Under the pieces are notes generated by a model, which saw only the letters and a program-made list of their open reading frames with translations, was not told the DNA's origin and made no database searches. This document shows positions 1 through 64,000 of a stretch of DNA of 64,000 nucleotides, piece by piece. The stretch's first letter is position 1. The number at the start of each line of letters is the position of its first letter. The position numbers and the translations under genes were made by a program. This DNA is from Mobula hypostoma (lineage: Eukaryota), in contig NC_086097.1 of the NCBI RefSeq assembly GCF_963921235.1, positions 165,914,001 through 165,978,000 of the forward strand, in the 5' to 3' direction.

Positions 1-42
1 CGATGGGCTGAATGGCCTAATTCTGCTCTTGTGTCTTATGGC
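1..42 (+). mobile_element. 3' tail of a CR1 LINE (or CR1-tailed SINE), cut by window edge
   Basis: GATGGGCTGAATGGCCTAATTCTGCTC..TCTTATGG matches the 3' termini of the CR1 copies at ~26480-26520, ~43900-43935 and ~58160-58200. Confidence 0.7.
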
Positions 43-765
43 CCATCAGGATTTTGTATGTTTCAAGTTTCCCTCATTCTTATAAAAAGAACATAGACTT
101 AAGCTGTTGGCCTCAATCTCATTTGGACTGCCTCCAATGCTACAATATTTTTCTGGGGAAGGGGACTAAAGTTGTAATATTCTACAATTGTAGCAACACT
201 TTCCTATTTTTAAATTCCAGACTTATTGCAATAAAGCTTAAAGCTTTATTTCAGCTACAAAACTTGTGCAAACAATCTTACAAAATGCACATGTGGAAGT
301 CACTGTTTTATTCACTATCTTTTCATTATCCATTCACAGTTTAATATTTAAATAAAATGATAAAACACTTTCATACTAATTTGGAATTGCTACTTTTATT
401 TTGAAATGCTACCTTGCATTGGAAATGTAACCTTTGTACTCTGTATAGGAGTTCAAAATGCTATCTTCAACTTTCAGCTTTCTCTTGCGTCATAATTTTT
501 CTTGTCCCTTGGGACCAATTTGGGTGCATGACCACACTTGATTCATTTTCAAATCTTCATTTTACCCTTTTAATGCTAAACTGTTTAATTAAAGTTAGTT
601 TTGTATTTTTTTTGTACACAGTTGTAAACGAATATTGATATGTGGGGAAAATTGGACAAGCTTTAAATGTTTCTGCATAATTAGCTATTCAGTTATTTGA
701 ATGTGAAATGTATCAGTTGAAATGTTTATGTTAACTACCACTCAGTAAAATATTAAATATTTTTA

Positions 766-2203
766 CAGTACTTCTGCAAAAGTTTTATTTACTGTAATTA
801 ATTTTGTTTCAGATGTTTATATTTTGTCTTGTGTCTTAGTATGTCAGTAGAAAAGAGCTCATTTTAGATTTCCAAAATTTAAATTTTCATTTAAACGATA
901 GGGAAGTTCTTGCATTTTGTTAAAGAAAGTAGCATATTAAGTCGTAGATCACTTTTCAAATAAAAACCTGATTACTTTTTAGGTACATAACACAGTGCAT
1001 GATTAAACAAAGTTACAAAACGGAATGCTAATGATCAATGAGATAATGAGTTGAATGAACTAAACTGATTAACTGCAACTAAAATGGGTGTAGAAGGAAT
1101 CAAAATGGGCAAAGGACAGCTAAACTAAAAGGAGAAGGTATGACAGATGTGACAGTTTAACCTTCAAATCATCAATTTTTACACCATGGCCAGAGTGAGC
1201 ATAGCAACAAGACACAAGGTGGTCATCCTGCATTAATAAGGTCTCTCCCAAACTGAAATTTTGCAGCAGACTGGTCTCAAGATGTGCTATGCAAGCTCTT
1301 CTGAAGAAGCACAAAGAAACAGGCAAGGTTGAGGACAGCCACGACACTGAGTGCAGTAGGCAAGGGATGCATCGAACTGAAGACTGAATTCGAAGAAGTC
1401 CAGCACTACTATCAGCTCTGAACTCTCAAAAACCACTGGAACCCAGTACACCCGTCTATAGTCTAGTGATGTCTTGTCAAAAGTGGTCTTCCTGGAAGAG
1501 TTGCTGCCAAAAAGCTATTCCTCTGAAATAGAAATAAGCCAAGAGACTCAACTACGCACAAAAGCACAAGGTTTGTGGTGCTGAACAATGACAGTGTGCT
1601 CTACACTGCTGAGTCAAAATTTTCTTTTTTTTTGGCTTAAGTAGGAGGCATTTTGTCCGTAGAAGAGCTGGAGAGTGCTACATGAGTATCTGCAGCCAAC
1701 AGTATAGCATGGTGGAGGTTCACTGCAGGTTTGGGTTGTATTTTATGATCCTCAATGTTGAGAAGTACAGGACAGTGACCCCAACAAAACACATGGCCAA
1801 GGTCTTAAAAAAAACTTCCTTCAGCGAAAAGAAGAATGAGGAGTTCTGCAACAGATTATGGCCGCCTCAAAGCCCTGATCTCAACATAATCGAGGCTGTC
1901 TTGGATTACCTGAAGAGATTGAAGCAAATGAGACCGCCAAAGCCTGCAGAAGAGCTGTGGCAGGTTTTCTAAGATGCTTGTAAGAACCTATTAGCTGATT
2001 TTCTTATAAAACTGCACCACAATATACCTAAGAGAATTGATGCAGTTTCAAAGACAAAGGATCACACCAAATATTGATTTGATTTAGATTTTGTACTGTA
2101 TATTAATTTTTTGATATTTATAAATTTTTCATTACATTATTTTTGAAGGCATGTTCACTTTACAGCAATTTTCTTAAATGTGCCTGAGATTTTTACGTTA
2201 CTG
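766..2203 (+). mobile_element. Degenerate Tc1/mariner DNA transposon in the last VAPA intron
   Basis: TA|CAGTACTTCTGCAAAAGTTTT at 764-786 and inverted end ..TTTTACGTTACTG|TA at 2191-2205. Broken transposase begins MARVSIATRHKVVILH (~1186) and has the Tc1 motif WPPQSPDLNIIEAV in ORF 1682-1972. Confidence 0.88.
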
Positions 2204-2733
2204 TATGTGCTATTTAGTGATGTTATACAGCTGATTTGACAATTGAAGGAGCAAACCGTCAATCATTTATGTAGTGAAATGGCACATAATCCCATAAGTA
2301 AATGTTTCATAATCTTGCCTGCAATTTCTTTTAAACTATTGTGTGCTTTGGTAATAATTAAAATCTGATAAATTAATTAATGTTCACTGATAATATCTCT
2401 GATAGAAACACCTGCATAAGTATTTTGATATCAGTTATGAAAAATAAATCATCCTTTAAGTAGACTTTGAACACAGCTCTTAACTTTCTTTCTAAACCAA
2501 GGGAGAGCACTTCTTACATTCCTGTGATTAATTTGTCTGATTGAATGCATCAATTTGAACTTTTAAAAACATCATACACTAAATTTAATTTGATGTCTCA
2601 ATAACGTGCATTTACTGTGTAACTATTATCATTTTGATATAAATGCCAATTCTTAAAATACAAGCACTTAAAGTGGAAGGAAAGGTTTATTTTGCTTGTC
2701 TGGCATTTGTTCATGAGATCTATATGCATTGTA

Positions 2734-4113
2734 CAGTGATGCTAGAAAGTTTCTGAACCCTTTTGAATTTTCTGCATAAATATCACCTAAAATGTGATCA
2801 GATCTTTATCTAGGTTTACAACTTGCATGAAGAGAATCCAATTAAATAAGACGAAAAACATTGTACTTATTTATTTATTGAGAAAACTGATCCAATATTA
2901 CATGTATTTGTTAAAAAAATATGTAAACCTTTGCTTTCAGACTGGTGTGTGGTGTGACCCCCCCCCCCCGACTTGTTAAGCAATAACTTCAACCAAACGT
3001 TTCCGGTAACTGTTGATCAGCCCTGTGCATTGGCTTGGAAGAATTTTAGGCCATTCCTCCTTGCAAAACTGCTTCAACTCTGGGATGTTGGTGGGCCTCC
3101 TTGCATGAACTGCTTGCTTCAAGTCCTTCCATCAATAATGGCAAGCCATCCTGGTCCTGAGACAGGAAAGCAGGCTCAAACCATGACACTGCCACCACCA
3201 TGTTTCACAGATGGGATGTGGTTCTTATGTTGGAATACAGTGTTCACTTTTCACCAAACATAACACTTCTCATTTAAGCTAAAAAGTTCTATTTTGGACT
3301 CATCCATCCACAGAACTTTCTTCAAATAGCCTTCTGTCTTATCCATGTGGTCTGTAGCAAACTTTAGACAGGCAGCAATGTTCTTGAAGAGTAGTGGCTT
3401 TCTCCTTGCCATGTACACCATTGTTGTTCGGTACTTGCCTGATGATAGACTCATGAATATTACATTAGCCAATGCAAGAGTGGCGTGTAGCTCCTTGAAT
3501 GTTACCCTTGGGTTCTTTGTGACCTCCTGGAATATTACATAGCTTGTTCTAGGAGTGATTTTTGTTGGTCGACCAGTCCTGAAGAGAGTAACAACGGTAC
3601 TGAATTTTCTCCATTTGTACAACATCTGTCTGACTGTGGATTGGTGGAGCTCAAACTCTTCAGAAATGGTTTTGTATCCTTTTCCAGCTTGGTGAGCATC
3701 AAAAACTTTTTGTCTTGAGGACCTCAGAAATCTTCTTTGATTGAGGCATGGCACATTTCCAAAACCCTGTGTGGTGAAAAGCAGCCTTCCATAGTGAAGG
3801 CCCAGGCTTATGATTTTTAAATAGAGCAGGGCCTCCCACAGCTGATATTGATTGAACACTTGACTCTTAATTTCCCCATTAAATGAACTGATAATCCTCA
3901 AGGTTTGCATAGTTTTCCCAACAAATTAATGTAATATTGGATCATTTTTTTCAATAAATAAGTGAACAAGTATATATATTTTTGTGTTACTTATTTAATT
4001 GGGTTCTCTTTGTCTAGTTTTAGGACTTGCATGAAGATCTGATCACATTTAGGTTGTTTTTATGCAAAAATAGAGAAAATTCTAAAGGGTTCACAAACTT
4101 CCTAGCACCATTG
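2734..4113 (-). mobile_element. Tc1-family transposon with long (~190 bp) terminal inverted repeats; defective transposase
   Basis: Left end TA|CAGTGATGCTAGAAAGTTTCTGAACCC is mirrored by GGGTTCACAAACTTCCTAGCACCATTG ending at 4113; inverted similarity continues ~2734-2920 vs ~3925-4113. ORF 3251-3910(-) has the HTH (GKGYKTIS..QSTVRQ), GRP motif and first catalytic Asp region (WMDESKIELF). Confidence 0.92.
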
Positions 4114-4551
4114 CATACATTTTCCATCCTAGGGAATGCTCCCAATCATTTATTTTTCTTACATCAGGTTTTAATTGTTTTTAAGTTTTTGTTTTGTTCA
4201 TTTGATAAATACCCCTAGTGACTTGGATAGCACTGTCAATATTACCCTGCTCCTTGGTTTCTAACAAAGTATCTTAATTCTGAAGTAGTCAGTTTTGAGT
4301 TGGATGAAAATTATTTTAGAAAGAGAGCATGGTGAGTGAGCTTCTCCTGGAATGGCAGTTAAAAATAATGTGTTGATTTTGGTTCAAATTAATATTTTTC
4401 TTGTTGAAATCTGTCAAAAGCTTTTTTGAAATTGAATGTACTTAATTTTTCCACATTTTTGGGGTACTTTGCTTTTGTGTCATATGGAATAGCTATAGCT
4501 GAAGATTAAATGGGGATTGTGTTTATTGTTCACACTAAGAAATGTTTAAAG

Positions 4552-4820
4552 GGTGCCATGGTAGAGTAGTGGTTAGTGTGACACAGTTACAAAGTTTGGA
4601 GTTCAATTTCTATGTCATCTGGAAGGAATCTGTATGTCCTCCCTGTGGAGGGCATGGGTTTTCTTCTGGTGCTGTGGTTTCCTCCCACAGTCCAAAGCCG
4701 TACCACTTGTTAGGTTAATTGGTCATTGTAAATTGTCCTGTTGATAGGCTAGGGTTGAACCGAGAGTTGTTGGGGCAGCACAGCTCTAAGGGTCTACTCC
4801 ACGCTGTATCTCTAAATAAA
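4552..4820 (+). mobile_element. tRNA-derived V-SINE (HE1-like)
   Basis: A-box-like head, B-box-like GGAGTTCAAT, and V-domain-like GGGTTTTCTTCTGGTGCTGTGGTTTCCTCCCACAGTCCAAAG followed by GGTTAATTGGTCATTGTAAATTGTCC. Confidence 0.78.
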
Positions 4821-4899
4821 CAAAAAAAGGTTTTTTTTTTGTGTATATAGCTATTGAAATACTTTAGGCAATATTGTGACCTGTCATTGTGGTGTGGTT

Positions 4900-5008
4900 C
4901 TTTTTGTGAATTATGTTGTTTTGTTTTTGTTTTGTGGCTGCCTGCAAGAAGATGAATCTCAAGGTTGTATATGGTATACATACTTCGATAATAAATATAC
5001 TTTGAACT
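4900..5008 (+). mobile_element. Isolated 3' tail of a Rex1/Babar-type LINE
   Basis: CAAGAAGATGAATCTCAAGGTTGTATATGG..ACTTCGATAATAAAT.TACTTTGAAC recurs at the 3' ends of the Rex1-like copies at ~25740-25812 and ~52550-52620. Confidence 0.65.
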
Positions 5009-6004
5009 ATGTACACTGGTATTCTATTTTCTACATTTCTTTCCTGTAGTTCCCAACCTAACCAACCATTTAAGTACAAACTGAAGGAATGAAAATATTT
5101 TTTGGAAAGTATTCAAACAGCCAGAGCTGTAGTGTCATAGAGGACTAAGACCACACCAATCATCAAAAACCTATTTACATTAATCCTACACTAAGCCAGT
5201 TTTTTTTGTCCAAATTCTAGTCATTTATATTCAGTGGCTAATCACTGAATTGCACTTTGAATTAGTGGGTAAAGAGTGGAAGCACTCCTCCACAACCCTC
5301 TCTTCCCCCCCCCACACCCAATCACCTGAATTCAGTTGCTGTTTGCCCAGCACGTTCATGCCAAAGTTATTTTTGCACTCTGAAGCCAAGTCACAAATGA
5401 GTCTGAGAGAAGCCACTTAAATTCATGCAGCAAGGCATATGTAACTTCAAATCCACACAGGAACCTACTAGCTCTCTGATGTATGCAAGCTCAGCAAGAA
5501 TCCCAGAACTCAAGGCCAAAAAATTAAGTTATTATTTCTAAGTATACTCTCTTCCCACCCCTGCCCTCTCCCCACCACCCACGTGTTGAATCAATTGAAA
5601 CCTTGTCTCAATTACTCTATCACTGTCATCTTTAGGATAATGTGCACTTAATCTATGTAGCATTTCAAAACCATGTGTTGTTCTACAACTGAAAACACAG
5701 ATAACTCCTAATTGCCAGAACTGTTCTATAACTGTTCACTAGGTGATGCATAGAACAAGTTGTGATTAACCTTTACATATGCCTGCAGTTGAACTGTTTT
5801 GAGTGAGTTTTGTGTATAAAATCGTAAAAAGATATGGTGTAGTTTTCAATCTGTGAATTTCCATGATGTATGCTATCTGTTTGATATATAGAGCTAATTG
5901 AGAATTAGTGGAGAAAATTGAATTCTCAGATTGGACTATGATAATTTTTGAAATTGCGTAATGCAGTATCTTTCCTTCATAATTCTACTGTTTGTTCTCT
6001 TTAG

Positions 6005-6166
6005 GATGATGGACTGAGGCTCAGGAAGGCGGCTCAGTCAGGCAACCCAGTGTCATCCACATCAAATGTTGCAGTCAGAGACAACGGTTCCACTGCTCTT
6101 CCCTCCCTCCTTGTTGTAATTGCAGCTATTTTCATTGGATTCTTTCTAGGGAAATTCATCTTGTAG
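6005..6166 (+). CDS. VAPA: VAMP-associated protein A, terminal coding exon (linker plus C-terminal transmembrane anchor); upstream exons lie outside the window
   Basis: Polypyrimidine tract and TTAG acceptor at 6001-6004, then [53 protein letters not shown] (TAG 6164-6166). The tail [22 protein letters not shown] is the VAPA, not VAPB, C-terminus. Too short for the ORF track. Confidence 0.96.
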
Positions 6167-6742
6167 AGGAAGCATGCAAGTTAATGGGGCCTGAAATGTT
6201 CTGCTGATCTGCCACATTGTTGGCAGTATGGCTCACAGTGACCATGTTCGTGTACAGCATCTTACAGGCCTTGCCTTTAATGATCTCACAGTTAGAACAC
6301 AAAAAAATATTTTCAGTTCTTGGATAATTGGAGTTGTATATTGTCAAAACATCAATAGCAGGTGTCTCAAGGTTTCACATAAAAATCCTTGGAAAATAAT
6401 GAGTTGTTCTCTCTGTGGTTTAATAAGAGTTGAATGAAATGTTCAGTGTCTTGTAAATGTTATTTTAATCCTTTTAAATTTTGTTACCTGTTGCTGGATA
6501 CCTCTTGGAATTTTTCATTTTATAGTCAAGTCGCTCATGCCACTTGTTTGCCAGAAATGAGAGACGTATTGAAAGAAAAAGGTGCCTCCTTGTAAATTAT
6601 CCCCCATTTCCTTGCTGTTAAAAGGCTGATACGTTTATCAATGCAGAGTTTCTCTCTAGTCACGGGGGGGAAAGCCCTGTGAGGCAAATGTTGATTGAAA
6701 GCTCTTCATTCTTACCAATCCTGTCCCATGGTATTTAACAAA

Positions 6743-6748
6743 AATAAA
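6743..6748 (+). promoter_or_regulatory. Candidate proximal polyadenylation signal of VAPA
   Basis: AATAAA ~580 nt after the stop codon, followed ~20-30 nt downstream by GU/U-rich CTTTGTGTTTTTCC. Confidence 0.6.
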
Positions 6749-6841
6749 ATCTTTAACATGTTAAACTTTGTGTTTTTCCCGTCTCATTTCACAATTATAC
6801 TTCAGTTCTTTGTGGGTGAATATATGGAAGTTTTGAACTTG

Positions 6842-7852
6842 GACCATAAGATATTGGAGCAGAAGCAGGCCATTTGGCCCATCGAGTCTGCTCCACCATT
6901 CAATCATGGGCTGATTCAATTCGTCCAGTCATCCCTACTTCCCTGCCTTCTCCCCATACCCTTTGATGCCCTGGCTAATCAAGAACCTGTCTATCTCAGC
7001 CTTAAATACATCCAATGACTTGGCCTCCACAGCTGCTCCTGGCAACAAATTCCACATATTTACCACCCTCTGACGAAAGTAATTTCTCCGCATCTCTGTT
7101 CTAAATGGATGTTCTTCAATGCTGAAGTCGTGCCCCCGTCCTAGATTCCCCTATAATGGGAAATAACTTTGCCATATCTAATCTTTTAACATTTGGAATT
7201 TTTCTATGAGATTCCCCCTCATTCTCCTGAACTCGAGGGAATACAGCCCAAGAGCTACCAGATATGGTAACCCTTCCATTCCTGGGATCATTCTTGTGAA
7301 TTTCTCTGAACCCTCTCCAATGTCAGTATATCCTTTCTAAAATAAGGAGCCCGAAACTGCACACAATACTGTGTGGTCTCACGAGTGAGTGCCTTATAGA
7401 GCCTCAACATCACATACTGCCTCTTATATTCTTTACCTCTAGTAATGAATGCCAACATTGCATTTGCCGCCTTCACCACGGACTCAACCTAGAGGTTAAC
7501 CATTAGGGTATCCTGCACAAGGACTCCCAAATCCCTTTGCATCTCTGCGTTTTGAATTCTCTCCCCATCTAAATAATGGTCTGCCTGTTTATTTCTTCCA
7601 CCAAAGTGCGTGACCATACACTTTCCAACATTGTATTTCATTTGCTACTTCGCCCATTCCCCTAAACTATCTAAGTCTCTCTGCAGGCTCTCTGTTTCCT
7701 CAACACTAGCTGCTCCTCCACCTATCTTTGTATCATCGGCAAACAGCCACAAATCCATTAATCCGATAGTCCAAATCATTGACATACATCATAAAAAGCA
7801 GCGGTCCCAACACCGACCCCTGTGGAACTCCACTGCTAACTGGCAGCCAACT
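6842..7852 (-). mobile_element. 5'-truncated CR1 LINE (RT C-terminus plus 3' UTR)
   Basis: Minus-strand ORFs 7733-8071 ([17 protein letters not shown]) and 7288-7479 (LRLYKAL..YCVQFRAPY..ERVQR); CR1 tail at 6842. Confidence 0.88.
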
Positions 7853-8612
7853 TGATTGATATATTTTGCTCTCTTTCTTCCTTTCTCTATTTCTAAAGCA
7901 CTTAGTGCTCTCTTGGACAAAGGTGAATATGGCATCGCATGACCATCTGATACGGGATGTACAATTATGGCAGGAGTTAAGTTGCTTTCTAGTTTTCTTC
8001 ACCTTTTCCATGTTAAGCCTCTGTATTGGTAATGCATCAATATAGTGTATTGGATTATTTTCTGATATCATTCTGAAATATTACTTTTCAGGTAAGTGAA
8101 CAAATACAGGAGTAGCTTATGATGCACAGGATAGTTTTTCTGGAAGCAAAATGAGCTCATACTTTACTAAATTCACAAGTTCGATGTGTCTGTATTTGTT
8201 CCTATGAACTACAGAACCAGTTTCCTCAAACTAGGAACTCTTCTTGCTTTTGAAAGTTGGAATACACTGCCTAAGGGGTGGTAGAGGTGGGTACTGTCAT
8301 AACAGTTAAATATTTAGATCCACAGTTGAAATGTAATGCCATAGGTGTTCGTCTGTCGTTGACATCAATGAGGACCTCAACACCATTATGATGGTGTCGA
8401 GACTAGTGTGTGATTTGGATTTAAGTGAGGGAGAGTTGCGTAGCGTCAGCCTCTCTCTTCCCAATTCCCATCTGGATCCAGTGGCAAGACAGAGTTGAAA
8501 CGGCTGGAGATGCGACTAGGCACAGTGGATGACCAGGACGTCTTCTGTGTCTTGTCCTACTCTACACGTTCCATGACGCTTGCAGAGACCACCTTCTTGA
8601 CCATTAGACCTT

Positions 8613-9379
8613 TGTTACATCATCAGCAACAATGAATATAGAATTGAGTCAGGTTTTATAAACAAACATTTATGAAATTCTGGTCAGCAATAGTGAAAAG
8701 TATTCAAATGACTAACTTAACCAGAAGTTAACTGTTATATGGCAACTCTGGAACAGTTCTTAAAGTGGTAAATTTGAACACAGTCTTAAAATGGTAAATT
8801 CAAAAGTTCAAGTGATTTACACAGTCAATAAGGAGAGACTTCTCTGGAAACGGATTTCTTCGAAGACGTGATGTTATTGCTGATTCTGTCCAAAGCTTTC
8901 ATGACGAAGGAAATAAAATGGCTTAAAGGAACTGAATGAACACTGTACAAACTTGCCTGTTCTTACAGGGGTTATCTCAGATGCAGGCCACTATTTCTGA
9001 ACGAAGATTCAATAAGGTTGATCCTGTATTAAACCACCAAACGACACCAACTCTACTCAATTCTTCAGGCTTCTGTACTTTAGTAAGGTTTTCACTCTCT
9101 AATACGACTTACAATATTAAGTAAATCTCCACTTTAAAACAAAACTGCGTCATGAGACAAATACGCAGCATAACGGAGTAACTGACGAATTAAACAATGA
9201 ATCAACTGCGTAACAAGGGTGTTCCCGTTATATACCTGTTGGGAACATGTCATCACGTGACGTCACTGGCAGGAAAATTACATCACCCCACCATCACAAG
9301 GCCATTACTTCATGCTTACAAGATACTCATTACATCATGGTCATAAGACAGTCACAAGGTACCCACAAGGTATGTAACA
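8613..9379 (-). mobile_element. Solo LTR (767 bp, Gypsy-like)
   Basis: Termini TGTTACAT...ATGTAACA with 4-bp TSD CCTT (8609-8612, 9380-9383). Strand inferred only from a TATA-like motif near 9230. Confidence 0.85.
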
Positions 9380-9480
9380 CCTTACATTGATCTTGACTGC
9401 TCAATCCGCTGGAGTCTGTCTTCACATGCTGGGATAGACAGCTCCCTGTCTCACGGAGGGTTTGAGACTCATTGGCTACC

Positions 9481-9663
9481 CTCACCTGGTTTAGTCCGCT
9501 TGTCAAAGCCCTTGCCCGGGGTTTGGCGGCTGTCACATGTAAACGGCTACGGGGAGCCACAGGTGAGAGCTGAGTGCCAGGTAGGGACCATAGGTGGACT
9601 AACCACCTTGAAAAGGATGTGACATGTTCCCCCACCAGAGGTGCTACCCCTCCCTGACACCCC
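9481..9663 (-). ncRNA. Predicted HDV-like ribozyme at the 5' end of the non-autonomous retroelement
   Basis: Manual fold on the minus strand: P1 GGGGUGU/AAACCCC, P2 CUCACCUG-U/ACCAGGUGAG, P3 GGC/GCC, L3 starting UCC, GG after P1, P4 GCUU/AAGC, J4/2 ACUAA. Not computed or tested. Confidence 0.55.
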
Positions 9664-10511
9664 ATACACCCCAATGCCATAGGTGGATATAGACCAACAG
9701 CTGAGAAATGAGATTAATATAGTTAGGTACTTGAAAGCTGGCATAGTCAATAGATGAAGAAGCTGTTTCCATGTTCTGATTGATTAAATCTCGTGTAGAT
9801 ATTGGGATGAGAAATGCACATTTTTACTGAATGGCAGCGTGGCTTCGATCAGGAATTTGCCTCCATGATGTTGAAATAGGAGTGTATTTACTGCACTAGT
9901 GATCAAAGGTGCTGGCTTAATGGATCAGAAATTTGGGTAACCTACCATTTCTGCAGCTAGGGGAACTTGTAGCAGCAAGACGAGATGAGAACATGGCCTG
10001 GGCCCCTGTTTCAGGCATTTAGACAAGGACATGAATATGCTGGAAATGGACTGAAGGAACATGTGCAAGCAAATGGGATCAGCTTAATCTGGCATTATTT
10101 AAATAATATTTTAAAAAATATTTTTACCCATGATGTCTGTGGTCATATCCTAGGCTACCACCACCACTTTATTATTGTTTTTGTATGGCTGTATTTTTAA
10201 TGAAACCTTGGTTAAGAACTAGAGTGCTTTTTAAATGGATATGCAATCAAATTTGTTCCTGAAGGTTACCTGTATATTTTCGTTCAAAGATCTCTATCTA
10301 CTAAATGGGAGCAGAATTCCTAAATTTTGAAGTTTCATACACCCTGGATGTTTATGTTTGACTCAGTCAAACTGGCTGTCTTAACTATACCCAATCTCAG
10401 ATAAAAAGGTGAAATACTCATACTCAGGAGTCAGGCCACCTCTTGGGAAGAGATGTTGCATTACAGTTTTGGGACAAGTATTGCTTGTTTTTCTAGATTT
10501 CCAATAGCTGT

Positions 10512-11453
10512 TGTCACGTACCCCGTGACGGGGATAAAGAACCAGCAGAAATAGAAACCACTTTGGAGTCTTGTATTGCTAACAACTAATAATATTTATT
10601 AGTAACTGCGCAGTACAGTAATGTAAGTAGATAAATCAAACAGGTTAGCAATGATTATATATAAAAGTAAGTGTGGAATATATATGTATGAAAACCAAGC
10701 TTCTTTAAATCTAGGGGTAAAAAGATGTAGTCTTATGATGTTGAGTAAAGTTCAGTTCGGTTCAGTTCGTGGTATTTAGTTGAGTAATGATGGAGAGAGT
10801 GAGTTGAGTCCTCAGGTGAACTGATGCCGTCGATCTTCTCGTCGTCCTCCGAAATCCTTTACAAGTCACCGACTGTGACCTTAACCAGGGGGACTGGTCT
10901 TCTGTGGTGGAGCTATCACCCAGGCGAGGGCGGACACATAGACAACTTCCCACCAGTCAACCCCTTCTTTACGCTGAAATAGCAATTTGGATCGATCCTC
11001 CAAAACCCATTTTCTCTGCGGGAACAACAATGCTCATTCAGTGTCCAGATCATATGTCCTGTGTCCTGAAGTTTGTATCATCTGACCTCCCATTTATTTC
11101 ACCAGGCTGAGCATCACCTGTCACTCAAAGAGTCCCTCCCTCCTTTGTCTGTAAAGGAGTGCACAAGCAGGCAACAAGTCCTTGAAGAAATATCAACAAT
11201 CAGCCTTTGGTTACCATAGCAACTTTCGAGCTGCTCGGTGCTGTCTCCAACTCCAAACTCAGTAGAAATCCAAAGTTACTTCCAATACCTTAAAGTGGCA
11301 GTCCAATCGTTGATATTCGACTCTCTCTCTCTCTCTTCAAAAACAACTTATCGGTGGTAAATAACTCTGTCTCTCTCTCCTTTCCAAACAAACCATCAAT
11401 GATAAATGTCTCTCTCTAAACAGTTAATAGGGGCACTCCTGGATCCCCTCACA
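10512..11453 (-). mobile_element. Probable solo LTR (~940 bp)
   Basis: Minus strand reads TGTGAGGGG...CGTGACA with AATAAA (plus TTTATT ~10595) near its 3' end and (GA)n tracts. Flanks CTGT/CTAC are not a perfect TSD. Confidence 0.6.
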
Positions 11454-12884
11454 CTACTGTCTAGCCTTGACTGCAAATCAGCTTCAAAAGAATTACAACA
11501 GTGAAAATGGTTCACTTCACCACCAGGTGGTGCACAAAGCAAGCTAGTGAAAGTCTTTGCCAGTGTTTGTAATTGGTCTGTTTCAAATGAGCTTTTCATA
11601 CAAAAATTAAAAGGCTGACATTAAAGTTTCAGCTATCTGCATTTCATTGTCCAATGCTATCTAGTTCCGTTAGTTGAAAAACTAAATTCTCACTGCACAA
11701 TCTTACCGTCATTGAGTAAAGGCATTGGAATAGGTGACTTTCTGGAATAAAATTTAAAAATGATTATGTGATCCTGAAGTATTCCCGTACCATCCACCAC
11801 TGTGAAATGTATGGGTAATTTAATCCATTGTAACATTGGATTGCATCTCAAATTTAAATTTACTTTGGAGTCCTTCGTAATAACCTACATTTAGCAGCCT
11901 ACAAAAGCCAATTTTGAAAGCTGTTCCAAATAAAGTAATGGTGAATTGAATTCTATTTGGGACTTGCCTCTCATTGTCGCAATTTCCTTTCATGTGCAAT
12001 AAAAAAAAACATTCTTGAATGGTGTACCAGAGGGAAGTTTTACTGCAGTTTGTTTAACCTGTTAAAACTTGAGCTTTTTGGACAGAAAATAATCTTTTGC
12101 TTTAAAAGTTTCAGCAAATATTGACCTTGTAGATACTATAAAGCTTAGTTTTGTAAATCACTAATTTCCAATAGCAATCAGATGGACTAATTCCCTTGTA
12201 CATATTTGAGGTGCTGTTTTTATTTTAAGATACTTATAAAACCCAAACCATAAACCTAATTCTAATATTTACATACAAAGACTGTAAAAAGCCTGGTAAA
12301 TTTCTGTTCTAGCATTTTACATTAAAGGTTACACCCCAAAAGCATTTTATAGATAAAGTAATTCTCAACTAGTACAGCAGCAGATGAAAAATATTACTGT
12401 CTGCCTACCTTTCAATAGATATAACTTACTAGTTTTCATTTAGTTCTATTGGGTACACAGATCAATCAAATATTATAGTTTACATTTCAAACAGACTATG
12501 CAGCTCTCTTAAAATTATTAAATTTGAAGCCAAACTTAGCAAGGCTAAGTAGAAGGAGACTTATTTAGTGGATGTCAGCTATTCGCAAATCTGCAACAAC
12601 TGCATTCAAAGTAATTCGAAACATTTGTTTAATCAATGCTTGGACACATATTTTGTGCTACAGATTTTCATTTGTAAGGTTGAGAACATTTCAGAGGAAC
12701 AGCAATTGAATTTGATTTGCATGAATTGACATAAATTTTACTTCAAAAATGTAGCTGTTGATACTAAATTAATGTCTGTGTATTCAGCCCTTCTTTGCAG
12801 TTTGTAAGCTAAAAATAATTGATCTATTTGTGAATAAACACTATATATATGACATTTCTGCGACTTTAGTGCCAGACTGGCAGA

Positions 12885-13415
12885 TTTTTCCCAGACTGTT
12901 GGACATCATTCCTATTAATACTTGATGAGGACTGGTGTGTGTTTCCTTGACTTGCCCTTCCTGAAGTTCCCAATCTGTCAGTTCCTTGTCACCAGCTGAG
13001 GTTCTGGAAACAACAGTTTTGTCATTGGCATATATATTAATGACATTTGAACTGTGCTTAGCCACACAGTCATGAGTGTAGAGAGTAGAGCAGTGCATCA
13101 AACACACATCCTTGACATGCACCACTGTTGATTGTCAGCGAGGAGGAGATGTCTACACTGACTGGCCTCTTAAGGAAGTCAAGGATTAAGTTTCAGAGGA
13201 GGATACAGAAGCCCAGGTTTTGAAGCTTTTTGAATAGGACTGAGGGGATGATGGCATTAAACGCTGAGGTGTAATCAATAAACAGCAGCCTGACATTGGT
13301 ATTGCTGTTATTCAAGTAATCCGAGGTCCAGTGGAGAGCCAATGAAATTACATTGGCCAGAGACCTATTTTGACAGTTGGCAGAATGCTGCATGTTCAGG
13401 TCCTTGCATATGCAG
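12885..13415 (-). mobile_element. Rex1/Babar LINE reverse transcriptase fragment
   Basis: ORFs 13193-13393 (VRLLFIDYTSAFNAIIPS) and 12841-13125 (LYTHDCVAKHSSNVI..YAND). Confidence 0.85.
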
Positions 13416-16400
13416 GAATGATAGTGGGATTTGAACTTGTCTCTAGATCAGTAAATCAGTGCTTCCTCTGCTAGGTGACTTAACTTAACCACTGTATTAC
13501 CATAACTCTTATTCTATTTCCTAGGTTCAGTTTGATTAAACTTATTGAAGCTAAATTTCAGAAGTGCTTTGCACTATGCAACTCCCATCGTGTGGGCACA
13601 TAGCTTGTGCTGCTGCAGAATACTTCCAAGTTCATGATGTTAAATAAATAGATAAGTAAAGCCACCTTACATCTAAGTCGAGATCTCAGATTATTTATAT
13701 GTCAATGTACATCAAAACTTACACTGAAATGTGCTGATTGCGATAGCAACCAACAAAAACTAAGGATGTGCTGGGGACAGCCCACAAGTGTCACCATACG
13801 TTCCAGCACCAACATAGCATGCCCACAATATTCAGCAGAACAACACAAGCAACAACAAAATAAGCTGCATGGTTATGATAACATCTGATAAATTCTTAAA
13901 ATGTGAAAAGAAGATATAGGAATAAAATTTAGAGTAGGTACAGACACAATACAAAGGAAATAATTATATCTAATTTGAAGGCAAAGATATTGCATGGTGG
14001 TTAACCTCATAATTTTAACAAGAATGTGATTTCCTAATCATAGTTCATATCTGAAATTGAAATTGGAAATTGTCAAATTCCTTGTATACATCATTAATCT
14101 AAATATGCAAGTAGTTTATTGAGTATGAATGAAATTCTGTAAGGGCTAAAAATGGGTTCAGTGGAGAAGAGGGGATATTGGACTACATAATTTATTTTTG
14201 TGATGACTCAGTAACCCATATTCTAAGGCAGTGTGACTTGGGCAAGGGCTAATAAGTAACAATATTTGTAAATTACCTTGAACATTGTGATGATTTTACT
14301 TACTCCTGAACATGAGCATTTTCAAGCAAAATAGAAGCTGAACCATCAAAGGGCTTATTGAGCATTAAAAATTCACAGAAGTTTGTTTCTTGGGAACATC
14401 TGAACAGAACAAATAAATAGAGTCCAGAATTTTAGGGAGGTAATTATGTAACTTGTAATGTGGAAGATTAAAGCAAACCTAAAGATGGTAAATTCACAGA
14501 TGAACTAGAGGCTAGAAGTAAGGCAGTGCAGATATTACAGATGCTTGCTTGGCTTGAGGTGACAAAAGGGAGGAGCAAAACCAGAATCACAGTTATTTCA
14601 CAGAACTGTTCAAGTGGGGAACCCACAGAGGCAATGAGGTAAATGGTACAAGGGAATGGCTCTCTCCAAAAAGGGGGAGGTTAATAACATCCACTTAAAG
14701 ATGGCACCGGTGAACAATGATGACGTTCTGTGGGCTGTGTACAATACTTCTAAATATACCTCCTTTGAATTACTCTCACTGCAATCTGCAGCATGTAATT
14801 TTGATTTAAGCAGCGTACTTCTAAATCAACTTAATAGATTCTAAATCAACTTATCGATTTCACAATCTGAAGAAGGACTTGGTGGGTTTACACTCAAGCA
14901 AGCAGGTATGGTACCTTTAAGCAGACAAAGGTTTTCACCATGGTTGGAAGTGAGGTGGGAAGGGGGGTGGGGGTGGAATTCCAAGCCAGGCTGAAATGCA
15001 GAGGGATGAGGCCCCCTCTTCCCAGCATCTTGTTAGCAAACCTGCAGTCACTGGAGAACAAAATTGAGAACCTGAAGGCTAGATTGTTGTATTGAAGGGA
15101 AATGAGAGATTGTTGTGTTTTATGTTTGAATGTGATGTGGCTTACTCCCAACATACCAGATACAGTGATCAGATCTGAAGGCTTCGCGATACACAGGATG
15201 GACCGAATTGCTGATTCAAACAAAGCAAAAGGTGAAGGTGTGTGCTTCATGATTAACTCTCTGTGCTGCACCGATGTGGCAGTTTTGTCAAACTCGAGTT
15301 CCCCTGTCCATAAACACCTAATGGTCAAATGCCATCTGTTCTATTGACCTAGGGAGTTCTCTTCCATAATCCTGACCGTAGCTTATGTACCACTACTGGC
15401 CGACTATAATCAAGTGTTTGAGATACTGCACGATGCTGTTACCAAACAAGAAACAGCCCATCCAACACATTTCAAATCAGGAGCTTCAACCAGGTTTGGT
15501 TGAAGAAAACCTTGTGCCTTTGCCATCAAAACCTGTAACACCAGAGGTCCCAATGCACTAGAGCACTGTTATACTTACATAAGGAATGCGTACCATTCCA
15601 TGCCCAAACTGCATTTCAATAAATCTGAACACTTGGCTGTCCTCTTACCTATATACAGGCAGAGGCTAAAGAAGAAAGCTCCAGAGATGAGGACGACAAA
15701 AAGCTGGTCGTGAGACACAGAGGTGTGTCTATGTGATTGCTTTGAGTTGGTAGACTGGGCTGCGATCAAGTACTCGTCTGTGGATCTGAACTAACACACC
15801 ATGCTTGTCATGGACTTTATTACTTGAGTGTGTCCCTACAAAATCATTTAGTCTTTCCCCAAACAGCAGCCATGAGATCTGCAATCTGCTGAGGGCCAGA
15901 TCAGAAGCATTCAAGTCTGGTGACCAAGAAAGTTACAAGAGGCCCAGCTACGATCTCCAGAAAACCATCTCATGGGTGAAGTAGCAAATTACTTGAACTG
16001 CCACTTGAATCAACTGAACTTGAATCAATGAAGAATACTTGACAATTGTGGCATAGCTTGAATACTATCACCTCTTATAAAGTTAAGTCAAGCAACATAG
16101 ACATATTTCCAGAAGAGCTCAATACCTATGCTTGTTTTGATTGTTAAAACATGGAGGAACCATCACAAACTCCTATAGCTACTGATGATTTTGTGATTTC
16201 AGTCTCTGAGGCCAATGTGCAGGCTGCCTTTAGGGGGCATGAACCCACAAGAAGCCTCTGGCCCAAACAGGGTACCTGGCCAAGTACTGAGGAGCTGAGC
16301 TGATCAACTGGCTGGAGAGTTTATTGAGATCATTAACTTCTCACTTTGCCGGTCTGTGGTTCCCAACTGCTTCAAACAGGCTTCATTTATACCAGTACCT

Positions 16401-16994
16401 AAGAAGAACATGGTAACCTGCCTCCCTGATTATCGTCCAGTCGCATTTACATCCTCAGTGATGAAGTGTTTTGAGAGGTTGGTGATAAAACACACCAATT
16501 CCTGCCGGAGAAGCCACTTGGATCCACTCAAATTTGTCCTCTGGAGCAACAGGTCCACAGCAGATGCCATCTCACTGGCTTTTCATTCAACCCCGGAACA
16601 TCTGGACAGTAAGTGATGAGATTGCTGGGGTATTGAGCTGAATCTTCGTGTAATCTCCAGGCACAGGCGAGGTCCCAGAGGACTAATGAATAGCTAATGG
16701 CTAGTGCACTTCTGTTTATGAAAGGAACAAGAAAAAAACATGGAAATATAAACTTCTGAGTCTCATATCAGCTGCAGGGATAGTGCTGGAGAAAATTCTT
16801 AAGGATAGGATATAAGAGCATTTGGAAACCGGTGGGCTAATTAGTGAGAACCAGCATGACTTTATGTAGGGCAAGTTGTGTTTTACCAACTTGACTGAAT
16901 TTTTAACAAGGTGATGACAGAAATTGATGAAGGTAGAGCAGTGGATATTGTCTGCATGGATTTTAGTAAGGCATTTGATAAAGTCACTCATGGG

Positions 16995-19900
16995 TGCTCC
17001 TGTCAGAGCGAGTTAGGGAATTGGAGCTGGAGCTGGATGAACTACAGATCATTCGGGAGGCAGAGACAGAGATAGATAAGAGTTATTGGGAGGTAGTCAC
17101 ACCGAAAAGACGGGAGGTAGGCAACTGGGTGACTGTCAGGAGTTGGAGGGGGAGCAGGCAGAGAGAGCAGAGCACCCCTGTGGCCATTCCCATCAACAAT
17201 AAGTATACCATTTTGGATACTGTTGGTGGGGATGACCTACCAGGAATAAGTTGCAGTGGTCCTGTCTCTGGCACTGAGGTTGGACCCTCGATTCAGAAGG
17301 GGAGGAGGGAAGAGAGGACAGCAGTAGTGATAGGGGATTCTATAGTCGGGGGGCAGATAGGAGATTTTGTGGGGGAGATCGGGAGTCTCGGATGGTATGT
17401 TGCCTCCCTGGTGCCGGGGTCCGGGACATCTCAGATCGGGTGCAGGTTATTCTCGAGAGGGAGGGCAAGAATCCAGATGTTGTGGTTCATGTAGAGACCA
17501 ATGACATAGGTAGGAAGAGTGAGGGGGTCCTGTGTAGTGAGTTCAGGGAGTTAGGTGCGAAGCTGAAGGGCAGGACCTCTAGGGTAACAATCTCAGGATT
17601 GCTACCTGTGCCACGTGCGAGTGAGGTGAGGAACAGAAGGATTATACAGATCAATACGTGGCTGAGAGGATGGTGCAGGAGGGAAGGCTTCAGGTTTTTA
17701 GATAATTTGACTTTGTTCCAGGGAAGGTGGGATCTGTTCCGACGGGACGGTTTACACCTGAACTGGAGGGGTACTAACATTCTTGCAGGAAAGTTTGCTA
17801 GTGCTGCTTGGGGGGGTTTAAACTAAATTTGCAGGGGGCAGGGATCCAGAATGTGAGAGAGGATAGCGAGATGAAGTATAAAGGACAGGTGGGGACTACA
17901 CGGTTCCGGAATATTAAGTATGAAGTAGAGAAAGGTGAGGTGGAACGAGTGATAAGGAGGATACATGTGCAGAGGGATGGTCTGACGGAGCATGCAGTTA
18001 AATGTGCAGAAAGAGTAAGTAAATTTAAGAAGGACAACAAAATTCAAGGGGCGTATAGCCCGGTGAGAGTTCGGGGAGCTGGGTTATGCACAATAGGCAG
18101 CGATTTAAACAGAGAGAGGAGAAATGGGTTAAAAATTCTATATCTGAATGCACGAAGTGTCAGAAATAAGGCGGATGAGCTTGAAGCTCAGGTGCGAATG
18201 GGTAACTATGATATTGTTGGGATAACAGAGACATTGCTGCAGGGGGATCAGACCTGGGAATTGAATGTACAAAGGTATATGTGCTATCGAAGGGACAGAA
18301 AGGTGGGGTGGCCCTGTTGGTGAGGAATGAGATTCAGTCCCTTGCAAGGGGGGACATAGAATCAGGTGAAGTAGAGTCAGTGTGGATAGAACTGAGGAAC
18401 AGTAAGGGCAAAAAGACCCTAATAGGTGTTATCTACAGGCCCCCAAACAGTAGCATGGATATTGGGTGCAAGTTGAATAGGGAGTTAACAATGGCATGTG
18501 GCAAAGGAAATGTCGCAGTAGTTATGGGGGATTTCAACATGCAGGGGAACTGGGAAAATCAGGTTGGTACTGGACCCCAGGATAGGGAGTTTGTAGAGTG
18601 CCTACGGGATGCATTTTTGGAACAGCTTGTACGAGAGCCGACCAGGGATAAGGCTATTCTGGATTTAGTGTTGAGCAATGAAGAAGATTTGATAAGTGAT
18701 CTTGAAGTAAAGGAGCCATTAGGAGGTAGTGACCATAATATGATAAGTTTTTATCTGCGAATTGAGAGGGATAAGGGCAGATCAGAAGTGTCAGTATTGC
18801 AGTTGAACAAAGGAGACTATGGAGCCATGAGGGAGGAGCTGGCCAAAGTTGACTTGTCGGATATCCTAGCAGAAAAGACAGTGGAACAGCAATGGCAGGT
18901 ATTCTTGGGAATAATGCACAAGGTGCAACATCAGTTCATCTCCTGGAGAAGGAAGGATTCAAAGGGGGGAAAGTGGCCACAGTGGTTGACAAAGGAAGTC
19001 AGAGATAGCATAGCATTAAAAAAAGAAGTATAACAGAGCTAAGCTAAGGTGAGTGGGAAGACGGATGATTGGGAAATTTTTAAGGAGCAACAGAACTTAG
19101 CTAAAAAGGCAATATGGGGAGAAAAATGAGGTATGAACGCAAGCTAGCTAGGAATATAAAGGAGGATAGCAAAAGTTTTTTTAGGTATGTGAAGAGAAGG
19201 AAGATAGTTAGGAACAATGCTGGGCCCTTGAAGAATGAACTGGGAGAAATTGTTATGGGAAACAGAGAAATGGCAGACGAATTTAATAAGTACTTTGGAT
19301 CTGTCTTCACTGGGGAAGACACAAGCAATCTCCCAGATGTATGGATGGGCCAAGGACATAGGGTAACAGAGGAACTGAAACAGATTGACATTAGGAAAGA
19401 AACGGTGATGAGTAGACTGATGGGACTGAAGGCTAACAAATCCCCAAGTCCAGATGGTCTGCATCCTAGGGTACTAAAGAAGGTGGCTCTGGAAATTGCG
19501 GATGCATTGGTGATCGTTTTCCAATGTTCCTTAGATTCAGGATCAGTTCCTGAGGATTGGCGAATGGCTAATGTTATCCCACTTTTTAAGAAAGGAGGGG
19601 AGGAGAAAACAGAGAACTATCGCCCTGTTAGCCTAACGTCAGTAGTGGGGAAGATGCTAGAGTCCATTATTAAAGATGAAATAGCGGCATATCTTGATAG
19701 CAGTGATAGGATTGGGCCGAGCCAGCATGGATTTACCAAAGGCAAATCATGCTTGACTAATCTATTGGAGTTTTTCAAGGATGTAACCAGAAAGATAGAC
19801 GCGGGAGATCCAGTGGATGTGGTGCACCTTGACTTTCGGAAGGCATTCAATAGGAGATTGGTGGGTAAAATCAGAGCTCATGGCATTGGGGGGAGGATAT

Positions 19901-20972
19901 TGACATGGATAGAAAACTGGTTGGCAGATGGAAAGCAAAGGGTAGCAGTGAATGGGTGTTTCTTGGAATGGCAGGTGGTGACTAATGGGATGCTACAGGG
20001 CTCGGTATTGGGACCACAGCTGTTTAAGATTTACATCAGTGATTTAGAGGAAGGCATTGTGAATAACATCAGCAAGTTTGCTGATGATACTAAGCTGGGT
20101 GGCGGTGTGACATGTGATGAGGATGTTAGGAGAATTCAAGGTGACTTGGATAGGCTGGGTGAGTGGGCAGAAACTTGGCAGATGGCGTTTAATGTGAATA
20201 AGTGTGAGGTTATTCACTTTGGGAGCAAGACAGGAAGGCAGATTATTATCTGAACGGTGTGGAGTTAGGTAAGGGAGAAATACAAAGAGGTCTAGGAGTA
20301 CTTGTTCATCAGTCTCTGAAGGTGAATGAGCAAGTGCAGCAGGCAGTGAAGAAGACGAATGGAATGTTGGCCTTTGTTACAAAGGGAATTGAATACAAGA
20401 GCAAGGAAATCCTTTTGCGTTTGTACAGGGCCCTGGTGAGACCACACCTGGAGTATTGTGTGCAGTTTTGGTCTCCAGGGTTAAGGAAGGACATCCTGGC
20501 TGTGGAGGAGGTGCAGCGTAGGTTCACTAGGTTAATTCCTGGGATGTCCGGACTGTTTTACGCAGAGAAGTTAGAGAGACTGGGCTTGTACACACTGGAA
20601 TTAAGGAGATTGAGGGGGGATCTGATTGAGACATATAAGATTATTAAGGGATTGGACAAGATAGAGGCAGGAAATATGTTCCAGATGCTGGGAGAATCCA
20701 GTACCAGAGGGCATGGTTTAAGAATAAGGGGTAGGTCATTTAGGACAGAGTTGAGGAGGAACTTCTTCTCCCAGAGAGTTGTGGAGGTGTGGAACCAATT
20801 CTCTGGATGCTTTCAAGAAGGAGCTAGATAGGTATCTTATGGATAGGGGAATCAAGGGTTATGGGGACAAGGCAGGAACCGGGTATTGATAGTAGATGAT
20901 CAGCCATGATCTCAGAATGGCAGTGCAGGCTCGAAGGGCCGAATGGTCTACTTCTGCACCTATTGTCTATTG
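16995..20972 (+). mobile_element. Young, nearly complete CR1 LINE: ORF1 with SGNH esterase domain, ORF2 APE endonuclease plus RT, few frameshifts
   Basis: 7-bp TSD TCATGGG (16988-16994, 20973-20979). ORF1 pieces 16994-17826 (VIGDSIV, GAGV, VHVETND, DGLH); ORF2 pieces 17808-20831 (YLNARS, GITET, YRPPN, GDFN, SDHN, QGSVLGP, FADD); CTATTGT-repeat tail. Confidence 0.95.
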
Positions 20973-21655
20973 TCATGGGAGGCTAATCCAGAAGATTAAG
21001 AATGCATGGGCTCCATGGTGAATTGGCTGTTTGGATTCAGAACTGGCTTGCACACTGACAGCGAGTGTAGTGTTTGAAAGTACTTATTCGAGCTGGAGGT
21101 CTGTAATTTATGGAGTTCCACAGGGATCTGTTCTGGGACCTCTGCTATTTGTGATGTATAGTATATAAATGACCTGGATGAAAATGTAGATGGATAGATT
21201 AGTAAGTTTGTAGATGATGCCAAGAATGGTGGAGCTTGTGGAAAATGCAGAAGACTGGCAAAGTATACAGTGCAATATAGATTAGTTACAGATATGGTCA
21301 GAGAAATGGCAGATAGAGTTTAACCCAGATAAATGTGAAGTGTTACACCTTGGTAGGACAAATGCAAGGAGAGAGTACACTGTTAAGGGCATGACCCTTA
21401 ACAATGTTGCTGAGCAGAGAGATCTTGGAATCCAAGTTCATAGCTCCTTGAAAGTGGCAACACAGGTTGACGTTGGTTAAAAAGGCTTATGGAATGCTTG
21501 CTTTCAATAATTGAGGCATTGAATTCAAAAGTCAAGAGGCATCTTTATAGAACTCTGGTTAGGCCACATCTGGAGTATTGCACACAGTTCTGGTTGCTCC
21601 AGCATAGGAAGGATGTTGAGGCTTTGCAGAAGGTGCAGGAGAGGTTTACTAGGAT

Positions 21656-23742
21656 CATCATCATCATCAGGTGCCATGCCCAGTTTGAGCTTTGGCTGCC
21701 ATGGACCACACACTCCTGTTTCGGGTCAAGTGGATCAAATCATTGGTATTCATTTCCAGTTCTCTGACTGCTGTCTCCATCATCATTTGTATTTGTCTTT
21801 GTCTTCCTCTTGCTTTCTTCCCTTCAATCATTCCATAAATTATCGTGCATTCTAACTCCTCTTTCCTAATCACATGTCCAATGAAGTTACGTTGCCTTTT
21901 CATGATCTCATACATTATTTCTCTTTTTTGTGTTTGCGCTGTTCATGACATCCTCATTAGATATTTGTTTTGTCCATGATATTCTTTGCATCATCCTCAA
22001 AAACCACATCTCTGCTGCTTCAATTCGTTTCCTTATGTTACTAGATATTGTCCAGCATTCTGAGCCATATAACATAACTGGATAAACGTAACATTTCAGT
22101 ACTCTGAGGCGGGTTGTCATGCCTAGTTTAGTATTGGTCAGTATACTCTTCATTCTTGTAAAGGTGTCTTTTGCCACCCCTATTATTCTTTTGATGTCCA
22201 TGTCGCACCTGCCATCTGATGTCACCCAGCTTCCTAAGTAGCAAAAGTTCTGTACTTGTTTTATGTCTTCCCCGTTCATTCTCAGCCTGCAGATAGGATT
22301 CTCCTTCTTTTTGGATATCACCATACATTCTGTCTTTTTGCAATTGATAGATAGACCCATTTTTGCACTTTCTTCAACAATTATATCAATTAAGTTTTGT
22401 AGTTCTTCCTCCATACTTGCAATTAACAGTGTCATCCGCATATCTGATATTATTGATGTTTTCACCGCTATCTTTGATTCCCAAGATGTCTCTTATTTTT
22501 TGTAATATTGTTTCACTGTACACATTAAATAAATCAGGGGAGAAAACACACCCTTGTCTAACGCCTCTCTTAATTTCCGTAAACTGACTCACTTCTCCAT
22601 CTATTCTTACAGCAGCAGTTTGTTCGTAGTACAGATTTCTGATTTGGTGGATGTCTTTCGAATCTAGATCTAGAGTTTTCTGTAATATTTCAAATAACTT
22701 ATTGTGTTTCACTTTATCAAATGCTTTTGTGTAGTCAATAAAACAAACAAACAATTCTTTTTGCACTTGAATAGCTCATTCTGATGGTATCCTTAACATC
22801 AATATTGCGTTTCTTGTACCTTTGTCTTTCGCAAAACCACTTTGTTCTTTACCTATTTCAGCTTGTATCTTACTTTTAGCTCTTGTCATCAAAATTCTTG
22901 GAAGTATCTTGGTAATATGACTCATTAAACTTATGGTCCTGTGTAATTCACATTCTATTGCTCCAGCTTTCTTAGGAAGAGTGATAAATACTGATTTTTT
23001 TTTTTCATCTCTTCTGGTATTATTCCAGTCTCATAAATGTTATTGATTAAATCAGTAATTTCTTCAATTCCATAATCTTCAAGGGCGGTAATTTGTTCTA
23101 TTACTAATTCATCAGGACCTGCTGCCTTTCCTTTCTTCATCTTATTTATTACATTCTGAACTTCAGATTTTAAAATACTTGGACCTTTAATGTTTTTCTT
23201 AATTTCTGGTTTTTCACCTCAATTGTCTTCAAACAATTCCTGAATATACTCAGTCCATCTGTTCATAAACTCATCTTTTTCCATGATAATGTTACCGTCC
23301 TTTGCTTTCAAACATCCATCTGCAGAACAGAGGAGCTTTTTACCAGTGATATTCTTGATTTGTTGATGTAACCTTTTTGGATCAGTCATAGGGATTCTTT
23401 CTATTTGCTCACATTCCTGGTTTAACCATTCTTCTTTGGCTTTTTGACATAAGATTTTAACTTTTTTATCTAAGGACTTATATTCTCTTGGAAACAACAG
23501 GAATTCTGCAGATGCTGGAAATTCAAGCAACACACATCAAAGTTGCTGGTGAACGCAGCAGGCCAGGCAGCATCTGTAGGAAGAGGTGCAGTCGACGTTT
23601 CAGGAAGAGTCCTTCAGTTAGTCCTGACGAAGGGTCTCGGCCTGAAACGTTGACTGCACCTCTTCCTACAGATGCTGCCTGGCCTGCTGCGTTCACCAGC
23701 AACTTTGATGTGTATATTCTCTTGGATTTGCTTATCTGACTC
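21656..23742 (-). mobile_element. 5'-truncated RTE-clade LINE
   Basis: 8-bp TSD ACTAGGAT (21648-21655, 23743-23750) and (GAT)n tail. ORFs 22386-22766 (FIDYTKAFDKV, GVRQGCVFSP, RYADD), 21908-22465 (MLYGSECW, AAEMWFLR) and 21667-21915 (GKKARGRQR). Confidence 0.93.
23493..23712. mobile_element. Fold-back Penelope-derived insert with hammerhead motif, inside the RTE
   Basis: 14-bp TSD TATATTCTCTTGGA (23479-23492, 23713-23726); inverted arms; AGTC-CTGACGA-AGGGTCTCGGCCT-GAAA-CGTT-GACT at ~23620-23655. Confidence 0.8.
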
Positions 23743-25265
23743 ACTAGGATACTGCCTAGTTTAGAGAACATGTGCTTTCATTAGAGGCTGCACAAACTTG
23801 GGTTGTTTTCTCTCGAGCAGCAGAGGCTGCAGAGAGATCCAATAGGGGTTTATAAGATTATGAGAGGCATAGACAGAATAGACAGGGAGTATTCTTTTTC
23901 CAGGGTAGAAATTTTTAATATGAGAGGGCATGCAATAAAGGTGCGAGGGATAAGTTCAAAGGGGATGTGAGGGGTGCCTGGAATACGCTGCCTGGTGTGG
24001 CGGTGGAGGCAAATACATCACAGGCTTTTAAGAGATGTTTAGATAGGCATGTGTATATGAGAAAGATGAAGGGATATGGACATTGTGTAGGTAGGAGGGA
24101 TTAGTGTTTTTGACTTTAAAATTTTATTTTTAGCTAGTTCGGCGCAAGATTGTGGGCCGAAGGGCCTGTTCCTGTGTTGTACTGTTCTATGTTCTACATA
24201 AAGGTGCATACACCAGGATGCTCTTTATTGACTACAGCTTGGCATTCAAAACCATCATCTCCTCAAAACTAATCAATAAGCTTCAGTCCTTGACCTCAAT
24301 ACCTCCTTGTGCGTTTGGATCCTCTACTTCCTCACTTACAGACCCCAGTCACTATGGATTGATAACATCTCCTCCTCGATCTCCATTAGCATAGGTGCTT
24401 AGCCCTCTGCTCTACTCGCTTTACACGTATGACTTTGTGGCTAAGCACTGCTCCAATGCCATATTCAAGTTTGTTGATGACACCACTGTCGTAGGCTGAA
24501 TCAAAGATGGTGATGAATCAGCATTTCGCAGGGAGATTGAAAATCTGGCTGAGTGGTGCTATAACAACAACCTTTTATTCAATGTCAGCATTGAATCAGC
24601 GAGGGGCTGATTATTGACTTCAGGAGGAAGAAACTAGAGGTCCATGAGCCAGTTCTCAGCGATGGTTCAGAGCTGGAGAGGATCAGCAACTTAAATTCCT
24701 TGATTATGAAGAAAGGATGGCAGCACCTCTGCTTAGGAGTTTGCGAAGATTCAGCATGACATCGAAAACTCTGACAAACTCCTATAGATGTGTGGTATGA
24801 GTACACTGACTGCATCACCATCTGGTTTTGCGGGGGTGAGGGGGCTACTGCACAGGATTGAAGTAAGCTGCAGAGAGTTTGTAAACTTAGTCAGACCCAT
24901 CATGGGCACTAGCCTCTGTAGTATCCAGGTGATCTTCAGGGAACGATGTCTCAAGAAGGCAGTATCCATCATTCAGGACCCCCATCACCCAGGTCATGCC
25001 TTGTTCCCATTGCTTCCATACAGAAGCCTGAAGGCGCATACGTAACGATTCAGCTACAGCTTCTTCCCCTCTGCCATCTGGTTTCTGAGTGGACATTGAA
25101 CCCATGAACACTACCTCACTTGCTCTTTATTTCTATTTTAGCACTACTTATTTAATTTGACTATTTAATATATGTACTTACTGTAATAATGGATTTTCTA
25201 TTATTATGTATTGCAAAGACAACAAACTTCATGACTTATGCTGGTGATATTAAACTTGATTCTGA

Positions 25266-25812
25266 TTGTGGATGTGGCACAGTCCATCACGGGTGAAGCC
25301 CTCCCCACCATTGAGCACATCTAAACGAAGTGTTGTCGCAGCAAAGCAGCATCCATCGTCAGAGACTGCCACCACCCAGGACATGCTGTCATTGCTTAAT
25401 TCAGGAAGGAGGTGCAGGAGCCTCAGAACTCACACCATCAGGTTCAGGAACAGTTATTATCCCTCAACCATCAAGTTCTTGAACCAGAAGGGATAGCTTC
25501 ACTTGACTTCACTTGCCCCATCATTGAAATATCCTCATAACATAGGGACTCACTTTCAAGGACTCGTCATCTCATATTCTCGATATTTATTGCTTTTTTA
25601 GTTGTTATTAGTGTTTCTTTATTTTTGTATTTGCACAGTTTGTTGTCTTTTGCATACTGGCTGAATGCCCAAGCTGGTGCACCTGCTTAATTGATTCTAC
25701 TATTGTTTTAATTTTTATGTGGATTTTTTGAGTATACCCACAAGAAGATGAATCTCAGGCTTGTATATGGTGGCGCAGACAGTATGTACTTTGATAATAA
25801 ATTTACCTCGAA
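25266..25812 (+). mobile_element. Rex1/Babar LINE 3' fragment
   Basis: ORF 25266-25496 (SGRRCRSLRTHTIRFRNSYYPSTI) plus the family 3' tail. Confidence 0.8.
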
Positions 25813-26099
25813 CCTTAAAATTAAGCCCATTATCCTTGCTGAATTTCCTGACATCATCTCCCCTGTAAGTTTAATATTCAATGTAAGTTTAATTGGGCCA
25901 GTCCCATAAATACCATGGGTGTTAAGGTAGGCCTCCTTGCCATACTTGGCAAACTTCAAGTTAGGATTGTGTTAGCATATTTGTTTCCATGCAGGAATGC
26001 AGCTCCAAATATCCTGAAGTAGTCATATCACTATACAGCAAGGAAATGGGCCGCTCAATCCATCAATTTCAGTCCAAGCGGAAGACCCTCATCAATGTA

Positions 26100-26530
26100 T
26101 GGCCCTGGGCCTGTATTCACTGGAATTCTGAAGAATGAGGGGTGACCTCACTGAAACCTATGGAATGGTGCAAGGTCTTGATAGAGTATATGAAGAGAAG
26201 ATGTTTCCCAAGGTAGGAGAGTTAAAGATCAAAGGACACAACCTCAGAATAGGGGGGTGTCCTTTTAGAACGGAGATGAGGAGGAATTTCTTTAGCCGGA
26301 GAGTGGTGAATATGTGGAATTTTTTGCCACAGACAGCTGTGGAGGCCAAATCTTTCTGTCTATTTAAGGCAGAGGTTCATAGATTTTTGATTGGTCAGGG
26401 CATGAAGGGATACGGGGAAAAAGCAGGAGATTGAGGAAATTAGAATCAGCCATGATGAATTGGCAGCACAGACTTGATGGGCCAAATAACCAGATTCTGC
26501 TCCTGTATCTTATGGTCTTATAGTCTTATA
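26100..26530 (+). mobile_element. CR1 3' fragment
   Basis: ORF 26135-26434 (MRGDLTETY..RRNFFSRRVVNMWN); tail TCTTATGGTCTTATAGTCTTAT. Confidence 0.88.
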
Positions 26531-26844
26531 GAATATAGAACAGTACAGCACAGGGTCTGACCCTTCTGCCCACAATGTTGTGCTGAATTTATTGAATAAA
26601 CAAATAGCCAACTAAATTAATCGCTACACAAGGTTCATCTCCGTCCATTTCCCTCACATTCACGTGCCTGTCTAGCACCCTTAAAAATCCCTAATGTACT
26701 TGCCTCTACCACCACCCCAGGTGGTGCATTCCAGGCAAACTATTTACTCCTCAATCTCCTTTGGACTTACTCCTGTTCACCTTAAATGCATGCCCTCTGG
26801 CATTAGACAGTTTAGCCCTTGAAGCACAATACTGCCTGTCTATC

Positions 26845-27235
26845 CAACCTCCCTTCCCCTCTTCCCTCTTCTATTCCCCACTTGGCCTCTTACCTTTTCT
26901 CCTCACCTCACTTATCTATCAACTCCCTCTGGTGCCCCTCCTCTTCCTTTTTTCTCATGGTCCGTTCTCCTTTGTTATCAGATTCTTTCTTCTCCAGCCC
27001 CTTATCTTTCCACCCACCTGGCCTCACCTATCACCGTCCAGCTCGTTCTCCTTCCTCTCCTCTCACCTTTTTATTCTGGTGTCTTTCCCCTTCCCTTCCA
27101 GTTCTGAGGAAGGGTTTTGGCCTGAAACATTGGTGTTTATTAATTTCCATAAGTGCTGTCTGACGTGATGAGCTTCCCCAGCATTTTGTGTATGTTGCTC
27201 TGGATTTCTAGCTCTGCAGAATCTCTTGTGTTTGC
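26845..27235 (+). mobile_element. Penelope-like element 3'/pLTR fragment
   Basis: GTCTATC duplicated at 26838-26844 and 27236-27242; pyrimidine-rich tract, decayed hammerhead core (CTGAGGAAGGG..CCTGAAAC ~27104-27128) and the same tail as the other Penelope-type inserts. Confidence 0.7.
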
Positions 27236-27557
27236 GTCTATCTATGGCTTTCATAATCTTATAAACTTTTATCAGATCTCCAGCCTCCACTGCTCCAGAG
27301 AAACCAGTCCAAGCTTGTCCAACACCTGTTATAGCACATGCCTTCTAACCAGGTTTACGTCCTGGTAAACCTTTTCTGCACTTTTTCCCAAGCCTTAACA
27401 TCCTTCCTATAATGGGGTTACCAGAGTTGTATGCAATACTCCAGATGTGGCTTAACTAGAGTTCTATAAAGCTGCAACATAACTTCTTGACTTTTTAACT
27501 CAGTGCTTTGACGAATAAAGGCATGTGCCTTCTTAACCACCCTATCAACCTTTTGGG

Positions 27558-27880
27558 AAACTGCAAATCTCGTTGGGAGTAGGTCACTGTTTGAAGTAAC
27601 AAGTGACAGAGACATCTTTCAGGGCAGGAGCCATTTGAAAACTGCGTGTCTCCTCAGGACTGTGTCACTGTTTGAAGTAGTGAGTGAGAGAACGACGTCT
27701 ACCAGGGTGGGAGCCATTTTAAAATCTGCATGTCTTGTTGGGAGTGAGTCCTGCTTGAAGTAGTGAGTGGGAGAGCAACATCTTGCAGGGTGGCAGCCAT
27801 TTGAAAACTGCAAGTCTAGTTGTGAGTCAGTCATTGTTTGAAAGAAGTTGGAAGTGGAGCTGCCACTGTTGGAGTGGGTT
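27558..27880 (+). repeat. About 4 diverged tandem copies of an ~82-bp unit in the CR1 5' UTR
   Basis: Recurring AAAACTGC..GTCACTGTTTGAAGTA..CAGGG..GCCATTT, with units starting near 27558, 27639, 27721 and 27804. Confidence 0.85.
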
Positions 27881-29346
27881 AATGTCAGAGTGGTCCAGCT
27901 TTAGCTCAACAGGCTTAAGCTGGAGAAGGTTAGGACAAGCACAGATGAGGCTCTAAGTGAGTTTCCAGTATGATTTTTTTCCTGTTAGTACATAACTAGT
28001 GCACTGAAAGTAGGTCCAGAGTTAGTGGTATGCTCCTTGTTTGAGATGTGGGAAATTTGGGAATCCAGTCTCCCAGATAACTACATATGCATTAAATACA
28101 CCGAGCTGCAGCTCCTTAAAGGCTGCGTTAAGGGACTGGAGTGGCAGCCTGATGACCCATGGCTCATGAGGAGGTGAAAGATGGGAGCTACGGGGAAGGA
28201 GTCACCCCTAAGTCGCAGGATGCAGGTTCTTGGGTGACTGTCAGGAGAGGGAAAGGGAATAGACAGCCAGTGCAAAGTACCCTGTGGTTGTTCTCCTCAA
28301 TAATAAGTATACTGCTTTGGATTCTGTTGGTGAGGGGGCAGGGGGGGGGTTGGTGACCTACCAGGGAGGAGCTGCAGTGGTCAGTACTTGGCCCTGTGGC
28401 TCTGAAGGGAATAGTGGGGAGGAAGCGAGCTGAATTGATAGCAGATTCATTGAAGAGGGAACAGAAAGGAGCTTCTGTGGATGACAACGAGATCCTTGGA
28501 TGGGTTGTTGCTCCCTAGATGCCAGAGTCAGGAATATCTTAGATTGAGTTCACAGCATTTTTAAGTGGGAGGGTGAGCAGCCAGAGTTCATGGTCCACGT
28601 CGGTACCAATGTCATGGAGAGGATGGGTGACGAAGTGAGTTTGGGGAGTTAGATGACAGGATCTCCAGAGCTGTGATCTCAGGTTTCCTACCCACGCCAC
28701 ATGCTAGTGAGGCCAGAAATAAGATCATTCCATTTAACACATGGCTAAGGAGTTGGTGCAGGAGGGAGGGCTTCAGATTTTTGCATTGTTGGGCTCTCTT
28801 CCAGGAAGGTGTGACCTGTACAGAAGGGACAGCTTGCACCTGAACTGAAGGAGGACTAACATACTAGTGGGAAGGTTTGCTAGTGGTGCACATGGGTTTA
28901 AGCTAGAGTTGCAGGGACATGGGAACTAGAGTGTCTGAACATATAGTAGAATAGTATAGAGAAAGATGCTGTTAAGCCTACATTTAAGGTCAAGACTCAC
29001 AAGGCTGAGCACAGTAGGTCTAATGTTCTGAAGTGTGTATATTTCAATGCAAAGAGTATTGTTGGAAGGGCAAATGAGCTTAGGGAATGGATCAGCATGT
29101 GGAATTATGACATTGTAGCCATTAGTGAGACTTGGTTGCAGGAGGGGCAGGACTGGGAGCTCAATGTTCCGGGGTTCCATTGTCTTAGATGTGATAGAGC
29201 GGGATTGATTAAAGGGGGAGGTGTTACTAGTCAGGGAAATTGTCACAACAGTGCTCAGTCAGGCTGGACTGGAAAGCTTGTCTAGTGAGGGTTTATGAGT
29301 AGAACTGAGGAATAAGAAATGTATGACCACATTAATAGGCTTTTTT

Positions 29347-29982
29347 TTAGATTATGAGTACACTCAGACCTCAGTTATTGTCATTTAGAAATTCATGCAT
29401 TAAAAATGGTACAAAGTTCCTCCGGTATGATATTGTAGAAACACAAGACAGACCAAGACTAAAACTGACAAAACCACATAATTATAACATATTTTTACAA
29501 CAGTGCAAAGCAATACTGTAATTTGATAATAGCAGACCATGGGCATGGTAAAAAAAAAGTCTCAAAGTCCCGATAGCCCCAATATCTCACGCAGATGGTA
29601 GGAGGAAGAAACTCTCCCTGCCATGAGCTTCCAGCGCCGCAAACTTGCTGATGCAGCATCCTGGAAGCACCCGACCACAGTCCGACTCTGAGTCCGTCCG
29701 AAAACTTTGAGCATCCGACTAGCCCTCTGACACTGAGCACCATCTCTGCTGAGCACTTTGACCCCGGCCCCGGCCGCCAAGCAACAGGCAAAGCCAAGGA
29801 TTCGGGGCCTTCCCCTCTGGAGATTTTGGATCACACAATAGCAACAACAGCGAAGCAGGCATTTCAGAAGTTTCACCAGATGTTCCTCCGTGCTCTCACG
29901 TCTGCCTCCATCAAATCAGAATTGTGCACAGCATCCTACTTGACAGATTACAGATATTCATCACAGGAGAGGCCGCGCGCGC
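29347..29982 (-). mobile_element. Non-autonomous retroelement (SINE-like) inserted in the CR1 endonuclease region
   Basis: CR1 sequence resumes after 29982; GC-rich 5' end. Its 3' end is shared with the copy at 30921-31070. Confidence 0.65.
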
Positions 29983-30920
29983 TATATGTTATAGAGCATC
30001 CAACAGTCCTCAGGATTTAGAGGAGCAAATTTATAGAGAGATTGCTGACTGTTGCAAGAAACATAAGATTGTGATAGTAGGTGATTTTAACTTTCCACAT
30101 ATTGACTGAGACCCCTATGCTGTAAAAGGGTAAAATAGGAAAGAGTTTGTCAAATGTGTTCAGGAAAGTTTCCTTACGCAGTACATAGAAGTCCCAACGA
30201 GAGAGTGTGACACTAGATCTCCTATTAGGGAATGTGACAGGGCAGGTGACAGAAGTTTGTCTAGGATAAGTTTGCATCTAGTGATCATAATGCCATCAGT
30301 TTCAATGTAATTATGGAAAAGCATAGGTCTGGTCCTCTGGTTGAGATTCTAAATTAGAGAAAGTTCAGTTTTGGTGGTATCAGGAAGGATGGGATAGGTT
30401 GTTTTCTGGCTAAGGTGTACTTGATAAGTGGGAGGCCTTCCAAAGTAAAATATTGAGAGCACAAATTTTGTTTGTTCCTGTTAGAATAAAAGGCAAGGAT
30501 AGCAGGTTTATGGAACCTTGGTTTTCAAGAGATGTTGAGGCCCTGTTTAAGAAAAAGGAGGTGCATCACCGGTATAGGCAGGCAGGAATAAATGAGATGC
30601 TTGTAACAAGTGCAAGGGAATTGTGAGGAAACGCAAGAAGACATGAAATTGCTCTAGCAGACAAGATAAAGGAGAATCCTAAGAGCTTCTACAGATATAT
30701 TAAAAGCAAAGGATAGCAAGGGACAAAATTGGTCCTCTGGAAAATCAGAATGGTCATCTAAGCATGGTGCTGAAGGAGATGGGGGAGAAGTTAAGTTGAT
30801 TTTTCTGAACCTGTGTTTATTTGGGAGATGGATACAGAGTTTATAGATGTGAGGAATGCAGCAACAAGATCATCGACCATATGTAAATTACAGAGGAGGG
30901 GCTTGCTGTCTCGAGGTAAA

Positions 30921-31070
30921 TTAGATTAGATTATGAGGACACTCAGTCCTCATTTATTGTCATTTAGAAATGCATGCATTAAGAAATGATACAATGTTCT
31001 TCCAGAGTGATATTACAAAAAAACGGGAGAAACCAAAGACTAACACTGACAAAACCACATAATTATAACA
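30921..31070 (-). mobile_element. 5'-truncated second copy of the same SINE-like element
   Basis: Close match to 29347-29490; minus strand ends TGACAATAAAT-GAGGAC-TGAGT-GTCCTC-ATAATCTAATCTAA. Confidence 0.7.
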
Positions 31071-34000
31071 TGAAAGATGAAGTAGTAAATTGGATTAGAC
31101 ATTGGCTTCATGGAAGAAGTCAGAAAGTAGTTGTAGATGGTTGCCTCTCTGACTGGAGGTCTGTGATTAGTGGTGTGCTGCAGGGATCGGTGCTGGGTCT
31201 GTTGTTGTTTGTCATCTACTGTGTATCAAAGATCTGGATGATAATATGGTAAACTGGATTAGCAATTTGCAAATAACACCAAGATTAGGAGTGCAATGGA
31301 TAGCGAGGAAGACTATCAAAGTTTGCAGTGGAAACTGGACCTGCTGAAAAATATGTTGAAAAATGGCAGATGGAATTTAATGCAGACAAGTGTGAGGGTT
31401 TGTGCTTTGGGAGGACAAACCAGGATAGATCTTACATGGTGAGAGGTAGGTGCAGAAGTGTGGTAGAGCAAAGGGATCTGGGAATACAGGTCCATAATTC
31501 ATTGAAGATGGTGTCACAGGTAAATAGGGTCACAAAGAAAGCTTTTGGCACATTTGCGTTCATAAATCAAAATATTGAGTACAGGAGATGGGATGTTATG
31601 TTGAAGTTGTGAAATATGTTCCTAAAGCCTAATTTGGAGTATTGTGTGCTGATTTGGTCACCTACCTACAGGAAAGATGTTAATAAGATTGAAAGAGCAC
31701 AGAAAAAATTAACAAGGATGTTGCTGGGACTTGAGGACCTGAGTTATAGAGTAAGGTTGAATAGGTTAGGACTTTATTTGCTAGAACATAGAAGATTGAG
31801 AGGAAGTTTGATGGAGGTATACAAGATTATGAATGGTATAGAAATGGTAAATGCAAACAGGTTTTCTCCTCTGAGGTTGGATGAGACTAGAACTAGAGAT
31901 TATGGGTTAAGAGTGAAAGGTGAAATGTTTAAGGGGAAGATGAAGGGGAGCTTCTTCACTCAGAGGGTGGTGGGAATATGGAACAAGCTGCCAGTGCAAG
32001 TGGTGGATGTTTATTGGATTTCAACATTTAAGAGAAATTTGGATAGGTACATGGATGAGTGGGAAATGGAGGGCTATGGCCCATGGAGGGCACGTTGATG
32101 GGACTTGGCAGATTAATTTGTTTGGGACAGACTAGATGAGCCAAAGGGCCTGTTTCTGTGTTGTAGTGTTTTATGACTCTAACCTTTGTTGCCTCTTTCA
32201 ATGAGCAATGAACTTGGACCCCAAGCTCCCTCTGCTCGTCAACACTGTTAAGGATTTTGCCCTTAACAGTCTACTGTCTCTTTATATATAAACGGCCAGG
32301 GTGCAACATTTTACATTTGGCTGGGTTAAACTCCACTACCATTTCTCTGCCAATATACACAATTAATCTATATCTTAGTTGTATTCTTTGCAAATCTTCT
32401 CTGCTATCCACACCACCACCAATCTTTATATCATCTGTAAACTTACTAACCCACCCATCTACATTTTCATCCATGTCATTTATGTACATCATAAACAGAA
32501 GAGATCCCCTGCAGAACACCACTAATCATTATTCTACAATCAAATAAATGATTCCAAGTAACTGAGCACCCTTAGCCTCAGCCTGCTGTCACTAAAGCCG
32601 AACCATTCTAACACTGTCCCACTCCAACAATGGCTGCTCTGCTCATACCTCACTTCTTTTTATTGGTGTTTACCAAGAACCTAATTATCAATTATGACTG
32701 AAGGCTGCAGAAAAGTCCCAAGAGGCCCCAAGCTCTTTTAAAACCTCATGGTGCCTCTCTGACAAGTGAGTACCTATGATAATTGAATGCCACCGAAAAG
32801 TCCTGAAAAAGCCCCGGGCTCTTGTCAAATCTTGCACCACCTCTCCCACAAATGAGTGCTTGTGATGTTTAGGATTCACTGAAAAGGATAAAGGATGAAA
32901 TTGCATTATCTAGTAGGGAGGTTGTTCTAACCAAGGTATCAAAGACAATCTCTGATGATGTGTTTTAATTTGTCGATGGATGGCAGTACTTTGCTTGCAG
33001 CAATGTAAAGAGCATGGCATTACCCTCATCAAATAGACCTGCTGCAATAAATTACAGGATGCATGCATCTTCAAGCATCCTCCTCCCTTGAAAGCTGTCG
33101 GGTTTCCCCCAATTAGAAACTTCAGTAAAAATCATGCCATACTTCACAGGAAAAGGAATACCAGATATCACGGTTTCCTGCAATGCTGACATATTGGTGA
33201 AATCCCTATGCTTCCAGGTTCAGGAAGGCGAACAAGATAATTAACTTTACAGCATCGACACAGGGTTACCGAAAATACTGCGGAAGGTTTCAATGCATCA
33301 TAACGCCTAGATATCATAAAGCCTTGATATTATATTGATAGATATGGCTACTTGTTTTCTTTGGGATGCACTACTCAAAGTCAGTCTTCATATTCACCTT
33401 GGGCAGCTTCTTGCCACTTGTTCGCAGTCCCAGGTAAAAGCATAAACCCTGCATCTGTTCTAGTTATTCTTATTGCTGTTTTATTTTAACCTGCTACTAA
33501 TACAATGTACAATGCAACCACAAAGTGAGTGAGCATACTTAAAAATCATCTAATCTCACTACATTTGGCTTCTGTCTTTTTTTCCAGATAGTGCCAATGT
33601 GATGACTGATAGATCATCTTTTGGAACTATTTATTATTAAGAATGGCCCAATTTATACTGTTTGCCTTCTACTGGTAGATACCCAATGGAAACCTTTAAA
33701 GTAAGGAAGTTCAGATCAATGATAAATTGATAGATTATCATATCTGAGGTATAGTTTTCTCAATTTTAGCCGCAACAATTGGGAGGAGGTACTGAAAGAT
33801 ACTTCTTCACAAAGGATGAGAGGCAATAATTGATGAAAAATATTCTGCTGGCTGACCACACACATTTGCTGAGTGTGATTTAACAACTGTGTTGCTACCA
33901 TAATTATAATGTAAAATTTATAAATAAAATAAATTTACGATGAAATAGCCCAAATAAAACAAAATCCCATCTATGTGCTCAGAGATAGTTTACATAATAT

Positions 34001-34124
34001 GCACTTGTAGTTGGGAGGGAGATTTGTACAAATCTATCAATTATATTTCTATGCAGGAATGCTGGTGGAGGGGTCAGGGTGAGGTTGTCTCTGACAGGTA
34101 CAACAGGTAAATATAGGGATAAGT

Positions 34125-34369
34125 TATCACTTCCAATTACCCACTAGCTGCTGTCTCCACACTCCACCTACCTGTATCTGCCTCTCACCCCCATCCTTAC
34201 CTGGATCTAGTTACAGTCAGCTCTACCCCTCCTCTCACTCCTGATTCAGGGTCTCTACAAAAAAACATTGATTATCCTTTTGCATCTACAGATGCAGCTC
34301 AACTCACTGAATTCTTCCTGCAATTTTGCGTTTTATTGCAGATTCCTGCATCTGTAATTTCTTGTGTCC
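34125..34369 (+). mobile_element. Old Penelope-like pLTR remnant
   Basis: Pyrimidine-rich tract, decayed CCTGATTCAGGG core and tail GATGCAGCT..GCAGATTCCTGCATCTG resembling the other copies. Confidence 0.55.
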
Positions 34370-34374
34370 TTATT

Positions 34375-35675
34375 CAGTGGATTCTGGTTAACTGGTCCTT
34401 CGGTTAATCAGAGCAAACAGAGACAACTCTTAAAGAACAAAAATTAGAGAAATTAGAGAATAGAGCCGGGATTCATTTATTTGGGACAGGAGACTTTCCG
34501 AATAGTTTCTAACTAGTGTCAGTTGCGTGCTCTTGTGTGGCCATTAGATACTACACCATGCTTAAGGCGAACTGTTATTAAGCAGCATCAGTTATGTGTA
34601 TTTGTGTTCAAAAACAGTGATTTCTGTCACTGATAGTTAAGCAGTAAGACAATTTAGAATTGTTTTGCTCATTGTGATTTCCTGTATTAGGGCATGGAAA
34701 TGCCAGAAATGAGCGGGAGTGAAAAGGAAACAATTTCCCTACTTCAACAAGTTAGGAACTATGAAAAATTTGAAGGTGTCAATAATTATCTTGAATGTTA
34801 CAATGAAAATGAAGATATGCAGGATTGAATTGTCAAGAACATTGTGTGAAGTCCATTATTTTCACTAGATGTCTGTGCTAATTTACTTCATTTACAGTCA
34901 ATCAAAAGAACACAGTAACATGTTCGCTGCTTGACATGTGTGAAACTTGAGTGGGAGAGTTTGTAAAGTGGAAAAGCCATTGCACTGGGACAGTTCCATT
35001 CTCTCGACCTTGGAAGCCCAGGTCCAGCGGTACGAATAATCATCACAAACTTGGGGGGGGGGGTGGCTTCCTTGGTTGCCGTGGATAACCGTGACTTTAT
35101 GGTTTATCATGTCCTTCACTCTTCATGAAGTGTTGCAGTATCGCCTTCTTGGCCATTGGATCTCACTGTTGATCTCATCCGCCCAGTCTGCTGGAGCTGA
35201 CTTCACAGACAAGTCCCTATTTTACTGGGGTATGAGGCCTGCCAGCTACCCTCACCTGGTTTAGCCCACCTTTTGAAGCGGTGTATCAGGGTGTGTCTGC
35301 TGTCACGTGTGAACAGCTACTTGGAACCACACTTTGGTGGGGACCAAAGGTGAGTGAGCTGCCCCAGAATGGACGTGACAAGCTATTTCACCAAAGATGC
35401 TACCCCTCCCTGGACATCCCATATACTGGAGGAATTCCTCCGTCAATAACTAATAGGAACTAATACACAGTTTTATAATACTGTAGAAACATTGGCAGTG
35501 TTCTAATTTTCTGTGTATTTTATTCAAATACATAATTTATTATTCAGTTAAACAGTACTTTGTTTTTTTTTATACCTTTTAACTATTTCAATGAAATCTC
35601 AGCTAATTGGAGCAACCACTTAATTGGGCCAAAATGTACTGGTCCTGATGTGTCTGAATTAACTGGAATCCATTG
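34375..35675. mobile_element. Non-autonomous pogo/Tigger-like DNA element, interrupted by a retroelement
   Basis: Imperfect TIRs CAGTGGATTCTGGTTAACT (34375) and AATTAACTGGAATCCATTG|TA (ends 35675). Confidence 0.7.
34921..35420 (-). mobile_element. Second, more diverged copy of the ribozyme-headed non-autonomous retroelement
   Basis: Shares CTACCCTCACCTGGTTTAG, GCTGTCAC.TGT.AAC.GCTAC and GCTACCCCTCCCTG.ACA.CCC with 9476-9663; no clear TSD. Confidence 0.75.
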
Positions 35676-35748
35676 TATTTTGTTTTCTTATATGGCAGCA
35701 CCTTAAAACTCTTTGTTAAGAAAGTGGGCTGTGATTTCATTTTGCAGT

Positions 35749-35754
35749 TTTATT
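35749..35754 (-). promoter_or_regulatory. Candidate polyadenylation signal of APCDD1
   Basis: AATAAA on the minus strand ~1.0 kb after the stop codon, at the end of a TE-free AT-rich stretch (35700-36760). Confidence 0.5.
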
Positions 35755-36761
35755 CAATGCAGATTAACATTATTCACTCCTACAAAGAGCCCACTAGCTG
35801 CTTCTAAAACTTGAAATAATTCATGACATTACATTATTTGGTATTTCATTGGATTAATACTGAGGTCATAATGTATCTTTTAAAATAAGCAGGTGTTTTC
35901 TCTCAACATGATACTGTGTGCATTTAAGAACAATTGTCAAGTACCTCAATTTAATTTGAAGCTTTTTATATAAGGCAATAATAAACAGACAACTGTGTAA
36001 ATCAAAATATGTTTAAACCACATTATAATGATTTAGTTATAATCTTATTGCTCAAATGCACTTTTGAAAAATGTGATTTTAGAATATACATCAAGCATGT
36101 ACAAAAAATTAATTATGCAAGAGGTTAAGAATACACTAGTAGAAACATCTGGTGCCTTAGAATATAAATAATGCCAAACCTACTTCTAGATTTTCAATAA
36201 GGCAACTGAAATCAAGTGCCACACAACATCCAGAGCAGAAACATTACTATTTTTATAGAAATTGGACAATTTTTACTCGTATCCTTATAAGAAAAAATAA
36301 AATGAAGAAGTAGTATTTTCAAAACTACCATACTTAACAAGTTTCTTTTTTTCTTGCCATCATTTGTTTTTACAGCTCTAGAGTTTGCATGTTGAAACTT
36401 CTGATTTTAAATATACAAGTAATTTCTCAATTTTCTATTTAAAATTACCCTCCAGAGTTACCCAAAATACAGTCATCAGGAGGAGAATGCTGCAGATTAC
36501 GTTACTTGGCAAACTATGTACATTTTTTACAGTGCGAGCTGGATAAAATCTTCCATCGTAATAAAGTGCTGTTACTGTGTGCAGTAGATGCTACTCGTTC
36601 CATGCTTGCAATTGACTGGAGGGAGTTCAAAGTGGAAAATTCATACTGACACCTTCAACAGAGGAACAGTATTTAGCCATTGAAGGGTGCCAAGTAAATA
36701 AACTGTCTGAATGAAGAAAGAAACTATTTTCTGAGTTTTCCATTGAAGCCACAGACTGTGC

Positions 36762-37195
36762 TTAGCTGAAGACGTGTATAACCATGCAAATAAACAGTAC
36801 TATTACAGCACCTGTAGAATGGTGATATCTCGCTGATCCATTGTTGGACTGTTTGCTTTGATTGCTACCATCCAATCCATCTACAGATACAGCACATTGG
36901 ACTAAAGGAGCTTGATAAGATGTAGCCCTTTTCTCTGGTCTGTCTGGACTGGATCCATCACTAGGTCTCTGTCCATTGAAGAGCAGGTATCGACCTTTAG
37001 TATCCTGCTCCATCTTAAAGAGTTCGTATTCTGTATGAGGAAGACCTATCCCCAGGGCCACACAGCCATTGGTGTGTGTAACGTCTTGCTCCACTCCAAT
37101 GTGCCATGATCCCTCAGCCCCACACGCATTGCCGCTAAAAACGTTCAAGAGTGATGCAGTAGCTGCGTCCATTGGAGTCACCTTCATGTGGTTCA
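36762..37195 (-). CDS. APCDD1: APCDD1 (Wnt/BMP inhibitor), last coding exon
   Basis: TTGTTTCAG acceptor (AG at 37197-37196), phase 1. Encodes [66 protein letters not shown], then a hydrophobic tail and TAA. Confidence 0.96.
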
Positions 37196-39513
37196 CTGAA
37201 ACAAGATTTTAAATGGTTATGATGAACATTTACTATTGAACAATATCCCTCTATATTCACATCTGCCCATGTTACATTAGGTGACAACTCTTCTCAGTGA
37301 AGACTTTTCAAATATGTGTTTTTGTGCTCATCAAAATAAGGGATTTTAAGTAAGAATTGAAATTCTTTCCTTTACAGGCTGACCCAGTAATGAACATCTG
37401 ACCTATGGACACCCCATACTTGTGATCAAGATCCTTTCATATTATTAACTTCAAAAATCTCATGTACCTTCAATATTATGAATGGAAAACCTAGTTTTCC
37501 CACACTCTACTTCTAGTAATTTTTCTTTCTTATCAGTCTTATGTGTTTTTGATGCCATTTCTTGCAAAATGTTGAGGTGTGGTTACCTTACAGAGTGATT
37601 TTTGTATATTGTTGACATACAGATGACCGTCAAACATTTATATAAATGGAACCCATTCCTTACTGGGCTGCATTGAGCCAGCCTCAAGGAATACTATGAT
37701 TCAGTTTTCAATTAAAATTTTATAGGCAGCATCCTAATAATGGCAGTGAAGTGAGAATGCTTTAAATAGGAGGTTTCTCCCCCTCAGGAATGTACGTCCT
37801 TGTTCTACATGCAAAGGCCAAAGCAAATGATATTCTGCAGATGGCCAGGAATAAAGCACAGCAGAATGCCTGTCTTTTCAAGCACAGAATGAGCAAACAT
37901 CTTGTTTTGCTTTTAGAAATATATTGCACTACAGGTAAATTTACGTTGTTAGATTGTGCATTCCTTAGCATTCCTGCGTGCAGACACTCATCAACTATTA
38001 AGACAATGACTGACACAGAACAAACTCAAAAGTTGGGAGATGAAATAACACATCTCGGGAGTGCATTAAGAACGTAAAACTTAACAATGCCAAATATAAA
38101 AATGGTGTCTTGCACAATTGGACACAAAATGATTTTTTCACTGTAAGTAGGAAAATGGATAAGTTAGTAGTAAAGAATATAAAAACCGCAAATACTGGAA
38201 ATCTCAAATACAAGCAGAGTGCTGAAAAAACACAGCTGCTAAATCCGTATCTCTGGAGAGAGAAACAGTTAATGTTTCACCCAGTAATATTTCATCTCTC
38301 TCTCTCTCTTCCTTTCTTTCTTTTCAAGAGGAAGAACCCTGAACTCCCAGCCTCATCACTATCCAGAAACCTGGGACAGTCCAATCATTCTTCTGAAAGA
38401 TGTAACTTGGCTGGAACCATGCCTCCGTGTTAAGACTAAGCACTTAAGGTCCTGCCCAATACTGGGAATGTTGTGATTGTCTACATTCAGATAAAACAAC
38501 AGTTGGCTAGCTGGGATGAATGTCCATGGAGTCTTGGTTTTCCTCTTCAGCACAATCTTTTCATTACCTTGTTCAAGGATTCCATCAGAATTCCTCGTGA
38601 TCTTGATTTTCCATCCAGGCCATCTCAAAAGATATCAATGGGTCCACCTTATTGATGTGTGGATATGGCATCACACCACAGTCCAACTGTGCAATAAGAA
38701 ATTTTCTTTCCTGGCAGCCTTTACAGAGCTAGGTGTACTTTTATAAATCTCAGATATTTTCATGATCATCATTAGCTACACTTGTTATTTTACTCCTTTG
38801 ATTTTTAGAATACCCTCTGCAATGGTTGGATATGAAGTCAAGATACAAAGCCAGTAACAACCAAACCAGTCTGCTCCTGAATCCAGCAGGGTGGACCATT
38901 CACCAATTTATAGAACCCAACTTATTTTGAATTGATTTTATGACAGATGGGAAAACAGTTAACTTGTAAAGTGGTAAAAATAAAAAAAAATCTTAAATCA
39001 AAATCTTGGAGGGTATTACTGAGACCTGCTGTTTTGTCATTTTTCTTAAGTTCATGCAAAGACAGAGGCAAGAGAGCAATAGATGTCTGAAGTAGGTAAC
39101 CCTGCCTTGGCTGACCTCTATCATCAGTTCAGGACTTTTACAGCTTTGTGTTTGCACATTGTGAAGCAATTTAATTCACCAGATTTAGTTTCCTTAATCA
39201 AAAAAAATTGTTGCTAGTTAATCAGTTCTGCCTTGATATTTTTAAGTTATTTTAACCAGATCATAGCTGTTTTAATGAAAGATGGAGCAAATAATAACTA
39301 CATCAATTTGTATATTAAGGATGGAATGGTGACAGCTGTGTCATGAATGGGGGTTCAATGGAATCCATCAATTTCACAGAGCTATCCAGCACAGCAGCAG
39401 GCTCTGCGGCCTAGCAGGTACAATCCAACCATTAACATTCATCAATACTAATCCATTCACCAGCACTTGGTCCAAAGCCATCCATTTAAATGACAGCTCA
39501 AGTGCTTGTCTCA

Positions 39514-40047
<534 letters not shown>

Positions 40048-40264
40048 TTAATATTTGATAAATGCAGATGTTTTATTTCAACTGAATAGCTTTAGTTCAT
40101 ATATATCACATACTGACAACAGTTCTCCGATATTTTCCAGTAAGAATACAGATAAGACAATGTTTTTGTTTACTGGGTAGCCTGGGTGTCTACAGAGTAT
40201 TTGTCCATCAGCTTGTCTTGCTGTAAGAATATACACATTTCAATTTAATCATAGACCCCATGTT

Positions 40265-40560
40265 TCATAGATGATAGAAGACCATTTGACCAATCTAAAT
40301 TCTTGCTCTTGTAGCAATCCCAACCATTCTATTCATCCACCCATATCCCTGCAACTTATTCTCTCTCACATGCCACTCTGAATCTGTTGCTGCTCACTTA
40401 CACCAGGGATGATATACAATAACCAAACTACCTACCAACCTACCAACCAGCTCAAATTTAGGATGGGTGCGTAAAGCAGAGCAGCCTGGGAAATGCATAT
40501 GGTCTCATAGATAACTTGCAAACTCCATACAGGCAGCATGTTAATTACTGTGCTGCCCTA
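40265..40560 (-). mobile_element. Decayed V-SINE
   Basis: Reverse complement reads GGAGTTTGCAAG..TTTCCCAGGCTGCTCTGCTTT..CCCATCCTAAA..GGTAGG, similar to the V-domain. Confidence 0.55.
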
Positions 40561-40578
40561 ATGACACTAATGACCTAA

Positions 40579-40657
40579 CAGGGGTTTCCAACCATTTTTA
40601 TGCCATGGACCCCTACCATTAACCAATGGGTCCATAGACCCCAGGTTGGGAGCCCTG
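40579..40657. mobile_element. Tiny hAT-like MITE
   Basis: CAGGGGTTTCCAACC...GGTTGGGAGCCCTG termini with internal inverted ATGGACCC/GGGTCCAT; no 8-bp TSD retained. Confidence 0.55.
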
Positions 40658-41124
40658 ATAGGACAAAAACAAAGGCACAGTATAAAAGCAAAGTAGTCCA
40701 ATTACAGGAAGCTTGAAATATGGGTATTGGTTTTGATTTATTATTGTCACATGTACCAAGGTTCATACAGATTGTATACAGTGCATTGATCAAGAAAAAT
40801 GTAAAACAATAACAATACAGAATAAAGTGAAAAAGCTGCAGAGAAAGTGCAGTGCACTCAACAATAAAGTGCAAGATTATATTGAGGTTGATTGTGAGGC
40901 TAAGAGTCTATCTTATCATACAAGAGGTGTGTTCAAGAGTCAGATGACAGCGGGAGAGAAGCTGTCCTTGAGCCTGGTGGTATGTGCTTTCAGGCTTTTG
41001 TATCTATTGCCTGATGGGCGAGAGAAAACATTGGACAAACTTGGGTTCTTTTCTCTGGTCCAATGGAGGCTGTGGGGTGATCTAAAAAATGTTTATGATA
41101 TTATGATATTATAATATAATATGT

Positions 41125-43935
41125 TGCATCGACAGGCAGGAAGGCAGAGGGGGTGGCATTGCTCTGTTCAAAAAATTTAAAATCAAATCATTAGAAAGAG
41201 GTGATATAGGGTCGAATGGTGTTGAATCATTGTAGGTAGAGCTAAGGAACAGCAAGGGTAAATAGACCCTGATGGGAGTTGTATACAGACCCCAAAATAG
41301 TTGTAAGGATGTGGCCTACAAATAACAAAGGGAGATAGAAAATGCATGCCAGAAGGGCAATATTACATTAGTCAAGGGGGACTTCAATATGTAGGTAGAT
41401 GAGAAAATCAGGTTGGTGCTGAATTACAGGAGGGGGAGTTTCTAGAGCACCTACGAGAAGGGCTTTTTAGAGCAGCTCATAGTTGAACCCACTGGAGGAT
41501 CAGCTATTATGGATTGGCTGTTCTGCAATGAACCAGAATTGATGAAAGCTTAAGGTAAAAGCACCCTTAGGAGAAAGTGATCACAATATGATCAAATGCA
41601 TCCTGAAATCTGAGAAGGAGAAGCTAAAGTCTGATGTATTTACAATGCAGTAAAGGGGTTTACTGAGGCATGAGAAAGGAGTTGGCCAGAATTGATTGGT
41701 AAAGAATGCTGGCAGGGATGTCAGCAGAGTAGCAATGGCTGGAAAGGCTGGAAGCAATTTGAAAGGCACAGGATATATACATCCCAAAGAGGAAGAAGTA
41801 TTCTAAGGGCAAGATGACACAATCGTGGCTAACGAGAGAAGTCAAAGCCTACATAAAAGCCAAAGAGAGGGCATATGATAGAACAAAAATTACCAAGAAG
41901 TTAGAGGATGGGAAAGTTTTTAAAAACCAACAAAAGGCAACCAAGAAAGTTGGATAAAGATGGAATATGAAAGTAAGCTAGCCAATATTATTAAAGAGGA
42001 TGCCAAAAGTTTCTTCAAATACATAAAGTGTAAAAGAGAGGCAAGAGTGGATATTGGACTGCTGAAATATGATGCTGGAGAGGTAGTAATGGTGGACAAT
42101 GAAATGGCAGATGAATTGGATAAGTATTTTGCATCATCTTCATTGTGGAAGACACTATCAGTATGGTAGAAGTTCCAGCTGTTAGGGGAATGAAGTGTGT
42201 GAAGTTACCATAAGTAGACAGAAGGTTCTTGGGAAACGGAAAGGTCTGAAGGTATATAAGTCACCTGGACCAGATGGTATTCACCCCAGAGAAAGGTGGC
42301 TGGAGAGATCATGGAGGCATTAGTAGTGATCTTTGAAAAATCACTAAATGGTTCCGGAAAACTGGATAATTGCAAATGTCACTCTACTCATCAAGAAGGG
42401 AGGGAGGCAGAAGAAAGGAAACTATAGGGCAGTTAGTCTGACCTCAGTGGTTGGGAAGATGTTGGAGTTGATTATTAAGGATGTGTTCTCAGGGTACTTG
42501 GAGGCACATGATAAAATAGACCATAGTCAGCATGGTTTCCTCAAGGGAAAACCTTGCCTGACATATCTGTTGGAATTCTTTGAAGAAATAACAAGCAGGA
42601 TAGACACAAGCAACACTCACAATCCGAAATGTTGACTATACTTTTTTCCATAGATGCTGCCTGGCCTGTTGAGTTCCTCCAGCATTTTTTGTGTGTTGCT
42701 TGGATTTCCAGCATCTGCAGATTTTCTCTTGTTTGTGAGCAGGATAGACAAGGTAGAATCGGACAATGTTGTGTATTTGGATTATTAGAAGGCCTTTGAC
42801 AAGGTGCCACACATGAGGCTGCTTAACAAGCTATGAACCCATTGCATTATAGGAAAGATTCTAGAATAGATAAAGCAGGAGGCAAGGACTGGGAAAGAAA
42901 GGAGCCTTTTCTGGCTGCTGCTGGTGACTAGTGGTGTTCCACAGGGGTCTATGTTGGGACTGATTCTTTGTACGTTATATGTCAATGATTTAGATGATGG
43001 AATTGATGGCTTTGTTGCAAAGTTTGCGGACAATATGAAGATAGGTGGAGGGGCAGGTAGTTTTGAGGAACTAGAGGGGATTCAGTACTTAGACAGATTA
43101 GGAGAATAGGCAAAGAAATGGCAGATGGAATACAGCATTGGGAAGTGTATGGTCATGCACTTTGGTAAAAGAAATGAAAGGGTTGACTATTTTGTAAATG
43201 GAGAGAAAATACAAAAACTGAGGTGCAAAGGGACTTGGGAGTACTTGAGCAGGATTCCCTAAAGGTTAATTTGCAGGTTGAATCTGTGGCGAGGAAGGTA
43301 AATATAATGTTAGCATTCATTTCAAGAGCACAAGAATATAGAAGCAAGGATGTAATGTTGAAAGTTTATAAAGCACTGGTGAGGCCTCACTTGGAGTATT
43401 GTGAATGGGTTTGCACTCCTTATCTTAGAGAGGATATTCTAAAAATGGAGAAGGTTCAAAGGAGGTTCATAAAAATGATTCCAGGATTAAACAGCTTGTC
43501 ATATAAAGACTGTTTGATGGCTCTGGGCTATATTCACTAGAATTCAGAAGAATGAGGGGTGATCTCATTGAGACCTATCGAATGGTGCAAGGCCTTGATA
43601 GAGTGGATGTGGATAGGATGTTCCTATGGTGGGAGGCTCTAAGACCAGAGGACACAGCCTCAGAATAGAGGGGCGTCCTTTTAGAACATAGTTGAGGATA
43701 AATATCTATAGCCAGAAAGTGGTAAATCTGTGGAATTCTTTGCCTCAGGCAGCTATGGAGGATGTCTTTATGTATATTTAAGGCAGGGGTTGATAGATTC
43801 TTGTTTGGTCAGGGCATGAAGGGATAGGGGATAAGGCAAGAGATTGGGGCAGAGAGAAAAATTAGATCAGCCATGATGAAATGGCAGAACAGATGCGATG
43901 GGCCAAATGGCCTAATTCTAATTACTGTCTTATGA
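41125..43935 (+). mobile_element. 5'-truncated decayed CR1 ORF2 (EN-RT-3' UTR), inserted in an older CR1 tail (41025-41105, 43936-44275)
   Basis: ORFs 41960-42169, 42348-42635 (NYRAVSLTSVVGK, SQHGF), 42924-43109 (GVPQGS, KFADN) and 43223-43540. Confidence 0.9.
42607..42737 (+). mobile_element. Short Penelope-derived insert in CR1 RT
   Basis: 13-bp TSD AGCAGGATAGACA (42594-42606, 42738-42750); tail GATGCTGCCTGGCCTG..TTCCAGCATCTGCAG with a short inverted 5' piece. Confidence 0.8.
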
Positions 43936-44489
43936 AAGGCATAGCCAGAATCTTTGTCCCAAGGCTGAAGTGTCTAAAAGCAAAGGGCATATATTTAAGG
44001 TGAGAGGGGGCAGTTTCAAAGGAGATGTGTATGGGGCAAATAGTGTTTTTACACCAAGTGATGGGTGCCTGGAATGCACTGCCAAAGTTTGTACTGGAGG
44101 TAGATATGATGTTTTTAAGAGGTTCTTAGATAGATGAATATGCAGTGAATGCTGGGATAGAGACCATGTGCAAGCAAGAGTATTTAGTGTAATTAGGTGT
44201 CATTACCTTAGTTAGTTGGGCACAACATTAAGGACAGGGGGGCCTGTTCCTGTGCGGTGCTCTTCTATGTTCTACGTCTAATGGCAGCTGGTGAGGTTCC
44301 TTCCCGAGCTCATCAGCTGTCAACGCCACCATTGAACGTTACAGATAATTAAAAACATTAAAGCCAATGTTCCTCATTCATTTTTACATATCAGGTTTAA
44401 CTTGGAACAGGCCCAGTGTAGCTTGTGAGCTGGAAAACCTGCTGAAGTCTATACTGACCCATGACCAGACCACATGTGTAATGAATAAG

Positions 44490-45085
44490 GATCAAGTTTA
44501 TTATCACTGACAATGTCATGACATTTGTTGTTTTGTTGCAGCAGTGCAGCACAAGACCTCAGAATTACTATCATTTACAATAAAAAAAATACATAGTGCA
44601 CAAAATAACTGGTAAGTTAATGTCCATGAGTTCATGGACTGTTCAGAAATCTGCTGGTAGAGGGGAAAAAGCTGTTCCTAAAATACTGAATGTAGATCTT
44701 CAGGCTCCTGTACCACCTTCCTGCTGTTAGTAATGACAAGCGGGCATGCCCCAGAATGTGAGGATCCTTAATGGTGGATACCGCCGTCCTGAGGCACTGC
44801 CATTTGAAGGTGTTCTTGATGGTGGGGAGGCTTACGCCCGTGACGGAGCTGGCTGAGATTACAAACCTCTGCAGCCTCTGCGATCCTGTGCATTGGAGCC
44901 TCTGTTGCAGATGGTGGTGTGACACATCATAATGTTCTCTACTGTACATCTGTGGAATTTTGCTAGTATCTTGGTGACATACCAAATCTCCTCAAACTCC
45001 TAATGAAGCACAGCTGCTGGCGTGCCTTCCTCATGACTGCCACAATGTGTAGGTCCCAGGGCAGCTCCTCTGAGATGTAATGCAG
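44490..45085 (-). mobile_element. Rex1/Babar LINE 3' fragment
   Basis: ORFs 44963-45169 (RKARQQLCFIRSLRRFG) and 44632-44985 (KDPHILGH..FRNSFFPS). Confidence 0.8.
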
Positions 45086-46408
45086 GAAAAGTTGGCAGGA
45101 CGGGCGACAGCTCGGAAGATTGCGCCCGTGCTTGAAACTGGGCTTCCCTTTAGGAAACGTGGGTGACACCCAGCATTAATTCTCGCATTGCAGAGGAAGA
45201 CCCTTGGAAATCTGATTGACTCTCGCCAATTGGAGCCATGATGTTTCCTCAGATACCCTACAAGCAAAGTTAAATACCAATGCAAAAAAAAAATTCCATC
45301 TGTTTTAATCTAATGATTCAAATTATCAGTTGAGGCTTTTCACTTAACAAAAGCTGACTTTGCTTAGAAATGTATCGCCGCTGATTGAACCAAACATATG
45401 AATGTGGGAGAGGCAGCTGTGTGAACCTGCCTCCAAAATTAATTTCTATTGAAATCTTTCTCAGCCTACGTACTAAGTGCCACTGTCTGGTTGGATGAAT
45501 TTGGAGGCAAGTATAACAAACCTAGATGCTATTGAGTCACCACCCAACCTCTTCACCCTTCTCCCCCACCCCCAATCTCCGATGTTAATAGACTGTGGGA
45601 AACAGCAAGAATCACTGGCTTTGAAGAGTTCTTTTCTTATCTAAATTAAAGCCTTTTTCTTGGGCACTTATGTTTATAAGAAACATTTTATCACAGGGTC
45701 TGCAGTAAACTGGATCTGGGAATGTTAGCATTCCATGTCCATAAGTCACTCTGCTAAAGACCAGACTAACTAATGGCAGAACTTCAAAGTTGTGTGCCGG
45801 CGAATGTCAAAAGATTCACATGAGAATTTATGATGTCGGCTATACTTAATGTTCATCCTTTGATTAATTCAGGATTTCCCAAAAGTTTTACTCTTTCTTT
45901 ATCCAGGTCATTTTCTTTCTATCAGTGAACTGATTGATAATTCAAGCTTATTTCTGAACTTCATTGCACAATGCCCAGTCCTCTGGCAGTTCACCAGATT
46001 CTTCTGTGAACGGAACAAAATAAAAATACAAGTAGTGCCACAAAGTCCAGGTTCTTTCACTCAATGAACACAAAGGTGAAAATTTTTACACCCTAATGCC
46101 AGCCTTGTTCAGACCCTGGTATGAGAGCATCTCTAACAAGGCCAGAGTTTATTTCTCACCCTATTTGCTTAGTGAGGGTGCTGGTAGAGGTCACCCTGAA
46201 TCCTGCAGTTCTGATGAGGCTACTTCCTCGTTATTAATGAAAACACTCAATTCTGGAAGCACTCAACAGGTTAGGTGACATCTGTGGAAAGAGAAAGAGT
46301 ATTGATATTTCAGGTTGGAGATTCTTTGCTGAAATGACAGTTCTTCAACTTGAAGCCATAGCTCTTCTTTCACAGATGCCGCTTGACCTCCAGCTTTTAC
46401 TGTTTTTA

Positions 46409-49400
46409 AGTCATCAAGTTTATTGCCATTTCGACCATAAGCTGCTGGTACAGTACACAGTAAAAATGAAACAACTTTCCTCCAGGACCCTAGTACTACA
46501 TGAAACAGCACAAAACTACACTAGATTATGTGAGACAGCACAAGGCTACACTAGACTACGTAAAACATAAAAACGACACTAGACTACAGACCTGCACTGG
46601 ACTACATAAAGTGCACGAAACAGTGCAGGGCAGTACAATAATTAATAAACAAGACAATAGGCACAGTAGAGGACAAATTACAATATAATAATAAATGATG
46701 TAGATGTCAGTCCAGACTCTGAGTATTGAGGAATCTGATGGCTTGGGGGAAGAAACTGTTGCACAGTCTGGTCATGAGAGCCCAAATGCTTTGGTACCTT
46801 TTGCCAGATGCCAGGAGGAGGAAGAGTTTGTATGAGGGGTGTATGGGGTCCTTCACAATACTGTTAGCTTTGTGGGTGCAGTGTGTGGTGTAAATGTCGG
46901 TAATGGCGGGAAGAGAGACCCCGATGATCTTCTCAGCTGACCTCACTATCCGCTGCAGGGTCTTGCGATCTGAAACAGTGCAATTCCTGAACCAGGCAGT
47001 GATGCAGCTGCTCAGGATGCTCTCAATACAACCTCCGTAGAATGTGGTGAGGATGGGGGAAGCGGGGGAGATGGACTTTTCTCAGCCTTCGCATAAAGTA
47101 GAAGAGACACTGCTGGGCTTTCTTTGCTATGGAGCTGGTGTTGAGGGACCAGGTGAGATTCTCCGCCAGGTGAACACCAAGAAATTTGATGCTCTTAATG
47201 ATCTCAACAGAGGAGCTGTCAATGTTCAGCGAAGAGTGGTCGCTCCGTGCTCTCCTGAAGTCAACAACCATCTCTTTTGTTCACATTCAGAGACAGGTTG
47301 TTGGCTCTGCACCAGTCCATTAGCCATTGCACCTCCTCTCTGTATGCTGACTCATCGTTCTTGCTGATGAGACCCACCACGGTCGTGTCATCGGCGAACT
47401 TGATGATGTGGTTTGAGCTGTGTGTTGCAGCACAGTCGTGGGTCAGCAGAGTGAACAGCAGTGGACTGAACACACAGCCCTGGGGGGCCCCCGGGCTCAG
47501 TGTGGTGATGTTGGAGATGCTGCTCCTGATCCGGACTGACTGAGGTTTCCCAGTCAGGAAGTCTAGGATCCAGCTGCAGAGGGAGGTGTTTAGGCCCATA
47601 GACTCAGCTTTCCAATCAGTTTCTGAGGAATAATTGTGTTGAATGCTGAACTGAAGTCTATGAACAGCATTCGAACATACGTGTCTTTTTTGTCCAGGTG
47701 GGTGAGGGCTAGGTGTAGGGTACTGGCGATGGCATCGTCTGTTGAACGGTTGGGACGGTACACAAACTGCAGGGGGTCCAGTGAGGGGGGCAGCAGGGTC
47801 TTGATGTGCCTCATGACGAGCCTCTTGAAACACTTCATGATGATGGATGTGAGTGCAATGGGATGGTAGTTATTGAGGCAGGACACTGAAGACTTCTTCG
47901 GCACGGGGATGATGGTGACGGCCTTGAAGCACGTTGGAACGACGGCGCTGCTCAGGGAGATGTTGAAGATGTTAGTGAGAACATCTGCCAGCTGGTCTGC
48001 ACATCCCCTGAGCACTCTGCCAGGAATATTGTCTGGTCCAGCAGCCTTCCGTGGGTTGACCCTGCACAGGGTTCTCCTCACATCGGCCACAGTAAGACAC
48101 AGTATCTGGTTGTTTGGAGGAGGGGTGGTCTTCCTCACTGCCACGTCATTTTCTGCCTCAAAACGAGCATAGACATTGTTCAATGCATCTTGGAGAGAGG
48201 CATCACCAGCACAGACAGGTGGTGTTATCTTGTAGTTGGTAATGTCCTGAATGCCCTCCCACATGCGTCGTGTGTCGCCACTGTCCTGGAAGTGGTTGTG
48301 GATTCACTGGGCGTGTGTACGCTTTGCCTCTCTGATGGCCTGGGACAGCTTGGCCCTCGCTGTTGTTAGGGTTGCCTTGTCGCCTGCTCTGAAGGCGGAG
48401 TCACGGGTCCTCAGCAGCGCACGCACCTCCGCGGTCATCCATGGCTTCTGGTTAGCATGTGTAGTGATGGTCTTGACCACAGTGACATCATCAATGCGCT
48501 TGCTGATGTAGCTTGTCACTGATGCCGTGTACTCCTCTAAGTTGGTAGAGTCGCCATCGGTTGTAGCGTCCCTAAACATGTGCCAGTCAGTGTGCTCAAA
48601 GCAGTCTTGAAGAGCAGAGATGGCTCCTGCTGGCCAGGTTTTCACCTGCTTCTGAGCTGGTCTGGAGCGCCTGACGAGCGGTCTGTATGCTGGGATTAGC
48701 ATAACAGAGATGTGGTCTGAGTAACCGAGGTGGGGGCAGGGCTTTGCCCGGTACGTGTCGGGAATGTTTGTGTAAAAAGATCCAACGCATTCTCCCCTCT
48801 CGTCGCAAAGTCCACATACTGATGGAATCTGGGGAGCACTGACTTAAGGTTCGCGTGGTTAAAATTTCCGGTGACAATAAACAGTCCATCAGGGTGTGCG
48901 TTCTGCAGTTCACAAATAGCCCCAAACATTTCACAGAGCATCTCCTTAGCATTAGCGCTGGGGGGAATGTACACACCAACTACAAGGACAGTGGTGAATT
49001 CCTGTGTTAAATAAAATGGTCTGCATCTAACAGTCACAAACTTCACTGGCGATGAGCAGTAACTAGAGACCAGCACAGAGTTCTTGCACCATTCTGTGTT
49101 GATGTAAATACACACGCCCCCACCACAAGTCTTACTGCAGAGAGTTGCATCTCTGTCAGCCTGAAACAAAGCGAGTTCAGCTAACTGAATGGCGGTGTCC
49201 GGAACTCTGTCGCTAAGCCACAATTCGTGAAATTGAAAGCGCAGCAGACTCTGAACTCTCGCCGAGTAGTCTGCTGGAGTTGGATGTAGTCCAACTTATT
49301 GTCCAGGGAGCGGACATTGGAGAGCAGAATGGACGGGAGAGCTGGCCGGCTAGGGTGTGTTTTTAGCCTAGCACGGACCCCTGCCCGCTTGCTGTGCTTC

Positions 49401-49711
49401 TGCTCCCTCGCACACCGCTTACGACGTCCCCACCCCGGCCACCGACATCAGGCGACACCGAGGACTGTAGGCTTGGTCCCCGAAGCAGGCCGACGTCGCA
49501 TAGCTTCTCCAGCAGATCCTCGTGAAGGTTTGTTGTTGGGCAATTTCTGTACTGTAGCAGTGTCTGGCAATGGTAGATATGAACACCGGTTGCTCCATTG
49601 TCCATGTGCAAATTAAAAAAAAATTGTGCCTTAGTTAATAAATAAACAGATAAATAAATAAAAGTAACACCAGGTCCAGAGAGGCTGTTGCTGGCGCTTG
49701 CTCGCTGCCTC
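46409..49711 (-). mobile_element. Essentially full-length Rex1/Babar LINE (APE endonuclease plus RT; several frameshifts)
   Basis: Consecutive minus ORFs 48696-49223 (EN: CRPFYL, YIPP, GNFNH), 48304-48702, 47590-48264 ([17 protein letters not shown]), 47261-47833 (GAPQGC, KFADD), 47023-47271 and 46707-46946. Short tandem repeats in the 3' UTR (~46503-46600). Splits a Penelope remnant (46240-46408 / 49712-49740). Confidence 0.93.
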
Positions 49712-50019
49712 ATTATTTCAGATCTTTGGCATCTGTAGTGCCAGAAAGTACTGGTGTTGGACAAGGAATCCCAGAACGCAGTCAAGGTGTCGATGAAGGA
49801 ACAGCAATATTATTACAAGTCCAGATGGTGTGTATGACTACAAGAGAGACGCACACATTATCTGTTGCTCCTGCCCTTCTAGGTGGGGAAGATCATGGGT
49901 CTGGAAGACACTAATAGTAGCTTAAATAAGGAAAACAATGCATTTTGTTGATGATACACATTATAGCCAGGTAGGGTGGTGTGGGAGTGAACATTGTGCA
50001 AGACGAATAAGTGAATGGA

Positions 50020-50335
50020 GAGGGACAGTAGTGTAACCAGTAGAGCTTCTGCCTCATATCTCTAGTGATCCCAGGTTCAATCCGGACTCTGGTAGTGTTT
50101 ATGTGGAATTCACCATTGTCCTTGTGACTATGTGTGCTCTATCCCCTTCTCCCACACATCCCAAAGACTTGTGGGTTGGGAGAGGAACTAGTCATTTAAA
50201 TTGTTCCTAATGTATAGGTAAGTGGTTGAATCTTGGGGAATCAATTAGAATCTGGTGGGAATAAAGGATTCATACAGGATTAATATAAATGGATGCTTGA
50301 ATTCAATGTGCCAAAAGGCTGTATGGATGACTATA
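50020..50335 (+). mobile_element. Decayed V-SINE (HE1-like)
   Basis: B-box GGTTCAATCC at ~50074, then CTCCCAC..ATCCCAAAGAC and TAAATTGTTCCT. Confidence 0.65.
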
Positions 50336-50639
50336 TGAATTAGGAACAGGAATTGATCTCTCAAATCCTATGTTTGCCATTTAATGAACTCATGATTTAT
50401 CTGATTATAATCTAAAGTCCACATTCCTGTAAACCATGATAATATTTCATCCTTGCTTTAAAAACAATCTATGTAACACTGCTTTAAAATATCTAAAGGC
50501 ATTTGTATCCTCAGAATTTCTTTTCTCGAGCAAAGCTGTCAAATACTAGAGGGCATAGCTTGCAGGTGAGAGAGGAAGGTTTAAGGGAGATAAGCAGGCA
50601 AGTTCTTTTACACAAAGCAAAGTAATAATAGTAGTAGTA

Positions 50640-52622
50640 ATGCCACATTCAGGCTTGCTGATGACACCACTGTCATCGGCCGAAGCAAAGGTAGTGACGA
50701 ATCTGCATGTGGGGGGAGATTGAAAATCTGGATGAGTGGTGCCACAACATCAACCTCTCAGACAATGTCAGCAAGACCAAAGAGCTGATTATTGACTTCA
50801 GGAGGAGGAAACCGGAGGTCCAGGAGCCAGTCCTCATCAGGGGATCAGAGGTGGAGGGAGTCAGCAACTTTAAATTCCTTGGTGTTATTATTTCAGAGGA
50901 CCAGTCTTGGACCCAGCATGTTAGGTCAATTACGAAGAAAGCAAGGTAGTACCTCTACCTCCTTAGAAGTTTGTGAAGATTTGGCATGACATCTAAAACT
51001 TTGACAAACTTTTTCAGATATGTGGTGGACAGTATAGTGAGTGGGTGCATCGCCGTCTCGTATGGAAACACCATTACCCTTGAATGGAAAAGCCTACAAA
51101 AAAAACAGTGGATACAACCCAGCACGTCACGAGTAAAGCTCTCCCAACCATTGAGCACATCTGCATGGAGCACTGTTGCATGAAAGCAGCAACCATCAGC
51201 AGGGACTCCCTCTACCAAGGTCATGCTCTCTTCTCACTGCTGCCATCAGGAGGAAAGTACAGAAACCTTAGGACCCACACCACCAGATTCAAGAACAGTT
51301 AGTACCCCTCAACGATCAGGCTTTTGAACCAGAAGGGATAACTTCTCTCAGGCTATGTCTACACTACGCCGGATAATTTTGAAAACGCCAGCTTTGAGTA
51401 AAAATGACAGGTGTACACACTAAATGTTTTTCAAAATATCTCTGTCTACACTAACACAGATATTTGGGAAATCTCCTCTACTGGGCACGCGCAGGACATA
51501 AAGAAAACAAGCGAAGAGGAAACGGTATACTTAGTGCGCATTTGTCCAGTTACAGAGTAGAAAAACTTAAAAGGAATTGCTCTTGGCTCTTGCTCAGGAG
51601 GACTTAAAAGTAAAAAAAACAAATACTGGAGCGTATGGAGGCAATTGACAGGGAGTTCATGATCCGGCTGACGACGAACATTGAAAAACTGACTAACTCT
51701 GTTGCATTAATAAAGCACCTTGTTAAATGTATAAAACATGTCTGCATCAGTGTTATCTTGTATTTCCATACAATGTTACATTAGGCTGTTACACATCTAT
51801 TGTCAGAGAAGTACTTGCATAAATAGGTAAACCACCTTCATACAAGCAAGAACAGAAAACAGGGCAAAGTGAGTATATTTATTTATTCAGTAAGCTATGG
51901 GTCAAAGTATTTGGTGAGTACATTTCTAACTCTTCTGGCTTCAGTCTTGTTGCTGTCTGTTCTGAAATTGTTAGGTTCTGTGAAGCGCAGAATCAAATAT
52001 CGCTGTGATGATTGTACGCTCTAGTATCAATCGTTTGGCGACAATATAGTAGTAATAATAATAATAATAATAATAAGAAAACAATGAAATGCCGTGCTGT
52101 CGCCATCTGTTCCGGCACGTCACGACAGCGGTTTTAAAAAGCTCCGGTTACCCCATACACACTGCAACGGATATTAGGCATTTTCAGATTTATTCACTCT
52201 GGAGACAGTTTTTGAAAATTTCCGTTTTTGGGGGCTGAAAATGCCATTTCAGTGTGGATGGAAGGTCAAAACGAAGAGAAAAAGCTTCGTTTTCAAAATT
52301 ATCTGGCGTAGTGTGGACGTAGCCTCAATTTCACTCGCCCCATCACTGACCTATTCCCACAACCTATGGACTCACTTTCAAAGACTCTTAGTCTCATGTT
52401 CTTGATATTCATTGCTTATTTATTTATTATTATTCTTTCTATTTAGTATTTGCACAGTTTGTTGTCTTTTGCAGGTTGGTTGCTTGTCTGATTAGTTGGT
52501 GCGGTCTTTCATTGAATCTATTATAATTCTTGGATTTACCGAGTATGCTGGCAAGAAAATGAATCTCAGGGCTGTGTATGGTGACATATGTACTTTGGTA
52601 ATAAATTTACTTTGTGAATTTT
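50640..52622 (+). mobile_element. 5'-truncated Rex1/Babar LINE, interrupted by a Harbinger MITE
   Basis: ORFs 50707-50949 (NVSKTKELIIDFRR) and 51084-51302 (GHALFSLLPSG..TTRFKNS); 3' UTR resumes at 52325. Confidence 0.88.
51351..52324. mobile_element. PIF/Harbinger non-autonomous element (974 bp)
   Basis: 37-bp TIRs GGCTATGTCTACACTACGCCGGATAATTTTGAAAACG vs (reverse complement) GGCTACGTCCACACTACGCCAGATAATTTTGAAAACG; 3-bp TSD TCA (51348-51350, 52325-52327). Confidence 0.88.
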
Positions 52623-54319
52623 GAAGTGGCTGGAATGCGCTGTCGTGGATGGTGTAGGAAACAGAGATGATAGAGGCGTTTAACCAGACACATGAACATG
52701 AAGGAAAGGCAGGGATATGGATGATGTGCAGGTAGATGGGATTAGTTTCATTCAATATTGCAGACAGTGCAGACACTGCGGAATGAAGGGCCTGTTCCAT
52801 GTCCTAAATTCCTAAATCACATCTCATTTCTATTTTAGCAACAACTTATTTTTAAATACTTACTCTTCATTCTGGCCATCCCCACAATATAAACCACCCT
52901 CTCTAGAATGACCCTGTTAAGCCCACTTGGGATCTCATGTGAGTAAATGAAGTCTCTTTACTTTTCTAAATTCTGCTGCTACAAGCCTAGCCATTATTGG
53001 TCAACCCTACCTCTCCAGGTGTTTGTCCCTTAGAACTACTTCCAAAGTATTAATATCCTTCTTTAAATAAATGGAACAATATTAAACCCAGTGCTCCTGA
53101 AGTGGTCTTATCAATGCACTATATAACTGAAGCTTAATCTTATTTTTGTATTAATTTCCTCTAGCAATAAATAATAACATTTTGTTAGCTTTCCTCACTG
53201 CTTTCCGTAGCCTTTTGTAAATTATGCACCAGGACCCCAATGCCTCTGCATCTCTGAGTTCTGCATTCTCTCATCACTTAGATAATATGCTGTTTTACTT
53301 TATAACTTATTTTTAAATTTTCATTTGGAATTTCACTTCTATACAAGTTCAGCTGTTGAAAGTATGTGGTTTGGTAGCTTCTCTAAGATAACAGGGAGGA
53401 ATGTTAAATGAAGATATTAGTTTTGGTCTCCCAATCCTTCGCACAGCATAATTTCAAAGCCACTTCTTCATATCTCTTGTAAGTAGAATTAAGAGCCATC
53501 ACTGTTCACTTTGATGCGTTCACAATATCCTTCATGTACTGATATCCACATTCTTGTTCTTATTTATTTAGGCCTGGTGTGGAACTTTATCTCTTCAAAG
53601 CATCAGCGTTTCCTCTTTGATGTCTATGCTTTCCCTTAATTCTTAACTCCTCTGTATGTGAAGAGTATTGTTATATTTGGACAAGCTTCTGGGACACAGC
53701 TTGTCTATGGCATAGCGACTAGTCTATGTTTTCCTTAACTCTTAACTCCCCCCCGTATGTGAAAAGTACTATTATTTTTGGAAAAGTTTCTGGGATACTG
53801 CTTGTCTACTAGAGCAGAGTTGTGCTTTGTTTGTGGGGAGTGTTATACCTTCTGTGCCATATCTATAAAAGTATCTCTGAGCTGGCATAGACTTGATAGG
53901 CCAGATGTATACATAGCATATACATTGCATATGGAAATATGGAACTTTGCTGCTTGTCCAGTTACCCAGCTTGTTATTGCATGTCTTTACATAGCAGTAA
54001 AGTTAAATGTAAATTTATTATCAAAGTACATATATGCCATCATATACAACCCTGAGATTCATTTTCTTGCCAGCATACTCAATAAATCCATAAATAGAAT
54101 AATAACTATAACAGGATCAATGAAAGGCCACACAAATTTAGGCATTGAATCAGTATGCAAAGGACTACAAAGTGCAAACACAAAAAGAAAGAATAATAAT
54201 AATAAATAAGCAATAAATATCGACACCATGAGAAAGAAAAGTCCTTCAAAGTGAGTTGGCAGGTTGTAGGAACATTTCAGTGATGGGGCAAGTAAAGTTG
54301 AGTGAAGTTATCCTCTTTG

Positions 54320-56662
54320 GATAACACCAACATTCCTATAGTCCTGATCGATAAGTTATGGAACCCGGGCCTCTGTACCTCCCTCTGCAATTGGATCTTA
54401 ACTTCGTAACTGGAAGACCACAATCTATGTGTAGTAATATCTCCTTGCTGACGGTCAACACTGGTGCACCTCAGGGGTGTGTGCTTAGCCCACTGCTCTA
54501 CTCTCTCTATACCCATGACTGTGTGGCTAAGCATAGCTCAAATGCCATCTATAAATTTGCTGATGATACAATCATTATTCTCAGTATCTCAGATGGAAAT
54601 GAGAGGGCATATGGGAGCGAGACATATCAGCTAGTTGAGTGGTGTCACAGCAATGACCTTGCACTCAGAGTCAGTAAGACCAAAGAGCTGATTGTGGACT
54701 TCAGGAGGGGGAAGACGAGGGAACACAAACCAATCTTCTCAGAGGGATCAGAAATGGAGAGGGTGAGCAATTTCAAGGTCCTGGGTGTTAAGATCTCTGA
54801 GGATGTAACCTGGTCCCAACAGATCAATTCAGCTATAAAGAAGGCAAGACAGTGGCTAAATTTAATGAGGAGTTTGAAGACATTTGGTTTGTCACTTCAG
54901 ACACTTGAAAACTTCTACAGAAGTACCATGGAGAGCATTCTGACAGGCTGCATCACTGTCTGGTATGGGGAGGGGCGGCTACTGCACAGGATTGAAAGAA
55001 GCTACAGGAAGTTGTAAAATTAGTCAGCTCCATCTTGGGTACTAGCTTCTGTAGTATTCAAGGCAGTGGCGTCCATCATTAAGGACCCACATCACCCAGG
55101 ACATGCCCTCTTCTCATTGTTCCCGTCAGTACAAAAACCTGAGGCACACACTCAGCAATTCCCCGATCCCATCTGATTCCTAAATGGACATGGAACCCAC
55201 CAATGCTACCTCACTTTTTAAAAACTATTATTTCTGTTTTTGCACTATTTAACTACTTTATATTATATATATAGTCATAGTCATACTTTATTGATCCCGG
55301 GGGAAATTGGTTTTTGTTACAGTTGCACCATAAATAATAAATAGTAATAGAACCATAAATAGTTAAATGGTAATATGTAAATTATGCCAGTAAATTATGA
55401 AATAAGTCCAGGACCAGCCTATTGGCTCAGGGTGTCTGACCCTCCAAGGGAGGAGTTGTAAAGTTTGATGGCCACAGGCAGGAATGACTTCTTATGACGC
55501 TCTGTGCTGCATCTCGGAGGAATGAGTCTCTGGCTGAATGTCCTCCTGTGCCCACCCAGTACATTATGTAGTGGATGGGAGACATTGACCAAGATGGCAT
55601 GCAACTTGGACAGCATCCTCTTTTCACACACCACCGTCAGAAAGTCCAGTTCCATCCCCACAACATCACTGGCCTTACGAATAAGTTTGTTGATTCTATT
55701 GGTGTCTGCTACCCTCAGCCTGCTGCCCCAGCACACAACAGCAAACATGATCGCACTGGCCACCACAGACTCGTGGAATACCCTCAGCATTGTCTGGCAG
55801 ATGTTAAAGGACCTCAGTCTCCTCAGGAAATAGAGACGGCTCTGACCCTTCTTGTAGACAGCCTCAGTGTTCTTAGACCAGTCTAGTTTATTGTCAATTC
55901 ATATCCCCAGGTATTTGTAATCCTCCACCATGTCCACACTGACCCCCTGGATGGAAACAGGGGTCACCAGTACCTTAGCTCTCCTCAGGTCTACCACCAG
56001 CTCCTTAGTCTTTTTCACGTTAAGCTGTAGATAATTCTGCTCACACCATGTGACAAAGTTTCCTACAGTAGCCCTGTACTCAACCTCATCTCCCTTGCTG
56101 ATGCATCCAACTATGGCAGAGTCATCCGAAAACTTCTGAAGATGACAAGACTCTGTGCAGTAGTTGAAGTCCGAGGTGTAAATGGTGAAGAGAAAGGGAG
56201 ACAAGACAGTCCCCTGTGGAGCCCCAGTGCTGCTGATCACTCTGTCGGACACACTGTTGCAAGCACACGTACTGTGGTCTGCCAGTCAGGTAATCAAGAA
56301 TCCATGACACCAGGAAAGCATCCACCTGCATCGCTGTCAGCTTCTCCCCCAGCAGAGCAGGGCGGATGGTGTTGAACGCACTGGAGAAGTCAAAAAACAT
56401 GACCCTCACAGTGCTCGCTGGCTTGTCCAGGTGGGCGTAGACACGGTTCAGCAGGAAGACGATGGCATCCTCAACTCCTAGTGGGGCTGGTAGGCGAACT
56501 GGTACATATATATATACACACACACATATATACATACACATACATTTACTGCAACTTAATTTACTTATTTATTTTTCTATATTTTTCATGTATTGCATTG
56601 TACTGCTGCCACTAAATTAACAAATTTCGCAACATATGCCGGTGATATTAAATCTGATTCTC
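54320..56662 (+). mobile_element. 5'-truncated Rex1/Babar LINE (54320-55271, 3' UTR resumes ~56504-56662)
   Basis: ORF 54358-55017 (GAPQGCVLSPLLYSLYTHDC..KFADD); tail TGATATTAAATCTGATTC. Confidence 0.88.
55272..56500 (-). mobile_element. Younger Rex1-subfamily LINE, 5'-truncated, inserted in a TA/CA microsatellite
   Basis: ORFs 56122-56541 ([17 protein letters not shown]), 55899-56252 (GAPQGTVLSP, KFSDD) and 55419-55790; minus-strand tail CAATAAAGTATGACTATGACT. Confidence 0.9.
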
Positions 56663-57444
56663 ATTCTGGTTCAAGGGCCTGATGATTGAGGAGTAGTAAC
56701 TGTTTCTGAACCTGGTGGTGTGAGTCCTCAGCCTCCTGTACCTCTTCCTGATGGCAGCAGCGGGAGGAGAGCTTGAACTGGATGGTGGGATCCCTGATGA
56801 TGGATGCTGCTTTCATGTAGCAGCACTCTGTGAAAATGTGCTCAATGGTGAGGAGGGCTTTACTTGTGATGGACTGCCATATCCACAACTCTTTGTAGGA
56901 TTTCCCATTGAAGAGCATTGGTGTTTCCATACCAGGCTGTAATGCAGCCAGTCAATATACTCTCCACTACACATTTATAGAAGTTATTCAAAGTTTTAGA
57001 TGTTAATCAAATCTTTGCAAACTCATAAAGAAGTAGAGATGCTGTCATGCTTTCTTCATAATTGCATTAATGTGCTGAGTCCAGGACTGGTCCTCTGAAA
57101 GGATAACCTCGAAGAATTTATAGTTTCTAACCCTCTCCACCTCTGATCCTGTGACGAGGTCTGGTTCATGGACCTCAGATTTCCAAGCTGTTGAGGTTGT
57201 TTCATGATGCTTATAACTTGTGGCCTTGAAATACAATTTCAATTGTTGTGATCAATGGGCTGCATATTGAGATGTAGTACTGGGGAGAATGCATCATATG
57301 TAAAAAATACTTGGAGCAAATTTGCAATTGCTTTATTTTCATTCAGAAATGATCATTTGTGCAATTTGCTCCGGGTAAAGTCCAAATGGGACTGCCTACC
57401 CCTGCAAAAGAAATGGGCATTCAGTGATCCAGGTTTTGGGCTCA

Positions 57445-58200
57445 TAGGGTTGACTATTTTTCTAAGTGGAGAGAAAATTCAAAAAACTGAGGTGCAAAGG
57501 GACTTCAAAGTCCTTGTTCGGGATTCCCTAAAGGTTAATTTGCAGGTTGAATCTGTGGTGAAGAAGGCAAATGCAATATTAGCTATCATTTCAAGAGGAC
57601 TAGAATATAAAAGCAAGAGTGTAATGTTGAAAGTTTATAAAGCACTGGTGAGGCCTCACTTGGGAGTATCGTGAACAGGTTTGGACAACTTATCTTAGAA
57701 AGGATGTGTTAAAACTAGAAAGGCTTTGAAGGAAGTTCATGAAAATGATTCCAGGATTGAATGGCTTGTCATTTGAACAGCCTTTAATGGCTCTGGGCCT
57801 GTATATACTAGAATTCAGGAGAATGAAGGGTGACCTCATTGAAACCTTTTGAATGGTGAAAGGCCTTGATAGAGTGGATGTGGAGAGGATGGTGGGAGTC
57901 CAAGACCAGAGGACACAGCCTCATAATAGAGGGGTTTCCTTTGAGAACGGAGATGAGGAGGAATTTCTTTAGCCAGAGAGTGGTAAATCCGTGGAATTCT
58001 TTAACAAAAAAAGCTGTGGCGGCCAAGTTATGTATATTTAAGGCAGAGGTTGATAGATTCCTAATGGGGTCAGGGCATGAAGGGATACAGGGGTGAGGCA
58101 GGAGACTGGGGTTGAAAGGAAAATTGGATCAGCCATGATGAAATGGTGGAGCAGACTTGATGGTCTAATTCTGCTCCTTCATCTTCTGGTCTTATGGTTG
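57445..58200 (+). mobile_element. CR1 3' fragment
   Basis: ORFs 57255-57674 (C-terminal half: LKVYKALVRPHL) and 57866-58096 (RRNFFSQRVVNPWN); close to 43180-43935. Confidence 0.88.
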
Positions 58201-59451
58201 CTTTCAGAGTAACTGTTCTCCAGTGTATTCTTCCGCAGCGAACATGTAAATGGGAAGGATGAATCATTTTTGGGCATAGTTCCACAACCATTACCCTCTC
58301 CTACTAAACCTTCTTTAAGTGTGAAATTCAATGTTCTGTTCCACAGTGGAGAGGGACGGGTTTGAGTGGAGAAATGGCATATGTTTAATTCTGTCCTGAC
58401 CGGATATCTGTAAGCATACATTTTCCATGGAGGTAATTAGACAATGCTTAGGAATGAGATGTCTAGTTATTTTCTAATACAAAATCCATAGCTTTGAAGT
58501 GTATCCAACTTAGAAGATAATGACAAGCGACCCGTGTATGTTTTCATTGCCAGGGACTTACCGAACAGATGATACATGGAGTCACCACATTCTGTTCTCT
58601 GATGTTAGTGGAATCAACTAGCTCATTGAAAAGATCTGAGCTTTTCATTCAATGTTTTGCCCATTATGACTCATAGAATGAATGGCTTCATGGAGGAGAA
58701 AATTTCCAATGATCACAAAGCATTTATACCATATGTATTTGTTCTGCTGAATTTGAAAATACCCGTTGCCATGGGGATAGCCTTTGTTTGAATTTTAAAC
58801 AGAATGACTACAGGCAATGTGAATGCAGTACACCTGTTCACAGAGTGGAAAGAACTTACTTCCTTGAAAGCACTCATAATATTTCATTTCCAATCTCTGG
58901 CCAACATCAGGGAGCTCGGATCTAATTAATGCCATGTCATGTTGATGCTGTTTTCAGATCAAACTTCTACAGTTTTAGGGGCTTTGTAAAACTTATCAGC
59001 ATTGCAACCATTTATAGAGTCCTTATTCTAGAGTCATACTCCATGGAAACAAGCCCTTCAGCACACACTATTGCCACGATGGCTATCCATAAAACAGAAA
59101 CAAACAAAGAAAGCAGCTCCAAAAGTGCAAGGAATTGTAGGAAGTTGTAAATAGAACCCACTCAATCACATAAACAAGGCTGCCCTCCATTTACTCCATC
59201 TAAACCACTTATGTATTGGGAAAACAGCCAACATAATTAAGGACCCTTTCCCACCCTGACCATTCCCTCTTCTACCCTCTCCTGTTGGGCAGTAGATACA
59301 AAATCCTGAAAGCATGAGCCACTAGCCTCAAGGACAGCTTCCATCCTGTTGTTATCAGACTCTTGAATGAACCTTTCATATGTTAGAAGATGAAACCTTG
59401 ATCTCCCTTCTACCTCTTCGTGATCCTTGCGCCTGCTTTGCGCTTTCTCTG

Positions 59452-60068
59452 TGTAAGGGTTTCTTCTTTTATGTTACTGCTAAGGTGAATAAAATGGCTT
59501 CTCTGTACTGTTAACTGCTGAGACAGTGGTTCTCTATAGCAGTATGTTTGGGTTATAATTATTGATAATGGGACGTATTCATTTGCTAACCAATTGGGAT
59601 AGGTGTTATTCTTTCTGTCTGTGTGAAAGCTGTTAGTTTGCGCGGGCTATGGTGAGAAGGCGCGAAGAGGATGAAGAGAGAAGACATGGCTTGAGGAGAC
59701 GGTTGCCGGACCCACTGGGCCTGGGCTCGGGGCGGGAGCCCAGGGGTCGACAACGAGCGAAGGAGGATCAGTGACAGGGAATCCGTGAGCTCCAACGTTT
59801 GTGCACTGGACATGTTTATGAGATTATTGGCACCTTTTATTTGTTTTCCTTTTCTTTTGTTTCTCTACTAACCCCATACTTAAATATAAAATCTTACTCG
59901 TTTAACCACACATTGTGGACTGAATGTTATTTCAGGGTACTAATGTTACACAGGGGACACAACACACAGCATCCACCCAAACTTGATTACCCAGTTTGGC
60001 GGGGCCAAAGGCTGCTCTCCCCAGACGGAAGCGAGCTGAGCGAGCCTGAGGCTTATCAGGGGGCTACA
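59452..60068 (+). mobile_element. Solo LTR (617 bp) inserted in a LINE 3' UTR (~59100-60215)
   Basis: TGTAAG...GCTACA termini with 4-bp TSD TCTG (59448-59451, 60069-60072); strand tentative. Confidence 0.85.
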
Positions 60069-60504
60069 TCTGTAACAGCAACCTAACAGTCTGTATTCTG
60101 ATTTACTTTAGAATCACAATGTACTTATATATGGCATAAGTCGTCTGGATGGCACACAAAGCAAAGCCTTTTCACTGCATTTCGGTATACGTGGCAATAG
60201 TAGACAAATACCAGATTCTGAAAAGCAGTTCTGAGGACTGTGTAACATATAAACATTGGACATTTGACTGGGAGTTCCAAAGAGAAAGGGCAATGTTTAA
60301 AAGCTCTGTCACCAAAGGTGGGGCAAAGGGTGCATCTGTCTAGATCTAGGAAAATTAAGCATGCAAGGAAGGGATAAGAAGAGGTGGGACAGGGCTCCTT
60401 ATTAAATATCCATAATAGGTCTCAAACTGAACAGCTTGTTAGGCTGTGCTGTGCTGTGTGTCTAAGGTCACATATACATATGTTATTCTGGGCAATGTAA
60501 GGGT

Positions 60505-60680
60505 AGCAGTTTCCATGAAGGACATGAATGAAGCAAATGAGCTTTGCACACCCACCTTTTAACTCCAGATTTAATTACGTGAATTAAAATTCCCAGCTGT
60601 AGTGTAGGGTTCTAAACTTACCTCTCCGGATCATCATTAGATATTTAGTATACTAATTTTATTGTAATGCTACCCTTCTG
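60505..60680 (-). mobile_element. Possible Deu-domain SINE 5' half, heavily decayed
   Basis: TCCAGATTTAATT..GAATTAAAATTCCCAGCTG..GGGTTCTAAAC resembles, from memory, the reverse complement of SacSINE1-type heads. Confidence 0.4.
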
Positions 60681-60799
60681 GGAGATCAAAGGGTTGATTG
60701 TTAATTGTAAATTAGTGTTTCAACTTCAGAACACTTCAGTAGATTATTTGTTGTCAAGGTGATTGTCAGTGAACAATTATACATATAACAGATAATTAG

Positions 60800-60965
60800 A
60801 AACAAGCTAGTCAGCCCAGGAGATCTCTGTCCCTCACCCAGACTGCCTGTAGATGACACCAGACCCTTAACAATGTGGTTGATTCTTATGTATTCTCTGA
60901 AATGGCTCTATTAGCCTCTCGTTTTAAAAGACAGGCAATAAATGTCTGCTTGCATCCTATAAATT
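60800..60965 (+). mobile_element. Deu-domain SINE remnant (SacSINE1/AmnSINE1-like)
   Basis: TGACACCAGACCC..CAATGTGGTTGATTCTTA..CTCTGAAATGGC..GGCAATAAATG resembles the Deu-SINE central/3' region as recalled. Confidence 0.6.
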
Positions 60966-61637
60966 AATTATCACTCCCTTTAAAATAAGGACAAGGCAAC
61001 TGCATTGGGACATGGAGCTTTGCTAAGGAAATCTCTAGGGGTCTTTAGTGTGTTAAAACATCATGTAGTGTCGTTAACTTGCTGGACTTCAATCAAGATA
61101 AAAGGCTTCGTATTAGCTTGAGATTCTACACTGGAATTGGAAGTCAGATGGCAGGAACATAATGTTTGAGTTTGCAGGAAATCCATAGGCCAAATCAAAT
61201 ATTCGTTATAGAGGTTCAAAGCAGAATTCTTGCTCAGTTGTTGCATGTATAACTGACCTCGACAGAAAGAATCCATAGATGTACTCGTCTCTTTATGTAT
61301 CACACATTTCTAACAAGAGAAATATTAATGAGGATTCCCATATATTGTATTTCCCCAGTCTATTCAGCTATTCCCAAACAACCCCACATTCAGCTTGATT
61401 ATATGCCAGGCAAGGAACTTAGAATTTTCCTGTTCTGAAACAAAAGATGCTAAATATGCCCAGCAGGGCAGGCAGCATCTGTGGAGAAGGAAATGGAGTT
61501 CACATCTGAGATCCACGACCCTTCATCAGAACTGGATAGGTAAGAAAGCAAGCATACTTTAAGTTGCAGAGAGGGCGAGGGTGGAGAGAACAGAGGGATG
61601 CACAGGATAAGGCACAAAGTTACAATTGCTTTGAAAA

Positions 61638-61924
61638 TGCAAACACGAGGAATTCTGCAGATGCTGGAAATTCAAGCAACACACATCAAAGTTGCTGGTG
61701 AACGCAGCAGGCCAGGCAGCATCTCTAGGAAGAGGTACAGTCGACGTTTCAGGCCAAGACCCTTCGTCAGGACTAACTAACCTCCCTCTCCCACTTTTAT
61801 ATCTCTTACTAGCTCATTCTTCAGTTAGTCTTGACGAGGGGTCTCGGCCTGAAACGTCAACTGTACCTCTTCCTAGAGATGCTGCCTGGCCTGCTGCGTT
61901 CACCAGCAACTTTGATGTGTGTTA
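61638..61924. mobile_element. Fold-back Penelope-derived element with two opposed hammerhead motifs
   Basis: ~100-bp inverted arms (61678-61778 vs 61823-61923) around a ~40-nt spacer; CTTTGAAAA duplicated at 61629-61637 and 61925-61933. Confidence 0.82.
61739..61774 (-). ncRNA. Minimal type I hammerhead ribozyme motif with intact core
   Basis: Minus strand AGUC-CUGACGA-AGGGUCUUGGCCU-GAAA-CGUC^GACU: stem I AGUC/GACU, stem II AGG/CCU, loopless palindromic stem III (ACGU), GUC cleavage triplet. Confidence 0.7.
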
Positions 61925-62024
61925 CTTTGAAAACATTTGGTTAGGGAGCAGAAGAGATAAAAGCAACAAATTGATACAGAAGGTTACAGCCATGAAGAAT
62001 GAGAAATAAAAATTCAAAAAGATG

Positions 62025-62283
62025 ACCCTTTAAAACTTAGATGAGGAGGAATGTCTTTAGCCTGAGGGTAGTGAATCTGTGGAATTTATTGCCACAGAAG
62101 GATGTGGAGTCCAAGTCATTGGCTGTACTTACAGAGGCAGAGATTGATAGCTTCTTTTCTGGGAAGACTGTGAAGGGTTACAAGGAGATGGCGGAGAATG
62201 GGGCTGAAAAAAAATTAGCCATGATTGAATAGCAGTTCAGACTTAATGGGCTAAATCGCCTATTCCTGGTCCTCCATCTATGG
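62025..62283 (+). mobile_element. CR1 3' fragment
   Basis: ORF 62041-62232 (MRRNVFSLRVVNLWN). Confidence 0.8.
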
Positions 62284-62851
62284 CAGGCAAGAAATAGTTT
62301 GCCTGAAATTGTTACATTCAAAATTGGATCCTGAAGGTATCAACATGCCCAGCTGTGAGTTGAGTTGTTGCTTCCCAAGTCCATGCTGGGCATTGCCACA
62401 GCCTCAACATAGAAGGCTGAAGAGAGGTCAGAGCAGAGGGAAGTGACAGAGGACTGGAAGCCCAATGCCACCTCTGGGGACCGAAAGGGAATGTCTAGTA
62501 AGTAAGTCAGCTACTCTGCTCACTCCAGGACCACGGAATGCAATACGGTTTCTCCATAGACATCTTCCTCTTTCATTGTTCTGAGGGGACTGGCTGGTCC
62601 ACTCACTCATCTCCACGCAGCACCTACCCCTCCAATTGCATATTGCGTTACACTGTGGCCATTCCCTGCACTGAAGGGCAGAGTGCGAATTCGATTACTA
62701 CTTTGTAGAGTACCACTGTTTAGTCTGTGAAATTGGTCCTGGGCTTCCAGTCACCCATTTGAACTCCCTATTTGACCTTCTACACTTTTAAGTGGTATCC
62801 AATATCAGCTCAAGGACCACACATTATCTTCTATCTGGGCATGTTACAACG

Positions 62852-63152
62852 CTCATAAAAGTTGCTGGTGAACGCAGCAGGCCAGGCAGCATCTCTAGGA
62901 AGAGGTACAGTTGACATTTCGGGCCGAGACCCTTCGTCAGGACTAATTGAAAGAAGAGATAGTAAGAGATTTGAAAGTGGGAGGGGGAGGAAATCTCTTA
63001 CTATCTTTTCTTTCAGTTAGTCCTGACGAAGGGTCTCGGCCTGAAACTTCGACCGTACCTCTTCCTAGAGATGCTGCCTGGCCTGCTGCGTTCACCAGCA
63101 ACTTTGATGTGTGTTGCTTGAAATTCCAGCATCTGCAGAATTCCTCGTGTTT
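62852..63152. mobile_element. Fold-back Penelope-derived element, inserted in an older Penelope ORF-end remnant (~62600-63202)
   Basis: 13-bp TSD GCATGTTACAACG (62839-62851, 63153-63165); inverted arms with CTGACGA..GAAA motifs. The host reads ..HIIFYLGMLQ|..LNNKFNHFR*, resembling a Penelope C-terminus. Confidence 0.82.
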
Positions 63153-63304
63153 GCATGTTACAACGTTTGAGACTTAACAATAAATTTAACCATTTCAGAT
63201 AACTACACTTTTCCTTGTCATCACAGTTGTGGCTGTGCTATTCTGCATCACTGATTACATCAACTTCTGTGTGGACTGCAATGTTCCGACAAGAACTGTC
63301 CTTT

Positions 63305-64000
63305 GTTATTCAAATAACAAGCCACGGGTAACAAAGGACATTAAGGACATCCTGAACGCTAAAAAGAGGGTGTTTAGAGATGGAAATGGGAGGAGCTGAG
63401 GGCAATACAGAGGGACCTGAAAGCCAGGATCAGGGAGGCTAAAGACAGGTACAGGAGGAAGCTTGAGTGGAAACTCCAGCAGAACAACATGAGAGAGGTC
63501 TGGAGGGGGATAAGGACCATCACTGGGTTCCGGCAAACTAGCAACAGAGGAGCTGAAGGCAATGTGGTCAGGGCCAACAAACTTTTAACCTGTTCTTTAA
63601 CAAATTTGACATTGTGGCCCCTGCCCATCCCCCACGAGTCATCTGTTGTTGGCCCCCAACCAACACATATTCCACTCTCCCCTCCTACCCCTCCTCACAG
63701 TCCCCCACCCTGCTCTCATGACTATACCCCTCCCCCACACAAAACCACCACGGTGGGCTTCACGGCTGAACAGGTGAGAAGACAGCTGAAATGTCTCAGC
63801 CCAAGCAAGGCTGCAGGACCGGATGGTGTCAGTACCAGGGTGCTCAAAGCCTGTGCCCCTCAGCAATGTGGAGTACTTCGCCATGTCTTCAACCTGAGTC
63901 TGAGGCTCCGGAGGGTTCCTGTATTGTGGAAGACGTCCTGCCTCGTCCCTGTGCCGAAGACACCGCGCCCCAGCGGCCTCAATGACTACAGACCGGTGGC
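63305..64000 (+). mobile_element. Rex1-type LINE ORF fragment running off the window
   Basis: Plus strand reads NNKPRVTKDIKDILNAKKRVFRDG.. then KAAGPDGVSTRVLKAC.. and LVPVPKTPRPSGLNDYRPVA. Confidence 0.88.

Follow-up and report, generated by a model that had tools for sequence, protein, structure and literature searches.

The element described here is a decayed bipartite copy, of approximately 560 bp, derived from an RTE LINE, and its 194-base head is predicted to fold as an HDV-type ribozyme; we consider it likely that this head cuts the RNA just before its first G, and that the loop of a hairpin inserted in L3 pairs with a hexamer located downstream. The copy lies on the minus strand of a 64,000-nt stretch of the Mobula hypostoma genome (assembly GCF_963921235.1, contig NC_086097.1, positions 165,914,001 to 165,978,000), hereafter the window, whose first letter is position 1. 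The features of the copy are collected in Table 1.

Table 1. Features of the element copy and of its predicted ribozyme head (positions in the window).
Feature	Positions	Strand	Remarks
5' TSD copy CACCTATGGCATT	9673..9685	-	13 bp, identical to 8335-8347
Family A element, 5' part: predicted ribozyme head and RTE 5' UTR	9380..9672	-	Family comparison
P1 5' strand, G9672 as predicted G+1	9666..9672	-	Predicted cut site just 5'; 5'-end pile-up
J1/2 domain, structured, 96 nt	9570..9665	-	Many two-sided changes
P2 5' strand, 10 bp and one pair across a bulge	9559..9569	-	Invariant in six families; 99% of cells paired
P3 5' strand GGC (9558-9556) and canonical 8-nt part of L3 (9555-9548)	9548..9558	-	
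L3 inserted hairpin, 3' side of L3; loop hexamer 9540-9535	9529..9547	-	
P3 3' strand GCC (9527-9525) and P1 3' strand (9524-9518)	9518..9527	-	Invariant in six families
P1.1 GG (9517-9516), J1.1/4 and P4 (9511-9496)	9496..9517	-	Two-sided changes in P4
J4/2 with candidate catalytic C9494	9491..9495	-	C invariant
P2 3' strand	9479..9490	-	Invariant in six families
Downstream hexamer, predicted partner of the L3-hairpin loop	9424..9429	-	Covarying pair
Solo LTR, 767 bp, TGTTACAT...ATGTAACA, AAGG duplication	8613..9379	-	TG...CA ends
Element 3' part: remaining RTE 5' UTR, junction hairpin (8401-8376), RTE 3' tail stem-loop	8348..8612	-	
3' TSD copy CACCTATGGCATT	8335..8347	-	13 bp, matches 9673-9685

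The predicted head occupies positions 9672-9479, and the ORF-less element runs from G9672 to 8348, a span that follows from the recurrence at 8347-8335 of the 13-bp sequence that precedes G9672. An earlier note on this DNA had placed the TSD-defined start at the predicted P1 G+1, and this TSD does adjoin G9672. The two TSD copies are 1.3 kb apart because a solo LTR splits the element copy; we identify the 767-bp insert as such since it has 39 other full-span copies (84-88% identity), several of them forming same-strand pairs 5-12 kb apart. Once the LTR is removed, the window copy shows 43 differences in 554 aligned bases with respect to the family A majority sequence, being 92% identical to it. 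In its head, one P1 pair is lost to a C-to-A change at 9523, two P4 pairs to changes at 9511 and 9497, and one stem pair of the L3 hairpin to a change at 9545, while a G-to-A change at 9495 alters J4/2; as judged from these five helix and core changes, the window copy is probably an inactive fossil. The suspicion that the copy could be dead, raised earlier from the P1 mismatch, thus gains four further changes. Part of the first description reflects the same decay: a P4 of 4 bp and a J4/2 reading ACUAA are correct for this copy, but P4 is of 6 bp in the family, four of which survive here, and J4/2 is GCUAA in the family, its initial A being decay.

A genome-wide search (3.48 Gb) returned 3,024 candidates, and the 40 that were scored, window copy included, were all at least 91% identical; both halves of the element were present in the 29 other copies fetched (29/29). 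A 16-mer specific for family A has 1,331 exact matches in the genome (0 for the control), so the family counts at least 1,331 copies, and a core 15-mer common to several families has 4,556 exact matches (5 for the control). Seeds drawn from a sample of these 15-mer matches led to families B, C and D, 527-534 nt in length, which have the same head as A and different 3' parts. Also observed was a composite subfamily (L007, L019, L023, L028, L029, L187 and L051) with a tRNA-like SINE of approximately 140 nt within the junction hairpin of family A, accounting for 5 of the 29 top family A copies; no tRNA was called by ARAGORN in these inserts.

The same head was found in L227, an unrelated record and the sole match from a motif scan of metagenome contigs, where it is accompanied by a 5' UTR and by an endonuclease and RT frame (APE-RT) of 1,096 aa, free of stops; a viral contig set gave no match. 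When the N-terminus of this frame was used to search for autonomous-type RTEs in the Mobula hypostoma genome, BL and E LINEs carrying the same head were obtained, with BL heads 91-93% identical to that of family B. Given the presence of the head on L227, BL and E LINEs, the element is a bipartite non-autonomous RTE LINE derivative, composed of a 5' UTR and a 3' tail of approximately 40 nt, and its variant fold comes from the LINE. The family A unit has 559 nt and is devoid of the LINE's APE-RT frame, a 127-aa stop-free frame lies over the head, and the 5' part shows 74-76% identity to the UTR of L227 over 305-431 bases. The proposal of a ribozyme-headed, non-tRNA SINE family with a variant fold therefore has to be modified: the family is multi-copy and non-coding and the fold is HDV-like with an L3 hairpin, but we are dealing with a LINE derivative and not with a new type of SINE, and the fold is inherited from autonomous RTE LINEs instead of being specific to the short elements. 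A head of tRNA, 5S or 7SL type, as in a Pol III SINE in the strict sense, is absent, since what stands there is the 5' end of the LINE itself. Rfam gave no small-RNA match in the 5 kb of window and the five loci scanned, and ARAGORN found nothing in L013, which is weak evidence against a tRNA head because the program missed the tRNA-like inserts too.

At its 3' end the element has a terminal stem-loop and a GAAC(AAC)n tail, like the family F LINEs and RTE-3_AMi; its last 40 nt resemble RTE-3_AMi 3854-3893, as given in the supplement of PMC5786205. Family F is formed by RTE LINEs with stop-free frames of up to 1,129 aa, the youngest-looking LINE here, which have no HDV core, gave no Rfam match in the two loci scanned, and have the tail type in common with family A together with a UTR body 76% alike. 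Their 5' ends (L288-L297, L268-L287) bear variable G+C-rich extensions, with a doubled short motif at the head. The search for a direct autonomous parent of family A returned none, either among 21 loci with the junction-variant motif, all of them short elements (0/21), or among 30 loci anchored in the 3' tail, where none led into an RT frame (0/30). Another observation concerns RTE-11_PSi, a Repbase family labelled as a turtle's: positions 358-517 of the family A majority (region of window 8500-8390) are approximately 93% identical to it. A hand count against RTE-11_PSi 370-529 (supplement of PMC5786205) gave 12 differences in 160 positions, and this likeness could be taken as a hint of horizontal transfer. 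The window also contains, at around 23500-21650 on the minus strand, a broken piece of an RTE-like LINE that ends in a (GAT)n tail and is very abundant, with 133,298 candidates at first look; no ribozyme head was found in 30 loci of this LINE, few of them reaching a 5' end.

The two halves of family A join in an 11-bp hairpin, and a related pairing was looked for in 10 copies of full-length LINEs. In 5 of these the matching UTR site ranked first in complementarity to the segment preceding the 3' stem-loop, in 2 more it was within the top 2%, and in the other 3 it was unremarkable, six further copies being left out as they had no anchor. The duplex energy between the 5' UTR and the 3' end beat all 20 shuffles in 1 of 11 copies, in a test that does not discriminate. 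Taken as complementarity, these data give partial support to a pairing of the LINE ends.

The predicted fold was examined in an alignment of 27 heads, consisting of the window copy, L227 and five copies each of families A, B, C, D and E, these being the best or near-best five of 29 A, 34 B, 29 C, 24 D and 11 E. Across the 27 rows, the helices P1, P2, P3, P1.1 and P4 appear in the HDV order in a nested double pseudoknot. P3, P3', P1', the GG and C9494 lie where the earlier note had put them on the minus strand, and P2 is also present, but its strands extend over 9569-9559 and 9490-9479 (10 bp and a bulged pair). A P1.2-type helix, in which the second GGGGUGU takes part, closes the J1/2 domain by pairing 9662-9653 with 9581-9572, and it was predicted in the seven family sequences folded (7/7), with a different sequence in L227; the 9-nt duplication pointed out in the earlier note is family-wide and no peculiarity of this copy. 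Five of the eight positions of the canonical part of L3 are invariant (positions 4, 5 and 7 vary), and the register U-C-C-x-x-G, equivalent to U20, C21, C22 and G25, is invariant in six families. Since this register is intact, the inserted hairpin would stick out of L3 on its 3' side, away from the active site. With the insert, L3 reaches 28 nt in family A and 26 nt in B and L227 instead of the 7-8 nt of the HDV norm, and for this reason the structure was filed as an HDV-like variant.

The core is highly conserved among six families that are 61-85% alike in the UTR body. Invariant positions amount to 23/23 in P2, 7/7 in P3 plus linker, 7/7 in P1', 2/2 in the GG and 4/5 in J4/2, which is always GCUAA or GCCAA, with only the base after the C varying; outside the core the values are 31/96 in J1/2 and 12/49 just downstream. 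Part of this invariance is by construction, because L227 and the seeds of families A to D were found via core motifs. E and BL were found by protein search and not by motif, so that core invariance in them does not have this origin.

With respect to covariation, 93% of the 930 cells of the proposed structure are paired and 22 cells show two-sided change, a result matched by none of 500 shuffles, whereas slid controls gave 38-47% of paired cells; four of the E rows are 5'-truncated, with a lower count of P1 pairs. Two-sided changes were found in 3 of the 6 pairs of P4, and the J1/2 helices show strong covariation. The G-C pair at the base of the L3 hairpin becomes A-U in family D, and each arm is one base shorter in B and L227, pointing to the hairpin as a genuine structure on comparative grounds. 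When pairs varying on both sides are counted, there are 5 among 35 (3 in P4 and 2 in the L3 hairpin, one of the latter resting on a single copy), a number reached by 170 of 500 shuffles. No family-level two-sided change was detected in P1, P2, P3 or P1.1 among the 27 aligned heads, and the invariance of P1, P2 and P3 means that no covariation evidence comes from these helices, so the covariation check proposed earlier is positive for J1/2, P4 and the L3 hairpin and negative for the other helices.

Generic methods were less favourable. The nested folding energy was no better than that of shuffles (z of -0.39 for a clean copy and +0.14 for the window copy), and RNAalifold favours an extended P3 into which two bases of P1' are drawn and which competes with P1, a modelled alternative that would possibly be an inactive fold. 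The comparison with Rfam HDV-like models, also suggested at the beginning, turned out negative, with no match at E up to 10 in 5 kb of the window or at E up to 5 and 2 in five loci each. A descriptor with the L3 insert, composed after the sequence was seen, had 0 matches in 1.92 Mb of shuffled window and in 2000 shuffled elements (0/2000), and it matches the majority sequences of A, B and D and L227, but not that of C or the window copy. By locus, it matches 22/29 of A, 13/29 of B, 2/29 of C and 2/24 of D. The equivalent descriptor with a canonical L3 had 0 matches in 2.15 Mb of fetched loci.

The 5' ends of the genomic copies were analyzed in 46 unique copies of family A, obtained from 60 loci chosen by two 3' motifs, and in 29 copies of family B, obtained with a query beginning around 107 nt inside. 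In family A, 26 of the 46 copies begin exactly at the first P1 G and 28 within positions 1-3, while in family B position 1 is the start of 16 of the 29 and positions 1-3 of 21; the accumulation of ends at GGGGTGT anticipated by the earlier note is therefore observed in both. No shared sequence was found upstream of the start among the copies sampled of A (46) and B (29), and the TSDs of family A are variable, of 7-13 bp. As read from these DNA copies, the data fit an RNA whose 5' end would be the first P1 base. The second GGGGUGU was considered as cut site and discarded, given that it forms the closing helix of J1/2 and that a single copy of the 46 begins at the second GGGG, the remaining copies being truncated. 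The base preceding G1 in the 26 full-length A copies is T in 16, A in 7, G in 2 and C in 1, probably a target-site preference. Contigs assembled from four sequencing runs cover the element, and carry no start or strand information.

Taken as a whole, our analysis makes self-cleavage within the family quite probable. A fixed transcription start would, however, also give a pile-up at the start site, and it can be argued that the fold is real with its catalysis lost or weak, in which case an internal promoter or complete reverse transcription would fix the 5' end and the structure would serve as an exonuclease shield, a translation element or a protein-binding site. In published reports, the ribozyme region of L1Tc doubles as promoter, the fold of R2 protects the 5' end, and an L3 insert like this falls outside the described consensus; moreover, family F keeps intact frames without the core. 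We find this explanation unlikely, because across six families the loop bases nearby change but the J4/2 C, the L3 G and the P1.1 bases never do, and because the pile-up is exactly at the first P1 base, the position at which HDV-like ribozymes cut according to PMC4908430.

Even less room is left for the two explanations that question the fold. If L3 were the canonical one of 8 nt, P3 would close on the GCU directly after the loop, leaving around 20 extra nt between P3 and P1'. The triplet after the loop can in fact pair with GGC in A, B, C and E, but the P3 so formed opens with a G.U and is broken in 6 of the 27 rows, including the five D copies (C.A), compared with no break (0/27) for the long-loop P3, in which GGC and GCC pair in 27/27, and this led us to reject the short pairing. 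The same triplet is an arm of the covarying hairpin, and the lack of matches to the canonical descriptor in the 2.15 Mb adds to these objections, so this arrangement appears very improbable and the earlier claim of an L3 of around 28 nt holding a hairpin is sustained by the covariation of the latter and by the breaks of the rival pairing in D. A chance arrangement, the head being just a G+C-rich repeat whose RNA has no conserved structure, would agree with the z-scores near zero, the absence of Rfam matches and a descriptor fitted afterwards, but it is scarcely credible in view of the two-sided changes seen in J1/2, in P4 and in the L3 hairpin, of a core that remains invariant in spite of UTR bodies only 61-85% alike, and of the 5' ends at G1.

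The loop of the L3 hairpin is complementary to a hexamer that sits 106-111 nt downstream of it. At the fourth loop base, the pair formed with the hexamer is U-A in 29/29 copies of A, 24/29 of C, 22/24 of D and 9/11 of E, and also in L227, and is C-G in 20/29 of B, 3/5 of BL and 12/16 of F, the departures being mostly U.G or C.A, the pattern expected of CpG decay. Within 520 nt the loop has no non-self perfect partner other than the hexamer in A, B, D, E and F; in C and L227 there are two or three such partners, the hexamer among them. A tree of the UTRs separates A and F from the rest and leaves BL on the other side (support of 100/99), so that the switch between U-A and C-G must have taken place at least two times. 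A docking contact between loop and hexamer is thereby slightly favoured, a reading that depends on one covarying pair whose U-A form is palindromic. In family F, where the ribozyme core is absent, the same loop is borne by a hairpin that precedes the hexamer by 52 nt; assuming homology of this hairpin, loop and hexamer together suggest a general pseudoknot module of RTE UTRs. Going further, we tentatively propose, as an idea with somewhat less than even chances, that this RTE lineage has an active HDV subtype not described before, in which the pseudoknot module was grafted into the catalytic loop, coupling cleavage to UTR folding, and later outlived the ribozyme.

By analogy with R2, L1Tc and drz-Agam-2-1, a mechanism for the proposed self-cleaving head can be put forward. 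Copies of the element would be transcribed by read-through from host promoters, and the head would then fold, helped as in drz-Agam-2-1 by P1.2 and a long P2, which hold P1 and P2 together. Cleavage before G1, carried out by the J4/2 C, would remove the host leader, and the resulting RNA would be reverse-transcribed in trans by an RTE protein, with family F as candidate supplier owing to its intact frames and similar 3' stem-loop and tail. The inserted hairpin would be half of the RTE 5'-UTR pseudoknot and not a part of the active site.

The ribozyme drz-Agam-2-1 is linked to RTE. In the accessible part of its description in Anopheles gambiae (PMC4908430), it resembles the head studied here in having a 7-bp P1, a large J1/2 closed by P1.2, cleavage at the first P1 base and an extended P2, of 12 bp there and 11 here, and it differs in that its cleavage is demonstrated and no L3 insertion is mentioned, whereas here we have a predicted fold with such insertion. 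More generally, HDV-like ribozymes are described at the 5' ends of R2, R4, RTE, baggins and L1Tc (PMC6765202, PMC5786205, PMC8256844 and PMC3774820, as far as accessible), in the same position and with the same inferred role, freeing the element from its co-transcript. The catalytic C and the L3 G are conserved in the R2/RTE-type ribozymes and here, but in the portions of these sources available the flexible parts are J1/2, P4 and J1/4, and a review figure of the fold allows expansion only in J1/2 and P4, while in our case a 19-nt hairpin is located inside L3 and may dock downstream. Solved HDV-like ribozymes have an L3 of 7-8 nt, with a role for G25.U20, in the accessible part of bioRxiv 2022.09.22.508989. 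A ribozyme-headed RTE is a known idea, and the L3 hairpin insert is the part that would be new. The insert was not found in the literature searched, also by sequence motif, which includes the accessible parts of PMC4870747, PMC7761336, PMC13708176 and PMC3774820; supplements of the founding ribozyme surveys, subscription papers and patents could describe it.

NARTc, RIME and the R2 SIDEs have a canonical L3. According to PMC5786205 and PMC8256844, they are likewise short non-autonomous derivatives of ribozyme-bearing LINEs, although of clades other than RTE, and NARTc is stated to carry the ribozyme. Closer to family A are the bipartite, ORF-absent non-autonomous RTE elements of PMC5786205 (RTESINE1/2, WALLSI3, MAR4_MD, the RTE-N families and Bov-A), in which a 5' UTR is likewise followed directly by a short 3' tail, and which are noted there to retain the 5' end of the LINE and, possibly, a ribozyme; the accessible part of that source gives no ribozyme structure for them, in contrast to the fold predicted here for family A, and a search of its supplement, as available, for eight head motifs found none.

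If the predicted cleavage is true, the HDV fold would tolerate a helix inside L3, a loop treated until now as fixed at 7-8 nt, and current descriptors and Rfam models would in consequence undercount the family. Because standard descriptors miss the L3-insert subtype, an active subtype would mean that animal genomes hold thousands of uncounted ribozyme copies, perhaps also those of RTE-1_MD-like elements employed in gene writing, and could bear on the design of templates for RTE-based gene writers. A tertiary contact from L3 to the downstream hexamer would represent a second peripheral control besides the P1.2 "pinch". The results also bear on why RTEs yield two-ended parasites whose 5' end is preserved exactly, a question raised in PMC5786205. 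Positions 411-501 of RTE-1_MD resemble families C and D by eye.

Other repeats were observed in the window. A second, older copy from a related C-like family, with a deletion in the P2 5' strand, lies at around 35430-34900 on the minus strand. Clusters of near-palindromic repeats of approximately 100-145 bp in both orientations are present at 23489-23713 and 61634-63159, possibly corresponding to a hairpin-type DNA element. Finally, a 224-aa stop-free frame at 3925-3251 on the minus strand presumably resembles a fragment of a Tc1-type transposase.
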